Source: Spirochaetia bacterium
GTDB lineage: Bacteria > Spirochaetota > Spirochaetia > DSM-2461
Assembly: GCA_963666985.2 (NCBI GenBank)
Contig: CAXXIA010000001.1
Location: forward strand, 1,248,001 to 1,312,000
DNA: 64,000 nucleotides
Direction: 5' to 3'
In this document: positions 1 to 64,000 of the stretch, piece by piece
Layout: every line of letters begins with the position of its first letter
Numbering within the stretch: the stretch's first letter is position 1
Translations under genes and position numbers: made by a program
Notes under the pieces: generated by a model
Databases searched by the model: none
What the model was told of the DNA's origin: nothing
The model's input: the letters and a program-made list of their open reading frames with translations, nothing else

Positions 1-1352
1 GGTGAAACGGCCGCAAGCTTTTTCAACTCGGCCGGAGCGAACTCGGTAATGTCCGGAAGGGAGATAATCCCTTTAAAATTCCGCGGATCGTCCGTATGGA
101 ACACTCCGTGGGAACTGCGGATATTGAGATTCAGGATTCGGCGGATTTTGTCTATTCGGTTCCAAATTTCTTCCAAATCCATGCCCTTGGCGATGTGATC
201 GATAACGATACCTTCGTCCACGGGTTTGATGCCGACCTTGAAGCGGTCTTCCACATGGCTCTTTTGCAGTCCGGTGACTTCCGTAATGAATGATTCTTCT
301 TCGCTTTCCGCTTCCGGAGAGGCTCCGCTGAAATCGTCTCCGAGACGTCCGGAAACAAGGGCCAGTTCGATGATGCGCGTAAAATAGCCGTTGATGCTCT
401 GTTCGTCCCATCCGTTTAGGGGCGTGGAGTCCAGAAAAGAGGGAATAACCGGCTTTTCCCTATGTCTGGGCAGGGGATGAAAAAACCGCGTGTTTTTCGG
501 GAGCCGGGCTAAAAACTCTTCTCGAAAGGTTACCGAACGTCTGAGCTCCGCTTCGCGGTCCCTCACCTCATCTCCCATGCGTTCCAGCTGAAGCCTGGTG
601 AAGTACCACGTTGTGCTCACCTCGCCGGATTTGAGGTATTCCTCGATGCTTTCCCACTCGCGCACCTCGAATCCGTTTTCTTCCATCCGGGATTTATAAA
701 CGTCGGGAAGAGCCAATTCCTCGGGCGCGACAAGATCCACCGTAACGGACCGAAACGCCCGAAGGCCGTCCGCCTTGGAATGAACGGTCCGTCCGTGCCG
801 AAGATCACCGATAAGGGCAACGTGGATTCTTGAATCGTCCCAGCCTGTGTGCTCAAGAAAGGTGAACTCATCGAGGAACTCCTGCGTGGGATGCTCATGG
901 CGTCCGTCGCCCCCGTTGATGAAGATGGGATGCTCCCGGCCGAGCTTATCCGCGTATTCGCCGATCTGTTCCTCCAGAGCGCGGCAGACGCCTTCCATGC
1001 TGGTTCTTAAGATGAAGACGGAACGCCGGCTGTATCCGAAAAGCATTTTCACCGTGTCGACGATGCTCTCGGACTTTTTGAATGATGAGGAATTCGCATC
1101 GAAGACGTTGAGCTTCACGTCGTGGAAAAGAGCGGCGTTCCGAAAGGATTCCTTGGTGCGCGTGGAATCTTCAAGGAACATCAGGTATACGCCGAGTTCC
1201 GGATCGTGAATGCGATAGGGCTCCAAATCCCCATTGTTCAACCAGGCTTCTTTCAGTTCGCGGGTTTTGCCGTACAGGTAGCGCTGTTCGTCAACGCTCA
1301 GATCGCCCGCGACGGCCAATGTCCGCCCGGAGAAGGGATTCTTTTTTTGCAT
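1..1352 (-). CDS. pyrBI: Bifunctional aspartate carbamoyltransferase catalytic/regulatory fusion (PyrB-PyrI), 3' end runs off the window
   Basis: Absent from the ORF track (truncated). Manual translation from ATG at 1352: MQKKNPFSGRTLAVAGDLSVDEQRYLY..., STRTK carbamoyl-phosphate motif, HEHPTQ, HPLP, then PyrI-like GIKPVDEGIVIDHIAKG...; same layout as the Thermotoga/Treponema fused enzyme. Confidence 0.93.
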   Translation of the reverse strand, partial: MQKKNPFSGRTLAVAGDLSVDEQRYLYGKTRELKEAWLNNGDLEPYRIHDPELGVYLMFLEDSTRTKESFRNAALFHDVKLNVFDANSSSFKKSESIVDTVKMLFGYSRRSVFILRTSMEGVCRALEEQIGEYADKLGREHPIFINGGDGRHEHPTQEFLDEFTFLEHTGWDDSRIHVALIGDLRHGRTVHSKADGLRAFRSVTVDLVAPEELALPDVYKSRMEENGFEVREWESIEEYLKSGEVSTTWYFTRLQLERMGDEVRDREAELRRSVTFREEFLARLPKNTRFFHPLPRHREKPVIPSFLDSTPLNGWDEQSINGYFTRIIELALVSGRLGDDFSGASPEAESEEESFITEVTGLQKSHVEDRFKVGIKPVDEGIVIDHIAKGMDLEEIWNRIDKIRRILNLNIRSSHGVFHTDDPRNFKGIISLPDITEFAPAELKKLAAVS

Positions 1353-1358
1353 TTCGAT

Positions 1359-2888
1359 TTACTCCAATAAATCTTCCTCGATAAGGCTGGAAGCCGAGAG
1401 CTTGAGAATATCACCTTCTTTACTTTGCGCAAAAAGCGATTTCCCATCGAAAATAATCGCCGTCCACGGTTCCACGGCCTTTTCACTGACAGCCTTTCTG
1501 ACCAATTCCGTATCGAATCTTCCGAGTTTCCATTCACCCCGATCAAGGGTAACAAGATAGATGTCGCTTCCTTTAACGGTCATCAGGCTTCCCGGGAAGA
1601 TATCGTTCTCTCCCTCTTCAACAACCTTCAGAGTGTTTCCGTCCAGAAGCATCGGCCTTACGGAGGTGCCTTCTCCTTCGCGTCCCGCTATAACCAGTAC
1701 GGCATCGGGCAGAAGAATAATGGTCCGTCCCCTAACGGCCGTGACATCGCTGACGGCAAGACGTTTACCGTTTTCAAGATCATATTTCATAACCCGGCCA
1801 TAGGGAATGCCGTCTCCTTCGGCGTCCACGGTCAGGAACCAGACGGGCGTTACCGACTCGGCCGAAACAAACGTGCCTTTCGCCTCTTCACCGCCTTCTT
1901 CCATCAGAGCGTTCTCATCCTCGGCGATGTCCTCGCGCATTTTCATCACATCTTCGGTTCTCTCGTCGATGTCCTGCTGCCGTTCTTGAACCTCTTTCCT
2001 TTCACGCTCGATTTCTTCCCGCTCTTCTTCGAGATTTTCCTTGCGTTCCTCTTCGGCGGGAGTCAGCGCTTCTCCGGATTTCTCTTTTTCCTCGATTTGT
2101 TCAATTTCTTCGGCGACTTTATCTTCACGTTCATCGAGGTCTTCTCTCCGGCTGTCGATGACTTTCTGCTCTTCGTCGATTTCTTCCTCGATGAGTTCCA
2201 CCATGTCGCGGCGGGAATCGAGCCCTTTATCCTCTTCTTCCCGCATTTCATCAATAACCTCATCTTCGGTTATCACGCCGGTGTCGATTTTCGGTTTATC
2301 TCCGCCCCGTAGCGGAATAAGCATCTGAGTTTTACCCGGCCAGTTGGAATAATGCGTATCCAGGCCCATTTTCCCCGGATCAAGTTCTTTAACCACGGGG
2401 GCTTTATAGCGCTCGGCCGCCATCTCCATGTTGCCGCGGTAAACGGCGTTGTAATACGTTACGAACTCGGCAACCAAGTAAGCTTCTCGGGAGGAGAATC
2501 CATACACCGTTTCCAAATATCCGGCGATGATGGTTCGAAGATTATTGATATGATCCACGGCGGCATCCGGTTCCAGAATGAAGATATCGGCGTCCAAACC
2601 GTCGGGAATCTCCGGATTCACGATATGCAGAACACGATATTTGCCTCCCACGGAAGCCTCACCGGAGACATCCCGGTTGATCTGACGTCCGAGTTCGCGC
2701 CCGATGTCGCGGATTTGATCCAGTGTATTGATGAATTCATAAGGACCGACGTAATTGATGAATTTCACCGATTCGTTTCCGACGCTGGCGAGCTCATCGC
2801 GGTCGACTCGAACATCTTCCGCTTGGATGGATGAAATAAAAACGGCGATAAAGACGATTATGATTCCCAAACTCGCGTATTTTTTCAT
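1359..2888 (-). CDS. P83/100-family spirochaetal protein (secreted, acidic coiled-coil centre)
   Basis: Signal peptide; FINYVGP, A-VDHI-NLR-II-GYL, F-T-YNAVYRG, WPGKTQ--IPL motifs of the Borrelia P83/100 family; long E/K/R-rich coiled coil. Confidence 0.85.
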   Translation of the reverse strand: MKKYASLGIIIVFIAVFISSIQAEDVRVDRDELASVGNESVKFINYVGPYEFINTLDQIRDIGRELGRQINRDVSGEASVGGKYRVLHIVNPEIPDGLDADIFILEPDAAVDHINNLRTIIAGYLETVYGFSSREAYLVAEFVTYYNAVYRGNMEMAAERYKAPVVKELDPGKMGLDTHYSNWPGKTQMLIPLRGGDKPKIDTGVITEDEVIDEMREEEDKGLDSRRDMVELIEEEIDEEQKVIDSRREDLDEREDKVAEEIEQIEEKEKSGEALTPAEEERKENLEEEREEIERERKEVQERQQDIDERTEDVMKMREDIAEDENALMEEGGEEAKGTFVSAESVTPVWFLTVDAEGDGIPYGRVMKYDLENGKRLAVSDVTAVRGRTIILLPDAVLVIAGREGEGTSVRPMLLDGNTLKVVEEGENDIFPGSLMTVKGSDIYLVTLDRGEWKLGRFDTELVRKAVSEKAVEPWTAIIFDGKSLFAQSKEGDILKLSASSLIEEDLLE

Positions 2889-3040
2889 TCGGCGGCTCCT
2901 TTGGAATTAAAGATGACGGGCCGTTAAAAAAAATCGCCGAATCACCGCGCGATTCGGCGGCGGCGAACGCCGCCGCACGTTCCGAGACAGCCCGCTAGTG
3001 GACAGTATAGTCATCGGAGGTCCGTCTGTCCGAGAATATT

Positions 3041-4978
3041 TTAAAATCCCATCACTTCACGGACCGCAGAGATTACCGCGGCACGGGCCGAAGCGGAGAT
3101 TTCACTTCGAAGCAGGGCATCCATCAAAGAGTAACCCGCCGAATCGCTGATACGGCCGTTGTAGCGGACCAAATCGGAAAAGGCCCGCGCCGTCTGAACC
3201 GCCAAACGATCATCGGCGGGCATCATCCTAAGATATCGTTCACTCATCAAGCGCATCGAAGCACCGTCCCAGTCAACCCCGATACGTCCCAAGGCGCGGA
3301 ATCCCGAGGCCAGGGCGGCCGGATCTTCCTCAAAAGCAAGGCAATCGAGAATCAATTTTCGCGAACGGAAATCCTCCGAGGCTCCCAAAAGCGTATACGA
3401 GCGGCTCCGGACCACGGAATGAGACTCCAGCGGCTGATTGGAGAGTCCCACATGACGGACCGTTCCCACGGAAACCAGATCTTCCAGAAGCAGATCGGCC
3501 CAGGGAAGATCCTTCTTCATGGAAAAATCCTCCGAATAGCGTTCGAGTTCCCGAATTAAATCCAGCCTTTCCTCGGCATCGTCCGAGACGGCCATGAGTT
3601 CTCTGTAGAAAAATCCGGGATCGCGGCGTGCCTCTTCGCGGCTCATTTTCGGCGTGTCGGCCGATAAAGAACCCGAGCGGCGGGGGCCGCCGCGAAACTG
3701 CATCCATGCGCCTCCCGGAGCTCCGGCGTTCCAGGCATAGAGGATCCAATCCCCGCCGCCCGCTATCAGAACTCCCTCTTTGGTAAGAAGAGGCTCGGCC
3801 AGAACCGATTTCCCGCGAAGGACTCCTTCATGTTCAATGCCGTCTCCGATCGGAATATCGCCGCCGGAAAGGCCGTTCCATCCTCCGCCGGCCGCTTCAC
3901 CGCCTCCCGCATCACCGCCGATCGCCTCTCCGCCGGAATCGATTCCACGGCCCCCCGCGATTTTTTTCTCCGGCGGGATAACCCTGATGCTTCCGTCGGC
4001 CGCCGGGACGAAGAGCGTTCCGTCGTCCGAGGAGGCCGACGGCGCGCCGCCGCTGACGGCGATTCTCCGCTCACCCCGCACATTACCGGCCGAATCGTAT
4101 TCAACGAGTTTCCCGTCGGCCAGAAACACACTTCCACCGCCCTCCTCGTCGGCCAGCAGAGCCGCCACCCGTCCGGTGCCCGGCCTCCCTTCAAAAGCAA
4201 TTTTCACGCCGGCGGGGAATACCTGCCCGGCCGGTCCGCCAGGTCCGCCCAGTTCACCGGAATCACTTGTCCCGGAGGAAGCAGCCCGATGAGAAATCGA
4301 TCTTGCCGACGGCGCTTCAAGCACAACCAGGCGTCCGTTGAATCCTCCGGCCCAAATTCTTTCCAATCCGTCCAGAGCAAGAATGGAAACGGCGGAACCG
4401 AAATTGTATTCCGCGATACACTCTCCCAAGGCATCCAGAGCCAACAGACGTCCGTCGGTGAGCGGAATCCAGGCCGTTCCATCTCCCGTAAGAACCGGTC
4501 CGGCCGAAGCTTCTGCGCTCTCGTCCCGTTTCCAGAGAATCACTCCGCGGCGCGAAACACAGACAATACGTCCGCCCGCAAGGGGCAGAATCAGCCGTCC
4601 GTCCGGAGCCGCGCCCGGCAAGGCCGCAGGCTCGGACCTCATGTTCATTTTCCAGCGGCCCGAACCGCCGGGAGTTACGGCAAAAAGCTCATGCCGGTCG
4701 TTCTGTATGTAAATTGTTCCGTCGGGAGCCGCTAAAAGAAGATTTCGAAGACGGCCGCCGGGCCGATAAATCCAATTCTGATCGCCCGTCAGGGGATTCA
4801 GACTGTGAAGAGCCCGATCCTCCGCGATGATGTAGACATCGCCGCCCGGGCCTTGAGCCGGATACCCGCCGATACTCCCGCCGACGGCATGCCGCCAAAG
4901 AAGTTCCTGAGCGGCCGCCGGCATCGCGGCGAAAAAAGAACTTGCCGCAATCAGAAGCATGGTCCATCGGCTCTTCAT
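3041..4978 (-). CDS. Secreted PQQ-like (BamB-type) beta-propeller protein with helical/HEAT-like C-terminus
   Basis: Signal peptide; repeated G...W propeller blades (DGTIY...LFAV..G..W), W-QFRG--R-SG motif; helical tail. Confidence 0.7.
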   Translation of the reverse strand: MKSRWTMLLIAASSFFAAMPAAAQELLWRHAVGGSIGGYPAQGPGGDVYIIAEDRALHSLNPLTGDQNWIYRPGGRLRNLLLAAPDGTIYIQNDRHELFAVTPGGSGRWKMNMRSEPAALPGAAPDGRLILPLAGGRIVCVSRRGVILWKRDESAEASAGPVLTGDGTAWIPLTDGRLLALDALGECIAEYNFGSAVSILALDGLERIWAGGFNGRLVVLEAPSARSISHRAASSGTSDSGELGGPGGPAGQVFPAGVKIAFEGRPGTGRVAALLADEEGGGSVFLADGKLVEYDSAGNVRGERRIAVSGGAPSASSDDGTLFVPAADGSIRVIPPEKKIAGGRGIDSGGEAIGGDAGGGEAAGGGWNGLSGGDIPIGDGIEHEGVLRGKSVLAEPLLTKEGVLIAGGGDWILYAWNAGAPGGAWMQFRGGPRRSGSLSADTPKMSREEARRDPGFFYRELMAVSDDAEERLDLIRELERYSEDFSMKKDLPWADLLLEDLVSVGTVRHVGLSNQPLESHSVVRSRSYTLLGASEDFRSRKLILDCLAFEEDPAALASGFRALGRIGVDWDGASMRLMSERYLRMMPADDRLAVQTARAFSDLVRYNGRISDSAGYSLMDALLRSEISASARAAVISAVREVMGF

Positions 4979-6252
4979 AATCGCTTCTTCCCGCCGAAAT
5001 AGAGACGGGCGACCGTCTCGACATGCGGCGTCTGCGGATAAAGATCAACCAGGGCGAATTTCGAAAGAACATAGCCCGATGCAATCAGATCCTTGATGTC
5101 TCGGCTTTGAGTAATCGGATCGCAGGATACATAGGTAATCTCCGGGGCGCCCAGTTCCGCCAAGGCGCGCCTGACCGGAGGCGAAAGGCCGGTTCGGGGC
5201 GGGTCGACGATGATGAAATCCGGAACGGGCCTTTCTCGGGATGCCGCCCACTCCTCCAGCGTCGATTTATGAAATTCGCCTTTCGGCCCGACATGCCTTT
5301 TCCAAGCCGCTCCGGCGTTCCCATCCCTATCCACGCCGATAACGGTTCGGAAGCGATCGGCCAGAAAGGCGCCGAAAAGGCCCACCCCGCCGTAAAGATC
5401 CAGCGCGACATCTCCCTGAACGCAGGGCGTTTTCCCGCCGCCTGTTTCAAATCCACCGGTTCCTTCCGGTACCGCGCCGCTCACCGAATCAGCCGATGCT
5501 CCTGCATCGGAGCCGGTGCCGCATCCGGCGGAACGACCTTCGGCCCGCCCGCATCCGGCGCCGTCCAAGGCAAAACGCAGCAATTCCGGCAAAGGGCCGA
5601 GATTGGATTGAAAGAACACTCCGGGGGGGAATCGGAAGGTTTTTCCCTCCACAACGGCCGCTGCCTCGGAATCGATTCCCTCAGCCCAAAAGTCCTCATC
5701 ATCACCGAAAACAATGGGCTCCGCTCCCGCCCGAAGAGATTCCGAGGGTTTCATCAGAAACCGATTCACGCCCGGAACGGCCACCGGACAGTGAGGAATC
5801 CGAACCGTTCGATCGGAAGAGAGTTGTCGGAACGAAGCCGTTCCATCGGGAAGAATCAAAGGACGGATACGGGAACGATAAGAGGCGGGGGTTGAGGGGA
5901 TCACCCAAAAATCAGGAATCTCCGCGTTCTCCAGCCCGCCCTGCCGCACCAGAGCTTCCCTGACGATAGCGGCTTTGGATTCCAGCTGCTCGGCGTAATT
6001 CATATACTGCCACCGGCAGCCTCCGCATCGGCCGAAAAGCGGACAGAACGGTTCAACTCGTCCGGGGGAAGCTTCGAGAATGTCCGTAAGACGGCCCCTG
6101 GCCCAGCCCTTTTTACGTTCGGCAACGTCGAAGAGAACCTTTTCACCGGAGAGGACGCCCGGAATAAAAAAAACCGCACCGTCCTTTCGGACAAGCCCGT
6201 CACCGCCGGAAATGAGTTTTTCAACGGTTCCTTCTATACGTCGATCAGCCAT
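4975..6252 (-). CDS. rlmD: 23S rRNA (uracil-C5)-methyltransferase, RlmD/TrmA family with TRAM domain
   Basis: TRAM N-terminus, CPLFGRCGGC Fe-S motif, FFQSN, LDLYGGVG, VDPPRTG, YVSCDP, DLYPQTPHVE. Confidence 0.88.
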   Translation of the reverse strand: MADRRIEGTVEKLISGGDGLVRKDGAVFFIPGVLSGEKVLFDVAERKKGWARGRLTDILEASPGRVEPFCPLFGRCGGCRWQYMNYAEQLESKAAIVREALVRQGGLENAEIPDFWVIPSTPASYRSRIRPLILPDGTASFRQLSSDRTVRIPHCPVAVPGVNRFLMKPSESLRAGAEPIVFGDDEDFWAEGIDSEAAAVVEGKTFRFPPGVFFQSNLGPLPELLRFALDGAGCGRAEGRSAGCGTGSDAGASADSVSGAVPEGTGGFETGGGKTPCVQGDVALDLYGGVGLFGAFLADRFRTVIGVDRDGNAGAAWKRHVGPKGEFHKSTLEEWAASRERPVPDFIIVDPPRTGLSPPVRRALAELGAPEITYVSCDPITQSRDIKDLIASGYVLSKFALVDLYPQTPHVETVARLYFGGKKRL

Positions 6253-6356
6253 AGCTCTATACTAACAGTCTTTACAAAAGGAATATGGTATATAAAAGTG
6301 ATTTCATATATTATGGACATAAATACTAAACCCCTTCATACGGAAGAGGCGCAACA

Positions 6357-7007
6357 ATGACTCGTATTGCGAAACATGCCAAGAGAATATCGGCAAGCAT
6401 CCCGACAATTCGCCGACTCCCGTCCTACCTTGAAGTAGCGTATCGCCACAGTAACGAAGGACACAACGTTATTTCAGGTACGATTATAGCCCAAGAATTG
6501 GATCTTGAAGCCATACAGGTTCGAAAAGATCTTGCCGTAACGGGTATCGTCGGCAAACCCAGGGTGGGTTATCCGGTGAGTGAACTCATTGCGGCCATTG
6601 AAAATTTCTTAAACTGGGATAAAAGCACCAAAGCCGTCATTCTCGGCGCGGGCAACCTCGGCTCGGCCTTGATGGGATACAGGGAACTGAAAAAACACGG
6701 TCTTTCGCTGGTTGCGGCGTTCGACGCTTCTTTTGAAAAAACCGGACCGAGGGATAACGGCGTTACGGTTTATCCCATGTCCGAATTAAAAAGCGTTATT
6801 ACCAAAACACAAGCCGAGCTTGCGATTCTGACGGTTCCCCCCAGAGCCGCTCAGGAAGTCTGCGACGCTTTGGTTGATGCCGGTATCCGCGGGATTTGGA
6901 ATTTTACGAACGTAAAGCTAAAGGTTCCCGATGACGTCTTGGTGCTCAGGGAAGATCTCTCTTCCGGATTCGCGGTTCTGACCGTGCTGCACGGGATTGA
7001 GGATTAA
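6357..7007 (+). CDS. rex: Redox-sensing transcriptional repressor Rex
   Basis: TIRRLPSY, QVRKDL, G-P--GY, GAGNLG-AL Rossmann motif, GIWNFT. Confidence 0.93.
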   Translation: MTRIAKHAKRISASIPTIRRLPSYLEVAYRHSNEGHNVISGTIIAQELDLEAIQVRKDLAVTGIVGKPRVGYPVSELIAAIENFLNWDKSTKAVILGAGNLGSALMGYRELKKHGLSLVAAFDASFEKTGPRDNGVTVYPMSELKSVITKTQAELAILTVPPRAAQEVCDALVDAGIRGIWNFTNVKLKVPDDVLVLREDLSSGFAVLTVLHGIED

Positions 7008-7279
7008 CGGGAACTCAGGTTAATCGTCGGCCGCTTCCGCAAGGGCATTAAAATTTCTCCATTTAATACACCCCTTCGCCTCTTCCGATAAAAATCCGTG
7101 CGGCAAGCTGAGACGACTTTAACAAAAGTTTCCCGTCATCTTTCGCGATTTTTCCGTATTTCACGCCGCTCCCGCATGCCCGCGAACCCGGAGCCGGCGG
7201 AGAGGGGCCGGCCCGTATTCCTTACCGCGAAAGGAGTCAGCCATCCGTGGGAATCATGCAGAAAGAAAGCCTGCGGTTG

Positions 7280-8653
7280 TTATTCATCCGCTTCACCGTC
7301 CGAAACCCATCGGCCTTCATAACTTCGTGTTTCCAAAGGTCGCAGGATTGTCGGGATTTTTTCTCCGGCATCCGCCATTCTCTTTTTCAGACGGAATTCC
7401 ATTTTTTGTACAACCTTCGCATACTGCGGAACCGCGATAAGATTCTCCAGTTCCCATGGGTCTGCATAGAGATCGTAGAGATAGGAATCACGGTATTCCT
7501 CTGCCGATTTATCGTTATAAGGATCGCCGGAAGTCGCGACGACACCATATTTCCATCGGTGCGTTCGAACGGCCCGTCCTATCTGAGATTCACTGATTTG
7601 AATGAACACATCGTCGGCCCAGTCATCGGATGATCCGCTGAGAACAGGCATATAAGATTCGCCTTCCATGGATTCGGGAACATCAAGTCCGGCCGCATCC
7701 AGAAGAGTTGCGGGAAGATTTACAAGACTCATCATGTTCTTCACGCAGCCGCCGCCGAAAAAACCGGGACCGGTAACGGCCATGGGAATGCGTATGGAAC
7801 TGTCGTGACCGGACCGCTTGTACTCCTCATTCCGGGTTTTAAAATGACACCCATGATCGCTGGAATAAGCAATAATCGTTTTATTATCCAGCCCGAGACT
7901 TTTAACCGCATCCAGCATTCTTCCGAAAGCCTCGTCGATTCTTTTGACCATACCGAAATATCCCCCGATTTGCTGATGCGCCGTACCGCCCAACGCGGCC
8001 AGATCGGGAGGCATCCATCTGCCGGTAAATTCTTCCGCGCAGCCTGTGGGCGCCGGGTAATGATCGCGGGTATTCTGAAAATGAGGCTCCAGCAAAGAAA
8101 CCATGAGAAAAAACGGTTTCTCTTTGTTCTTGTCGATAAAACGGATTCCCGCATCGACGGTCGCGTCGACACGATATCCGGGAAGCGATACGGGCTTGTC
8201 ATTATTATCGAATAAAACCGTATTGTATTCCTCGGAACAGAATTCCACGAGATCGGCGGCAAGCCAGTATTGATATCCGCCCCGACGATGAGCCGGTACG
8301 GGATGTTGTGGTTCCCCTTCCATGTTCGGTTTAATACCGCCCAAATGCCACTTGCCGATATAACCGGTTTGATAACCGGCCTCGTTAAATGATTTCGCCA
8401 GAGTATGACTGCCTTCCGGAAGGCCGATATGGTTGATGTGTACTCCCGTATTGGTTGCATAACGGCCGGTCTGCAGACAGGATCGGGCCGGACCGCAGAC
8501 CGGCTGACATGTAAACGCATTTTGGAAATGGGTTCCTTCGCGTGCCATTCGGTCGTACACAGGTGTTACATTCAGGGGATTTCCATAAAAAGAGGAGGTA
8601 TCCCAACGCTGCTGATCGGTCAAAAAGATTATGACGTTCGGTTTATGAGACAT
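7280..8653 (-). CDS. Cys-type sulfatase (arylsulfatase-like)
   Basis: Start moved to ATG 8653 (MSHKPNVIIFLTDQQRWD); CGPAR = CxPxR formylglycine motif, GKWHL, SDHG, LYDL--DP-E. Confidence 0.9.
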   Translation of the reverse strand: MSHKPNVIIFLTDQQRWDTSSFYGNPLNVTPVYDRMAREGTHFQNAFTCQPVCGPARSCLQTGRYATNTGVHINHIGLPEGSHTLAKSFNEAGYQTGYIGKWHLGGIKPNMEGEPQHPVPAHRRGGYQYWLAADLVEFCSEEYNTVLFDNNDKPVSLPGYRVDATVDAGIRFIDKNKEKPFFLMVSLLEPHFQNTRDHYPAPTGCAEEFTGRWMPPDLAALGGTAHQQIGGYFGMVKRIDEAFGRMLDAVKSLGLDNKTIIAYSSDHGCHFKTRNEEYKRSGHDSSIRIPMAVTGPGFFGGGCVKNMMSLVNLPATLLDAAGLDVPESMEGESYMPVLSGSSDDWADDVFIQISESQIGRAVRTHRWKYGVVATSGDPYNDKSAEEYRDSYLYDLYADPWELENLIAVPQYAKVVQKMEFRLKKRMADAGEKIPTILRPLETRSYEGRWVSDGEADE

Positions 8654-8678
8654 GGTAGTTCCTTTCAATTTGTATAAA

Positions 8679-9509
8679 TCAGCCTTTAACGGAACCGGAG
8701 GTAATTCCGCCGACGATATATTTCTGGGTAAAAATGCAGAGAATGATTCCGGGAACGGCACCGAGTGTCGCCGCGGCGGTCATTTCTCCGTATTGAACAC
8801 TGTAAGATTGTATGAATCCGGCGATTTTAACATTCAGAGTCATCGATGCCGGTGTGGAGGTAAGACTGAGTCCTATGAGAAATTCCTTCCATGCAAAAAT
8901 AAAGCTGAAAAGAGAACCGGTCAGCAGTATGGGGATTGTTAACGGAAGGATTATTTTTCTGAATATGGTAAATCTCGACGCTCCGTCGATCAAACCCGAT
9001 TCTTCAAGTTCCGTCGGAATCTGTTTGTAATAAGCCGACATGAGAAAATAAACAAAAGGAATGTTGAATAACGAATAAACAAGGATTACATAGAGTTTTG
9101 TATCTATCATTCCCAAATTCAATCCGATCATATACAGCGGAATAACGATTGTAATCGCGGGAATAATTTCCAAAGAAAGTAAAACAGTCGAAAGGACTCC
9201 CGAAACGCCTTTTCTCCACGGCATTTTCGTAAGGGAATACGCACCTAACGACGCGAGAATCGTGCAGAGAAACATGGAAAAAACACTGATGATGAGGGAA
9301 TTCCCAAACATCTTTAAAAAATCCGGATTTTCGATAAAAAGAGAACGGTAGTTATCAAGATTCGGCACGAAGCGCAAGGCTGATGTCACGATGTCCTTGA
9401 AATATTTAAAAGACGTTACAACAAGCCACAAAATCGGAATGATCATAATGACAACCGCCAGCCCAAGAATAATATGTGAAAAAATCCGGGAACCTTGGGA
9501 TCGATTCAT
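8679..9509 (-). CDS. Carbohydrate ABC transporter permease (MalG-like)
   Basis: Multiple TM helices, EAA-like loop ELEESGLIDGA, C-terminal GSVKG. Confidence 0.92.
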   Translation of the reverse strand: MNRSQGSRIFSHIILGLAVVIMIIPILWLVVTSFKYFKDIVTSALRFVPNLDNYRSLFIENPDFLKMFGNSLIISVFSMFLCTILASLGAYSLTKMPWRKGVSGVLSTVLLSLEIIPAITIVIPLYMIGLNLGMIDTKLYVILVYSLFNIPFVYFLMSAYYKQIPTELEESGLIDGASRFTIFRKIILPLTIPILLTGSLFSFIFAWKEFLIGLSLTSTPASMTLNVKIAGFIQSYSVQYGEMTAAATLGAVPGIILCIFTQKYIVGGITSGSVKG

Positions 9510-10396
9510 GACGCATCACTCCTTCTGTTCACGACATACTGCAGAACAAAAAACAGAACCAGAATGACGAAAATCGTTATCAGAGACAGAGCGCTTCCAT
9601 ACCCCATACGCTGCTGTGTCATAAACACCTTTTGTGTATAAGTATTGATGATTTCCGTGGCATTTCCGGGTCCTCCGCCGGTCAGGACATAAAAAAGATC
9701 AAAACCTTTAAAGGCGTGAATCATTCGAAAAACCAATGCGATAAACAGAATGGGCATAATCAGAGGAATTATAATCTTGAAAAGCATTCCGGTTCGCCCG
9801 CATCCGTCGATTTGTGCGGCTTCGATAATGCTGTCGGGAATGGTTTGAAGTCCCGCATACAGGATCAGCATGTTGTAACCGACCCATTGCCAAACCGTTA
9901 CAATCATTATACCGGCCAAAGCAAATCTCTCATCGGAAAGAATGCTTTGAGGAGGCAGACCCAAAGCCGTCAGTCCTTTGTTTAAAAGCCCGAATTGAGG
10001 ATTAAGAATCAGTTTCCACATGGTTCCGTTGACAACGGGAGGTATAAGAAAGGGAATCAGAAGCACCGTTCTATAGAAAATTGTCATTTTCTTGAGCGAA
10101 TTGATCTTCAGGGACAGAAACAGTCCGAGAGAAACCTCGATAACCACGGAAAAAAACACATATACCAGTGTGTTCCGGAAAGACTGCAGAAATACGGGAT
10201 CGTGCAGAACCTCCCTGTAATTCTTCAATCCGACGAAACTCATTGTCTGCCGTCCGGAGACAATCCTTACATCCGACAGACTCATTTTCGCAAGACCGGC
10301 GAGAGGAAGCATCGCAAGGACAAGAAGAAGGACCAGAAGCGGCAGAAGCGATACATACTTAAAGGCCCGATCCCCTTGTGATAGTTGATTATTCAT
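9506..10396 (-). CDS. Carbohydrate ABC transporter permease (MalF-like)
   Basis: FVGLKNY, EAAQIDG loop, LTGGGPG. Confidence 0.92.
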   Translation of the reverse strand: MNNQLSQGDRAFKYVSLLPLLVLLLVLAMLPLAGLAKMSLSDVRIVSGRQTMSFVGLKNYREVLHDPVFLQSFRNTLVYVFFSVVIEVSLGLFLSLKINSLKKMTIFYRTVLLIPFLIPPVVNGTMWKLILNPQFGLLNKGLTALGLPPQSILSDERFALAGIMIVTVWQWVGYNMLILYAGLQTIPDSIIEAAQIDGCGRTGMLFKIIIPLIMPILFIALVFRMIHAFKGFDLFYVLTGGGPGNATEIINTYTQKVFMTQQRMGYGSALSLITIFVILVLFFVLQYVVNRRSDAS

Positions 10397-10411
10397 ATGA
10401 AACCTCGATGG

Positions 10412-10451
10412 AGAATGCGGGGATTCCCCGCAAGAAGAAACCCCGCATTCT
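10412..10451 (-). terminator. Intercistronic stem-loop between binding-protein and permease genes (mRNA stabiliser/attenuator)
   Basis: AGAATGCGGGG (10412-10422) pairs with CCCCGCATTCT (10441-10451). Confidence 0.6.
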
Positions 10452-10452
10452 T

Positions 10453-11766
10453 TTAAAGAAGACCCTCGTCTTTAACTATAGCCGTAATCTCGTCCTGCAT
10501 TATGGCCAGGGCCTCCTTTGGAGTCGTTATTCCGGAGACCACTTCGCTCAAGCGGCTTTCAATAACTTCATCAATTCTGGGCCAACAGGGAATCCGAGGA
10601 TAGGCGACCAGGGCATCTTGCGACATTTTAATCGCATCGAGAAACCGCAGAGAATCCATTCCTTTCGAATCCATGGCATCGGAACGAACCGGCACACCGC
10701 CGTTTTCCGCGAAAAACTGCTGAGATTCTTGCGATGTAAACCACGTAAGAAATTCATAAGCTCTCCGTTTTCTGGCATCATCAATATTGTGAGGAATCCC
10801 CATTGAAAGAACGCCTGTATGAACGGCATGAACCCCGTTCGCGGGTCTCGGCACGACCGTGTAGGCAATTTGTCCCGGAACGGCCGATTTTTTCGGATCA
10901 TCCATCTGAGCATTGGCTCCGGCCACGACAATTGTCTGAAGAAGCTGCCCGCCGGCCAAAAGAGCGATTTGTTCGGATTGACCGACCGTACTGACTCCCG
11001 GAGGAGAATAATTCAAAGCCAAATCGGCATAGAACGTAAGAGCTTCAAGCGCTTCGGGCGTATCCAAGACCACCGTGAAATCGCGTGGAGCATCTTTAAA
11101 GATATCTCCGCCGAATCCTCTTAAGTAAGGATAAAAATCCCATCCCAAAGCCATATGGCCTTTCTGACCGCGTACGGCATAAGGATAGATTCCGGGATTC
11201 CGCTCGGAAATGATCCTGCAGGCGGCTTTCACGTCATCCCAGGTTTCAGGAGCGGATAAGCCGGCTTTGTCGTATAGATCTTTTCGATAGTAGAAAATTT
11301 GTATATTGCCGTTAACGGGCAAAGAATAAGGTTCTCCGGTAACAGACGGATACTGTTTTTCTTCATCCCAGCAGTTCAAACCGTCATACGTTAGAAACGC
11401 GGAGTCCATCGTAAAATTCGGATCAATTTCCCTAAGAGGCGTTACAAGACCATCGGCATAAAATTTGGCGCACATGCTCTCGTTCATCGTGATCAAATCG
11501 AATTCGCTTTCTTTTGAAGTTGTTGCCGAAAGACCGCGTTCGGACATTGTTTTAAACGGAAACGCCCTGATATCCACCGGGATTCCCGTTTGCTCCTCGT
11601 AAGCTTTCGACAATTCCCTAAATGCCGGCAGCCATGGTGATTCATTAATACAGATGATTACGGGCTCGGCCGTTGGTTCGGCCTCGTCCGTTCCGCTGGC
11701 AAATAAGGCCATTGTTCCGATTATCATGATCAAAACGATCATTCCGATGTGCAGAATCCTTTTCAT
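10453..11766 (-). CDS. Sugar ABC transporter extracellular solute-binding protein (family 1)
   Basis: ATG 11766 after AAGGAG; spirochaetal LFAxG signal peptide; YYRKDLYDKAGLSAPETWDD motif. Confidence 0.9.
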   Translation of the reverse strand: MKRILHIGMIVLIMIIGTMALFASGTDEAEPTAEPVIICINESPWLPAFRELSKAYEEQTGIPVDIRAFPFKTMSERGLSATTSKESEFDLITMNESMCAKFYADGLVTPLREIDPNFTMDSAFLTYDGLNCWDEEKQYPSVTGEPYSLPVNGNIQIFYYRKDLYDKAGLSAPETWDDVKAACRIISERNPGIYPYAVRGQKGHMALGWDFYPYLRGFGGDIFKDAPRDFTVVLDTPEALEALTFYADLALNYSPPGVSTVGQSEQIALLAGGQLLQTIVVAGANAQMDDPKKSAVPGQIAYTVVPRPANGVHAVHTGVLSMGIPHNIDDARKRRAYEFLTWFTSQESQQFFAENGGVPVRSDAMDSKGMDSLRFLDAIKMSQDALVAYPRIPCWPRIDEVIESRLSEVVSGITTPKEALAIMQDEITAIVKDEGLL

Positions 11767-11786
11767 AAAGCACTCCTTCAACATTA

Positions 11787-11800
11787 TTTACTCGTGTAAA
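11787..11800. promoter_or_regulatory. LacI-family operator, copy 1 (upstream of binding-protein gene)
   Basis: TTTACTCGTGTAAA, near-perfect palindrome with central CG; identical copy at 12821. Confidence 0.8.
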
Positions 11801-11822
11801 CTTTTACACAAATAATTTCCTA

Positions 11823-12803
11823 TTATGCCGATTCTCCTTCGATCAAATCCGATTCCCATTCGGCGTAAGAGGATTTTTTCTTCTGAATTCCATTAAGCAG
11901 CATCTCAATCGCCGACAAACTGATCCGATCGATATGAACATCGACGGTTGTTAACCTGGGCGACATCATTGAGGCAAAACGAATATTGTCGAAACCCGCG
12001 ACCGCCAAATCTTCGGGCACCCTGATATGGCGAGATCTGAGAATATTAAGGATTTCTATTGCAATGGCATCGTTTCCGGAAACGACCGCGGTCATAACTC
12101 CGCCTTTGAGAATCTTATCCAGAATTTTCGCAAGCCCGATTCGATCTTCGACGGTGTTGATGGTAAAAACTTCACATTTTCCGTCATGACTCTCAATAAA
12201 ATTTTTAAATGCTTTAAAACGATAATTGTGCGGATCGTTTATATTGATTCGTGCCGAAGATACAAAGGCGAAGTTTTCGTGTCCCTTGCCCGCTAAATAT
12301 TCCATCAGTTTCGACATACCCTCATAGAGATTGGTATTGATGAGAGACACCTCGGAAGATAAATCCGGATAATCGCTGTTGGGGGTAAGAACAACCGGGA
12401 TTCCCTGACTTACAATTGTATTAATTTCTTTTGATGTAAAAACATCGGAACAAATGAAAATTCCATCCACCTGATACTGAAGAATTAAATTGATACGCTC
12501 GTCGTTGTAGCCCACATCGTTCACGGAAAGCATATAACCGTTGTCATACGCGGCCTGCGTTACCTTAGCGGCCATTTGTGAAAAGAAAGGATTATTGAAG
12601 TCGTTACAGATAAACGCCAATTGATGGGATCTGTTTGTTTTCAGGCTTCGTGCCAAAAGATTCGGCTTATACCCCAAGTCCCGAATAGCCGCCTCAACTT
12701 TCTCCCGTGTTTTTAAGCTGACATAGTTGGAGTTATTTATAACATATGAGACGACAGGTTCGGAGACTCCCGCACGTTTTGCAACATCCTTTCTTGTAAC
12801 CAA
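11823..12803 (-). CDS. LacI-family transcriptional regulator
   Basis: TRKDVAKRAGVS--VVSYVIN HTH, Y-PN--ARSL hinge, VPEDLAVAGFDN, P-LTTV. Confidence 0.95.
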   Translation of the reverse strand: MVTRKDVAKRAGVSEPVVSYVINNSNYVSLKTREKVEAAIRDLGYKPNLLARSLKTNRSHQLAFICNDFNNPFFSQMAAKVTQAAYDNGYMLSVNDVGYNDERINLILQYQVDGIFICSDVFTSKEINTIVSQGIPVVLTPNSDYPDLSSEVSLINTNLYEGMSKLMEYLAGKGHENFAFVSSARININDPHNYRFKAFKNFIESHDGKCEVFTINTVEDRIGLAKILDKILKGGVMTAVVSGNDAIAIEILNILRSRHIRVPEDLAVAGFDNIRFASMMSPRLTTVDVHIDRISLSAIEMLLNGIQKKKSSYAEWESDLIEGESA

Positions 12804-12820
12804 AAAAACTCCGTCGTCTA

Positions 12821-12834
12821 TTTACTCGTGTAAA
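12821..12834. promoter_or_regulatory. LacI-family operator, copy 2 (upstream of the regulator gene)
   Basis: TTTACTCGTGTAAA identical to 11787-11800 (16 identical nt including flank). Confidence 0.8.
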
Positions 12835-13022
12835 TCCATCCCAAGGATATAGTGGCTCCGCTTCGCTGTCAAGAAAAACACGGGGGGAACGGAATCATCA
12901 CTCATGAGATCCGGCTTCGAATCCTTTCCCGAATGTCCAACATATTCCATACAGCCGCCGATTCCCGGCTTCGCTCACACGGACATCGCAATTCAGAATT
13001 AACGATTGACAGGCTTTATGTA

Positions 13023-13416
13023 ATCTCCGCTACGCGGAGCTCTTCGGCGGCTCAGGGATATCCAAGCAAGCTTGGCTGCTTCACCCGCTCTTCTCGAGCT
13101 TCGGTATAATTTATGGAATCACAAGAATTTATCGAGTCCATTTCCGCTTTTGGCTCACATGGACATCATAAATTCTGAGCAATCTTTCGACTTTAAGCGA
13201 TCTCCGCTGCGCGGAGCTCTTCGGCGGATCAGGGATATCCAAGCAAGCTTGGCTGCCCCACTCGCTCTTCTCGAGCTTCGGTTCAATTCGTGAAATTACA
13301 GAAAGTTACGACGGGATCGTTCCTCACTTCATTGCGGTACGACCCTAAATCCGAGTCCGCTTCCGTTTCACTCTCACGGACATCGTAACTTTCATAATTT
13401 CCCTACGAATTGGACC
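13023..13416. repeat. Tandem pair of modular hairpin (REP/MITE-like) repeats
   Basis: Units start at 13023 and 13200 (ATCTCCGCTRCGCGGAGCTCTTCGGCGG.TCAGGGATATCCAAGCAAGCTTGGCTGC...), about 85 nt nearly identical then more diverged; unit 2 ends in an inverted-repeat-bounded segment GGTTCAATTCGT...ACGAATTGGACC (13280-13416). Confidence 0.85.
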
Positions 13417-13420
13417 TTCT

Positions 13421-15058
13421 CTATATCATCAGTCTTTCATGATGGCCGCCGTAGAGTTTGTCCCGAAGGGCGGCGACGTCCACATTCTCCAGGTAATCCT
13501 CGAAAGTCATGCGTCTGTCGATAACACCGCCAGGGGTAAACTCGATAATGCGATTGGCGATGGTGTTGATGAACTGATGGTCGTGGCTGGCGAAAATAAC
13601 GGAACCGGAAAAATCCGTCAGACCGTTATTCAGACTGGTAATGGACTCCAAATCCAGATGCCCGGTCGGATCGTCCAAAATCAAGACATTGGCTCCGCTG
13701 AGCATCATTTTCGAAAGCAGGCAGCGGACCTTCTCCCCACCCGAAAGAACCTTTACCTTCTTGAGCGACTCATCCTGAGTAAAAAGCATCCGCCCTAAAA
13801 ATCCGCGAATATAAGCCTCATCCTGTTCCACCGAATACTGCCGCAGCCAGTCGGTCATGTTCAAATCATTGTCGAAGAAACGTCCGTTGTCCTTCGGAAA
13901 ATAATCGAATTTCGTGGTGACTCCCCATTTGATATCACCGGAATCAGGAGAATCGTCTCCGGCGATGATATTCATAAAGGCCGTTTTGGCGGGGTTATTG
14001 GGTCCGACGAAGCCTATCTTGTCGCCGCCCTGAACACTGAAATCCCATCCCTTAAAGAGAACCTCGCCGTCAAGGGATTTTGACAAACCTTCGACTTCCA
14101 GAACGATCTTTCCCAATTCCCTTTCCGGCGTGAAGCCGCAGAAAGGGAAACGGCGGGAACTTCTGGGCAGGCTGTCCAGATCAAGCTTTTCCAATTCCTT
14201 CATCCGGCTCGTGGCCTGCCGGCTCTTGGCGGCGTTGGCCGCGAAGCGCTGAATAAAGGCCTTGAGTTCCGCGGCCCGAGCCTCGGCTTTTTTCTGCTGA
14301 TCCTTCTGCTGCCGTGCCATAAGCTGGCTGGCCTGCTGCCAGAACGAATAGTTCCCCACGTAAAGGCTTATTTTTCCAAAGTCGATATCGGCGATATGAG
14401 TGCAGACCTTGTTCAAAAAATGCCTGTCATGGCTGACGACGATAACCGTGTTGTTGAATTTTAAAAGAAAATCTTCCAGCCACCTGATGGATTCAATATC
14501 CAAATGGTTCGTCGGCTCGTCCAGAAGAAGAATATCCGGATTGCCGAAGAGAGCTTGAGCGATGAGAACACGAACCTTGAGGTTCTCCTCCATATCGGCC
14601 ATAAGGATATCGTGCATTCCGTCGTCGATGCCCAATCCCGCCAAAAGCGTGGCGGCTTCACTCTCGGCCTCATATCCGCCCATCTCGGCGAACTCACCTT
14701 CAAGCTCCGCGACACGCATTCCCTCTTCGTCGGTCATATCGGCTTTGGAGTAAATCTCCTCACGTTCCTTCATCACCTCATAGAGTTTGTCATGTCCGCG
14801 GATCACCGAATGGAGGACCGTATACGCATCGAACGCATCCCGCTTCTGCGCCAATACGGCCATTCGAAGACCGGCGGGGATATTCACCTGGCCCGTATCG
14901 TAATCCTGCTCGCCCGAGAGAATTTTAAGAAACGTTGATTTCCCGGAACCGTTGGCCCCGATAAGACCGTAGCAGTTCCCGGGTGTGAATTTAATATTGA
15001 CATCCTTAAAAAGAAGTCGCTTCCCGAAGGACAGACTGACGTCAGAGACGCTGAGCAT
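13421..15058 (-). CDS. ABC-F family ATP-binding protein (YbiT/YkpA-like)
   Basis: Two ABC domains without TMs: GANGSGKST, LLDEPTNHLD, SHDR, LSGGEK. Confidence 0.93.
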   Translation of the reverse strand: MLSVSDVSLSFGKRLLFKDVNIKFTPGNCYGLIGANGSGKSTFLKILSGEQDYDTGQVNIPAGLRMAVLAQKRDAFDAYTVLHSVIRGHDKLYEVMKEREEIYSKADMTDEEGMRVAELEGEFAEMGGYEAESEAATLLAGLGIDDGMHDILMADMEENLKVRVLIAQALFGNPDILLLDEPTNHLDIESIRWLEDFLLKFNNTVIVVSHDRHFLNKVCTHIADIDFGKISLYVGNYSFWQQASQLMARQQKDQQKKAEARAAELKAFIQRFAANAAKSRQATSRMKELEKLDLDSLPRSSRRFPFCGFTPERELGKIVLEVEGLSKSLDGEVLFKGWDFSVQGGDKIGFVGPNNPAKTAFMNIIAGDDSPDSGDIKWGVTTKFDYFPKDNGRFFDNDLNMTDWLRQYSVEQDEAYIRGFLGRMLFTQDESLKKVKVLSGGEKVRCLLSKMMLSGANVLILDDPTGHLDLESITSLNNGLTDFSGSVIFASHDHQFINTIANRIIEFTPGGVIDRRMTFEDYLENVDVAALRDKLYGGHHERLMI

Positions 15059-15235
15059 AATGTTATCTCCTGGTTAACCGAAATAATTTACAAATGATTC
15101 TTTCGTTCCGGCGGCCGATATTGTTTGGCTTCAATAAGACGTTGTGGAATCGGTATTTGAATTATCATGGAGAGGAGCGGGGAGTCAAGGGTAACGGCTG
15201 ATCGGAAGCGGTTGAACGTCTTGTAAAACGGCCTG

Positions 15236-17200
15236 TTAATCCAAGCCGCTGAGATACCCCATCGCCTCGTTTTCGGCATCCCGAACGTACTTCATCAAAT
15301 CCTCGTCCGAAAGAGCCGAAAATTCTCCAATTGTCGATGACGCATCAGAATCCACGTCTTTCTCGTAGCGCACATAGGTGGTCTGATAGAACGCCAGCCG
15401 CTTTTCCGGGTGGATTCCGAAAGAAAGAATCGTTCCCGCTCCTTCACGAAGAAGACACATCTTCTCCCGAAGATCTTCTTCGGATTCCACCGACCAAACG
15501 CCGAGATAGATGGGATTATCGTCGTTGTTCACATCCCCGACGAACTCGCCTCTGAGCATCGTGGACCTCACTCCGCCGAGATAAGGCACGAAATCAAGAT
15601 GCTCGGCCAGTTTTCTGTCCGTGGCCAGGAATCTGCCGTCCGCCGGATTCAATGTAAAGATGATAACATTATCAACCGCTTGGCCGTAACTCTTAAAGAG
15701 TGCGCCGGAATACTCATCCAGGTCGATGCACGAAGACAATTCATTATATCGAATGCAGATACGTCTCGCCATCGTCGAAAGCCATGAATTGAGCGCACGA
15801 TGCTCACCTTTCCATTCGCTCACGCGCCTTTCGAATTCCTCTTCGGAAATATTTCCCTGAAAATAGGCCAGGATTTCACGATAAAGATCTCTGATGTTAT
15901 AATGGCGGCTGAAACGTTCAAGGAGTTCAAATAGAAAGATCTCTTTTTGCCGCAAACGCCATATTTCGGCTATCACGTCGGTTCGACTGGAAGATTCGCT
16001 GATTTCCAACTCCTCCTGCAGTCCCTGAAGAACATGAAATTGTCTTTGAAGAGCCGAAAAACTCTTGGTAAGTCCCGAGGCAGACCGTTCAAAACGAATA
16101 CTCCATTCGGTTCCGACGCCTACCGTGCTTTTTATGCTGAGCATCTCGGGGCCGAAAACGGTCCAAACCTGCATGGTTCCGAAACCCTCGCCTTTACCGT
16201 CGGCTTTTGTCGATTTTCCAATAAAAGCGGGTTTCCCTTCGGAATCGAGCTCCAGAAGTTCGGGCGGTATCCCGGTTCCATTATCCGCGATACGCAGAAC
16301 GACATGCGTCCGCTCTTCATCTTCCAAAGCGATATACAATCGCGGATCTCTGCCTGTTTCCGACATGGCGTCGATGGCGTTCGAGGTAAGGTTTACCAGA
16401 GCGCGGCTGATATTCAGCCAATGCCCCAAAACCGTCGGTTTTGCCGCGGAAAACACGATGGTCAACTCAATGTTCCCCGGCGCCGCTTCCACATAGGGAA
16501 TCAGACGATCTCTGATTAAATCTTTAAGATTCACCTCATGGGCCATGGCCATGGAATCCCTATAGGAATTCAGCATACTCATTAAGGTTGTTGTTTCGCG
16601 GTTGATGTCCTCGATGATTCGGCCGGCGTTTTCCGGAGCCAAAGCATTCACCATGGCCATCAGAGAACTTAAGGTCTTCCGGGCGTCGTGGCGGGTTCGG
16701 CCAATCTCATCCTCGGCGGGAGGTTTGTGTTCGATGGTACCGATGTGTTCCAAAATCTGTGATTTATACGCCGACAATCGGTGATAGACCATATTTCGAT
16801 ACACGATACTCTCTTCGGGGCCGAAACCTTTATGCCCGAAAAAATCAACCGTATCGTGCTGTCTTTCCCAGACATAAAGATAAACAATGGAATCATCGGG
16901 AATATGCTCGGCCAAATAAGCGATGAAGGCCGTTCCGATGCCGCGGCCGCGGCCGTAAGGACTCGTTACGATTTTATAAATAAGATATTCACTTTCATCG
17001 CCGGAGACATAGGTAAGGATATAGCCGAGGATTTCACCTTCCTCAATCCACACATAACTGTGATCGAAATCCTGCCGCATCGTAGGTTCTTTAATATAGG
17101 GAGAGGGAATTATAAAGGTATCGATATTCAAAAGAGGATTTATTTTAATTCGTTCCTCAACCGCCGGTGTGAGGGGGTAAATCGCCTTTGTTTCGGCCAT
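15236..17200 (-). CDS. GNAT acetyltransferase - histidine kinase fusion with unknown C-terminal domain
   Basis: GNAT motif A VTSPYGRGRGIG; H-box-like RHDARKTLSSL; N-box ALVNLTSNAIDA; G1 IADNGTGIP; G2 STK--GKGEGFG; no TM segment. Confidence 0.8.
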   Translation of the reverse strand: MAETKAIYPLTPAVEERIKINPLLNIDTFIIPSPYIKEPTMRQDFDHSYVWIEEGEILGYILTYVSGDESEYLIYKIVTSPYGRGRGIGTAFIAYLAEHIPDDSIVYLYVWERQHDTVDFFGHKGFGPEESIVYRNMVYHRLSAYKSQILEHIGTIEHKPPAEDEIGRTRHDARKTLSSLMAMVNALAPENAGRIIEDINRETTTLMSMLNSYRDSMAMAHEVNLKDLIRDRLIPYVEAAPGNIELTIVFSAAKPTVLGHWLNISRALVNLTSNAIDAMSETGRDPRLYIALEDEERTHVVLRIADNGTGIPPELLELDSEGKPAFIGKSTKADGKGEGFGTMQVWTVFGPEMLSIKSTVGVGTEWSIRFERSASGLTKSFSALQRQFHVLQGLQEELEISESSSRTDVIAEIWRLRQKEIFLFELLERFSRHYNIRDLYREILAYFQGNISEEEFERRVSEWKGEHRALNSWLSTMARRICIRYNELSSCIDLDEYSGALFKSYGQAVDNVIIFTLNPADGRFLATDRKLAEHLDFVPYLGGVRSTMLRGEFVGDVNNDDNPIYLGVWSVESEEDLREKMCLLREGAGTILSFGIHPEKRLAFYQTTYVRYEKDVDSDASSTIGEFSALSDEDLMKYVRDAENEAMGYLSGLD

Positions 17201-17350
17201 GAGGTAAGTCTACCCCGAAGTTGAACACCATGCACGAGCGGATTATTCGATTCCAAATCTTTTATAAACGGATTCGGCCTCGCTAAGTCTTCCTTACGCC
17301 CCGATGGGACTTAAAACCGTCCTCGCTCTTTTATGCAGGTTCATGACACC

Positions 17351-18967
17351 TCATGATCCATTCAGCATCTTGAAGTTCTTTTTATTCGAAGCGTAAAGAC
17401 TTTTAAAAACCCGATAGTTTTTCCTATAAGCGTCTTTCAAAGAAGCATCCGGTTTGAAAGTATCTTCGGTTTCAAGATAATCGGCGGCATGTTCCAGACT
17501 CTCTATGGCGCCAAGCCCCACGCCCATGGTAATCGCCGCCCCGGCGGACCCCGCATGCCTAGGATCGGTCAAACGTCTGACCGGACGTTCCAGAATGTCC
17601 GAAAGCATCTGGGCTATAACGGGCGAAAGCGCTCCTCCGCCGACAAAGGCGATTTCACCCGATACGGGGAAACTCGCTTCGATAGACTCGAAAAGCCACT
17701 TTTGATGAAAGATGATTCCTTCGACAACAGCTCTGACCATGGCGCTCTTTCCGGTATCCAGAGAAAGATTAAAAAAGAGTCCCCGAGCGGCCGGATCCTC
17801 AAAAGGAGCCCGATTCCCGTGAAGCCAGGGTGTAAAAATCACCCCCTCGGCTCCCGCCGGAACCGTGCCGATCGTATCGATGAGAAAGTCATAAAGATTT
17901 TCATAAGCCGATTCGGGTCCGATTGCCGGATGCGATCCCAAATAAAGATCTATTTCATCCAAAGCCAGATGATCCCGAACCCATTCCAAACATTTTCCGG
18001 CGGTCTCCTGCTCGGCGAAATACAGGTATCGGTCGTGCTGAGCGCCGGTTATGGAGGCTATACGCCGACCCACGTCAACCTTGAATCGATCCACGGTTAA
18101 AGAAACCCAGCCCGATGTTCCCGTATAAACATAGGCATCACCTGTGCGTGTGGCGCCCGCTCCCACACTGATCATGGAAGCATCCCCGCCCCCGCCGAAT
18201 ACCGGCGTTCCGGGAAGCAAACCCAGTTCCGAAGCGGCCTCGGAAGTTAATCCACCCACCCTATCGGTGGAAGCGACAATCTTCGGCATATGCTTAGGGT
18301 TCACCCCGTACATTTTCAGCAAAGCCGGACTCCACGCGCGATGATTCGCCTTCTTGGCGGTAAGAAAAGTCGCGAAAGCCGAATCGGCCGTCATGGTGCA
18401 GATGCCGGTGGCACGAGCGATAAGATAATCCTTCACATCGAACCACTTGTAGGTCTCGGCGAACACCTCCGGCTCGTTTTCTTTTACCCAGAGGTACTTC
18501 CAAACAGGATCTTTCACGCTGGCGGAAATCGCGCCGTTGATGATCAAGCTTTTCATCAATTTGGGGGCGTTCATGCCCTCGATCCGCAGCCCCCGTTCCA
18601 GAATCCGAGCTTTCTGATTACCCGAACGCTGATCCATATAGCTCATGGCCGGCCGCAGAGCCTTCAAATCCTTATCCACCAGGACAAGCCCCTGCATCTG
18701 GGCACTGAAGGAAATCCCGGCTATGGGAAGCCCTCCCGTTCGTTCCATAACGGTCCGCGTCGTCTCGGACATGGCGCGCCACCAGTCGTCGGGATTCTGT
18801 TCGATGCCGTTACTTCCGACACTTATGAGTTCATACTCGGCAAGCTCGCCGTCAATAAAGGTCAGTCTGTCGTCCAGCCGGTAAAGACAGGTTTTACAGC
18901 CTGTCGATCCGATGTCATAACTCATCAGGAACAGAGGTTCCGCGCGCTTTTCCATGGAGCCGTTCAT
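17351..18967 (-). CDS. FGGY-family carbohydrate kinase (xylulokinase/fuculokinase-like)
   Basis: YDIGSTGCKT, EQNPDDWW, ISFSAQMQG, GGGD, YTGTSGW, PWLHGNRAP, VGGGA. Confidence 0.92.
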   Translation of the reverse strand: MNGSMEKRAEPLFLMSYDIGSTGCKTCLYRLDDRLTFIDGELAEYELISVGSNGIEQNPDDWWRAMSETTRTVMERTGGLPIAGISFSAQMQGLVLVDKDLKALRPAMSYMDQRSGNQKARILERGLRIEGMNAPKLMKSLIINGAISASVKDPVWKYLWVKENEPEVFAETYKWFDVKDYLIARATGICTMTADSAFATFLTAKKANHRAWSPALLKMYGVNPKHMPKIVASTDRVGGLTSEAASELGLLPGTPVFGGGGDASMISVGAGATRTGDAYVYTGTSGWVSLTVDRFKVDVGRRIASITGAQHDRYLYFAEQETAGKCLEWVRDHLALDEIDLYLGSHPAIGPESAYENLYDFLIDTIGTVPAGAEGVIFTPWLHGNRAPFEDPAARGLFFNLSLDTGKSAMVRAVVEGIIFHQKWLFESIEASFPVSGEIAFVGGGALSPVIAQMLSDILERPVRRLTDPRHAGSAGAAITMGVGLGAIESLEHAADYLETEDTFKPDASLKDAYRKNYRVFKSLYASNKKNFKMLNGS

Positions 18968-19632
18968 CCGATAATCCCCAGTGCCCGGCGAAGAAACGCA
19001 ACCATTTGTTCTTTCAGAAACGCTTCATCCGATGCTTTTTCTTTTCCAAGATAAATTTCCATCCGGTCCTTCCAATATTCGGAACTTAAAGAAAACTGGA
19101 GAGTCAAAAACAGATTGTCCATAAAAAACGCGGACATTTTTTCATCGCAAAACGACTCTATAAGATTTTCTTCTCTCGCCTGACTTAAAAGCGACGAATA
19201 AGCGTCCGCCGTAATGGTTTCCAGGCGGCCTGCGAGACTCCGGGCCAATTCACTGTTGCTCTCCGATGTAAACCGACAGTAAAGACGGTTCATCAGAGGA
19301 TAGATTCGCGTCGCTTCGAAAACAGCATCAACGATTCCGGAGATTTTGCCGACCAGGGACAAATCCGAAGACAAAATGGGACCTAAAGCTTTGTCGATCA
19401 GAGTAAATCCCCGATTCACAACCTCAAGGTAAAGATGCTTTTTGGATTCGAAGTATTTATAAAGAGATCCGACGCTCACACCCGCATTCTCCGCGATGAT
19501 GTTGATGTTGGCCGCGGAAAATCCTTTGTCGGCGAATTCTTCGGCCGCCGCATTTAAGATTCTGATCTGTTTTTCCTCGTCGATTCGTTCAAAAACATCT
19601 TTATGAAAAATCCGGATTTCATCCACACTCAT
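18964..19632 (-). CDS. TetR/AcrR-family transcriptional regulator
   Basis: ILNAAAEEFADKGFSAANINIIAENAGVSVGSLYKYFESK HTH. Confidence 0.93.
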   Translation of the reverse strand: MSVDEIRIFHKDVFERIDEEKQIRILNAAAEEFADKGFSAANINIIAENAGVSVGSLYKYFESKKHLYLEVVNRGFTLIDKALGPILSSDLSLVGKISGIVDAVFEATRIYPLMNRLYCRFTSESNSELARSLAGRLETITADAYSSLLSQAREENLIESFCDEKMSAFFMDNLFLTLQFSLSSEYWKDRMEIYLGKEKASDEAFLKEQMVAFLRRALGIIG

Positions 19633-20799
19633 TTAAGCCGCCTTTTTGCTGTACTTCATCAAATAAATGAGCCTCATCATCCGGCTTTCAACGGGGCTGA
19701 TGCGGCGGCCCGAACCGAGAATCGCCGTTTCAACGGCGGCACGGCATCCCTTTTCGGCCACAAGCCCCACGGCCCGAGAATCCGATTCGCTTTCGCCTAT
19801 GCAAATACAGCCCAATCCCTGAACAAGGACGGCGCTGCGGCGCTTTAAGATTTTCAAAATACGGCCCTCATCGTTTCCATTTCCTATTTCCGCTACGGGA
19901 AGAGAAGGACCGATCAGCTGAGCAAAATCATCAAGATAAGGTTTAACGGTTCCTCCGCGCCAAGATGCGGCCAGAACATACGGCGTTTTGGTGGTCGATA
20001 CAACCGTTCCAGGCAGATTTTTCCGAATGGTGTCCAAGAGTCCTTCGACGGCCGTTTCATCCAAAAGCGACTTATTCGCCGGCACCCCCGTAAACGTTTC
20101 GAGCGCCCTTGAACGGATCATTTCCTCATCTTCGCCGAATTCGCTCTCTGACTCAGACGCACCGATCCGCTTCCGAAAACCTGCGATGATTACTTTCTCC
20201 GCCGCGTTCTCCAGTTCCATCGCCGTCAGCAGAGCCTGCTCGATATCAACGCCGAAACAGACGGTACCATGATTGGAAAGAAGCAAAGCCTTGATGTCCT
20301 CGCCCTTTTTCCCGATGGTTTTCTCCACGGCTTTGGCCAATTTTTTCGTCGTCGGAAGAGCATAAGGCACGCACGGAACCGAAGAGCCGGGCCCGAAACC
20401 TGTTAAGGCCGTCATCTTATCGGCCCCCTCGTCTTGTACGCCTTCGGTTCTTTTACCGGCCGGCACCGTGAATCCTTTCCTCGCCGCGGAAAGAGAAGAG
20501 GCGGCCGGCTGATGGGTATGAACCACCGCGCCCACATCGGATCTGTTCCGATACACCCGAGCGTGAAGTTCCTTTTCGGAGGAAGGTTTCAGCAGTCCTT
20601 CCCAAGATAAATCCTCTAAGCGAACAATCGCCAAATCCTCCGGTGCCAGCGTTTCGTAATTTCGCCCCGACGGCGTGATGAGAAAGCGCTCCGCATCCAG
20701 ACGGATGCTCAAGTTTCCCCAGGTCCGGGCCACGAGCCCTTTGCTCAGGAGTTCCTTACCGGCCCGAACCAGCACCTCGCGCTGTGCGGTGAATTCCAT
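19633..20799 (-). CDS. Class II aldolase/adducin family protein (active N-domain plus degenerate second domain)
   Basis: TWGNLS, ITPSG, PSSE--LH, VHTH, LLSNHG (Zn ligands intact); second domain PYLDDFAQLIG lacks the His ligands. Confidence 0.9.
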   Translation of the reverse strand: MEFTAQREVLVRAGKELLSKGLVARTWGNLSIRLDAERFLITPSGRNYETLAPEDLAIVRLEDLSWEGLLKPSSEKELHARVYRNRSDVGAVVHTHQPAASSLSAARKGFTVPAGKRTEGVQDEGADKMTALTGFGPGSSVPCVPYALPTTKKLAKAVEKTIGKKGEDIKALLLSNHGTVCFGVDIEQALLTAMELENAAEKVIIAGFRKRIGASESESEFGEDEEMIRSRALETFTGVPANKSLLDETAVEGLLDTIRKNLPGTVVSTTKTPYVLAASWRGGTVKPYLDDFAQLIGPSLPVAEIGNGNDEGRILKILKRRSAVLVQGLGCICIGESESDSRAVGLVAEKGCRAAVETAILGSGRRISPVESRMMRLIYLMKYSKKAA

Positions 20800-22367
20800 C
20801 AGCGAGATCCTCCGTCGGAGCTGCGGGAAGCACCGGAGAGAACATCGTCCGCCGCTTTGGACGTTCCAGCCGCAGCAAACGCCGCGGCGCAGGCGGCGGC
20901 ATCCACGCCTTCGACATTCCGGAACACCCGCTCGAATCGTACAAGCGCCTCATCGATAATCTCATCCGTATCCGCCGCGCTGGTATACAGCCTGCTGCCG
21001 GCCAGAGTCACGATTCCTTCGGCCATGTACGCGGCGCCCATTTCCTCCATAGCGCGTTTTCGGCGATGGGCCTCGGAGATAACGCCTTTTATGGTCCAGA
21101 ATTTCGTAAAATCAATCTTGGCCAGCATCGTGGCCACCGTCTCCAGATGGCAGATAGACCCCTGATTGAACGCCACGAAGGGCAAATCATATTTCTTTAT
21201 CAGCTTCCGCAGTCCGGCGGTCAGCCGATCACCGGCGGCTCCGGCCTTGGCGCAGGCATTGGTCTCGGCAATAGCCTTGAGCGTCCAGTAACCGGCCGCG
21301 GAACTTAAAGGATTCGCCGCCATGGTTCCTCCCACCAGGGCTTTCTTCTGACCGCCGCCCTTAATCCCCGCGGCCAAGAATCTCATGTATTCGTCTTTTC
21401 CGCCCAAACCGCCCGCCGACGGATATCCGCCCGCGACGACCTTGCCGAACACCGTCAAATCGGGCACAACGCCGAAAAATCCCTGAGCCCCGCTCATGCC
21501 CACGCGGAAAGCGGTCACCACCTCATCGAAAATCAAAAGAGCCCCGTATCGATCGCAAAGAGATCTCACCCCCGCGTTGAAATCAAAATCCAGCGGACGC
21601 GTTCCGCTCTCGGGCCCCAAAGGCTCAATCAGCACCGCCGCGGTTCCTCCGCGCAGCGTGTTCCGGCGAAGCACCCGCTCCAGGCTTCCCAAATCGTTGG
21701 GAGCAAACTCCTGCGTATTTTTGAAAATCCGCGCGGGAACGCCCTTGGCCTCAAAATGACGCGAACCGGCAAGACGAATACCGTAAGCCAGCTGATCGCT
21801 CCAGCCGTGATACGCCCCGCCCATTTTCACGATGTTTTTCTTTTTCGTCGCGAGTCTGGCCACGCGGATCGCGGCCATGCAGGATTCGGTTCCGCTGCCC
21901 AGCATCCGAAACTTATCCACGCTCGGAACATGCTTAATAATCATCTCGGCCAGCTTCATCTCATACTCATGGAAAAGCCCCGTGGACGGTCCGGTCGTTT
22001 CCAGAAGCTCCTTCACCTTGGCCAGAATCTCCGGCGGATTGCTTCCGAGCACCGTCGGCCCCCCGGCCTGAAGAAAATCGATGTAGCCATTCCCGTCCAA
22101 ATCCTCCAGATAAGCGCCCTTCGCCTTCGTGAAAACCAAAGGAAAAGGATGATTGAACGCCAAATTGTGCTGAACGCCGCCCGGAATCACATCCATGGCC
22201 CGACCGATCATCTCCTTCGATTTGGAGCATTTCCCCTCGAAATAATCCTTCTCGTATGCTTCGAGAGCATCGCGCCTGATGGACCGAATAGGACTGTTCA
22301 AAAGGGCGAACAGATCCTTATACAAAGGTTTGGTATCGTGATAATTCTTTATAGCGAATTCGTTCAT
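20799..22367 (-). CDS. Class III PLP-dependent aminotransferase (GSA-aminomutase-like fold, not HemL)
   Basis: DLDGNGYIDF, GSGTE, GAYHGWSD, LIFDEVVTAFR, PDLTVFGK (PLP lysine), GT-AANPL. Confidence 0.88.
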   Translation of the reverse strand: MNEFAIKNYHDTKPLYKDLFALLNSPIRSIRRDALEAYEKDYFEGKCSKSKEMIGRAMDVIPGGVQHNLAFNHPFPLVFTKAKGAYLEDLDGNGYIDFLQAGGPTVLGSNPPEILAKVKELLETTGPSTGLFHEYEMKLAEMIIKHVPSVDKFRMLGSGTESCMAAIRVARLATKKKNIVKMGGAYHGWSDQLAYGIRLAGSRHFEAKGVPARIFKNTQEFAPNDLGSLERVLRRNTLRGGTAAVLIEPLGPESGTRPLDFDFNAGVRSLCDRYGALLIFDEVVTAFRVGMSGAQGFFGVVPDLTVFGKVVAGGYPSAGGLGGKDEYMRFLAAGIKGGGQKKALVGGTMAANPLSSAAGYWTLKAIAETNACAKAGAAGDRLTAGLRKLIKKYDLPFVAFNQGSICHLETVATMLAKIDFTKFWTIKGVISEAHRRKRAMEEMGAAYMAEGIVTLAGSRLYTSAADTDEIIDEALVRFERVFRNVEGVDAAACAAAFAAAGTSKAADDVLSGASRSSDGGSR

Positions 22368-22420
22368 GCTTCACTCCTTATTTTTTGCGCCCTTCACTCA
22401 CGCTTGAAGGCCTCAAGCTC

Positions 22421-22442
22421 GGTGAGTGAATACTCACTCATC
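22421..22442. promoter_or_regulatory. Putative TetR operator upstream of the aminotransferase operon
   Basis: TGAGTGAATACTCACTCA (22423-22440), 8 of 9 palindromic pairs, about 55-75 bp upstream of the first ATG. Confidence 0.7.
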
Positions 22443-22617
22443 AACAAAGTTTATCTCATTGCGAACGCGAACACAAGTTATAAGTTGACCCCTAAAAGCC
22501 CGCCGGCCGCATCATCTCCTCCGCCAAAGGCGCCCCCCGCCGATTTCGGGCGAAGCCCATGCCCTGAAGAATCACCATGAAAAAGAACAATGAGAATCCG
22601 CACCGGAAAAACCCGGT

Positions 22618-23958
22618 CTATCTCCTCTCCGGCCTTTCGGAAACTTCAAACCGCCTGAAAACCGCATCATTCCGCCGGACTCGCCGCGGAACCTCAACGG
22701 TAACGCTCATCCCCTTCTCGCCGCGCTGCGCGGGAACACCATCCACCCTCAAAGACTCGGCGGTAAGTTCCACATTGCCGCTGGTGGGCCCCTGAATCAG
22801 TAATTCATCTTTCTCGCCGATGCAGGCACTTTGAATCAGAATCTCGGCCACCTTCTTTTGAGCAAAATAATTCACGACAATACCGACCGATTCTTTTCGC
22901 TTAACCGCCTGACTGTCCGGCCGACCGGTCCAATCGCCGACGGGCCGGCCCATATAAAAACCGGCGGAAAAATCACGATTGAACACCGTCCGCATTCTCT
23001 CGGTCAGGTCCCTTTTCAGCTCTTCAAACTCGGCGCGTTTATCGCTCCCGGCACCGTCCGGCCAAGCACTTCCCTCTTTCCGAGCAATATGTTCCAACCA
23101 GAAATCCATGGCCCGCCGGTAGGATGAAGTGACAATGGACACATATTCCGGATTGCGCATCCGCCCCTCTATCTTCAGGCAGGCCGCGCCGGATTCCAGA
23201 ATCTTCTCCAAAAAAGGCATCGTGCAGAGATCCTTCGGACTCATCACGTAATCTTGGCCCATTTCGTATTCGTATTCGCCCTCAACATCGATAATGCGGT
23301 ACTTCCGCCTGCAGGGCTGCAGACAAGCCCCCCGGTTCGCGGAGTCACCGCTCACCGCTTCGGAGAGAAAACACCTGCCGCTCACCGAAACGCACATGGC
23401 GCCGTGGATAAACAGTTCCAGCTCAACGGACTCCGACCGGCCTCCAAGATCATCCCGAAGATGCGCCCGGATCGACGAAAGATCATCAAGAGAACATTCC
23501 CGAGCCAAAACGAAACGCCGGATTCCATCTTTTCGAAAGCGCGCCGCAATACTTCGCGAATTGCTCACCGAGGCTTGAGTGGACAAATGAACATCCAAAC
23601 CCCGCTCCCGCGCCCCGGCAATCACCGCGTCATCCCAGCAGATAATCGCGTCCACTCCGGCATCGAAGGCCTTATCCAGAACGTCATCCAGAATCCCGAG
23701 CTCTTTCTCATAAACAATGGTATTCAGCGTCAGATAGGAACGGACGCCCCTCTTTCGGCACCGAGATACAATACGCGGTAAATCTTCAGGAACGAAATTC
23801 CCGGCGCGCGCGCGCATATTGAACGAAGTAACACCGAAATAGACGGCGTCGGCGCCGGAATCCAGCGCCGCGGAAAGACATATCTCATCGCCGGCCGGAG
23901 CCAGGAGTTCGGGAAGAGAGTGAAAAGGAACCGGGATTGAATTGTTTTGACTGGACAT
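22618..23958 (-). CDS. Peptidase U32 family protein (TrhP/RlhA-like RNA hydroxylation)
   Basis: PELLAPAG, GADAVYFG, HLSTQAS, ELFIHGAMCVSVSGRCFLS...NRGACLQPCR, LKIEGRMR. Confidence 0.9.
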   Translation of the reverse strand: MSSQNNSIPVPFHSLPELLAPAGDEICLSAALDSGADAVYFGVTSFNMRARAGNFVPEDLPRIVSRCRKRGVRSYLTLNTIVYEKELGILDDVLDKAFDAGVDAIICWDDAVIAGARERGLDVHLSTQASVSNSRSIAARFRKDGIRRFVLARECSLDDLSSIRAHLRDDLGGRSESVELELFIHGAMCVSVSGRCFLSEAVSGDSANRGACLQPCRRKYRIIDVEGEYEYEMGQDYVMSPKDLCTMPFLEKILESGAACLKIEGRMRNPEYVSIVTSSYRRAMDFWLEHIARKEGSAWPDGAGSDKRAEFEELKRDLTERMRTVFNRDFSAGFYMGRPVGDWTGRPDSQAVKRKESVGIVVNYFAQKKVAEILIQSACIGEKDELLIQGPTSGNVELTAESLRVDGVPAQRGEKGMSVTVEVPRRVRRNDAVFRRFEVSERPERR

Positions 23959-24275
23959 AGCGGCTCATGATGCCACGGACGTGCCGGTTTGCCCAGCTCG
24001 CCCGCTCCGCCGGATATTTTTTAAAAAAGCCGACAACCTGACCGTGAGTTTCGTTTCTTCCTGAAATCCAGCCTGAAGTTCAAAAAAAATTCAGTCGTCG
24101 CCTTGAGTCGTGAGCCTTGCGGTTCTCACCGACAGTACGCCCTTGGTCGATGGGCCGAAGCGAATAAAAAATTCACTTTTTGCCGATGTTCACGGCGTCC
24201 TAATTTCTTATAATTGACAATTTCTGAAAGTGGCTTGTATCATCAAATAATGAAAAAACTTTTTAAAGCGTGTCT

Positions 24276-25463
24276 ATGAAAACAATATCCATAGTCATTT
24301 CTGCCATATTATTCGCCTTTATGATAAGCTGCGGCAACACCTTGATTAACGGCCCCGATCTGAATTCAGATGTTTACTATGACCTTAGCAACTTGACTAT
24401 CGGTTACGGACCCGGGGATTCACAAAGCTGGGTTACCCAGGACCTCACCCTGCCGATTACCGGCGTCAGGGGTAGTGCTATCTCCTGGTCCAGCAATAAT
24501 CCTTCGATAATCGCAAATGACGGCACAGTCACCAGACCCACTGAAGAAAACATGTATGTTCGCCTGACTGCGACAGCGACAAAAGATAATGAATCCTTAA
24601 ATACGAATTTTTTCCAGCGTGTCATCGTCGGCGGTGTCACTGCAATAGCGAAAGACTTGGACGATTTGACGATTACCTACGCCACCGGCGATTCTGCGGA
24701 CAGCGTCACCGATGATATCATTCTTCCGACTGACGGTGCCTATGGATCTACTATTACCTGGACAAGCAGCGCCTCGACTATCATCACTCCCGATGGAGAG
24801 GTAACCCGCCCGAGCCTCAGCAGCGGCAATACTCTCGTTACCCTGACGGCTACCGCATCTCTCGGCTCGAAATCGGACAGTAGAACTTATGAGTTGACAG
24901 TCCTCTGTACTTCAACAGTCTTCCATGAGGATTTCGGTACCGACGGCTTTCTCGATGGATCGACGCCTATCGTTTCCGGTAGCAACTGGAGTGTCAACAG
25001 CGGGAATTCCTTCCCGATTTCCGACGGCGTCCTCGATACTGCCGATGCCTCTTTGACTGGTCACGCAACGGCTAGCGTCCTATTGGACAAGCGCCTCGAA
25101 TCCGGTGAAACCCTGTATCTAACCGTTACTACGGCAGACACTTTCGGCGACGCCTCAACCGACTGGGCCGGAGTGAGCCTGTATGCCGGAACCCAACATT
25201 GCTTTTCCATCGACACGAAGAACGCCGATTATTCGGAAGCCTCTACCACTACCCCCATTGCCGGTTTGAGTAAACTCACCGGAGATGCAGGGACTTTCAA
25301 AATCTCCTACAATTTCAATTCGGGGATCTTTGTCTTCTCGGGTTTTGGGTACTCCGTGGGGTCCGGATTTGAAATCGACAGCATTCGGCTGGAATGTTCC
25401 TATACCGACGAGAGCAATCACTGTAACATCGCCCTGGATGATATCTTTGTGGAGTATCGATAA
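24276..25463 (+). CDS. Surface lipoprotein with two tandem bacterial Ig-like domains
   Basis: Lipobox FMISC; two repeats LP--G--GS-I-W-S-----I--DG-VTRP...V-LTATA; TTGACA-18-TATCAT promoter at 24214-24243. Confidence 0.8.
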   Translation: MKTISIVISAILFAFMISCGNTLINGPDLNSDVYYDLSNLTIGYGPGDSQSWVTQDLTLPITGVRGSAISWSSNNPSIIANDGTVTRPTEENMYVRLTATATKDNESLNTNFFQRVIVGGVTAIAKDLDDLTITYATGDSADSVTDDIILPTDGAYGSTITWTSSASTIITPDGEVTRPSLSSGNTLVTLTATASLGSKSDSRTYELTVLCTSTVFHEDFGTDGFLDGSTPIVSGSNWSVNSGNSFPISDGVLDTADASLTGHATASVLLDKRLESGETLYLTVTTADTFGDASTDWAGVSLYAGTQHCFSIDTKNADYSEASTTTPIAGLSKLTGDAGTFKISYNFNSGIFVFSGFGYSVGSGFEIDSIRLECSYTDESNHCNIALDDIFVEYR

Positions 25464-26630
25464 CTCGACGGAATCCAAAGGTGCCATTTCGACCATCTTC
25501 GAACCGCGGCCAGGGTCTATCGCGGCGAAACCGAATCACGGCTAAATATTGATGTGAAGGTAAGTCCCCCGGCGGTGGAGCTCAGCTGATTGAGATAGTA
25601 TTGATGCCACCCGACCGGTTGCCCGTGGCTCTTCCGAAGTCGGCGAGGCCCAATACGGCAAGTTCCATCATGGGCGTCTGTGATGGTGTCCTCAACCAGA
25701 ACCGATCCCACTTGATAAGGCGCCGGGTTAAACGGTCAATCCCCCTGCCAGAGATGATACCAAGCGTTCAGAAGCGGGATCAATTCATCGGTGGCTTTTT
25801 GATGTCCTTCGGAACTCGGATGATCGTCGCCGGTGGGGTAGTAGAGTTCGTCGGGATTCACCCCGTCTATGGGATCTCCTGAGACAATGTCCGTTTCCCG
25901 TCCCGTGGAGTCGTCTATCCAATGATGATTGCGCGGATCGGTCAGGATATTGTAGTAATCGAAGACATAAACGTTCTTTTGGGGATAATCGGCAAGCCAT
26001 CCCGAATCCCGGTCCGCCAGCCAGCGGGACAGTTCCCGCGTGAGCGAAGCGCTGCTGATGACGCTTTCAGGCGGCGGAATCACCAGGATGAACATTTTAT
26101 CCGTATGATCTTCAAAATAATCCAGAAGACCGTTGTAGATGCTCATCTCATCGCTGATGGAATTCCCCACTTCACTGTTGGGATAACAGGATTTGAACAT
26201 CACGATATCCACTTCCCCGCCGGGATTGGGGATGGTGTCCGAATTGGTGTAATCATAATGATAATCATTTGCATAAACGGAAGGCATGACCGTATCGGTA
26301 AACCAAGTCGGCCAATCGCCGGTGTCGGTATAACTGCCGATATTATCGCCTCCTGAGTTTTCCTCGGAACCAGTCGTGCTGTAATCCCAATAGTAATCGG
26401 TCTCCACAACATAGTAATTATTCTCATTCAATTCCGAGCCCAGATTCCCATTGCCCGTGGCGATCCACGCGCTTCCCGTGCTGTGGTGAATAAAACAGAT
26501 CTTCACGCCCTCATCCAAAGAAGGCGCCGAGGTATCCGGAACATAGCTGTAGCGAATAATATCGTCCGCACCCGTATTTGAAGGACAGCCGGTTAACAGC
26601 GGGGCGAGAACCGCGAGAACGATGGGATTA

Positions 26631-27999
26631 TGAGCGACCAGGACATCCTTTACATTTTAGGTTCAGGACATCGTTTACACAAAACAAGCTTAAACGAAGC
26701 ATTTGAATCCATCAACTGAAGGGAGAAAGGCATAGGTTTTCAAATCAATTTCTCCCAATCTGAGATTGTCAAACCATACGGTGAAGCTCTCATCCTCATT
26801 CTCCCGAAGTCCAACTTGGTATCCTGAAAAGACATAACTGACAAAGACTCTATGCCTGTCGATAGTAACGGCTCCCCGATTATTCACCATTCTCACCAGA
26901 TACCCGGCCGGGTAGATCACCTGAGGGATTCGAGGAGGGAAAGGCCGATTGGACTTTGTGTAAATACTTCCGGGAGTCTGCATTTTGAGAGCTTCATGCG
27001 GACGAACACTGTTGAATTGATTTCTCCAAACATCAAAGTGTGCCTGATGTTCTGAGAGGTTCCCTTGAATCTGTCCCTGCAATTCGCGTTTGATATCGGC
27101 ATGCATTCTTTCATGCCCTCCGTTTTCACAAGGCCTTCCTGGAGTGATGCGATCAAGTTCAATTCCCAAGGCCAGCCACCAAACACTTAAGCGGGTGAGT
27201 CCGAGTAATCCCTTCATGGAAGCAAAGGGTGGTCCGTTATCGGAGCGGATTACCCGAGGGATTCCATAGAGAGAAAAGAGCTTTTCGAACTCTGTTCTAA
27301 CTTCTTGTGTGTCAGCCTTTTGGAGAGCTTTGATGGTGAAGATGTATTTGGAGTATTCATCCCGAACCGTCAGAGGTTCACACTTTTCATTATCGGGAGT
27401 GTACCACCATCCTTTGAAGTCGACCGTCCAGATATCATTAGGGGCTTTGGCCTGCAGATGTGTTTGGATTCGGCTGCCTTTGGTCTGCTGCCGTTTCTTT
27501 CGATGATGAACCAGTCCTGCTTTATCAAGGATGCGTTTGACGGTGGTGAGGCTTGGGGGATTATTATGAGGATGGGTCTTCTGGTAGATCTCGAGAATCT
27601 TTTTTGGCCCCCAGCTGGAGTTGTGCAACGTCTTGATCCGGATAATACCGCATATAACGTCTTCAGGCGTTTGGTTGGGGCTGCTGCGAGGTCTACGGGG
27701 TCGTTCCTTCAACCCGGCGAGCCCTTCCTGGATAAACCGGTTTTTCCATTTAAGGCCTGTCGGCCGGGAGATCCCGTACTCAGCACAGAGGTCTTTCATA
27801 CAGACATGGGGATCCATGGCCTTGAGGGCGAACTCGAATTTGACGTCCATAATATTGGTCTCCTTCCACGGCATAACCAGCACCTCGATAAGGGAAAGTG
27901 CTGATCATTTTAGTTCTTGTCGTGTAAAGGATGTCCTGGTACTCTCGTGTAAAGGATGTCCTGGTACTCTCGTGTAAACGATGTCCTGAACCCGTACCA
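26631..27999 (-). mobile_element. IS481-family insertion sequence
   Basis: TG...CA ends, TTA target duplication (26628-26630 / 28000-28002; ATTA if the end is drawn 1 nt shorter), 25-bp-period subterminal repeats containing TGTAAA(G/C)GATGTCCTG (three at the right end, two inverted at the left). Confidence 0.92.
26690..27874 (-). CDS. IS481-family DDE transposase
   Basis: MPWKET start, HTH, W--DFKG, D-YS, SDNG-PF, P--NG-HERMH. Confidence 0.95.
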   Translation of the reverse strand: MPWKETNIMDVKFEFALKAMDPHVCMKDLCAEYGISRPTGLKWKNRFIQEGLAGLKERPRRPRSSPNQTPEDVICGIIRIKTLHNSSWGPKKILEIYQKTHPHNNPPSLTTVKRILDKAGLVHHRKKRQQTKGSRIQTHLQAKAPNDIWTVDFKGWWYTPDNEKCEPLTVRDEYSKYIFTIKALQKADTQEVRTEFEKLFSLYGIPRVIRSDNGPPFASMKGLLGLTRLSVWWLALGIELDRITPGRPCENGGHERMHADIKRELQGQIQGNLSEHQAHFDVWRNQFNSVRPHEALKMQTPGSIYTKSNRPFPPRIPQVIYPAGYLVRMVNNRGAVTIDRHRVFVSYVFSGYQVGLRENEDESFTVWFDNLRLGEIDLKTYAFLPSVDGFKCFV

Positions 28000-28188
28000 T
28001 TAAATCTCATACTCATTCGGCCTTATCTTATAGTCATTCCGTTATTTTTCAATGAATATATCCCGTTATCTCATGAACTTCCGGTAATTCATTGACCGCT
28101 TAATTTTACCGGTAAATAATACGCAGGCTTCGATATGCAGAAGGCCGCGAAGTGAATGATCGGCCGCCGCGCACCCGGGAGGATACAA

Positions 28189-30546
28189 ATGCCGAAAATT
28201 TTCATTGCGTTTCGTTTTCACGTGAATTTCTACCATTCTTACCGGGGAGACGCTCCGGATGAATCGGGAATCGGTAAGGACATCAGGATTATCAGGGGAA
28301 TCCTCGACGATCTGGATCTTCTGAACGGCGAAGGCATTCCGGCAAAAGGAACTTGGGATATTGAAAACCATTATTCGCTCGCCGTCCTCGTGCCGAAACA
28401 TGCGCCCGATATCCTGGAACGCTGGCAATCCAGAGTCGCGAACAGCGGAGATGAAATCGAGGCGATGAGCTGGAACAACGGATTGGTTTCGGCGCAGACG
28501 GAAGAAGAATTCCGCAAAACCATGTCCTGGACCGTCAGCAACCCGGAAGGTTCCGGCCTGTCCGACCTCTTCAGCGAATGGGCGCCCATCGTCCGGCCGC
28601 AGGAATGCATGTTCACCCCGAGTCATCTGCGTCTCTATCCGCAGTTCGGCATCGAATGCGTCAGCCTTTATTACTCCTCGCATCCCTTCAACGGATTCAG
28701 CACCCACATTCCTCTGCTGGAAACAGACCAAAGATACAACCCCCTGACTCTCTCGGCTCCGGGATTCACGGAAACCATGACGCTCCTTCCCTCATGCAAT
28801 CACGGCGATCTGGCCGAAAATCTCGGACTGCGCCCCTGGGTTAAATACCTCCGCAAGAAGCAAAAAGATCGAGATTTCCTGATTCTCATCGACATGGACG
28901 CCGACGATGAGTTCTGGGCCGGATACGGAAAATTGGCAAAGATGATCACGCCGTCGGCAGGCGGACTGCAATCGCTGGTTCGAAGCGTCTGCGATCTGCC
29001 TTATGTCAAATTCTGCCGTCCCTACGATTATGTGAAAAACCACGAACCGGCCGGAAGCATCGAATTCGGTCAGGACACGGCCGACGGCAGCTACGACGGT
29101 CTTTCTTCCTGGGCGGAAAAAAGGGAAAACACGCGGCTGTGGACGCAAATCGCCCGATCCCGCGCCATGGACCGCTGGACACGCGAGTTGATCGGAAAAT
29201 CACAGACGCCCGCCGGCGTCTCCGAGAACCTGGAATCGGCCCTGAAAACACGAATCCTCACGCAAACCACAACCCATTTCGGATTATCCAGCCCCGTAAT
29301 GCATTCCGGACGGCTTAAAGCGGCCGAAGCGATGACCGCCGAGGCCTATGAGTTTTCCCGCAAAGCGCTGGAAGAAGCCGCCGGCGGAACAAACGGTCCG
29401 CCCGAGACTCGGAAAGTTCAAAAAAACGCACAGAGAAAAACGGAAGAAACGCGGAAGATTCAATTCCCGGCGAAAATCAAGTCTGGATTCGCGATTCCCC
29501 TGCCCGATTCCGGCGGAAACTGGCGCCTGACGGAAGGAGCGTCCGCAAAAAAACGGCGCGTCCCCGGCGAATCGCCCCAGCGGATTTCGGGAATCGATTC
29601 TTCCCGAATCCTTGTTTCGGGCCCTTTAAGATTCTCCATCAATCCCAAAGGACGGATCGGATTGTCTCTGCGTGATGTTCCCTGGCTGACAATGCGTCAT
29701 TCCGGTCCGGCTCTTCGATACGCGGGGAAAGAACCCGATTTCGTTCAAACGGATTTCAGACCCCCGATGGTCGTTTCGGAAGGACTGACGCGCATGAGTC
29801 AGAAAATGGAAGCGTCTCTGCCGTCGGCCGACGAACCGGTAATCTGGCATGGTGATTTCTATGCGGCGGACGACGCGCCTTGGATTTTGGCCGATGTCAG
29901 GGTTCGCTACCCCCTGACGCCCGATCGCCCCGGAAACAAGGCCAAAGCGCGCCTTCTGACGCGTTCCTGGGATAAGCGATGGCAGGAGATTCGACCTCTG
30001 GAGCTTGAAGCGCCGTTTAAGATGTCCGACGAAGCTCCGCTTCGAGTCTGGAAGCGCAATTCCTTCGGCGATGTAAGCCGCTTCGATCCGAACGGAGAGC
30101 ATCTTTGGTCCATGAATAATCAGATAACCGATCCCTGGCTGGCCGTTTCGGGAGGCGGAAAGGGACTGCTCATCGGCTGCAGTGTTGTCTCGGAAACCAA
30201 TTTTGCCTTCTGTCCCATCAGAATAACAGGCGGGAGTCACCCCGGTTTCCGTCTGAATCCCTTCGGCACATACTCAGGAGCTCAGCGACGCTATCCCTCA
30301 AAAAGAACGGGTATCGCCTTCTTCCTCTCCTCAAAGATGGCGAGTCATCTCGACTCCTATGCCCCTTCCTACAACGGAGGAGAGCAGCGGATAACAGTGC
30401 TTCTTATCCCGTACGAAGGCGATCGGCCGCCGGAAAAAATCACCTCCGCCGCCGAGACCTTCGGCATGCCGCCCTGGCCGGGATATCTCCCGTGGAAAAA
30501 CGGGACCTTCCCCAAGAATCCGACCGGACACGGGAACGGAGAATAA
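28189..30546 (+). CDS. Uncharacterised hydrolase, probable GH57/GH38/deacetylase-type barrel N-domain plus beta-sandwich C-domain
   Basis: ATG 28189 after GGAGG; FRFHVNFYHSYRGD, RPQE, IDMDADDEFW and DGS-DG-SSW motifs reminiscent of GH57-like conserved regions; no signal peptide. Confidence 0.5.
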   Translation: MPKIFIAFRFHVNFYHSYRGDAPDESGIGKDIRIIRGILDDLDLLNGEGIPAKGTWDIENHYSLAVLVPKHAPDILERWQSRVANSGDEIEAMSWNNGLVSAQTEEEFRKTMSWTVSNPEGSGLSDLFSEWAPIVRPQECMFTPSHLRLYPQFGIECVSLYYSSHPFNGFSTHIPLLETDQRYNPLTLSAPGFTETMTLLPSCNHGDLAENLGLRPWVKYLRKKQKDRDFLILIDMDADDEFWAGYGKLAKMITPSAGGLQSLVRSVCDLPYVKFCRPYDYVKNHEPAGSIEFGQDTADGSYDGLSSWAEKRENTRLWTQIARSRAMDRWTRELIGKSQTPAGVSENLESALKTRILTQTTTHFGLSSPVMHSGRLKAAEAMTAEAYEFSRKALEEAAGGTNGPPETRKVQKNAQRKTEETRKIQFPAKIKSGFAIPLPDSGGNWRLTEGASAKKRRVPGESPQRISGIDSSRILVSGPLRFSINPKGRIGLSLRDVPWLTMRHSGPALRYAGKEPDFVQTDFRPPMVVSEGLTRMSQKMEASLPSADEPVIWHGDFYAADDAPWILADVRVRYPLTPDRPGNKAKARLLTRSWDKRWQEIRPLELEAPFKMSDEAPLRVWKRNSFGDVSRFDPNGEHLWSMNNQITDPWLAVSGGGKGLLIGCSVVSETNFAFCPIRITGGSHPGFRLNPFGTYSGAQRRYPSKRTGIAFFLSSKMASHLDSYAPSYNGGEQRITVLLIPYEGDRPPEKITSAAETFGMPPWPGYLPWKNGTFPKNPTGHGNGE

Positions 30547-30638
30547 CCTGCGTCCGTCAATGCGGAAACAGCCCCTTTCGGCCTGAATACCGATCGGGGC
30601 TGTTCCTCTACTCTTGCCTTCGAGGATCGGTTCGGCTC

Positions 30639-31109
30639 TTACAGTTCCCTTCCGAGCCGTTTCTCAACCTGCCTCTTTTCCCATTCGGGTCCGAAAAGAA
30701 AAAACCGTCTGCGGCAGGATAATCCGTGGGAGATAATCCCTATGCCCCAGCCCATCGCGGGCCATTTCGCCCAGATATACTCAGGGTTGGTGAGTATATT
30801 GAGAACAAAAAGCCCCGCGATGATAAGTACATACATCGTAAGATGACTGTAAAATCCTTTGAGCTTACGCACTTCATTCATTGCACGCCGCTCTTCTTCC
30901 GTAATCGCCGTTTTGTCCATGTTCTGCGCCTCCGTTTGAAAATCCGAAGCTTCCATGTCGAAAACGGCCGCAAGTGACTTTAACGTTTCCAATCCCGGCG
31001 CGGCCCCGTTCTCAATTCTTTGAATCGTGCGGACGCTTAATCCGCTGAACTGCGCCAGTTCGGCCTGGGACCATCCCCTCTGCAGCCTCAATTTACGTAC
31101 GATCAGCAT
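30639..31109 (-). CDS. XRE-family HTH regulator with C-terminal 2TM domain
   Basis: ATG 31109 after GGAGG; LRLQRGWSQAELAQFSGLSVRTIQRIE; GFY-HL--Y...W--WP-MGWGIG. Confidence 0.88.
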   Translation of the reverse strand: MLIVRKLRLQRGWSQAELAQFSGLSVRTIQRIENGAAPGLETLKSLAAVFDMEASDFQTEAQNMDKTAITEEERRAMNEVRKLKGFYSHLTMYVLIIAGLFVLNILTNPEYIWAKWPAMGWGIGIISHGLSCRRRFFLFGPEWEKRQVEKRLGREL

Positions 31110-31243
31110 TGTCAACCTCCACTTGATCATCCTCGCCGATGAAAGCCTCGTTTCGCCCCGAAAGCTATCCCGGCATGAACGGATTCCCAACGACGGAAAG
31201 ACGACAGTCGCCTTCCTGTCGGGTTCCTGACGCGTCTGCGGAA

Positions 31244-32068
31244 CTAATCGTCTGTTCTAGCTACAAATTCACAAATCCATCGCCGAAGTTCCGCCGAAGC
31301 GCGGTCCGCGATTTCCAGAACCTCCTGATGGGAATGCTTCTCTTTGCGGATTCCCGTGGCCATGTTTGTGATGCAGCCCACGGCGAAGCATTCCAATCCG
31401 GCGTGATTCGCCGCGATGGTCTCGGGAACCGTCGACATGCCCACGGCATCGGCGCCGAGAATTCCCAGAGCCCGAATTTCGGACCTGGTTTCAAAATAAG
31501 GCCCCCAGAAACCCGCGTAAATCCCTTTGGCGTATCCGATGCCGAGCTCGTCGGCAATACGTTCGGCCCGTTCGATCAGACGGAAGGAGTAGGGTTCGCT
31601 CATATCGGGAAAACGCGGTCCCAGACGTTCGTCGTTTTCCCCGGTCAGAGGATTCACGGAAACGAAATTGATGAAATCTTCGAGAATCATCAAAGTACCC
31701 GGCGAAAAATCCCGATTAATGGCGCCGCAGGCGTTGGTAATCACCAAGGTTTTCACGCCCAGGAATTTCATCAGATACATAGGCAGCCCGAGCCGTTTCA
31801 TGGGATGTCCTTCATAGTAATGAGGACGTCCTTCCATCATCACGACACGGCGGCCGCGGAATCGTCCGAAAAGAAGCCTTCCGGCATGGCCCGCCACCGT
31901 GGACACAGGGAAATGGGGTATCTCGGCATAAGGAACGGCAGCTGTTTCTTCCATTTCTTCGGCCAGTGCGCCGAGCCCGGAACCGAGGATTATCCCGATT
32001 CGCGGTTCTTCTTTAATAAGAGCGCGGCAATAGGCGGCGGCCTCTTGAACTTCATCGTAAAAACTCAT
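31244..32068 (-). CDS. punA: Purine-nucleoside phosphorylase (trimeric type)
   Basis: ILGSGLG, STVAGH-G-L, GR-HYYEG, TNACG, GP-FET--E, VGMSTVPE. Confidence 0.93.
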   Translation of the reverse strand: MSFYDEVQEAAAYCRALIKEEPRIGIILGSGLGALAEEMEETAAVPYAEIPHFPVSTVAGHAGRLLFGRFRGRRVVMMEGRPHYYEGHPMKRLGLPMYLMKFLGVKTLVITNACGAINRDFSPGTLMILEDFINFVSVNPLTGENDERLGPRFPDMSEPYSFRLIERAERIADELGIGYAKGIYAGFWGPYFETRSEIRALGILGADAVGMSTVPETIAANHAGLECFAVGCITNMATGIRKEKHSHQEVLEIADRASAELRRWICEFVARTDD

Positions 32069-32114
32069 GTCGTTCCTCCCGTATGCCCCGTCCCCGCACC
32101 TTATCCCGGCGCCT

Positions 32115-33572
32115 TCAGCGGCGCGACCAGAACGACGGCGTCAAAAGAATCAGCACGGTATAAACCTCAAGACGGCCGGCCATCATGGCGGCGCTGAGAA
32201 CCCATTTGACGAAGGGATGATAAAAGGCGTAGTTCATTGTCGGACCGATTTTACCGAATCCGGGCCCGATATTCCCGACCGTAACCAGAGCCGTGGAAAA
32301 TCCGGTAACCAAATCGGCCCCGAAAATCGTTACAACCAGAGTAACGACCATCAAACAGGTTAAATAAAGGATTATGAAACCGGCCACCGAGTAGAGAAAA
32401 TCCTTCTTCACCGGCTCACCGTCCAGACGCACGCGGGAAATGCCCCGGGGCCTGGCCATGTATTTCATTTCATTGAGAGCCAGCTTAAAAAGAGCCACGA
32501 TGCGGATAACCTTCGGACCGCCGCCCGTGGACCCTGAGCATCCTCCGATGAACATCAGAAAAAACAGAACCCCTTTCGCGGCCGCGGGCCATAAATCGAA
32601 ATCGGCGGTGGCATATCCGGTCGTGGTAATAATGGAGGCCGCCTGAAAACCCGCATAGCGAAGAGCTTTGCCGAATCCTCCGTAAATTTTCAAAAGGGAA
32701 AGAGTGATAATCAAAACAGATCCGAGAAAAATGGCCAGATAGGATTTAAACTCGGTGTTCTTGAGAATATCCTTGATATTGCCGTTCAGCAGTTTATGAT
32801 ACAAACCGAAATTCAGACCGGCCATAACCATGAAAACGGTGATAACCCAGTCGATATACCCCGAATCATAGGCACCCACGCTGGCGTTTCTGGGTGAAAA
32901 TCCCCCTGTGGCCAGCGTTCCGAACGTATGGGTAAGAGCGTCGAAAAGACTCATTCCGCCGAACATCAGCATCAAGGTTTCAAGAACCGTCAGACCGACA
33001 TAAATCAGCCAAAGAATCTTCGCCGTCTGTGTTATTTTCGGCGCGATCTTATCCAGAGTCGGTCCCGGTGATTCGGCTCTGACAAGCTGAACCCCGCCCA
33101 CCCCGAGAAACGGGAGAATCGCGACGGTCAAAACCACAATCCCCATACCGCCGAGCCAGTGCGTTAACGATCTCCAAAAAAGAATCGCTTTGGGGAGCGG
33201 TTCTATGGCCGTCAGGATGGAAGCTCCCGTCGTGGTAAACCCGCTCATCGTTTCAAAAAAGGCATCGGTATAGGACGGGATGGCTCCGGAAAGAACGAAA
33301 GGCAGCGCCCCCACGGCCGAAGCGGCAATCCAAGATCCGGTAACCAGAAGAAAGCCTTCCCGGGTTCTCAGATGGTGACTTCCCTCGTGGGGCTTGGTAA
33401 TCCCCCAAACAACGGCGCAGGCGGCAACCGTTACGGCGAGGGTAATTCCGAAAGCGGACGCCGAAACATAATCTTTGCCGAAAAGAGCAATCCCCAGGGG
33501 AAAAATCATGAATATGGCGATGATAACCAGAAGAAGGGCCAAAACGTGAATAACCGGAGTAAAGCGAATCAT
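32115..33572 (-). CDS. trkH: Trk potassium uptake membrane subunit
   Basis: FETMSGFTTTG, TLATGGFS, TTTGY, GGCSGSTGGG, GNIGPG pore loops. Confidence 0.95.
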   Translation of the reverse strand: MIRFTPVIHVLALLLVIIAIFMIFPLGIALFGKDYVSASAFGITLAVTVAACAVVWGITKPHEGSHHLRTREGFLLVTGSWIAASAVGALPFVLSGAIPSYTDAFFETMSGFTTTGASILTAIEPLPKAILFWRSLTHWLGGMGIVVLTVAILPFLGVGGVQLVRAESPGPTLDKIAPKITQTAKILWLIYVGLTVLETLMLMFGGMSLFDALTHTFGTLATGGFSPRNASVGAYDSGYIDWVITVFMVMAGLNFGLYHKLLNGNIKDILKNTEFKSYLAIFLGSVLIITLSLLKIYGGFGKALRYAGFQAASIITTTGYATADFDLWPAAAKGVLFFLMFIGGCSGSTGGGPKVIRIVALFKLALNEMKYMARPRGISRVRLDGEPVKKDFLYSVAGFIILYLTCLMVVTLVVTIFGADLVTGFSTALVTVGNIGPGFGKIGPTMNYAFYHPFVKWVLSAAMMAGRLEVYTVLILLTPSFWSRR

Positions 33573-33633
33573 ACGAAGTCTCCGGCAAATACCGCTTTTT
33601 CCGTACGGTGAAAATCCTCGATTTGAAATCGCT

Positions 33634-35055
33634 TCATAACGCGATAACCGCTTCCTCGAGTTTCTTCACCGCTTCGCGCGGAGTGATGATAACAACCCTG
33701 TCGCCGTTTTTTATTACGAGATTACCGTCGGGAATCATGAATTCTTCCCCGCGATTAACCATAAGAATCAGACTGTCTTTCGGCAGCTTCAAATCCCTTA
33801 TGGCTTTGCCTGTAAGCGCGGAATCTTCATCGGTAAGGAAATCGATGATTTCGAAATCGCTGCCCGCGATGGCATGAATGCTCCTGATATTTCCCTTGCG
33901 CAGAATCCGGAGAATACTGGTAACCATCGTATCGGTGAGACTGACGGTAACATCCACACCCATTTCCCGCGCCATCGAAATATAGGAGGCCCGCCGAACC
34001 AAAGCGATGGTTCTCCCGACGCCCTGATTTTTGGCATGCAGGGCGCTCACCAGGTTCAATTCCTGATTCCCGGTGGCGCTGATGAGAAGATCGTATCCTT
34101 CGAGAAGACCGGTATCGCTGATCTCCTCATCGGAAATATCGGCATTGGTTACCAAAGCCGTCGGATAATCGGCGGCCAGCTGACGCGCTACGCCGTAATC
34201 TCTTTCAATGAAATGAACTTTGCGATGGGCCGCTTTTCGCTTAAAACGCCCGATGATCTTCGTCCAGGCACCTCCGGCGGCATCCGAACCTTTCTCCTCG
34301 CCTTCTCCCAGCAGATAATCCGCGACATAACGGCCGATGCGTCCGCCGCCGGCTATGGCGATGCGGTGAAGATTTCTTCGGCGCAGGCCGGCGGCCTTCA
34401 TCAGCTCATCCGTTCCTACCGAATCGGCGATAAGGTAGAGTAAATCGTCCCCGCAAATAACCGTTTCGCCCGTGGGAATCAGGGAAGCCCCGTCCCTGAT
34501 AATCAGCGGCAGCAGAAAATCTTCGTTAATGTTCTTTCGGATATCCTTTACGGCCGAACCGATAAGAGGACAGCCTTCATCCATGGTTATGGACGTCATG
34601 GACAATCCCGATTCGGTAAACGGATTGACGGTACCGACGGCGCCGCGCTCCAAGGATCGGATAACCGCTCGGGCGGCTTCGATTTCCGGATTAATAATAT
34701 AATCGATGCCGTAGAGGCGCTGCCTGACCATGCGGCTCGCCGAATATTCCACGTTGCGCACCCGCGCCACCGTTACCGGCTCCGAATATTCGGCCGCGAC
34801 AAGACCGCAGGCGATCATATTGATTTCATCGGACTCGGTAACCGAAACGAAGAAATCGGCATGCTCGATACCGGCTTTTTTCAAAACCGGAAGACTGTTG
34901 CCTTCTCCGGTAACAACGCGGCAATCCAATCGATCGGCCGCCCAGCGGGCCGATTCCGGATCTTTCTCAATAATGGTGACTTCTTTGCCTTCGGAAACCA
35001 GTTGGCGGGCAAGCTGCCAGCCGACACGTCCGGCTCCTAATATAATAACCTGCAT
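33634..35055 (-). CDS. trkA: Trk potassium uptake NAD-binding subunit
   Basis: Two RCK N/C repeats, GAGRVG and GGGRIG Rossmann motifs. Confidence 0.93.
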   Translation of the reverse strand: MQVIILGAGRVGWQLARQLVSEGKEVTIIEKDPESARWAADRLDCRVVTGEGNSLPVLKKAGIEHADFFVSVTESDEINMIACGLVAAEYSEPVTVARVRNVEYSASRMVRQRLYGIDYIINPEIEAARAVIRSLERGAVGTVNPFTESGLSMTSITMDEGCPLIGSAVKDIRKNINEDFLLPLIIRDGASLIPTGETVICGDDLLYLIADSVGTDELMKAAGLRRRNLHRIAIAGGGRIGRYVADYLLGEGEEKGSDAAGGAWTKIIGRFKRKAAHRKVHFIERDYGVARQLAADYPTALVTNADISDEEISDTGLLEGYDLLISATGNQELNLVSALHAKNQGVGRTIALVRRASYISMAREMGVDVTVSLTDTMVTSILRILRKGNIRSIHAIAGSDFEIIDFLTDEDSALTGKAIRDLKLPKDSLILMVNRGEEFMIPDGNLVIKNGDRVVIITPREAVKKLEEAVIAL

Positions 35056-35162
35056 CGGATAGTAGCCTACATCGCGCCGAGGGGCGTTGTCGAGGTTATT
35101 TCTTTCAAGATCATCATCTTACTCCACACATCCAAGATACGATGGGAACGTACCGCCCCGGC

Positions 35163-35196
35163 AAAAAAGAAAGCCGCCTCCCGATCGAGGCGGCTT
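35163..35196 (-). terminator. Rho-independent terminator of ppdK
   Basis: Minus strand AAGCCGCCTC-loop-GAGGCGGCTT followed by a T tract. Confidence 0.85.
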
Positions 35197-35258
35197 CATC
35201 CTTGGGCCCTTTTCCCATCTTCACCGCCTTAAGCTGTTCGCGGCGAAGATGAAAATTT

Positions 35259-37931
35259 TCAGTTCTGTGCAGCCGAGGCCACAACCGCCTGAGCGGCCGC
35301 CAGCCGGGCAATGGGCACCCGGTAAGGAGAACAGGAGACATAATTCAAGCCTGCTTTATAGCAGAACGCGATGGAAGCGGGATCTCCTCCGTGCTCGCCG
35401 CAGATTCCGGTCTTCAGCTTGCTCTTCACGCTCCGTCCTTTTGCCACGCCCATCTCAACAAGCTGCCCCACACCGCTCTGATCCAAAGACTGGAACGGAT
35501 CTTCCTTCAGGATTTTCTGCGCCACATACTGAGGAACGAAGCTTCCCACATCATCCCGGCTGTAGCCGAAAGTCATCTGAGTTAAGTCATTCGTTCCGAA
35601 CGAATAGAAATCCGCGAAAGGCGCAATCTCATTTGAAGTCAAAGCCGCTCGGGGAATTTCGATCATCGTACCGATCAGATACTCAATCTTCGCTCCGGTT
35701 TCGGAAAGGATGCGCTCAATAACTTTCCGGGCGTTGGTCCGCAGAATTTCAAGTTCCTGATATGTCCCAACCAGCGGAATCATGATTTCGGGATGAACCG
35801 AAACACCCTTCTTGGCGACTTCCACGGCGGCGGTCATGATGGCTTCAACCTGCATGTCGTACACTTCGGGATAAGTAATGCCCAAACGGCATCCCCGGTG
35901 TCCGAGCATGGGGTTCAGTTCCTTCAATCCCTCGACTCTTCGAATCAGTGCTTCGGGGTTTTTCCCGAGTTTCGCCGCCAGCTCGCGCGTTTCGGCTTCG
36001 GTATGGGGCACGAATTCATGAAGAGGGGGATCGAGTAAACGCACGGTTACCGGCTTTCCGTCCATGGCCTCGAAAATTCCCTTAAAATCTTCGGTCTGCA
36101 GGGCCAGGATGGGCTTCAGAGCTTCCTGACGTTCTTCAAAGCTGTCGGAAACAATCATCCAGCGGAAAGACTCGAGTTTGTCTTCGTCGAAGAACATGTG
36201 CTCTGTCCGGCAGAGGCCGATGCCTTCCGCGCCGAATTCCACGGCCCGCCTGGCGTCTTCGGGAAGATCGGCGTTGGTTCGTACAAAGAAACCGTCGGCC
36301 ACGCCCTGTCTTTTCGCGGCGTGACGAATCGTGTCGGCCCAAGTTAAAAGGATTTCCAAATCACCGCCCAGTTCAGGCTGTTCCAGTTCCACCACGCCGT
36401 CGTAAACCGAACCGTCGCTGCCGTCCAGGGAAATGGAATCACCTTCCTTATAGACCTTTCCGGCGATGGTCATGATTTTGGCCTTCTCGTCGATAACGAC
36501 GGCCTTGCATCCGGCCACGCAAGGCGTTCCCATGCCCCGGGCGACGACCGCCGCGTGGCTGGTCATACCGCCGGTGGATGTGAGGATTCCCTGAGAAACG
36601 TTCATGCCGCCGATATCCTCGGGGCTGGTTTCCCTGCGGACAAGAACGACTTTCTCGCTCCGCTCGGCCCAGATTTCGGCTTCTTCCGCGGTAAAAACGA
36701 TCTTGCCTACGGCGGCGCCCGGAGAGGCGTTCAACCCGACGGCAACAGGTTCAAGAGTTTTCTTGGCCTTCGGAGAAATCATGGGATGAAGGAGCTGATT
36801 CAGCTGGTCGCCCGTAACGCGGGTTACGGCGGTTTCCTTGGAAATCATCCCTTCGTTCACCAAATCCACGGCGACTTTCACGGCCGCCCTGCCGGTTCTT
36901 TTTCCGTTTCGGGTTTGAAGCAGGAAAAGCCGTCCGTCCTGGATGGTGAATTCCATATCCTGCATATCGGAATAATGCTTCTCCAGCCGCTCTTTCACAT
37001 CCACGAGCTGTTTGTAGACTTCGGCATTGGTATCTTCCAGAGTACTTAAGGGCTGAGGCGTCCGAATACCGGCCACGACGTCCTCGCCCTGAGCGTTCAT
37101 CAGGTACTCGCCGTAGAAGTAATTTTCACCGGTGGAAGGATCGCGGCTGAAACAGACGCCGGTACCGGAGGTATCGGACCAGTTCCCGAAAACCATGGAC
37201 TGAACATTAACAGCCGTGCCTAAAAGGTCGCCTATTTTGTTAATCTGTCGATATTTAATGGCTCTGTCGTTATTCCAGGATCCGAATACCGCATCGATGG
37301 CGGCCCAAAGCTGTTCTTTCGGAGTCTGCGGAAAAGAGGCGCCGACGCTCTTCTCGTAGACGGCCATATAGCCCTCCACGACTTTCTTCAGATCTTCGGC
37401 ATCCAATTCCGTATCATGCTCAACGCCCTTGGCCTTCTTCACTTTTTCCAAAGCTTCTTCGAATTCGCTGTGAGCCACGCCCATCACCACGTCGCCGAAC
37501 ATCTGAATAAAACGCCGATAGGCGTCCCAGGCGAAACGGGCGTTGCCGGTGTTTTTGGCGATTCCGTCGACGGCCTTGGCGTTCAGCCCCAAATTCAGAA
37601 CCGTATCCATCATACCGGGCATGGAAACGGCGGCGCCTGAACGAACGGAAACCAGCAGAGGATCTTCGGCATCGCCGAGACTCTTGCCCATTTCCTTCTC
37701 AAGCCTCTCCAAAGCGGCTCCGACCTGGGCTTTGACATCGGCGTTATGGCTTCGCTCATTTTTATAATATTGATCGCAAGCCTCGGTTGAAATCGTGAAA
37801 CCCGGAGGAACGGGAATGCCCAGGTTGGTCATCTCCGCCAGGTTCGCGCCTTTTCCGCCCAGAAGTTCCTTCATCTGAGCGCGGCCCTCGGCCTTCCCGC
37901 CGCCGAAATAGTAGACGTACTGATTACTCAT
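35259..37931 (-). CDS. ppdK: Pyruvate, phosphate dikinase
   Basis: LLGGKGANLAEM, VRSGA--SMPGMMDT, GGMTSHAAVVARG phospho-His, FSFGTNDLTQ-like, GICGEHGG. Confidence 0.98.
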   Translation of the reverse strand: MSNQYVYYFGGGKAEGRAQMKELLGGKGANLAEMTNLGIPVPPGFTISTEACDQYYKNERSHNADVKAQVGAALERLEKEMGKSLGDAEDPLLVSVRSGAAVSMPGMMDTVLNLGLNAKAVDGIAKNTGNARFAWDAYRRFIQMFGDVVMGVAHSEFEEALEKVKKAKGVEHDTELDAEDLKKVVEGYMAVYEKSVGASFPQTPKEQLWAAIDAVFGSWNNDRAIKYRQINKIGDLLGTAVNVQSMVFGNWSDTSGTGVCFSRDPSTGENYFYGEYLMNAQGEDVVAGIRTPQPLSTLEDTNAEVYKQLVDVKERLEKHYSDMQDMEFTIQDGRLFLLQTRNGKRTGRAAVKVAVDLVNEGMISKETAVTRVTGDQLNQLLHPMISPKAKKTLEPVAVGLNASPGAAVGKIVFTAEEAEIWAERSEKVVLVRRETSPEDIGGMNVSQGILTSTGGMTSHAAVVARGMGTPCVAGCKAVVIDEKAKIMTIAGKVYKEGDSISLDGSDGSVYDGVVELEQPELGGDLEILLTWADTIRHAAKRQGVADGFFVRTNADLPEDARRAVEFGAEGIGLCRTEHMFFDEDKLESFRWMIVSDSFEERQEALKPILALQTEDFKGIFEAMDGKPVTVRLLDPPLHEFVPHTEAETRELAAKLGKNPEALIRRVEGLKELNPMLGHRGCRLGITYPEVYDMQVEAIMTAAVEVAKKGVSVHPEIMIPLVGTYQELEILRTNARKVIERILSETGAKIEYLIGTMIEIPRAALTSNEIAPFADFYSFGTNDLTQMTFGYSRDDVGSFVPQYVAQKILKEDPFQSLDQSGVGQLVEMGVAKGRSVKSKLKTGICGEHGGDPASIAFCYKAGLNYVSCSPYRVPIARLAAAQAVVASAAQN

Positions 37932-38261
37932 TCGTTTTTCTCGCTTTTTAGGTTTGATGTGACTCTTCGGTAAGGCTAATTTGCGCCGGGATTGATGTCA
38001 ACGAATTCGGCGACAATAGACAACCCGCAACGCTCATGCATACCACTCCACAAGCGACATCTGTATGGATCATACAAAAAAACGACGAAAAAATCGAGCT
38101 TAAACGGTAATGAATGGGGAAACCGCCGCAAAAAACCACGGGCCGTTTCCCTTCCGGAGTCATCGCGAAACCGAAAGGAAACAGCCCGTTCTCAATTAAT
38201 CGCCCGGAATTTCAAAATACGCGCTCACGCCTCATTCCCCGCGAGAGAAGAGGCGGACAGA

Positions 38262-39104
38262 CTACGCGGCGAAATAATCCCGAAGATATTGCGCCCGGGA
38301 GGGATGGCGCAGCCGATCGAGGGCTTTTTTCTCGATCTGCCGAATCCGCTCTTTGGTCAGACCGTAATTCTGACCGATTTCTTTCAAGGAGAGCGGTCTT
38401 CTGCCGCCGAGTCCGAAACGATGCCGGAGAATATCCGCTTCTTTTTCGGTGAGGGTTGCCAGAATGGATTCGATATCCTCACTTAAAGAATGACGCAAAG
38501 CCTGCTCATCGGGAGCGATACTGGCGTTATCCTCAATGAAATCACCCAAAGTCGAGGAATCTCTCTCATCATAAACTTGCGATTCAAGAGAAACCAATTC
38601 ACGGCTGATGGACTGAAGATCTTCCACGTCTTTTTCATCAATACCCGTAATTTTGGCGATTTCGGCATTGGACGGCTCTTCGCCCAATTCGGTAAGAAGG
38701 GCCTTTTTGGTTTTTTCTATCTGGATCAATTCGTTGGCGCGGTTCAGGGGAAGCCGAATCATTCGGGATTTTTCGTATATGGCCTTCAGGATGGCCTGTC
38801 TGATCCACCAGACCGCATAAGAAATGAAATGATAGCCTTTTTCCGGATCGAAACGCTCAATGGCGTTCATCAGTCCGATGTTGCCTTCGCTGATAAGATC
38901 GTCGAGAGGCAGTCCCTGATTCTGGTACTTCTTCGCCGTATTAACGACAAAACGGAGATTCGCCTCGATGAGTTTGGCTTGAGCGGCCTTGTCGCCGGCA
39001 ACGGCTTTCCGCGATATTTCTTCTTCCTGCTCCCGAGTCAGAAGAGGAATTTTGTTGATTTCTTTCAAGTAAACCGAAAGGGTGGATTCATCATCATGTT
39101 TCAT
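38262..39104 (-). CDS. Group-2 sigma70-family RNA polymerase sigma factor (RpoS-like, no region 1.1)
   Basis: ATG 39104 after AGGAGA; regions 1.2 (YLKEI--IPLLT), 2 (NLRFVV, DLISEGNIGL, SYAVWWIRQAI), 4 (LKEIG---GLTKERIRQIE). Confidence 0.9.
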   Translation of the reverse strand: MKHDDESTLSVYLKEINKIPLLTREQEEEISRKAVAGDKAAQAKLIEANLRFVVNTAKKYQNQGLPLDDLISEGNIGLMNAIERFDPEKGYHFISYAVWWIRQAILKAIYEKSRMIRLPLNRANELIQIEKTKKALLTELGEEPSNAEIAKITGIDEKDVEDLQSISRELVSLESQVYDERDSSTLGDFIEDNASIAPDEQALRHSLSEDIESILATLTEKEADILRHRFGLGGRRPLSLKEIGQNYGLTKERIRQIEKKALDRLRHPSRAQYLRDYFAA

Positions 39105-39127
39105 TTGGATTCTCCTGCCCACAACCA

Positions 39128-39143
39128 AGCAAAAGACATGCCA
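39128..39143 (-). promoter_or_regulatory. Sigma54 (RpoN) -24/-12 promoter of the sigma-factor gene
   Basis: Minus strand TGGCATGTCTTTTGCT = GG-N10-GC, close to the consensus TGGCAC-N5-TTGCW, 24 nt upstream of the ATG. Confidence 0.85.
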
Positions 39144-39328
39144 AGAAATTAAAAACTAATTTATCTTCTTGTATTGTATATATTTATTTAACTTCAAAAG
39201 AAATAATCATACGAAAAATCGTCTAAGACCGTTTGTATTCCCGGTTATTTTTGTCCCCTAATGAGTCAAAATGTCCCAATAAAGATAATCTGAAAAAAAA
39301 CCGGGACTAATTGACCCAAATAAGACGA

Positions 39329-39733
39329 TCAGCCGCCCATTGTGTAACGGCTCGGTCCGATTCGAGTTTTTTTCTTGAAATCCACCGCCAGACATTTATC
39401 GCCCGCATCGGCAATGAAATCGGGAAATATAATAATTGTTGTGCGGTATACGGTTTCCCGTCCTCTCGAACTTAATCCCTCGAGACATCCGCAGCAACGC
39501 AGTTCAATCCATGCGTCGCGGATCATGTCGAACACGGCGTCTCTTTCGGCGGATCCTGAAAAATGCCTTTGAGGACGCGAATTGAGATACCGGCGCATTT
39601 GTATCCCGAAGAATCGTCGGGCCTCAAGGCTGAAATCCAATATGTCGGGACCTTTCCAACCCATAACGCACATAAAATATCCATGAACCGCCGGGAAGGC
39701 AAACCGGATCGGCGTATTTTGATTATTCTCCAT
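39329..39733 (-). CDS. Hypothetical protein
   Basis: 134-aa ATG ORF filling the gap between the sigma factor and groES. Confidence 0.55.
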   Translation of the reverse strand: MENNQNTPIRFAFPAVHGYFMCVMGWKGPDILDFSLEARRFFGIQMRRYLNSRPQRHFSGSAERDAVFDMIRDAWIELRCCGCLEGLSSRGRETVYRTTIIIFPDFIADAGDKCLAVDFKKKTRIGPSRYTMGG

Positions 39734-39869
39734 TTAAGAAAGTCTTCGACTCTGCTTTTTCACTTGACCCCCCGTCCAACCATTCCGTATATTCTGACAG
39801 GATGAGTAAAACTCCCGCATCGGCTGTGTTTTCTCGTCGAAAAAATTCATGATTTCGAGAGGGTTCAAG

Positions 39870-40136
39870 ATGACCGTCAAACCTCTGCAGGACCGTGTCC
39901 TAATCAAGGTCGAAGAAGCCGAAACCAAGACAGCTTCCGGCCTCTACATCCCCGATACCGCCCAGGAAAAAACCCAGACCGGTACTGTTGTTGCCGTCGG
40001 TGACGACAAAGAGCTGATTACCGTCAAGGTTGGCGACAAGGTGATGTACGACAAGTACGCAGGCACCAGCGTTAAAATCGATGATGTGGAACACCTGATC
40101 GTCAAAAGCTCGGATATTCTCGCCGTCGTAAGCTGA
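39870..40136 (+). CDS. groES: Co-chaperonin GroES
   Basis: [13 protein letters not shown]...[14 protein letters not shown]...VKVGDKV-Y-KYAG...DILAVV. Confidence 0.97.
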
Positions 40137-40164
40137 AACCGAACTTGTTTCGATTCCGCAGCCG

Positions 40165-40197
40165 GGACCCCTTCCTCAAAGAAGGGGCCTTTTTTTT
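40165..40197 (+). terminator. Rho-independent terminator of groES
   Basis: CCCCTTC-loop-GAAGGGG then CC and T8. Confidence 0.85.
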
Positions 40198-40294
40198 GTT
40201 CCATACCGGATATCACAGCCGGCAATTCATTCTTGGTAAAAACCCGCGGATGAATATTCGGCTTAATAGAAATCCATGCCGCCGAGATGCCGAA

Positions 40295-40744
40295 TCAGTT
40301 CTTTAAAGGAAAATAGATTTCCGTCCGCAGATTCTCCGGAGGCGTATCCATCGGAGAATTGAGGTAGAATTCGTAGCACCATTGCTCGGCGATTCGGCCT
40401 TTTTCTTCGACAAATTTCGTTAAAAGCTCATAGGTTCCGCCAAGTTCCGTATACGGGCCGGTATGAAGAGCAACGGCAGCTTCTCCGCCGGGCAGCATGC
40501 CCGCTTTAACCCGTCCTTCGCCCTCGGCCGCCTCAGCCAGAGGAAAGCCCATCTCCACGTCCAGGGCGTTCATATCCATGTTCCGGTACAACGCATAGGG
40601 AGGGCCGTCAAACGGAAGGCCCTTTTTTCCCATGTACTGCGCGATTTCACCGTAAGCTTTTCCCATGGCCTCAGAAATTTTCTCCATCGAGGTGGTTGTT
40701 CTTACGAACAATGTCGCTTTTTCCCGGATTTTCCGAATTTCCAT
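40295..40744 (-). CDS. GyrI-like small-molecule-binding domain protein
   Basis: GPP-A-Y, D-E-GFP, LPGG--A---H-GPY--L--Y, E-YL--P...TEIYFP. Confidence 0.88.
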   Translation of the reverse strand: MEIRKIREKATLFVRTTTSMEKISEAMGKAYGEIAQYMGKKGLPFDGPPYALYRNMDMNALDVEMGFPLAEAAEGEGRVKAGMLPGGEAAVALHTGPYTELGGTYELLTKFVEEKGRIAEQWCYEFYLNSPMDTPPENLRTEIYFPLKN

Positions 40745-40788
40745 TCCGAACTCCTTAAATCAAGATAAAGCGATGATGACACAGGATA

Positions 40789-40808
40789 TACGACACGAAC
40801 CTGTCGTA
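40789..40808. promoter_or_regulatory. Putative WYL (YafY/DriD/PafBC-type) regulator site upstream of the GyrI-like gene
   Basis: Perfect palindrome TACGACA-N6-TGTCGTA between the two genes. Confidence 0.75.
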
Positions 40809-40819
40809 ATTTTCAGGAC

Positions 40820-41797
40820 TTATCGGCCGTTTTCATTCGAATATTTGCGCACAACGTCCGCCGCGGCTTCCCGGACGGACGCTTTCAAGGCTTCGGGCTC
40901 CAGTACGCGGACAAAGGCACCCCACGACAAGATGTAGCCGTAGAGCCAGCCGTCCAGCGGTGCGAACATCCGAACAACCGAACTCCCGTCGTCATTAATA
41001 TGAAGAATCTCATGAAACTCCTCGGCAAGGGGCTTCATCTCAGGACTGAATTCCAAAATAATTTCAACGCCTTCTCCGGAGGCCGAACCGAAAACATCCC
41101 CCGTCCAATCGGCGATGAAATCCTCAAACCGGCCGTCCCGCCTTCGGAATCCTTCATCAAGCACCTCGAGGTTTCGAATTCGCGAAATACGGAACAATCG
41201 ATAATCGCCGCGAAGACGGCACCAGCCGTAGAGGTACCAGGAACGCCATCGGAAGGCAACGGTCATGGGTTCAACGATGCGTTCGGTTACTTTCAGCATG
41301 TTGCTTGTGTAAGAAAATCGTATCAGATGCTCGGAATCCACGGCGGAGCGGACCGTCCGGAACACCCCTTTGTTCCGGGGATCTCCGCCGAGCATGCTGA
41401 AATCAATATTCAGCTTCTCCGCGCGCTCGGAAAAGACATCACCGTCCAAACTGGGCGGAAGAAGACCTTTAATTTTCTCCAAAGTGCCCTCCAGCTCTCC
41501 GGACGATTCTTCATCGTTTCCGCCGAGCGATTCGGAGACGCTTCTTAAGGATGTCAGTATGTAATAAAAATCTTCCGGACTGACCAAGGATCGATCCATC
41601 TTGAAGGAGTCCAGGATGCCGTACCCGCCGTTGGGCCCCTGAACGGTGTAAATCGGTATCCCCGCCATTCCTATCGCATCCATGTCCCGCTGAATGGTCC
41701 GGGATGTTACGCCGAATCGCTCGGCCATTTCCCGGGCGCTCACGAGTTCGCGGTTAAGAAGATATATTATAATGGATAAAAGCCTGTCGATTTTCAC
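40820..41797 (-). CDS. YafY-family wHTH-WYL-WCX transcriptional regulator
   Basis: DRLL-II--L, A-EMAERFGV--RTI-RD, G--GGY, WYL motif W-LYGWC--R-DYR-FR-SRI. Confidence 0.93.
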   Translation of the reverse strand: MKIDRLLSIIIYLLNRELVSAREMAERFGVTSRTIQRDMDAIGMAGIPIYTVQGPNGGYGILDSFKMDRSLVSPEDFYYILTSLRSVSESLGGNDEESSGELEGTLEKIKGLLPPSLDGDVFSERAEKLNIDFSMLGGDPRNKGVFRTVRSAVDSEHLIRFSYTSNMLKVTERIVEPMTVAFRWRSWYLYGWCRLRGDYRLFRISRIRNLEVLDEGFRRRDGRFEDFIADWTGDVFGSASGEGVEIILEFSPEMKPLAEEFHEILHINDDGSSVVRMFAPLDGWLYGYILSWGAFVRVLEPEALKASVREAAADVVRKYSNENGR

Positions 41798-41879
41798 CGG
41801 CGCTCCTTGAGGCTAATCCGGAGAAACGGCCCTTTAGCGGCACGTTTTGCTCCGAAGCGCCCGGTCCGGGCCTGAAATC

Positions 41880-42857
41880 TCAGGAATCTTTCCGGAAAGC
41901 CTTTACGTACTGCAGTCTTTGGTAATAAGCGTTTCTCTGATCATCTTCAAGACTGAGCCTGCTTCTGAATTCATCAACGGATGTGAATTCATGCCGCTCC
42001 ATCCAATGTTCAAGATCCGCCGAAATTTTCGAAATGACATCCAGACCCTCTTTGAGCAAAACGGTGCAGAGCTGAGCAACGTTTCCGCCCGCAAGAAGTA
42101 CTTTTATAACATCCGAAGCATCATAGACGCCGGTGGATGCGGCGATATCCATTCCCACCAAGTCGGAAAGGATTCCGACCCACCGAAGTACCGGACCGAA
42201 TTCTTCCCGAGCGGAGAGCGAATTTCCGGATTTAAACACCATCTTCTCAATATCGATATCCAATTTGAAGAAGCGGTTGAATAAAGTCAGCGCGTTCGCC
42301 CCCGCATCCTCGAGTTTTACGGCGAGATTCGGAAGGGAAGAATAATGCTGACCGATTTTCACGGCCAAAGGCAGTTTTACGGTTTTACGTGCAAGCGCAA
42401 CCATACCGATGAGCTTCTTCTCAATATCGCGGGCATCGGTTTTCGCGTCGGTCGCCATCGGAGAAAGGTTCAGTTCGATGGCGTCCGCGCCGACTTTCTC
42501 AATACGCTCGGCATAATCGGTCCACCACTCTTCGGAATAGCAGTTCAAGCTCGCGATAACGGGAATATCCAATTCTCCCGAAGCGGTCTCGACGAAATCC
42601 AGATAGTCGTCCGCATCAAGGAGCATGCCCATATGCTCGATATACGCGGCGGCTTCGGGATGGACGAAGGATGAAGCTTTCCGGGACTTGTCCACCATAG
42701 AGGCGATATCTTCTTCAAAGAGGGATTTGAGAATCACGGCACCCGCGCCCGCCTCGGCGGCTTTCCTTACGCCTTTAATGTCGGCAGTCAGGTTGGAAGA
42801 TGAAACAACGATGGGATTGGGAAGTGAAAGTCCCATGAAACGGCAGCTTAAATCCAT
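41880..42857 (-). CDS. Dihydroorotate dehydrogenase-like flavoprotein
   Basis: ATG 42857 after AAGGAG; GL-L-NPI--SS, GAGAV-LKSLFEE, IASLN, ADA-ELN, FNRF, STGV. Confidence 0.88.
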   Translation of the reverse strand: MDLSCRFMGLSLPNPIVVSSSNLTADIKGVRKAAEAGAGAVILKSLFEEDIASMVDKSRKASSFVHPEAAAYIEHMGMLLDADDYLDFVETASGELDIPVIASLNCYSEEWWTDYAERIEKVGADAIELNLSPMATDAKTDARDIEKKLIGMVALARKTVKLPLAVKIGQHYSSLPNLAVKLEDAGANALTLFNRFFKLDIDIEKMVFKSGNSLSAREEFGPVLRWVGILSDLVGMDIAASTGVYDASDVIKVLLAGGNVAQLCTVLLKEGLDVISKISADLEHWMERHEFTSVDEFRSRLSLEDDQRNAYYQRLQYVKAFRKDS

Positions 42858-42989
42858 TAACCTCTCCTTATAGTGGGGAACCCGATGTTCCACCTTTATA
42901 CTAGCTTCCGAAGCGGTGCTCTCACAAGCACGGTTTCGAATCAAAATGAACTTCTCTCCCTCCGGCAATCACAGCGGCCGCCTAAGGGA

Positions 42990-45443
42990 TCAGCTGTAGA
43001 GAAAATCCTCCATTTCCCTCATCACGCCGTCAAAACTCTTAATACTCCTCGCGGTCGGCGGCAGTGATTCCAGAAACAGCGGTCCATACTGCTTCCGTAT
43101 GATGCGGGAATCAAGGACCAATACGGCACCGCGATCGTCACTGCGGCGCATCAGACGGCCGAATCCCTGCCGAAACCGCGTTATCGCCTCGGGCAGGGTA
43201 AGCTGAAGAAAAGGATTCCCGCCGCCGTCGGCTATGGCGTCTCTCCGGGCCTGCGAAACCGGATTGGAAGGCGGCCGAAAGGGAAGTCTGGTAATGATAA
43301 CCAGTTTCAGGGAGTCTCCCGGAACATCGACACCTTCCCAGAACGAATCGGTTGCGAAAAGGATACTTGAGGGATTCTCCCGGAAAGTCTTCAGCAGACG
43401 GCCTCTGTCGTCGTCGCCTTGGGCGAGAATAACGGGAGAAGAATCGTCCAAGGCCGCCCGGACACCTTTGAGGGTCCGCTTGAGCGTTTCATAAGAGGTA
43501 AAGAGCACCAGGGCATGTCCGCCCGTGAGCGTGACGGCCTGTGAGATTGAACGGACCAAAAACAACTCCCAGGCATCGGTTTCTTCAGGGCTCGGAGCGT
43601 CGGAGGGAACACCGAGCAGAACCCGGGTTGCGAAATCGAACGGTGAGGGAAAAAGGCTCTCCAGAGTTCTTCGCGGAATGCGGTCGGCTCCGAGGCGCGA
43701 CTTCCAATAATCGAAGCGGCCGCCGAGGGCCATGGTCGCCGATACGCACACGACCGTTCCGTACGGTTCCCAGACCGCCTCGCGGACAAGGGAAGCGACC
43801 GACAGCGGGGTGACATTGCAGGCCAGCCATTCTCCTCCGTCCGATTTCCGCAGAGATCCCAGCCAGAAGACTTTCTCGGGGTGCTCATCGCGGTGCAGGA
43901 AAGAATCGGCGACCGAAGCGGCTTCCTGAAGTCCTGTAATCGTCTGACGGGATTCCATCAAAAGACCTTCGATTTCCGGATCGGAGCCGTCGGAGTCCAA
44001 ATCCCTGACGATTTCGGCGAAACGTCCGGCCAAATCACCCAGGGATGCGCGCAAATGTTCCATGGGAGTCAGAAGCCGTTTGCGTTCCTCCTCCCCGCTC
44101 ATCCCGACAAGCCGAATTTGACGTTCTCCAACCAGAATATCGCGTCCCAGGGCATCCAGGGTTTCGGCCCGGGACTGAGCCGCGTCGATAAGAGGCGGAA
44201 GGATGCCGAGCAGAGATTCGGCCGCATCCGAGCGCCGTTCGGCCAATCTCTCCAAAAGTCCGCCGCTCTTTTTATACCGCAGTCGGCGAAAGATTCGATT
44301 CAGTCCCGGAAGGGAGAGGACCGAGGTGAATAAATCGGTGGCCGAGGTTTCGGCGTGATGAGCCTCGTCGAAAACAATACGGCCGTAGGGAGGAAGCACG
44401 GCCGTTTCATCCGGTCCGGCCCCCTCCAGCCTCGCCGCGAGGTCCGCGAATAAAAGGTGGTGATTGGCGACAAGCAATGAAGCCTCGGCGGCGGCACGCC
44501 TGGCCTTGATGAGAAAACATTGATCGAAATGGCGGCAATAGGTCAGCGTACAGGAATCGGCTTCACAGCGGACAGCGGACCAATCGGATTCATTCGGTTT
44601 GAAGGGGATGTCGGATTTGGAGCCGGTGGCGGTGGATTCCGCCCAGGATCGAATCCGCTGAAGGCCGTCGCCGGAACCGAAAAGATCGTCCTCGTCCGAG
44701 GTTTCTTCCAAGCGTTTTAGGCAGAGATAATTCCCCCGCCCTTTCACCAGAGCGACTTTAATATCGATTCCGAGGACATCCTTCGCCAGAGGAATATCTT
44801 TATCCACGAGCTGCTGCTGAAGAGCGATGGTGGCCGTGGAAACAACGATGCGCTCGTCGTTTTCGGCCGCCCACTTGAGGGCCGGTAAAAGATAGGCAAA
44901 GGACTTTCCAATTCCCGTACCCGCCTCGGCGATCATGGGGCGGCCTTCGTTGAAGGCGGTTACGGTCATGCGGAGCATATCGATTTGTCCCCGGCGGGCT
45001 TCATATCCTTCCAGCCGCTTTTCCAGAGCGCCGCCGGGTTCCAGGGTTCCCGCAAGAATTTCGGCATCCAAAAGCCGCAGCTCTTTGCGGGGAACCGGAG
45101 CGGCGACGATGTTCACCCGCTCAATCCGGCTGTCCACGATCAGAAATCCGATTCCCTGGTTTCCGAGCCTGGAAGCCACCTGAAGATCGGCGCCGCTGGG
45201 ACGGAGATCGCCTCCGGGATGATTATGAATCACCGCATCCCCGCGGGACATGTGGGGAAAGAGCGCGGGAACCATATCGGCGCTCCCGCGGGCCGCCGCG
45301 AGAACCTCGGCGATCAGGCCGTCTTCATCGCACCGCCCCACCCATAGGATTTCCAGGGGACTGCCGGTGTTTTCAACGGCATCGGCCATGTCGTCGCGCA
45401 TGCGTTCGAGGGCTTCGGGGAGGATGCATTCTTGAGTATCCAA
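42990..45443 (-). CDS. DinG/YoaA-family Fe-S helicase with N-terminal JAB/MPN domain
   Basis: Likely TTG start at 45443 after GAGGAG; HNHPGGDLRPSGAD; EAGTGIGKS, Fe-S cysteines, FDEAH, SAT, FWEGVD, QGFGRLMR. Confidence 0.9.
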   Translation of the reverse strand: MDTQECILPEALERMRDDMADAVENTGSPLEILWVGRCDEDGLIAEVLAAARGSADMVPALFPHMSRGDAVIHNHPGGDLRPSGADLQVASRLGNQGIGFLIVDSRIERVNIVAAPVPRKELRLLDAEILAGTLEPGGALEKRLEGYEARRGQIDMLRMTVTAFNEGRPMIAEAGTGIGKSFAYLLPALKWAAENDERIVVSTATIALQQQLVDKDIPLAKDVLGIDIKVALVKGRGNYLCLKRLEETSDEDDLFGSGDGLQRIRSWAESTATGSKSDIPFKPNESDWSAVRCEADSCTLTYCRHFDQCFLIKARRAAAEASLLVANHHLLFADLAARLEGAGPDETAVLPPYGRIVFDEAHHAETSATDLFTSVLSLPGLNRIFRRLRYKKSGGLLERLAERRSDAAESLLGILPPLIDAAQSRAETLDALGRDILVGERQIRLVGMSGEEERKRLLTPMEHLRASLGDLAGRFAEIVRDLDSDGSDPEIEGLLMESRQTITGLQEAASVADSFLHRDEHPEKVFWLGSLRKSDGGEWLACNVTPLSVASLVREAVWEPYGTVVCVSATMALGGRFDYWKSRLGADRIPRRTLESLFPSPFDFATRVLLGVPSDAPSPEETDAWELFLVRSISQAVTLTGGHALVLFTSYETLKRTLKGVRAALDDSSPVILAQGDDDRGRLLKTFRENPSSILFATDSFWEGVDVPGDSLKLVIITRLPFRPPSNPVSQARRDAIADGGGNPFLQLTLPEAITRFRQGFGRLMRRSDDRGAVLVLDSRIIRKQYGPLFLESLPPTARSIKSFDGVMREMEDFLYS

Positions 45444-45883
45444 ACGGGACTCCTCTCGGCGATTCGGCAAATCAGGCGGAAGACCGGCCGAAATGCGTCC
45501 GCTACAGAATATCTTCGCCGGGCCGGAGCGGCAACGGGAGGCCGCCGAGGAGGCCGGGTTGATGCGGTTAAAAATCCGCCTCGGCCGAGGGAGGCGGCGG
45601 CGGATGGCCCGGGCTCAGGAACACTCACGGGCGCATCGGCGGAGTGCCGGCAGCCGATAGAGCCCGAAGAGAAGGAACGGCATAAAACAGCGCGGGGGCG
45701 GATGCATTTGTTCCGCGTGCTTCCATGAACCCTCAGCCTCTTTATTCCGAACTTAGAAAAAGAGGACTCTTCCGCCTTCCGCCGCAGCCGGGGTCACCTT
45801 GACTTAAAAACCCGTAATAGCTAGTTTTTCGCAAAGAATAGGCTGAAGAAATCCACGGCCCATTCAATGGAGAAACGTTCATC

Positions 45884-46924
45884 ATGGATAAAAAAATCCC
45901 CGTCGCCGTCCTCGGAGCCACCGGCACCGTCGGACAAAAATTCATCGTCCTCCTTCAAGACCATCCCTGGTTCGAAATCACGGAACTGGTAGCATCCCCC
46001 CGCTCCGCGGGCAAAACATATACGGAAGCCTGCGCTTGGAAACAGAACACTCCCATCCCCGCCTCTTTGGCCGATAAAATCGTTCTGGCCGCGGGAGAGC
46101 CTCTGGAAAGCCGAATTCTTTTTTCAGGCATGGACGCCTCGGTGGCCGGTCCTCTGGAAGAACAGTACGCTCAAAGCGGTCATGCGGTTATTTCCAATGC
46201 CAAAAACCACCGGATGGATTCCGATGTGCCCATCATCATTCCGGAAGTGAATCCGGATCATTTTGAAATCACGAAAAAGCAGGCATGGAAAGGCGCCATC
46301 GTTACGAATTCCAACTGCGTCATCATGCCCGCCGCCATGGTTCTTCATCCTCTGAACAAGGCTTTCGGCATCGAATGGGTCCAATTGGTCTCCATGCAGG
46401 CCATCAGCGGCGCCGGATACCCGGGCGTGGCCTCCTACGACATCCTCGGAAACGTTATTCCCTTCATCGGCGGTGAAGAGCCCAAAGTGGAAAGCGAAGG
46501 ACAGAAAATTTTGGGGACTCTGGAAGGCGATCATATCGTTCCCGCGCCTTTCGTTTTAAGCGCCCAATGCAACCGTGTTCCCGTCGTGGACGGACATCTG
46601 GAAAATTTGAGCATTAAATTCAAGAAGAAGGCTTCCGTGGAAGAGGTGAAAAAGGTTCTTTCCGAATGGACGGCCATGCCTCAGAAGGCAAAACTTCCCA
46701 GCGCGCCCGAACGTCCGATCGTTATCTTCGAACAGGATGACCGGCCTCAGCCGCTTCGCGATATTTGGACGGGCGGCGGTATGTCGGCCTGCGTGGGCCG
46801 CATCAGGGAATGTTCCATCGGCGATGTTAAAATGGTGGTTCTGGGTCATAATACGGTTCGGGGAGCCGCGGGCGCGGCCGTCCTGAACGCGGAAGCCTAC
46901 GTGCACCTCGGGTATCTGGACTGA
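45884..46924 (+). CDS. asd: Aspartate-semialdehyde dehydrogenase (archaeal/fungal-like type)
   Basis: LGATGTVGQ, PEVN-DH, NSNC, QAISGAGYPG, CNRVPV-DGH, HNTVRGAAG; TTGACT-17-TAGTTT promoter upstream. Confidence 0.95.
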   Translation: MDKKIPVAVLGATGTVGQKFIVLLQDHPWFEITELVASPRSAGKTYTEACAWKQNTPIPASLADKIVLAAGEPLESRILFSGMDASVAGPLEEQYAQSGHAVISNAKNHRMDSDVPIIIPEVNPDHFEITKKQAWKGAIVTNSNCVIMPAAMVLHPLNKAFGIEWVQLVSMQAISGAGYPGVASYDILGNVIPFIGGEEPKVESEGQKILGTLEGDHIVPAPFVLSAQCNRVPVVDGHLENLSIKFKKKASVEEVKKVLSEWTAMPQKAKLPSAPERPIVIFEQDDRPQPLRDIWTGGGMSACVGRIRECSIGDVKMVVLGHNTVRGAAGAAVLNAEAYVHLGYLD

Positions 46925-48261
46925 TGGTTGTTTTAAAAATCGGCGGAACTTCCATGGGAGATGCCGCCCGCATGGATAAAGCTCTGGCTCTGGCCGTCGG
47001 ACAGCTGGAAGACGCGCCCGTGATGGTTTGTTCCGCCATGGGCGGCGTGACCGATAAAATCATCGAAAGCTATACGCTCGCGGAACAAGGCGACATCGCC
47101 GGATCCACCGTTGTTTTCGAGGCCGTTAAAGACAAGCATTACGCCTGTGCGCGGGATTTTCTGAAAGGCGACCTTCTCAAAGCGGTGATGCTTGATTTGG
47201 ACGGAATGTTCGCCCAGTTCGCGTCTTTGCTGAAAGGAATCGGTCTTCTCAAAGACTGCAGTCCCCGAAGCCGGGACGCCCTGATGTCCTTCGGAGAGCG
47301 CCTTTCAACGAGGCTGATTCAGGCGCGCGCTCTTCAGAGAGGTTTGGATACGGCCCTTCTGGACGCCAGGACCTTCATCCGCACCGATTCGGTTTTCAAC
47401 AACGCCAAGCCGGATATGATCGAAACGGCCCGGCTCATAGCCGCCAATGTCTTTCCCGAACCCGGACGCCTCCTGATTACACAAGGATTCATCGGATCGG
47501 ATGTTTCGGGAGTCACCACCACTCTCGGCCGCGGGGGAAGCGATTATTCGGCGAGTATTATCGGAGCCGCCCTTGGTGCAGAAGAAATCCAAATCTGGAC
47601 CGATGTGAACGGCATCATGACTTGCGATCCCAGGATTATCCCGGAAGCCTCGACCATTCCCGAAATCACTTACGGCGAAGCCGGGGAACTGGCTTATTTT
47701 GGTGCGAAAGTGGTTCATCCGGCCACGATCCAGCCGGCCGTGGCAAAAGGAATCCCCGTTTTAGTAAAGGATACCGGCGCGCCCGAAAAAAACGGAACCC
47801 GCATTACCGCGCAGGGCGGGAAACCCGGCATCAAAGCCATTTCCGTTAAAAAGGGAATCACGCTTGTAAGCATCACTTCGTCGCGTATGCTCGATGCCCA
47901 CGGTTTTCTCAGGAGTATCTTTAAAATCTTTGATACGGCCGAAACACCCGTGGATCTTGTAACAACAAGTGAAGTGTCGGTTTCCATGACGATTGAGAAA
48001 ACCGATACTCTTCCGCAAATTCTCAAAGAGCTGAAGGAACTCGGCGAGGTAACGGTGGAAAGCGATCAGGCCATCATCTGTATGGTGGGCCGGGGTCTCT
48101 GGAAGATTCCCGAATTCTCGGCACGGGCCTTCGGCGCCCTCGAAGGCATCCCCGTACGGATGATTTCCCTCGGTGCTTCGGAGGTGAACCTCTCCATAGT
48201 GGTTCCCAAGGAAGCCGCGGAGAAAACGCTTAAAAGCCTCCATAAAAGGCTCTTCGATTGA
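46924..48261 (+). CDS. lysC: Aspartate kinase
   Basis: V-K-GGTSM, V-SAMGGVTD, GERLS, TTLGRGGSDYSA, DV-GI-T-DPR, two ACT domains; TGATG overlap with asd. Confidence 0.95.
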   Translation: MVVLKIGGTSMGDAARMDKALALAVGQLEDAPVMVCSAMGGVTDKIIESYTLAEQGDIAGSTVVFEAVKDKHYACARDFLKGDLLKAVMLDLDGMFAQFASLLKGIGLLKDCSPRSRDALMSFGERLSTRLIQARALQRGLDTALLDARTFIRTDSVFNNAKPDMIETARLIAANVFPEPGRLLITQGFIGSDVSGVTTTLGRGGSDYSASIIGAALGAEEIQIWTDVNGIMTCDPRIIPEASTIPEITYGEAGELAYFGAKVVHPATIQPAVAKGIPVLVKDTGAPEKNGTRITAQGGKPGIKAISVKKGITLVSITSSRMLDAHGFLRSIFKIFDTAETPVDLVTTSEVSVSMTIEKTDTLPQILKELKELGEVTVESDQAIICMVGRGLWKIPEFSARAFGALEGIPVRMISLGASEVNLSIVVPKEAAEKTLKSLHKRLFD

Positions 48262-49196
48262 TGTTTTTGAGCGCCAACGAGCCGTTCGCCATATCGGCTC
48301 TTATTATTCTCCTGGGATATACGCTCAAAAGAGTCGGGATTCTTGAAGAAACGGCCGGCGATTCTTTGGCCAAAATCGCGCTGAATGTTACTTTGCCGGC
48401 CGTTATCCTCACCAATGTTCCCACCTTTCCCATCCGGGGCGGCACAAGCGCGATTCTGCCTCTTTTCGGTCTTGCGGGCACCCTCCTGATGATCTCGACC
48501 GGCTATCTGATGCACCGAAAACGAAACAGAACGGATTTCGGTCTTCAGCAGCTGTCGTTAAGCGGATACAACATCGGACTCTTCGCCGTTCCCATGGTTA
48601 TGGGGCTTTACGGAAATGAGGGCGTAACGAGATTTCTGCTCCTCGACGTAGGGAACGCCTTTGCGGTCTTCGGCATCGGATACTATCTTGCGGCGCTGTA
48701 CTCCCCGTTAAGGAACGGCGATTCGTTCCGGCCGATTCAAATCGTCAAAATGCTTGCAAAATCCATCCCTTTCGTCGCTTATATCATCGCCATCATCATG
48801 AATCTGGCGGGTTGGCGATTCGACGGATTCTTCAGGCATGTTCTCGATGTTCCGGTGGCCATGAATCGGGGCGTTTCGCTCCTGGCCGTCGGCGTATTAT
48901 TACGTTTTCGTCTTCCCAAGGGAACATGGAAATCCATCAAGCCTTCGCTGCTTATCCGGTATGCCGCGGGGATTCTGGGAGGCGCCGCCGCGCTTTTCGC
49001 CCTGCCTCTTCCCCCAGCGGACCGCATTGCCGTCGCCGGTGTGCTCATCATGCCCATCGGTCTTTCAATCATTCCGTTCTCCCTGAAATGGGGATACGAT
49101 CGAAACCGGGCGGCGGACATTCTGAACGTCGAAATCCCCATCAGTTTCATTCTTTTTTGGGCGGTTTGGATGGCGGGCCGGCATCTTCTTCCCTAA
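48261..49196 (+). CDS. AEC (auxin efflux carrier) family transporter
   Basis: About 10 TM helices, ALNVTLPA, G-NIGLFA-P motifs; TGATG overlap with lysC. Confidence 0.8.
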   Translation: MFLSANEPFAISALIILLGYTLKRVGILEETAGDSLAKIALNVTLPAVILTNVPTFPIRGGTSAILPLFGLAGTLLMISTGYLMHRKRNRTDFGLQQLSLSGYNIGLFAVPMVMGLYGNEGVTRFLLLDVGNAFAVFGIGYYLAALYSPLRNGDSFRPIQIVKMLAKSIPFVAYIIAIIMNLAGWRFDGFFRHVLDVPVAMNRGVSLLAVGVLLRFRLPKGTWKSIKPSLLIRYAAGILGGAAALFALPLPPADRIAVAGVLIMPIGLSIIPFSLKWGYDRNRAADILNVEIPISFILFWAVWMAGRHLLP

Positions 49197-49290
49197 AGGG
49201 TCAGAAAGAAAGTTTCGCCTTCGGCGCCGCCCTTCGCCGGCGCGGCAATATCCGATTGCTCCGCCACTCCCCTCGCTCTCCATGGTTTTC

Positions 49291-49538
49291 GGTCTAATTT
49301 GTGAAATCATTGAACGTTGTGACAGGATCGTTCCTGGAACTCCGCCCTGCGGGACGACCCTAGCCGAATCCGTTACCGCTGGCTCGCTACGTTCCTCGCT
49401 CCGCTGCGGTACGCAGCTGTTTACGCTCCCACGAGACATCGTTACACAGCGGTTTGACAACGTCAAATCGCGAGCCCACACAGCGGTTCGATTCCGTCGA
49501 ATCGCGAGCACTTTCTTGCTTTCCTTACAAATCAGACC
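49291..49538. repeat. Third member of the modular hairpin repeat family
   Basis: Bounded by GGTCTAATTTGT...ACAAATCAGACC; shares GGATCGTTCC, CGACCCTA, CGTTCCTC.CT.C..TGCGGTACG and GACATCGT modules with 13280-13416. Confidence 0.75.
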
Positions 49539-50629
49539 TTCTGGTGTGATGTCCCGGTAATTCGATTACACAGGCGGCTGATTTTTTCCAGAATAGAATC
49601 AGCCGTCGCGGTCCATACAAAGGGCTTTGCATTCTCATTCCAGTTCTCCACGAATGTTTCGATCTTTGTGACAAGATCCTTTACGCCGGCGAACGACCCT
49701 CGACGGATCGCTCTATCGGTGATGAGCCCAAACCATCGCTCCACCTGATTGAGCCACGATGAATAGGTTGGAATGAAATGCATGTGGAATCTCTCATGCT
49801 CGGCCAACCATCCTTTCACCTTCGGATGCTTATGGCTTCCGTAGTTGTCCAGAATGATGTACACATCCAGATCCTTTGGTACTTCTCTATCGATTTGCCG
49901 CATGAATGATAGAAATTCCTGATGCCGATGTTTCGCTTTACAGTCGGTAATGACCTTGCCGTTGGCGATATCCAATGCGGCAAAAAGCGTTGTTGTTCCA
50001 TGACGAACATAGTCATGGGTAACACCTTCGACATAACCAAGGTTCAGTGGAAGCATCGGCTGAGTTCGTTCCAGAGCCTGGCATTGGCTTTTCTCGTCGA
50101 CACAAAGAACTACGGCATGTTCCGGCGGATTCAGGTATAGGCCCACGACATCTCTAATCCTCTCAATGAAGAACGGATCTGTCGACAATTTGAAGTGTTT
50201 CCGGCGATGTGGTTGAAGGCCAAAAGTATTCCATACGCGATGGATCGTCGATTTGGACAGACCTGTTTCGGCAGCCATAGTACGGACGCTCCAATGGGTT
50301 GATCCCTCCGGAGTTGTTTCAAGAGTTTTCTTGATGAGTCCTGCAACTTCATCATCAGAGACTGTCCGAGGCTTGCCGGGACGAAGCTCGTCATAGAGAC
50401 CTTCTACGCCTTGGTCCAGATACCGTTTTCGCCACTTGCCAACAGTCACCCGGGTAATCTTCAGGGCATCTGCGATTTGGATATTGGTCATACCATCTGC
50501 TGCCAGGAGAATGATTTTCGCCCTGGTTACTTGCCCATGCGGAAGACTTCGAGAATTCGCAAAGGAGTCGAGTTGGTCTTTCTCTTCCCTGGATAAATCT
50601 ACTTTCGGTGCAATATTACGTGCTGCCAT
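49532..50629 (-). CDS. IS630-family transposase
   Basis: HWS-R--A, VDEK---QAL-R, HDYVRHGT--LFAAL, DNY--HK, PT-SSWLNQVERWF. Confidence 0.95.
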   Translation of the reverse strand: MAARNIAPKVDLSREEKDQLDSFANSRSLPHGQVTRAKIILLAADGMTNIQIADALKITRVTVGKWRKRYLDQGVEGLYDELRPGKPRTVSDDEVAGLIKKTLETTPEGSTHWSVRTMAAETGLSKSTIHRVWNTFGLQPHRRKHFKLSTDPFFIERIRDVVGLYLNPPEHAVVLCVDEKSQCQALERTQPMLPLNLGYVEGVTHDYVRHGTTTLFAALDIANGKVITDCKAKHRHQEFLSFMRQIDREVPKDLDVYIILDNYGSHKHPKVKGWLAEHERFHMHFIPTYSSWLNQVERWFGLITDRAIRRGSFAGVKDLVTKIETFVENWNENAKPFVWTATADSILEKISRLCNRITGTSHQKV

Positions 50630-50713
50630 TTGTGCCCCTCCGGGCACCACAATGACAGCACGCCAAGATTTATAATACTAGTCTTGCGTATGGTTATTAC
50701 CGGGACATCACAC
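49544..50713 (-). mobile_element. IS630-family insertion sequence
   Basis: Terminal inverted repeat GTGTGATGTCCCGGTAAT at both ends; TA on the right flank (50714-50715), TG on the left (49542-49543). Confidence 0.93.
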
Positions 50714-51063
50714 TAGCCGTAAGCTTCCATGAATGACTGCAGAAGGGCTAATCCAAGATAAAGAAGAAGACTCAGCATCGCGGCAAGAGCGGAAAATACA
50801 ATATGATCCAGCAAAAGCCGATTCCTCATCGGTATCGTAACGGCATAGGCGACAGTCGCAAAAACGCCCGAGATGGTACAGAGGGCCAGATTCCATGATT
50901 CCACGGAAAATAAAAAGAGCATCGTTTGATCGGAAAAACCCTGAGCATTCCCTATGACATAGAAATACAGCGTAAGAAGTGAAATGGAAAACAGTAAAAA
51001 AGTGAGTTTTCCGAAGATGCTCGGCAGCCAGATTCTCCGAAAATGAATCCCATAAAGATGCAT
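50713..51063 (-). CDS. Hypothetical membrane protein (3 TM)
   Basis: Three hydrophobic segments; YVIGN-QGF-D motif; its TAG stop is the IS630 target. Confidence 0.65.
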   Translation of the reverse strand: MHLYGIHFRRIWLPSIFGKLTFLLFSISLLTLYFYVIGNAQGFSDQTMLFLFSVESWNLALCTISGVFATVAYAVTIPMRNRLLLDHIVFSALAAMLSLLLYLGLALLQSFMEAYG

Positions 51064-51143
51064 AGCATCATTTTATCCCCGAAAGGCCGATGAGCCAAGG
51101 AACCGGTTGCTATCCCGTGAACGGGAAGACTATCATACTCATA

Positions 51144-52052
51144 ATGAGAAGCGACAACCGCGACGGAATACTGAAACGCCTCAGCCCCTTATCCCCCATT
51201 CCCACGGACATTACGGAAAGCGGGAATCCTCCCGCCGGTATTAAGGCCGTGCTCTTCGATGTTTACGGAACGATCCTAATTTCCGGAAGCGGCGATATCG
51301 GCATCGCGTCGGTACAGCACGGGGCATTCGGGCTCGCCGAACTCCTCAAGTCCTTGGGTTACGGCTCCAATACGGAAATGGCGGCCCGGAGGATTCCCGG
51401 TCTTTTGGAACAATTCATCGCCGAGCGTCACGCGGAACTGCGGGATTCGGGTGTCGATTATCCGGAGGTTGAAATCCGAGATATCTGGCGGCGGATTGTC
51501 GGCACGCTCTGGGATGAAGGCCTTCTTGACGAGAGGAACGCTCACGAACCGATAGACGAGCTTTCCCTGGGATATGAACTTGAGGTTAATCCCGTGTGGT
51601 CCATGCCCGGATTCCCGGATGTCGCCGAGACTCTATCCAAAGCCGGATTCCGTTTGGGAATCGTTTCCAATGCACAATTCTACACGCCTTTAATTCTCGA
51701 AGTGCTCTGTGGAAAATCATTGGCGCAAATGGGTTTTGAAGATCACCTCTGTATTTGGTCTTATAAGGCGGCCCGAGCGAAACCCTCTCCTTTGATGTTT
51801 TCCGATCCAATTACGGAACTGGCGAAAGACGGCATAACACCGGAGCGGATTCTTTACGTCGGAAACGATATGCTTAACGACATCACCGCCGCCGCAAGCG
51901 CCGGATGCCGAACCTGTCTGTTTGCCGGCGACAAGCGGTCATTAAGGCTTCGCGATGGAGATTCCCGTGTTACAATCCGTCCCGATATGACCATTACCCG
52001 CCTTTCAAGTCTGAATATCCTGAGAGAAACTGGAGAATCCAATGGCGAATAA
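51144..52052 (+). CDS. HAD-family hydrolase
   Basis: LFDVYGTI, GIVSNAQFYT, KPSP, YVGNDMLNDI; start codon uncertain. Confidence 0.85.
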   Translation: MRSDNRDGILKRLSPLSPIPTDITESGNPPAGIKAVLFDVYGTILISGSGDIGIASVQHGAFGLAELLKSLGYGSNTEMAARRIPGLLEQFIAERHAELRDSGVDYPEVEIRDIWRRIVGTLWDEGLLDERNAHEPIDELSLGYELEVNPVWSMPGFPDVAETLSKAGFRLGIVSNAQFYTPLILEVLCGKSLAQMGFEDHLCIWSYKAARAKPSPLMFSDPITELAKDGITPERILYVGNDMLNDITAAASAGCRTCLFAGDKRSLRLRDGDSRVTIRPDMTITRLSSLNILRETGESNGE

Positions 52053-52911
52053 AACCGAAACGAATCCCGCTAAGCGTAAAAAACATCGGGGATTGAGATT
52101 TTTTCTGACCTTGCTCATTCTGCTCGGCGCGTGTGGAACGGCTTTCTGGTTCGGTCTTCTCAGCATAGATCTGGAAGAAGGCGAATACGGTGTTGTCTAT
52201 ACGAAACTCAGGGGATACGAGGATCAAGCCGTAAAAAGCGGAGACTTCATCTGGCGATGGGAAGCCCTTATTCCGACAAACCTCACCCTGCATACCTTCA
52301 CTCTCGAACCGCGCGTCGTCGCGCTCAAATCATCGGGAACGCTGCCTTCCGGCGACTACTACAAGGCGCTTTCCGGTGAAAATATCGATTTCGGCTGGGA
52401 AGTCGAAACTCAGGTACGCTACAGACTTAATCCGGAGAAACTTCCCTCTCTTCTGGCAGACGGACGGCTGGATTCCGGACTGGAATCCCTCTATTCCGAA
52501 TATGAATCTCAAGTTATTACCGCTTTAAGACGGATTATGGATGAACAGGCCGGAGGTGATTCCGAGGCCTCGCCGACGGAACGAATCGGCGCCATGGAAA
52601 AAGAACTTACGGCCTTTTTAGAGACTCTTGATCATCCCATGGAGATTCTCGATGTTTCCGTTCTTGATTGGGACTTTCCCGACATGGCCCTCTATACGGA
52701 GATTCGCCGCATGGCCCTGGATTTGATGAAGAACCGGGAGGCGATTATCGCCGCGGTGGAAGACGCCGCCCTGAAGCGGCAGGACGCTCAGGATGCGAAA
52801 ATCACACTGCTTAACCGCTACGGCGAGGTTTTGGACCGCTATCCCATTCTCCTGGATCTTTTTTCGCTGGAAGGCAATCCCGGCGCCTCGCTCCTGCCCG
52901 AAAGGCCTTAG
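52042..52911 (+). CDS. Membrane-anchored protein, possibly SPFH/band-7-like
   Basis: Basic N-terminus, single TM, GEYGVV-TK--GY...G-F-WRWEALIPTN, C-terminal helices. Confidence 0.55.
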   Translation: MANKTETNPAKRKKHRGLRFFLTLLILLGACGTAFWFGLLSIDLEEGEYGVVYTKLRGYEDQAVKSGDFIWRWEALIPTNLTLHTFTLEPRVVALKSSGTLPSGDYYKALSGENIDFGWEVETQVRYRLNPEKLPSLLADGRLDSGLESLYSEYESQVITALRRIMDEQAGGDSEASPTERIGAMEKELTAFLETLDHPMEILDVSVLDWDFPDMALYTEIRRMALDLMKNREAIIAAVEDAALKRQDAQDAKITLLNRYGEVLDRYPILLDLFSLEGNPGASLLPERP

Positions 52912-53032
52912 GAATCCTCAAGCGGGGATCGGTCTTTCTTGCGGCTTTTTAGTCACAATGATGTGAACCGAATGCCCCCACTCGCAAAATCGTAGATTAC
53001 GCTTTTGTGAGACACACAGGAGCAGGCCTCTT

Positions 53033-53653
53033 TCACAAGGACCTGATCATCAGGAGGATTCCGGACTTCACGTCGATCATCGCTTCCTGAGAGGTAAGAC
53101 GATTGCTCAGGCTCACAGCTCCGTCTTCCCATTTCACGTTATCAAGCTTCCAGCGGAGTCCCTCGGAGCTGGCCTTCCAGGGCGCCGATCCGACCGGCGC
53201 GAATGAAACGGCTTCGCCCTCGGAGCCCTCAATACGGATCCGTCCCGAAACGGGACGGATGACTTCCCTGGCCGTATACCAGCAATCGGGAGCCGAAGAT
53301 CCTCCGAATAATCCGAGAAGAGCCAGGGTATGATCGATCCGGCCCTCACCGCCTCCGACAAGCAGCAGAGTCTTTATGCCTCGCGACTTCAGCCAAGCCA
53401 GTCCGATTTCCGTATCGGTATCATCTTTATCCCGCGGATGGATTTCTACGGCATCCGGCGGAAACTCATCCAGAAGAGAAACATCGGAGATGGAATCCAT
53501 ATCTCCGACGACACCATGAGGACGGAGATCCGCGGCCAAGGCCGCGTCAAGACCGGAATCGGCGGCACAGAGTACATCGTCGGGCCTTATAAGGCGCTTT
53601 AAAAACGACGGAGAGGGCCCGGCCCCTCCGATAAACAAGATTCCCCTCGACAC
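53033..53653 (-). CDS. thiN: Thiamine diphosphokinase
   Basis: AADSG, VGD-DS, KD-TDTE, GG--GR-DH, GL-W-L, SN. Confidence 0.92.
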   Translation of the reverse strand: MSRGILFIGGAGPSPSFLKRLIRPDDVLCAADSGLDAALAADLRPHGVVGDMDSISDVSLLDEFPPDAVEIHPRDKDDTDTEIGLAWLKSRGIKTLLLVGGGEGRIDHTLALLGLFGGSSAPDCWYTAREVIRPVSGRIRIEGSEGEAVSFAPVGSAPWKASSEGLRWKLDNVKWEDGAVSLSNRLTSQEAMIDVKSGILLMIRSL

Positions 53654-53722
53654 CTTCGCCCCCCTGTAAAGACCGCTTTGGGGATCATCTTAAATAAAGA
53701 TGAGAAAAAACGCGATAAAAAC

Positions 53723-53749
53723 TAAGATCGCCCCTGATTCAGCCGATGA
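53723..53749 (+). promoter_or_regulatory. Sigma28 (FliA) promoter of flaB
   Basis: TAAG-N15-GCCGATGA versus consensus TAAA-N15-GCCGATAA. Confidence 0.85.
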
Positions 53750-53756
53750 AGAAATA

Positions 53757-53810
53757 GCGGATAAGGATGTCCGCGGAATTTTTCAGACTGATCAACATCA
53801 AGGAGGATGT
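53757..53810 (+). promoter_or_regulatory. Two CsrA-type GGA hairpins in the flaB leader
   Basis: GCGGA-TAAGGATG-TCCGC (53757-53774) and ACATC-AAGGAG-GATGT (53795-53810, covers the Shine-Dalgarno). Confidence 0.75.
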
Positions 53811-53811
53811 C

Positions 53812-54672
53812 ATGATCATCAATCACAACATGAGCGCTATGTTCGCAACGCGTCAGAGTAAAATCAACGACGGCAACACGTTGCACAGCATGGAGAAGCT
53901 TTCATCCGGTTTGCGTATTACCCGTGCGGGCGACGATGCATCCGGTTTAGCCGTATCCGAAAAGATGCGCTCTCAAATCCGTGGCCTTCAGCAGGCCAGC
54001 CGGAACGCCGCTGATGGTGTTTCGTTCATCCAGACCACCGAAGGCTATCTCCAGGAAACCTCCGACATCCTTCAGCGGATTCGCGAATTGGCCATCCAGG
54101 CCTCAAACGGAATTTATTCCTCCGAGGACCGGATGCAGATTCAGGTGGAAGTTTCCCAGTTGGTGGACGAGGTCGACCGGATCGCTTCTCATGCCCAGTT
54201 CAACGGCATGAACATGCTGACCGGCCGCTTTGCCCGTTACACCGGACTGAATTCGGTTACCTCCTCCATGTGGCTCCATATCGGCGCGAACATGGACCAG
54301 AGAGAACGAGTCTACATCGGCACAATGACGGCCGAGGCCCTCAATTTGAAGCAGGTCAGCACGGGAATCATCATCTCCATCTCCACTCCCGAGCAGGCCA
54401 ACCGCAACATCGGCCTTGTCGACGGTGCCCTGAAACAGGTGAACAAACAGCGCGCCGATTTGGGCGCTTATCAGAATCGACTCGAAATGGCCATTAAAGG
54501 CCTCGATGTCGGCGCCGAAAACCTGCAGGCATCGGAAAGTCGAATCCGAGATTTGAACATGGCACAGGAGACTGTCAATCTGACGAAGAATCAGATCCTC
54601 CACCAGGCCTCCAATGCCATGCTCGCTCAGGCCAATCAGTCCCAGCAGATGGTTCTTCAGCTGCTGCAGTAG
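53812..54672 (+). CDS. flaB: Periplasmic flagellar filament core protein FlaB
   Basis: [60 protein letters not shown]. Confidence 0.97.
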
Positions 54673-54703
54673 CCTCGACTCGACAACCAACAAACGGATG
54701 ACT

Positions 54704-54738
54704 GGGGCCGCTTCGAGGAATCGAAGCGGCTCTTTTTT
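54704..54738 (+). terminator. Rho-independent terminator of flaB
   Basis: GGGCCGCTTCGA-GGAA-TCGAAGCGGCTC then T6. Confidence 0.9.
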
Positions 54739-54796
54739 ATTGAACTTATCTCCGACCGGTTGACCCCTTCGGTCCGCTGACGATAGCCTCCATGCT

Positions 54797-56158
54797 ATGA
54801 AACGTCCTCCTATTCCAATTCCGAAAGAACTCAAAAAAGTCGCGGACATCTACGCGGACGCCGGCAAGCAATGCTGGCTGGTCGGCGGGGCTCTCCGTGA
54901 CGGTCTGATGGGACGAAAATCGGAGGACTTCGATATCGCCACCGATGCCGAGCCCGAAGAAACCGTCAAACTCTTCCACAGAACAATCCCCACGGGCATT
55001 AAACACGGTACGGTGACAATCCTTATGGGCTCCCATCAATTCGAAACGACGACATTCCGCACGGACGGAAAATACTCGGACGGACGGCGTCCGGATGAGG
55101 TGAACTATACGGATGATATCCGTGAAGATTTGGCCAGACGCGATTTTACCATAAACGCCATGGCCTGGAACCTTATCGACGGAGGACTTCTTGATCCGCA
55201 CGGCGGGAAAGCCGATCTTTCATCGCGAATCATCCGCGCCATCGGGGTTCCCGACGAACGGTTCAAGGAAGATTCCCTCAGATTGATCAGAGCCTGCCGG
55301 TTTGCCGCACAGCTGAATTTCAGCATTCAAAAAGAAACTCTGGATGCCATGCTCAGAACATTGGACGGTATCCCCTCTCTCTCCGTTGAACGGATTTGGG
55401 AAGAGATGAAAAAAATCTTCGCCTCCCCTCGCCCTTCCAAAGCCTTCAGCCTTTTTCACCGAACCCGAATCCTGCCGCTGATACTCCCGGAATTGGAAAT
55501 CTGCGCCGGTGTGGAGCAGAAAGGGCGGCATCTTTTGGATGTGTTCGATCATTGCCTTATTGCCTGCGATGTGGCGCCGATTGGAAATCTCGCTGTTCGA
55601 ACCGCGGCACTCTTCCACGATATCGGAAAGCCTTTGGTGAAATCCGTCGATGACAAGGATGAAGTTATTTTCCATAAACATGATGAGGCGAGCGCGGAAG
55701 CTGCCGAAAACATCCTGCGCCGTTACAAAACGCCGAATGCCTTCAGAGAACGCGTTGTTCGGCTGGTGCGCCATCATATGTTCCAATACACTTCCGAATG
55801 GACCGACGCGGCGGTTCGGAGGTTCATGTCGCGTGCGGGTCTTGATATTCTTGACGATCTTCTGGCCCTGCGCCTCGCGGATGCCGCGGCCGTCGCTCCG
55901 GGACAAAAGGCTTCAACCGCGCATCTGGCGGAACTCGTTTCCCGCGTCGATGGAATTTTGGAAGCCGAAAGCGCCCTGACGATCGGTGACTTAGCCGTGA
56001 ACGGAAACGATTTAATCCGGGAACTGAATCTTAAACCCGGGCCTCTTCTGGGAACCCTTTTGGATTATCTTTTGGATTGCGTGATTGAAGATCCGTCGGT
56101 CAATAAAAAGGAAAAGCTTCTGGACATGGCCCGCCGCCGGCTTGAGATTCATGTTTGA
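54797..56158 (+). CDS. cca: CCA-adding tRNA nucleotidyltransferase with HD domain
   Basis: VGGALRD, DFDIAT, ETTTFR, DLARRDFTINAMA, ED-LR--R--RF, LFHDIGK. Confidence 0.9.
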   Translation: MKRPPIPIPKELKKVADIYADAGKQCWLVGGALRDGLMGRKSEDFDIATDAEPEETVKLFHRTIPTGIKHGTVTILMGSHQFETTTFRTDGKYSDGRRPDEVNYTDDIREDLARRDFTINAMAWNLIDGGLLDPHGGKADLSSRIIRAIGVPDERFKEDSLRLIRACRFAAQLNFSIQKETLDAMLRTLDGIPSLSVERIWEEMKKIFASPRPSKAFSLFHRTRILPLILPELEICAGVEQKGRHLLDVFDHCLIACDVAPIGNLAVRTAALFHDIGKPLVKSVDDKDEVIFHKHDEASAEAAENILRRYKTPNAFRERVVRLVRHHMFQYTSEWTDAAVRRFMSRAGLDILDDLLALRLADAAAVAPGQKASTAHLAELVSRVDGILEAESALTIGDLAVNGNDLIRELNLKPGPLLGTLLDYLLDCVIEDPSVNKKEKLLDMARRRLEIHV

Positions 56159-56273
56159 CGGTCTTTTAGAACAGGATGCCGGATCTCCGTAAAGCGGGAG
56201 ACGAAAGACCACGATATCACTCGGATCTTTTTGATTTTTCGCGGCCGGAAAACCGGCCATACGACCGGCGGAA

Positions 56274-57308
56274 TTACGGAGGCGTTATGCTCCCGTCGAT
56301 ATCCCACAAATCTTCCCAGGACTGACCGTCTTTCCAAAGAAAAACCTGTCCTTTGATCAGGCGGCATCCTTTGTCGATTCCGGCAAGGGCTTTCATCTCC
56401 TCATCGGAAAAAGGCGGAAGTACGGCGCATTCCAAATTGGTCCTGATGTTCCGCCTCTTCGTGGAAAGAGGGATGGGGACCTGCCCTCTCTGCAGGGCCC
56501 ATTTCACGCAGGCCGCGGCCGGATGAAGGCCGTGCTTTTCGGCGATGTCCACCAGAACGGGATCTTCAATATCCACCGTATCCTCGGGCGTACGGTCCCG
56601 TTCCGGGCGTCCGGGCGAACCGATGGGACTGAAACCGATGGGAACGATGCCGCTGGATCGGACAAAATCAAAGAAATCGGGCTGCTGAAAATGCGGATGG
56701 AGTTCCATTTCATTGCAGGCGGGCTTAATTTCGGCATCTTTGAGAATCAGCTTCAGTTTGGGAATGGTGACATTGCTGGTACCGATATGCCGCACAAGAC
56801 CGGCCTTCACAAGCCGTTCCATCTGATTCCATGTTTTCATGAAGTTTTCATGGATATACGGCCGGGCGTCGGGCTGCCTGACATCCACGCCGCATCCGGG
56901 CGGATGATAGTTGGGGAAAGGCCAATGCACAAGGTATAAATCGAGATAATCGAGTTTCAGATCTTTAAGGCTCCGGGCGCAGGAAAGAAGCACATCGCCT
57001 TTCCCGTGCATATCGTTCCAAACCTTTGAGGTAATCCACACTTCATCCCGGCGAATCACACCGCTCTCGAATACCTCATTGAAAACCCGCCCAATCTCTT
57101 GTTCGTTGCCGTAGACCGACGCACAATCGATATGCCGGTATCCCAGGGCAAGGGCTTCTTTTACCGAAGAAGCAATCTCTTCGGCCGATACATGATCGGA
57201 ACCGAAAGTCCCCAGGCCCACGCAGGGGATTTCGGCTCCGGTATACAGTTTCACCGAGGGAACCAGACGGGGATTGAGTGCATCGGAGGCAATGCTGAAA
57301 TCACTCAT
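56274..57308 (-). CDS. Aldo/keto reductase
   Basis: ATG 57308; [45 protein letters not shown]. Confidence 0.92.
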
Positions 57309-58392
57309 CCCGCTGTTTTCCCATTTTGAGTTCTTCGTCGAAAACGACGGCCACTTTTCCGCATTTCCCGCCGGCCATGAGGGCATAAGCTTCATCGGCT
57401 TTTTCAAGAGAGAAGCGATGGGTCACCAGATCTTCGGGATGAAGGCCCCATCGCACGAGCCTCTCCACCAACTCTTCCATTCTCCAGATGTTGGTTACCC
57501 AGCTGCCGTAAATGGTTTTTTGGTCGTGAATAATATCGGGACTGGGCTGAAATTCCACTCTGCCGCCCTCGCCGATAAAACAAATCTTCCCCCATTTCCG
57601 GGCCGCCTGGATACAGGTAAGGCGGGCCTTGTCGTTGGCGCTGCAGTCCACGGCTTTTTCACAGCCCGAACCGCCTGTTAATTCTTTTACCCGGCGAACA
57701 TTGTCCGCGCCGGATTTCAGCACATGCGTGGCCAGCCCCAGCTTCAAAGCCAATTCAAGACGCTCTTCAATCACATCGATGCCGATGAGCGTTTTGGCGC
57801 CCATAGCCTTGGCGAGCATCAAAGCCGCCAGTCCCACGGGACCGATTCCCGTAACCAAAACGGCGTCATTGCCGCAGATTCCGATTTTCTCCAGACCTTC
57901 ATAAACGGTCCCGAAGCCGCAGGCGACTTGCGCGCCGTCGGTATAGGTGAGTTCATCGGGCAACAGCACCAAATCTTTTTCTTCGGCCAAAAGATATTCG
58001 GCCATACCGCCGTCCCGCTGCCATCCGTAAGCCTTGCGGAACTCTTCGCTGGTACAGCTGATCATATACCCCCTGCGGCAGTCGTTGCAGACGCCGCACC
58101 CGGAAATATGATACACAATTACCCTATCGCCCTCTTTGAATCTTCGCATTCCCGGCCCGCAGGATACGATCTGTCCGCAGGGTTCATGCCCCGCAATCAC
58201 GCCCTGATAGCCTTCGGGACCTTTTCCGAGGTGCTCATGATAAATGGCCCTGATATCCGAGCCGCAGATGGTTGAGCTCTTCATTTTAATCAGAACTTCG
58301 CCGTGTCCGGGCGTGGGAATCGCATATTCCCTGAATTCCACCGTACTGTCGCCCGGTAATACCGCCCCGTTCATTTTGCCCGTAATATTCAT
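57301..58392 (-). CDS. Zinc-dependent alcohol/polyol dehydrogenase (YphC-like)
   Basis: [29 protein letters not shown]. Confidence 0.92.
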
Positions 58393-58432
58393 AAACTCTC
58401 CTGTTGACGTACCATTATTTTAACGGCCTAAA

Positions 58433-59344
58433 ATGGCAAAAGAAATGATGAAGAATGGTGAGAAGATGCCAATTATCGACCCGGAAGAGCCCGATTTTTT
58501 CTCCAAACAAGTCAACTCGGCCAAAAGATTTTATACACTTCATAATCCTCAAGACGCCGAACAGGATATCATTCTGCTCAGCGGAGGCAGAGAAAGCTGT
58601 GTCCCAGGCTACCGAATTTCACGGAAGACGTTTCCCTACTTCAGCATGGAATTCGTCGCTTCGGGATCCGGCGAGCTGAATCTGGAAGGCCGCGCATTCG
58701 CCTTAACCCCCGGCGTGGTTTTTACCTACGGGCCGAGAATTCAACATACCATCACAAACCTCGGAATGAGTCCCTTGGTAAAATATTTCGTCAATTTCAC
58801 AGGATTAGGAGCAAAAAATCTGCTGGAGAGGCTAAATATTTTTCCCATCGTCATGCACACATCCGCGCCGGAGAGCATACTCGGAACCTTTGAGGAGCTT
58901 ACCGAATACGGCTTCCATCAGTCGCCCTACGGCAAAGAGATCCGCCTCCGTCTTCTGGAAGTGCTGCTTCTTAAATTCGCCGAATCGTCCGTAAACGGAA
59001 AAGACCGGGAAAGCCCCGCCTACGCCACGTACAGACGGTGCCGGCAGACAATCAACGGGAACTATCTGGAATTGAATACTCTGGAAGAATTGGCCGACCG
59101 CTGCAACACGGACGCTTCCTATTTGTGCCGGCTTTTCGGACGCTTTGATCATCAGAGTCCCTATAAATATCTGATGCGTCTGAAAATGAACTATGCCGCC
59201 GATCTTCTTCTGAATTCGGGAAGACCTATAAAAGAAGTCGCCGGAATTATGAGGTATGAAGACCCTTACCATTTTTCCAGGGCTTTCCGCAATTACATGG
59301 GAATATCACCGCGGGATTTTCGTAAAAGGAATCATAAAGATTGA
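58433..59344 (+). CDS. AraC-family transcriptional regulator (divergent from the dehydrogenase)
   Basis: Cupin-like N-domain; LEELA------SYL-RLF, IKEVA---Y-D--HFSRAF----G-SP--FR; start uncertain. Confidence 0.92.
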   Translation: MAKEMMKNGEKMPIIDPEEPDFFSKQVNSAKRFYTLHNPQDAEQDIILLSGGRESCVPGYRISRKTFPYFSMEFVASGSGELNLEGRAFALTPGVVFTYGPRIQHTITNLGMSPLVKYFVNFTGLGAKNLLERLNIFPIVMHTSAPESILGTFEELTEYGFHQSPYGKEIRLRLLEVLLLKFAESSVNGKDRESPAYATYRRCRQTINGNYLELNTLEELADRCNTDASYLCRLFGRFDHQSPYKYLMRLKMNYAADLLLNSGRPIKEVAGIMRYEDPYHFSRAFRNYMGISPRDFRKRNHKD

Positions 59345-59453
59345 TTTGAAGCATAGAGCGCGGCCGAAAGCCCCCGAAAAAAAATGCCTCGCCCGGCGTT
59401 CCGAGCGGAAGCGAATATATTCGCTTAAGAATCGAAAAAAACGCCTCGGCCCC

Positions 59454-60212
59454 TCACTCTAACGAATTCAGGGCTTCATAAGCCAAACGGGCCGCTTCCT
59501 GTTCGGCCTTTTTCTTATTACCGCCCTTCCCCGGTCCGTAAACGGTTTCCTGCACAACCACGTTCATCCAAAATGTTCTTTGATGATCCGGACCGGTTTT
59601 CTTCTGAAGGATGTACTTCGGATAGCTGTGATATCGCTTCTGGACGATTTCCTGAAGAAGTGTCTTGTAATCCTTACGATGCCGATTCGCCAAGACGGTT
59701 TCAATCGGTCCTTTAAGATAGCGAAGAATAAATTTAGAGGCTTTCTCGTATCCGGCATCCAAATAATAAGCGCCGATAACAGCTTCCATGCAGTCGGAAA
59801 GAAGCGCTTTCTTCTTCCTGCCCCCGGACATTTCCTCGCCCTTGCCGACATGCACAATCCCGTCGATACCGAGTTCAAGGGCAATCACCGCAAGAGAATC
59901 TTCGCTGACCACATGAGATTTAATCTTGGCCAAATCACCTTCGGGGCGATCGGGAAGCAAACGAAAGAGATAATCGGCTACGACAATACCGAGGACGGAA
60001 TCTCCGAGGAATTCAAGCCTCTCGTTGTTGTCGATGGTTTGCGGGATTTCGTTGACGAATGAACGATGACAAAAAGCGAGGTCCAGGAGTTCCAGCCTCC
60101 TGAACCTCATGCCTGCATTTTTCTGAAATCGAAGAAGTTCCTTCTTTCGCGTCGAATCCAATTGAGGCGTCTTAACGGAAAGAACCTCAGGAGCGCGTGA
60201 AGGAACCAGCAT
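59454..60212 (-). CDS. rnc: Ribonuclease III
   Basis: NERLEFLGDSVL, EA-IGA-YLD-G, DYKT-LQE, GPDH dsRBD. Confidence 0.97.
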   Translation of the reverse strand: MLVPSRAPEVLSVKTPQLDSTRKKELLRFQKNAGMRFRRLELLDLAFCHRSFVNEIPQTIDNNERLEFLGDSVLGIVVADYLFRLLPDRPEGDLAKIKSHVVSEDSLAVIALELGIDGIVHVGKGEEMSGGRKKKALLSDCMEAVIGAYYLDAGYEKASKFILRYLKGPIETVLANRHRKDYKTLLQEIVQKRYHSYPKYILQKKTGPDHQRTFWMNVVVQETVYGPGKGGNKKKAEQEAARLAYEALNSLE

Positions 60213-60224
60213 AAGCTAAAAAAC

Positions 60225-60473
60225 CTATTCTTTGTCTTTCAGCTGCTCCTCGATGAAAGTCAGGGCGTCCTGAACTTTCTCGAATTCGGTGGCTTTCTCG
60301 TCGGGAACGGAAACGCCGAGTTCCGAATCGATCGCATAAAGCAGCTCATAGGTGTCGAGGCTGTCGGCGCCGAGATCCTCACGGAATCGCGACTCCAAGG
60401 CAATCTTATCTTTCTCAACTTCGAGCTTGTCGGCGATGAGATCCTTAAGTTTTTCGAAAAGTTCGGTGTTCAT
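60225..60473 (-). CDS. acpP: Acyl carrier protein
   Basis: DLGADSLD phosphopantetheine site. Confidence 0.95.
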   Translation of the reverse strand: MNTELFEKLKDLIADKLEVEKDKIALESRFREDLGADSLDTYELLYAIDSELGVSVPDEKATEFEKVQDALTFIEEQLKDKE

Positions 60474-60568
60474 GTCATGCTCCTTGAATTCTTATGGAAG
60501 TTGGATCTTGTCGATTGCGTTCTTTCACAGTTACGGCAAATAACAAGCGACAAGATTCGGCTTGAAAA

Positions 60569-60757
60569 TCAACCCATATTCTCGGGTTCAATAATCTGAT
60601 TTCCCTTATAGAAACCACATTTTGGACAAACTCGATGTCTCATAACCTTATTTCCGCAGTTGGCGCACGTAATAAGGCTGGGCACGGCGAGTTTCATGTT
60701 GATGGAGCGTCGACGACGGCTCCGTGCTTTCGACGTCCTGAATTTGGGTACCGCCAT
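60569..60757 (-). CDS. rpmF: 50S ribosomal protein L32
   Basis: MAVPK-RTSKAR-R-RR, C--CG....HRVC--CG-Y. Confidence 0.96.
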   Translation of the reverse strand: MAVPKFRTSKARSRRRRSINMKLAVPSLITCANCGNKVMRHRVCPKCGFYKGNQIIEPENMG

Positions 60758-60861
60758 GTATTTCCTCACTGATAAACGTATTGCGAGCCATAATATTATG
60801 GTCGATGATTTCAGTCAAGTAGTTTACAACTGGTCGAAAAATGTCAAAATAAAATCGATAT

Positions 60862-61344
60862 CTACCGTACAACCGATTTTAACGACTTTTCCACCTCCGG
60901 CGGAACCATGGCGGAAATATCGCCGTCGAGTTCCAGTAATTCTTTAATGGAACTCGATCTGAGAACGAGATACTTCGGCTCGGTCGGAAGAAGGATTGTT
61001 TCGATTCCCTCGCTCAGCAGCTTATTGAGAATGGATAACTCCAATTCGTACGCGAAATCCGCCGAAGAACGGACACCTCGAAGAAGTACTCGAGCTCCGA
61101 TGTTCCGGCAGTAATCAACGATGAGTCCGTCAAAAGTCGACACAACGACATGCGGAAGACCCAGCCGTGAGATTTCTCCCTCCAAAAGGCGCTTTTTTTC
61201 CAGGGGATCGAGCATGGATGTCTTTTTCGGATTCACGGCGATAACAACATCCAGGGAATCGAACAGGGCCGCGCCCCTCCGGATAATGTTCAAATGACCG
61301 TATGTCGGAGGATCGAACGATCCGGGAAATACCGCTTTAACCAT
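60862..61344 (-). CDS. coaD: Pantetheine-phosphate adenylyltransferase
   Basis: FPGSFDPPT-GH, RG-R---DF-YE, SS--KE. Confidence 0.96.
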   Translation of the reverse strand: MVKAVFPGSFDPPTYGHLNIIRRGAALFDSLDVVIAVNPKKTSMLDPLEKKRLLEGEISRLGLPHVVVSTFDGLIVDYCRNIGARVLLRGVRSSADFAYELELSILNKLLSEGIETILLPTEPKYLVLRSSSIKELLELDGDISAMVPPEVEKSLKSVVR

Positions 61345-61440
61345 GGTGCATCATACCTTTGACGTTTCTTTGGGTCAAAGCAATAGGATAACTTTTTTAC
61401 GTTTGACGCAATGTTGGCGATGAGCGTACAATTGCACTGT

Positions 61441-62001
61441 ATGAAAGCGGTAATAACGACGATTATCACAGTTTCATTATTGGTATTTTCCTGTGCTACA
61501 ACCACTCTGGACCCGATTCCCGAGAATCTTCCTTCGGAACAGCCCGCCGAACCGGAGAGCACACCCGAGCCCGCGCCGGAGATTGAACCCGCAGAGACTC
61601 CCGAAGATGAAACATTCGAGGTTTCCCAAGAAGTTTACGATCAGACACATAATGAGATTCAGGAACTTATAGAAAAGCTCAACAGTGTAATTTCCAAAAG
61701 GGATTACGAAGGCTGGCTGAGGTATCTTTCTCCGAAGTATAAAGACACCTATAGCTCGAAAGAAACCCTGAATGATATCAATCAGTCACCGCTGTTGAAG
61801 GATAACGGTATCGTTCTCAAGAATTTGAACGATTATTTCGACTGGGTGATTGTTCCGAGCCGCTCCAGAGCCGTTCTGAATGAGATTGTTTTCGTCGATG
61901 AGAACAAAGTCATCGCATACTCATCCTATTCGGGCAAAAGGGCAAGGCTCTATGAACTGGAACGCATCGGCGGACGCTGGCTGGTTTCCGAATGGGAGTA
62001 A
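61441..62001 (+). CDS. Spirochaetal lipoprotein, unknown function
   Basis: MK-hydrophobic-VFSC lipobox, Pro/Glu tether, DYF--V-VPSR motif. Confidence 0.75.
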   Translation: MKAVITTIITVSLLVFSCATTTLDPIPENLPSEQPAEPESTPEPAPEIEPAETPEDETFEVSQEVYDQTHNEIQELIEKLNSVISKRDYEGWLRYLSPKYKDTYSSKETLNDINQSPLLKDNGIVLKNLNDYFDWVIVPSRSRAVLNEIVFVDENKVIAYSSYSGKRARLYELERIGGRWLVSEWE

Positions 62002-62094
62002 ACGAACTTTTCCAAAATACAGAGGTTACTCTGGTTATTGGCAAACCTCGCCGATACAATAATATAGAATCAATAGTTGAATAGGGAGCCCAAA

Positions 62095-62808
62095 ATGAAG
62101 ATTCGTGCCATCAGCATCGTCTCTATTTTCTGCGCCGCACTCATACCCGTCATGGCTCAGGAATCGGAAGACCAGACGGTGACAGAACTTTATCTTCAGA
62201 GCCAAATCAAGGTTCAGGTCATCAGAGCCGAGGCGGCCGATCCCGAAAGGGACATGAAGTTGATCGCCTTGGACGATATAGAATCTCTCCTCCAGGATGA
62301 TCCCGGCAATGCGGAAGTTCTCGGCGTTCTTAAGGAACTCGGCGGAGAAGGCGTTACCAACGTCGTCAGGGAACAGGGACATGTCATCAATAATTTTCCC
62401 GACGTCCGATCGCGCGCCGCGGAAATTCTCGGGCAGCAGGGAAGTCCCGAAGCGGCCGGAGAGCTGGCAACGATGCTCCTGACCGATCCCGAGCCCATGG
62501 TGATGTCCTCGGCCATTCAAGCTATCGCCGAAATCGAACTTGAGGACAATGAAGCCCGCGGGAAACGCGATAGAGCCATGGCGGCTTCCATCTACCGCCA
62601 GACCGCGGTTAATAAAGACAATACGTTCGCATACCGTTTTCTCGAAGCTGTGGAAATCATCGTGGAAAGAGAAGGACGACTGAGCGATCCCATGATTCTT
62701 GAAGAAGTGGCCAAGATCGCCAATGCCAGAAACGGCTACAATCGCGCCGTTCGAGAGCGGGCCTACACCCTTCTTCGGGCTCTTTCGGGAACATCCGGGA
62801 AATCTTAA
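62095..62808 (+). CDS. Secreted HEAT-repeat protein
   Basis: Signal peptide; N-PDVR--AA--LG--G and D-EP-V--A---- HEAT-like repeats. Confidence 0.75.
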   Translation: MKIRAISIVSIFCAALIPVMAQESEDQTVTELYLQSQIKVQVIRAEAADPERDMKLIALDDIESLLQDDPGNAEVLGVLKELGGEGVTNVVREQGHVINNFPDVRSRAAEILGQQGSPEAAGELATMLLTDPEPMVMSSAIQAIAEIELEDNEARGKRDRAMAASIYRQTAVNKDNTFAYRFLEAVEIIVEREGRLSDPMILEEVAKIANARNGYNRAVRERAYTLLRALSGTSGKS

Positions 62809-62830
62809 GATCGGATTTACGAAAATCATC

Positions 62831-62863
62831 AAAAAAAACCGCCCTGGAAACGGGCGGTTTTTT
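62831..62863. terminator. Bidirectional terminator between convergent genes
   Basis: A8-CCGCCC-TGGAAAC-GGGCGG-T6. Confidence 0.85.
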
Positions 62864-62968
62864 CATGTCCGACTTTTTTTTGCATCTCATGCTTGTATGG
62901 GAAAGACTATCTTCAACCGCCGATATCCGCTAAAAAACACCCTTTATTAAGGTTATTCTTCAATTCCT

Positions 62969-63343
62969 TCAATCAACGTGAGTCCGAAGATCGGTCCGCC
63001 ATGCGGATTTTTCTTCCTGTTTTTCCCAATCGACACTTCGGATAATTTTCAGCTTTCTCTGCTGATACGCCTGTGAATCAACGGCTGCAAAACTCCCGTT
63101 CCCAAGATAAATGACTTTCTCGCCTTCCTCGGGACGGAGCTGCTCCTCCGCGGATTTCAACGCGCATTCGAAATGAACGGCATGACCTCCGGCAGGCTCA
63201 CAGAGCGCCGAAGTAATGTCTTTAATCGGTTCCTTGCACATGTCGCACAGAGGCATGGGCCTCTCGACACGGCGAAAATCAGATCGCCGCGATCCGTTTT
63301 TTCGGCGGCCGCGGCGATCCCTGTTCTTAGGTTTTGTACTCAT
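62969..63343 (-). CDS. Hypothetical protein with CxxC...HxxC zinc site
   Basis: ATG 63343; Arg-rich N-terminus, CDMCKEPI...HFEC, YLG-G-F. Confidence 0.7.
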   Translation of the reverse strand: MSTKPKNRDRRGRRKNGSRRSDFRRVERPMPLCDMCKEPIKDITSALCEPAGGHAVHFECALKSAEEQLRPEEGEKVIYLGNGSFAAVDSQAYQQRKLKIIRSVDWEKQEEKSAWRTDLRTHVD

Positions 63344-63488
63344 TCTTGTTCCCGTTACGATTGACAATTTCGTCCGTCAATTTGATGGCGATTCGGTCAA
63401 TCGCGAGTTGGAGGTAATGCTGATCATTAATCTTGACCTTCAATTCCTCCAGCTTCACGGGGTCGGTCTGCTTGGCGATGCGTACCAT
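63327..63488 (-). CDS. Small 53-aa protein resembling the FlgM C-terminal sigma28-binding region
   Basis: Below the ORF-track cutoff; RBS AAGGAG; MVRIAKQTDPVKLEELKVKINDQHYLQLAIDRIAIKLTDEIVNRNGNKNEYKT; fills the gap between yraN and the next gene. Confidence 0.7.
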   Translation of the reverse strand: MVRIAKQTDPVKLEELKVKINDQHYLQLAIDRIAIKLTDEIVNRNGNKNEYKT

Positions 63489-63503
63489 CGGAGCTCCTTC
63501 TCC

Positions 63504-63854
63504 CTAAAACGCATTTTCCCAATGATCCAGTTCCTCCATCCTCCGTGACAGAAGAATCAGATCGAAGCGGATACGACAACCGCCGAGTTCCGGATGACTG
63601 TGCAGGAAATAGGATGCGACTCTTCGGATTTTCCCGCGCTTGCGCGAGTCAACCGAACGTCCCAGGCTCTCCACTCCCAGAACGTCCCAGGTTTTCACCT
63701 CGACGAAGACGACAACATCGTCCTTCCTAGCTATAATATCGACCTCTCCCGGCCCTGATCTGAATCGTCTTTTAAGAATTTGATACCCTTTTTCTTCAAG
63801 ATAAAGGGCGGCCTTGTCTTCTCCTTTTTTTCCTTTTTGGCTGGTGGACTCCAT
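63504..63854 (-). CDS. yraN: YraN-family (UPF0102) PD-(D/E)XK nuclease-like protein
   Basis: G--GE--A--YL--KGY-IL, GEVDIIA, VFVEVK, RFD, H-ENAF. Confidence 0.92.
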   Translation of the reverse strand: MESTSQKGKKGEDKAALYLEEKGYQILKRRFRSGPGEVDIIARKDDVVVFVEVKTWDVLGVESLGRSVDSRKRGKIRRVASYFLHSHPELGGCRIRFDLILLSRRMEELDHWENAF

Positions 63855-63876
63855 TTCAAGCCCGTATCAGGCCTTA

Positions 63877-64000
63877 TCAGGCCCTTTTCTTCTCTATAAG
63901 ACTCCGGATATCCAAAGCCCTGGCAATAAAGAGATTCCTGTTGCTCAAAAGATCGATAACAGGGCCGGTATCGCCTTTGTATTCTCTTCCGGCGCTGTTG
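63877..64000 (-). CDS. C-terminal fragment of a gene entering from the right, possibly an HD-GYP family protein
   Basis: Open frame ...NSAGREYKGDTGPVIDLLSNRNLFIARALDIRSLIEKKRA*; IDL....LFI.RAL tail recalls spirochaetal HD-GYP proteins; catalytic part lies outside the window. Confidence 0.45.
   Translation of the reverse strand, partial: NSAGREYKGDTGPVIDLLSNRNLFIARALDIRSLIEKKRA

Follow-up and report, generated by a model that had tools for sequence, protein, structure and literature searches.

A class III aminotransferase, a two-domain class II aldolase, a TetR-family repressor and an FGGY kinase together form a genuine, widespread bacterial operon, represented here in a Spirochaetia genome of 4.86 Mb (hereafter G000). 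The operon probably converts phytosphingosine to a 2-keto lipid, the latter to its 1-phosphate, and this in turn to DHAP and pentadecanal. Gene coupling, co-conservation, catalytic residues, operator conservation and the nature of the co-regulated genes were observed directly, and the evidence for sphingoid bases as the substrate comes from genomes other than G000. No description of an aminotransferase-aldolase-TetR-kinase operon was found in a literature search.

Organization and conservation of the operon

The features of the operon in the window, i.e., the whole 64-kb stretch of DNA that was analysed, are as follows, with P0001 to P0004 denoting the four proteins.

17351..18967, minus strand: FGGY kinase P0004, 538 aa, unnamed subgroup (Pfam FGGY_N + FGGY_C)
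18964..19632, minus strand: TetR-family repressor P0003, 222 aa (Pfam TetR_N, PF00440)
19633..20799, minus strand: two-domain class II aldolase P0002, 388 aa (Pfam Aldolase_II, PF00596, two stretches)
20799..22367, minus strand: class III PLP aminotransferase P0001, 522 aa (Pfam Aminotran_3, PF00202)
22374..22378, minus strand: ribosome-binding-site-like AGGAG preceding the aminotransferase start (read from the sequence)
22423..22440, no strand: predicted TetR operator TGAGTGA-N4-TCACTCA (from the sequence; conserved before module genes)

The aminotransferase and aldolase genes overlap by one nucleotide at 20799 (TGATG), the aldolase and TetR genes abut at 19633/19632 (TAAATG), and the TetR and kinase genes share an ATGA overlap (18964-18967); on re-reading, all three junctions were as given in the original prediction of tight coupling. 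Contigs from a second study (runs X3/X4, one sample, approximately 97-98% identical) span 17300-20872 without gaps, so that the fusion in the aldolase frame cannot be put down to assembly, and end inside the low-complexity tail of the aminotransferase. A promoter and terminator scan at the operon gave no signal exceeding shuffled sequences, and the base composition of the locus showed no anomaly. The gene at 28156-30546 (plus strand, 796 aa), whose family had been put forward as a pathway partner (as 28189-30546), was rejected as a module member. It belongs to no Pfam or NCBIfam family and has no relative in 83 loci; its relative was found only in the genus-mate G006 (42% identical, gene order kept), which amounts to genus-level synteny.

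The expected co-conservation of the three enzymes was borne out by two locus sets across several phyla. Among loci of the genome set with at least 4 kb on each side, the aldolase was found in 43 of 51 and the kinase in 33 of 51, and the corresponding counts in the second set were 48/50 and 41/50. Where the kinase is not adjacent, all four Acutalibacteraceae genomes tested have a 51-53% ortholog elsewhere. The module is present in at least 547 of the 592 candidates listed among species genomes and in 44 of 301 genomes of one clostridial order, and the aminotransferase gene is carried by 57 of 114 Leptospiraceae. Neither the four genes nor the recurring neighbour families scanned include an isomerase, in agreement with the earlier statement that none supplies the ketose.

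Properties of the three enzymes

P0001 is a class III PLP aminotransferase with the GSA-aminomutase/D-phenylglycine aminotransferase fold. Its PF00202 score is 181.9 bits (cut-off 30.5), and its structure model (pLDDT 86) best matches D-PhgAT and GSAM, at approximately 31% identity. K309, D281, E248, Y186-H187-G188 and R459 are invariant in 69 aminotransferase sequences, R459 presumably being the arginine that a 2-oxo-acid-binding enzyme should have. Family-specific parts are the N-terminal helices (1-46) and an insertion (410-449), and the low-complexity tail covers 491-522. As had been noticed, PGGVQHNLAF (residues 62-71) stands where HemL has PGGVNSPVRAF in the alignments; GGVQHNL[AS]F is kept in 179 of 183 loci, and the position of the HemL arginine, which we take to have a functional role, is a gap. 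P0001 also scores below both hemL NCBIfam cut-offs (291.6 against 398 and 267 against 527.3 bits). PF05201 (glutamyl-tRNA reductase, hemA) was not matched in G000 (93% complete), G006, G014 or G065 and was matched in G016, so that hemA is missing in four of the five genomes tested. Given the scores, the missing motif and arginine, and the lack of a hemA match in G000 to feed such an enzyme, the assignment of P0001 as HemL was rejected.

P0002 matches Aldolase_II in two stretches, as predicted, but the catalytic residues (N29, S73, E75, H94, H96 and H177) are held by domain 1 only, and domain 2 is a pseudo-aldolase that keeps LDDxAQ and the C-terminal YxxKY helix. N29, T42-G45, S73, E75, H94, H96 and H177 are invariant in 27 fused aldolase sequences, again in domain 1 only; in G006 the aldolase is split into two genes. 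The closest solved relative is DrdA (6btd), with E75 aligning with DrdA Glu76. In the fold search, which barely covered domain 2, FucA ranked at Z 25.0 (rmsd 1.8, 189 aligned), AraD within 1.2 Z of it at 23.8 (rmsd 2.3, 196 aligned) and RhaD at 18.3. AraD is also the top NCBIfam match, below cut-off, and the fucA equivalog score is 85.7 against a cut-off of 400 bits. The three metal-binding histidines, the catalytic glutamate and the phosphate pocket of FucA-type enzymes are all present. Because this pocket and the glutamate are kept (N29, T42-P-S-G, S73-S74-E75), the substrate should still be a 1-phosphate. FucA/DrdA-type aldolases accept (3R,4R) ketose 1-phosphates, according to the available text of PMC6079011.

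P0004 is not an ordinary xylulokinase, a candidate identity that was rejected on three counts. It scores below the cut-offs for XylB (TIGR01312; 268 against 380 bits), FucK (96 against 471) and RhaB (18 against 528). Compared with E. coli XylB (2itm), it has QMQG for QMHG and GDA for GDN, Gln and Ala thus replacing the His and Asn that presumably serve the XylB sugar site. Its orthologs form a conserved group of their own (consensus of 76 orthologs against seven G000 paralogs) whose members share a hydrophobic segment around 126-150. Among solved structures, P0004 comes closest to xylulo- and gluconokinases, enzymes that phosphorylate their sugar at the far end, and the sole ground for expecting P0004 to phosphorylate C1 is its aldolase partner. 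A hydrophobic-moment scan of the three enzymes yielded nothing informative; the structure models bore out the folds.

Operator and regulon

The predicted palindrome TGAGTGA-N4-TCACTCA was confirmed at 22423-22440 and lies 56 bases upstream of the aminotransferase start codon. With 10 palindromes of the 7-N4-7 type in the window, its shape by itself is unremarkable, and the operator is taken as real because it is conserved across loci. It stands ahead of module genes in Leptospira, spirochaetes and Clostridia, and in all six fetched TetR-bearing loci. Among held-out metagenome loci, module genes are preceded by it in 16 of the 30 that have TetR and in 2 of the 50 that do not, and the rest of the 975 kb contains no further site. 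P0003 is thus the putative cognate regulator, as operator presence tracks TetR presence; a profile search with P0003 reached no named TetR family. A matrix trained on 21 module-adjacent sites, the G000 site included, detected a single site scoring at least 15 in the whole G000 genome, namely this training-set site, and none at the MFS, ALDH3 or SPT loci of G000.

Ten remote sites with 0-1 mismatch were found in 66 genomes: five precede kinase, MFS, ALDH3 or ceramidase genes, three precede other TetR genes and two are unrelated. The operator pattern is also common to unrelated TetRs, and some remote sites with two mismatches look like chance occurrences. A site scoring 24.8 lies ahead of the class 3 aldehyde dehydrogenase gene of G040, and FLVCR-like MFS genes of Leptospira and G006 have sites. 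In G081, where the cognate TetR is also present, a perfect site lies approximately 1 kb before the start of a neutral ceramidase gene (545 bits). An operon for an SCP2-like protein and a second aminotransferase (in some cases also a transketolase) is headed by this TetR and/or operator in G081, G154 and G040, and in 18 loci it runs divergently from the module. Atlas look-ups yielded nothing beyond generic TetR and SCP2 (10-11% of members) leads. A weak site (12.6) before KdsR-like and SPT-like genes in G039 is at background level as judged from G000 (eight sites of at least 12), and 11 other SPT loci have no site.

Lipid-linked neighbours

The original prediction argued for a lipid in part from the lack of a sugar transporter. 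This argument fails, as a dedicated FLVCR-like MFS gene lies near the module in 25 of 183 loci and G000 has a 64% ortholog (G000:C2:684735-686045); the lipid option itself is supported by the regulon and the neighbourhood. The only solved relatives of this MFS at E ≤ 0.001 are the human choline/ethanolamine transporters FLVCR1/2. Equivalents of FLVCR W102, Q191, Q447 and F324, but not Y325, are kept, going by the portion of the FLVCR literature available. The resemblance favours an amino alcohol as the putative substrate. The module has ALDH3-type genes close by in 7 of 183 loci and endoglycoceramidase-like GH5 genes in three lineages (L013/L014/L077/G043; L270; L003).

Co-occurrence with ceramidase, aldehyde dehydrogenase and beta-oxidation genes had also been suggested as a check. 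Linkage to sphingolipid hydrolases is seen in G081, Bacteroidota and Leptospiraceae, and was not found in the G000 family or the Bacillota tested. Neutral ceramidase occurs in 3/3 drawn Bacteroidota carriers versus 1/397 non-carriers, a comparison confounded by kinship as the three carriers share 79-93% RecA, and in 54/57 carriers versus 6/57 non-carriers of Leptospiraceae, likewise confounded since the genomes are close kin. At E ≤ 1e-20, ceramidase was matched in 13 of 77 carriers and in none of the Bacillota tested. None was found in G006, G014 or G016, carrier relatives of G000, nor among 248 flanking ORFs scanned, a subset of those available; a 51.6-bit match in G000 was discarded as a distant hydrolase in a sugar operon. 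The beta-oxidation marker PF00725 was found in G000 and G040 and not in G006, G014 or G016, implying that burning of the fatty tail is not general.

An SPT-like gene of at least 500 bits is present in 15 of 54 chosen carriers, including G000, which has its own SPT-like cluster. Co-occurrence with SPT was discarded as support, the control sample of the clostridial order showing no enrichment (10/44 carriers versus 85/257 non-carriers, p = 0.22). A post hoc split of the carriers by aminotransferase, which was not counted, gave 10/12 for the closest and 0/32 for the more distant ones.

Proposed pathway and alternatives

The operon would be a TetR-repressed catabolic or detoxifying unit for sphingoid bases with a 4-hydroxyl, of the phytosphingosine type. 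The free base would enter via the FLVCR-like MFS, or via a GtrA-like protein in many Clostridia. The aminotransferase would transfer the amine at C2 onto a 2-oxo acid, yielding a (3R,4R)-1,3,4-trihydroxy-2-oxo-alkane, and the kinase would phosphorylate C1, the only primary hydroxyl. The FucA-type aldolase, with the degenerate domain providing the neighbour-subunit half of the active site, would then cut C3-C4 into DHAP and a fatty aldehyde (pentadecanal from C18), which the class 3 aldehyde dehydrogenase would oxidise. The base or its keto product may free the operator of TetR. The cell would gain nitrogen and DHAP and be rid of an antimicrobial lipid, the tail often not being burned. By CIP reasoning, the ketone from D-ribo-phytosphingosine would be (3R,4R), a long-chain homolog of 5-deoxyribulose, and D-glucosaminitol and D-galactosaminitol would give the wrong configuration. 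The (3R,4R) ketone would fit the substrate of FucA/DrdA-type enzymes, and this chemistry was counted for the sphingoid reading, as was the FumI precedent described below.

More tentatively, and at somewhat below an even chance, the module may be one branch of a single lyase-independent sphingoid regulon under one TetR family in Spirochaetota, Bacillota and Desulfobacterota, with a shared FLVCR-like importer, ceramidase or endoglycoceramidase upstream and ALDH3 downstream. This operon would turn the 4-hydroxy bases of plants and fungi into DHAP and pentadecanal. The second branch, with SCP2-like carriers, the second aminotransferase and transketolase, would handle bases without the 4-hydroxyl, transferring the C1-C2 unit onto an aldose so that hexadecanal is set free.

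It is unlikely, though worth weighing, that the substrate is sphingoid and the order or chemistry differs, with the kinase acting first and a PLP step (transamination or elimination) following on the 1-phosphate, or with the class II protein working as an epimerase or dehydratase; the base may then be sphingosine or sphinganine. Class III enzymes such as ETNPPL and PHYKPL perform phospho-lyase elimination. In its favour, a cognate aldolase was not found in three Leptospira carriers, nor in G084, and at several loci of this kind the kinase gene is followed by GlpD-like and APH-like genes. In L211 the next gene after the module is of the oleate-hydratase family, and AraD nearly ties with FucA. 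However, the FucA-type pocket and glutamate point to a 1-phosphate substrate, R459 is invariant, and FGGY kinases act on sugars and polyols in the partial accounts available. Rather unlikely, too, are the same three steps on a small amino-polyol (2-amino-2-deoxy-ribitol or L-fucosaminitol type), giving DHAP and glycolaldehyde or lactaldehyde, with the lipid neighbours incidental. Most carriers, including G000, are without neutral ceramidase, glycoside hydrolases and GPH-type MFS genes flank some loci, FLVCR substrates are small molecules as far as the accessible text goes, and the stereochemistry alone would fit as well. Against this stand the partner dehydrogenase, which is of class 3 and not a lactaldehyde dehydrogenase, the SCP2, ceramidase and endoglycoceramidase-like genes that share the operator or locus, and the presence of the gene in half of the Leptospiraceae. 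Leptospira grow on long-chain fatty acids rather than sugars.

It is very improbable that the operon runs in the biosynthetic direction, joining DHAP to a fatty aldehyde and aminating the product, so that a sphingoid-like base is made independently of serine palmitoyltransferase. The aldol and transamination steps are reversible (for DrdA, available part of PMC6079011), and SPT is missing in 34 of 44 carriers of the clostridial sample, but the conserved partner is a kinase and not a phosphatase, G000 has an SPT-like cluster, and the genes that share the regulation or the neighbourhood code for an importer-like MFS, an aldehyde dehydrogenase and hydrolases. Least probable of all, and hardly credible, is a chance grouping of a divergent HemL with a xylulokinase and a fuculose aldolase. 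Automatic database names and the best PDB sequence matches (GSAM, xylulose kinase) agree with it, yet all fall below curated cut-offs, and the altered HemL motif, the hemA results, the tight co-conservation and the common operator speak against it.

Comparison with known systems

L-fucose/D-arabinose catabolism by FucI-FucK-FucA and 5-deoxyribose salvage by DrdK-DrdI-DrdA likewise use a kinase and a metal-dependent class II aldolase to yield DHAP and an aldehyde (PMC6079011, available text), and the best solved relative of P0002 is DrdA, with Glu76 kept. Unlike these systems, the operon has a class III aminotransferase in place of the isomerase, a kinase far from FucK, an aldolase whose second domain is degenerate, regulation by TetR, and a class 3 aldehyde dehydrogenase and FLVCR-like transporter on its side. 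HemL and D-phenylglycine aminotransferase share their fold and PLP residues with P0001, which differs from HemL in motif, arginine, scores and the frequent absence of hemA. FumI of Sphingopyxis (PMC3136697; PDB 6hbs) is a class III aminotransferase able to deaminate a sphingoid-like C2 amine to a 2-keto lipid with pyruvate. However, this aminopentol aminotransferase is distant from P0001 (E 2e-24, ranking far below GSAM and D-PhgAT), its substrate is without the C1 hydroxyl, and the available part of the paper describes no kinase or aldolase step.

Pseudomonas SphR/SphBCD also represents regulated bacterial metabolism of antimicrobial sphingoid bases (PMC11398299). In the available text, SphC and SphB are a predicted oxidoreductase and cytochrome c, SphD is a predicted PLP aldolase, and the product of the SphBC route is given as not known; regulation is by SphR and not by a TetR, and these enzyme types are not among the four operon genes. 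Sphingosine kinase with S1P lyase (PMC6148460) resembles the proposed route in its net cleavage of a phosphorylated sphingoid backbone to a fatty aldehyde. S1P lyase, however, cuts C2-C3 with PLP to give phosphoethanolamine, as the accessible text states, whereas in the operon PLP would serve just for deamination, and DHAP would come from a C3-C4 cut by a metal aldolase; the S1P-lyase family is not among the family matches of the four operon proteins. If true, the proposed route would account for disposal of antimicrobial phytosphingosine of plants and fungi by gut, rumen, sediment and water bacteria, would call for reannotation of many genes now named GSA aminomutase and xylulokinase, and would supply a TetR/operator pair that senses sphingoid bases as well as a bacterial relative of FLVCR whose substrate can be tested. 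According to the available part of the same review, S1P lyase was the way out of sphingolipid metabolism in every organism that had been studied by then (PMC6148460); with its transaminase, kinase and aldolase, the proposed route would add a second exit of defined chemistry.

Locus and distribution of the module

All four open reading frames of the module are present in the sequence and joined as the original prediction had described, and so are the PGGVQHNLAF motif and the palindrome (22423-22440):

20799..22367 (-), aminotransferase P0001
19633..20799 (-), two-domain class II aldolase P0002
18964..19632 (-), TetR regulator P0003
17351..18967 (-), FGGY kinase P0004
22423..22440, operator TGAGTGA-N4-TCACTCA

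The genome under study (G000; 4.86 Mb), in which the window occupies C1:1248001-1312000, is 93% complete, and the kinase, TetR and fused aldolase genes were also found, without gaps, on contigs of a second study; run X1, possibly the origin of the present sequence, does not count as independent. The closest named relatives of P0001 belong to Spirochaetales, which points to a spirochaete host. Members of the aminotransferase family are numerous and conserved to an unusual degree (69 aligned sequences, 58-88% identity), with at least 547 of 592 candidates among the matches listed for species genomes, and at least 589 of 598 among those listed for metagenome records, being relatives. Around G000 its occurrence is patchy (4/31 relatives, G000 included).

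The predicted co-conservation of the three enzymes was borne out. The first 80 loci contain the aldolase in 69 cases, the kinase in 45 and TetR in 34; the corresponding counts for a further 100 loci are 84, 76 (at E<=1e-5, a threshold that may take in a few non-cognate matches) and 36. All four tested Acutalibacteraceae genomes without a neighbouring kinase copy encode a 51-53% ortholog elsewhere. A cognate aldolase is present in G043, and was looked for and not found in three Leptospira genomes (G033, G034 and G035) and in G084, which counts against a uniform module. In several aldolase-less Leptospira loci, GlpD-like and APH-like genes come after the kinase; L004, L005, L006, L009 and L016 have this arrangement, with an MFS gene that is divergent and under a second operator. 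A second aminotransferase copy, about 60% identical, occurs in five Leptospiraceae genomes (G041, G865, G868, G873 and G874).

Three other features of the window were recorded, G006 being a genome with synteny to it:

15236-17200 (-), fusion of GNAT and histidine-kinase-like ATPase domains, directly following the kinase gene; synteny in G006 only
26690-27883 (-), transposase-like ORF (by sequence inspection), with a matching fragment near C2:730000
28156-30546 (+), 796-aa protein without Pfam or NCBIfam assignment, sharing 42% identity with the syntenic G006 gene; the insertion between it and the U32 gene is absent in G006

Properties of the enzymes

For the class III PLP enzyme P0001, the structural model (pLDDT 86) has D-phenylglycine aminotransferase and GSAM as matching folds (identity about 31%). 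No hemA match was found in the G000 genome. The Ala-rich, low-complexity C-terminal tail of P0001 (residues 491-522, window 20799-20895 (-), pLDDT<50) is missing in most relatives and differs between strains.

The active site of class II aldolases sits between subunits. Domain 1 of P0002 retains the phosphate pocket, the three His residues and E75 (equivalent to Glu76 of DrdA); domain 2 is without the phosphate pocket, Glu and His, but LDDxAQ and the tyrosines at its C-terminus remain. Of 183 loci, 99 have a fused aldolase, 20 a single domain comprising both parts and 19 a form encoded by two genes; only domain 1 was seen in 18, and no aldolase in 27. This pattern suggests that a single ancestral subunit separated into two halves, one catalytic and the other acting as the neighbour. 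P0004 scored below the XylB cut-off, in agreement with the prediction that it is not an ordinary xylulokinase, and a conserved hydrophobic segment at about residues 126-150 is specific to its kinase group.

Operator and regulon

An operator matrix built from 21 module-adjacent sites, that of G000 among them, scored 29.0 at the module site, and no other G000 position reached 15. Among held-out metagenome loci, the operator was present in 16 of 30 with TetR vs 2 of 50 without, and their 975 kb gave no further match. Fetched TetR-bearing loci had it in 6/6 cases.

Pattern searches of 66 carrier genomes yielded 10 remote sites that deviate by 0-1 mismatch. The gene that follows is the kinase at two of them (G032 and G041), the MFS at one (G006) and a class 3 aldehyde dehydrogenase at one (G040). 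Another site is about 1 kb ahead of a neutral ceramidase (G081), and two are in unrelated context. The other three precede unrelated TetR genes (G071, L184; G088, L181; G043, L186), two of them accompanied by ABC transporter genes. Since a near-identical palindrome heads unrelated TetR genes, the operator type is common to several TetR families.

Sites with two mismatches were found in G081, between a cognate TetR (43% identical) and an operon of SCP2-like, second aminotransferase and transketolase genes; in G040, ahead of an SCP2-like/aminotransferase pair; and, weakly, in G039, ahead of KdsR-like and SPT-like genes (SPT, serine palmitoyltransferase; best families, both below cut-off). No operator was found before SPT-like genes at 11 other SPT loci. 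The SCP2/aminotransferase/transketolase operon contains a second TetR copy in G154 and is divergent from the module in 18/183 loci, mostly of one gut lineage. At C1:26083-27315, G000 encodes a protein more distantly related (36%) to the second aminotransferase, with neither SCP2 nor transketolase as neighbours.

Transporter and other neighbours

The original prediction had argued from the lack of a transporter. However, an MFS protein recurs as a partner in 25 of the 183 loci, its only matches among solved structures being human FLVCR1/2, and G000 encodes a 64% ortholog elsewhere in the genome; the argument therefore fails. The partner retains the Trp and two Gln of the FLVCR choline/ethanolamine site, which, according to PMC11168923, bind the amine and hydroxyl of these ligands; Y325 is not retained. 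A GtrA-like protein recurs in 24 loci.

As to the lipid-catabolic neighbours that the original prediction proposed to look for, class 3 aldehyde dehydrogenase was found near the module in 7/183 loci. None of 248 flanking ORFs scanned with Pfam (a subset by distance and size) was a ceramidase. GH5 genes with endoglycoceramidases as best solved relatives are neighbours of the module in three lineages: one of Bacteroidales, where SusC/D also occur (L013, which is Maribellus sediminis, a cultured and non-pathogenic carrier; L014; L077; G043), that of L270, together with a sulfatase-family gene and an amidase, and Leptospira (L003). Four neighbours, each at a single locus, would fit lipid/aldehyde handling: an oleate-hydratase (MCRA) family protein (L211:13663-15429), an aldehyde ferredoxin oxidoreductase (L236:3756-5642), a PAP2 phosphatase (L250:1857-2843), and, ahead of an aldehyde dehydrogenase, an alanine-racemase-N protein (L020:13121-14398).

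Co-occurrence with sphingolipid genes

Of 401 Bacteroidota sampled, four have the aminotransferase (one being the chosen centre) and four a strong neutral ceramidase. The ceramidase was found in 3/3 drawn carriers vs 1/397 others, a comparison confounded by kinship (RecA 79-93% among the three), and is absent from five first-set Bacteroidota carriers. In 114 Leptospiraceae it occurs in 54/57 carriers vs 6/57 non-carriers, likewise kin-confounded, and the p-values calculated for these comparisons exaggerate the association. Overall it was matched in only 13 of 77 carriers, with none in the Bacillota carriers tested among them, and no true neutral ceramidase was found in G000, G006, G014 or G016.

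An SPT-like gene of G000 (512 bits against SerpalmtaseCFB, cut-off 640) lies in a cluster at C2:2049600-2055200 (L170:7611-13171) that also contains three SDRs, one TetR and another ORF without NCBIfam match; this cluster is possibly one of sphingolipid biosynthesis. SPT-like genes (about 494-570 bits) also occur in 95/301 genomes of the clostridial order of G065, adjoined by an SDR in several fetched cases, and sphingolipid synthesis may be common in that order. SPT-like genes are not enriched in carriers of the module (10/44 vs 85/257 non-carriers).

What does the module act on?

The operon most likely acts on sphingoid bases. Transamination of D-ribo-phytosphingosine would, by stereochemical reasoning, give a (3R,4R) 2-ketone, in effect 5-deoxyribulose with a long tail. 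FucA/DrdA-type aldolases take (3R,4R) ketose 1-phosphates, according to PMC6079011. C1, as the sole primary hydroxyl, would be the position for the kinase, and aldol cleavage would yield DHAP and pentadecanal. We consider it probable that phytosphingosine is converted in this way by the aminotransferase, kinase and aldolase, every catalytic step being inferred. Sphingoid bases without the 4-hydroxyl would escape cleavage by the aldolase, which would offer a reason why a second aminotransferase and a transketolase are co-regulated; the transketolase branch would require a reversed stereopreference.

A sphingoid substrate processed by other chemistry is unlikely. A small amino-polyol as substrate is improbable. 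Common D-amino-sugar alcohols would give fructose or tagatose, neither of which, on stereochemical grounds, suits the aldolase. Operation in the biosynthetic direction is very unlikely. That these are ordinary genes is scarcely credible. P0001 scores under every HemL cut-off and lacks the HemL Arg, GGVQHNL[AS]F is kept in 179/183 loci, and P0004 falls below the FucK and RhaB cut-offs as well.

Full-text literature search (titles and abstract starts; few subscription papers) found no description of the gene set or of the phytosphingosine pathway. The module is a real, widespread and uncharacterised operon, which would operate like the fucose and deoxyribose DHAP pathways, yet is not a member of either.
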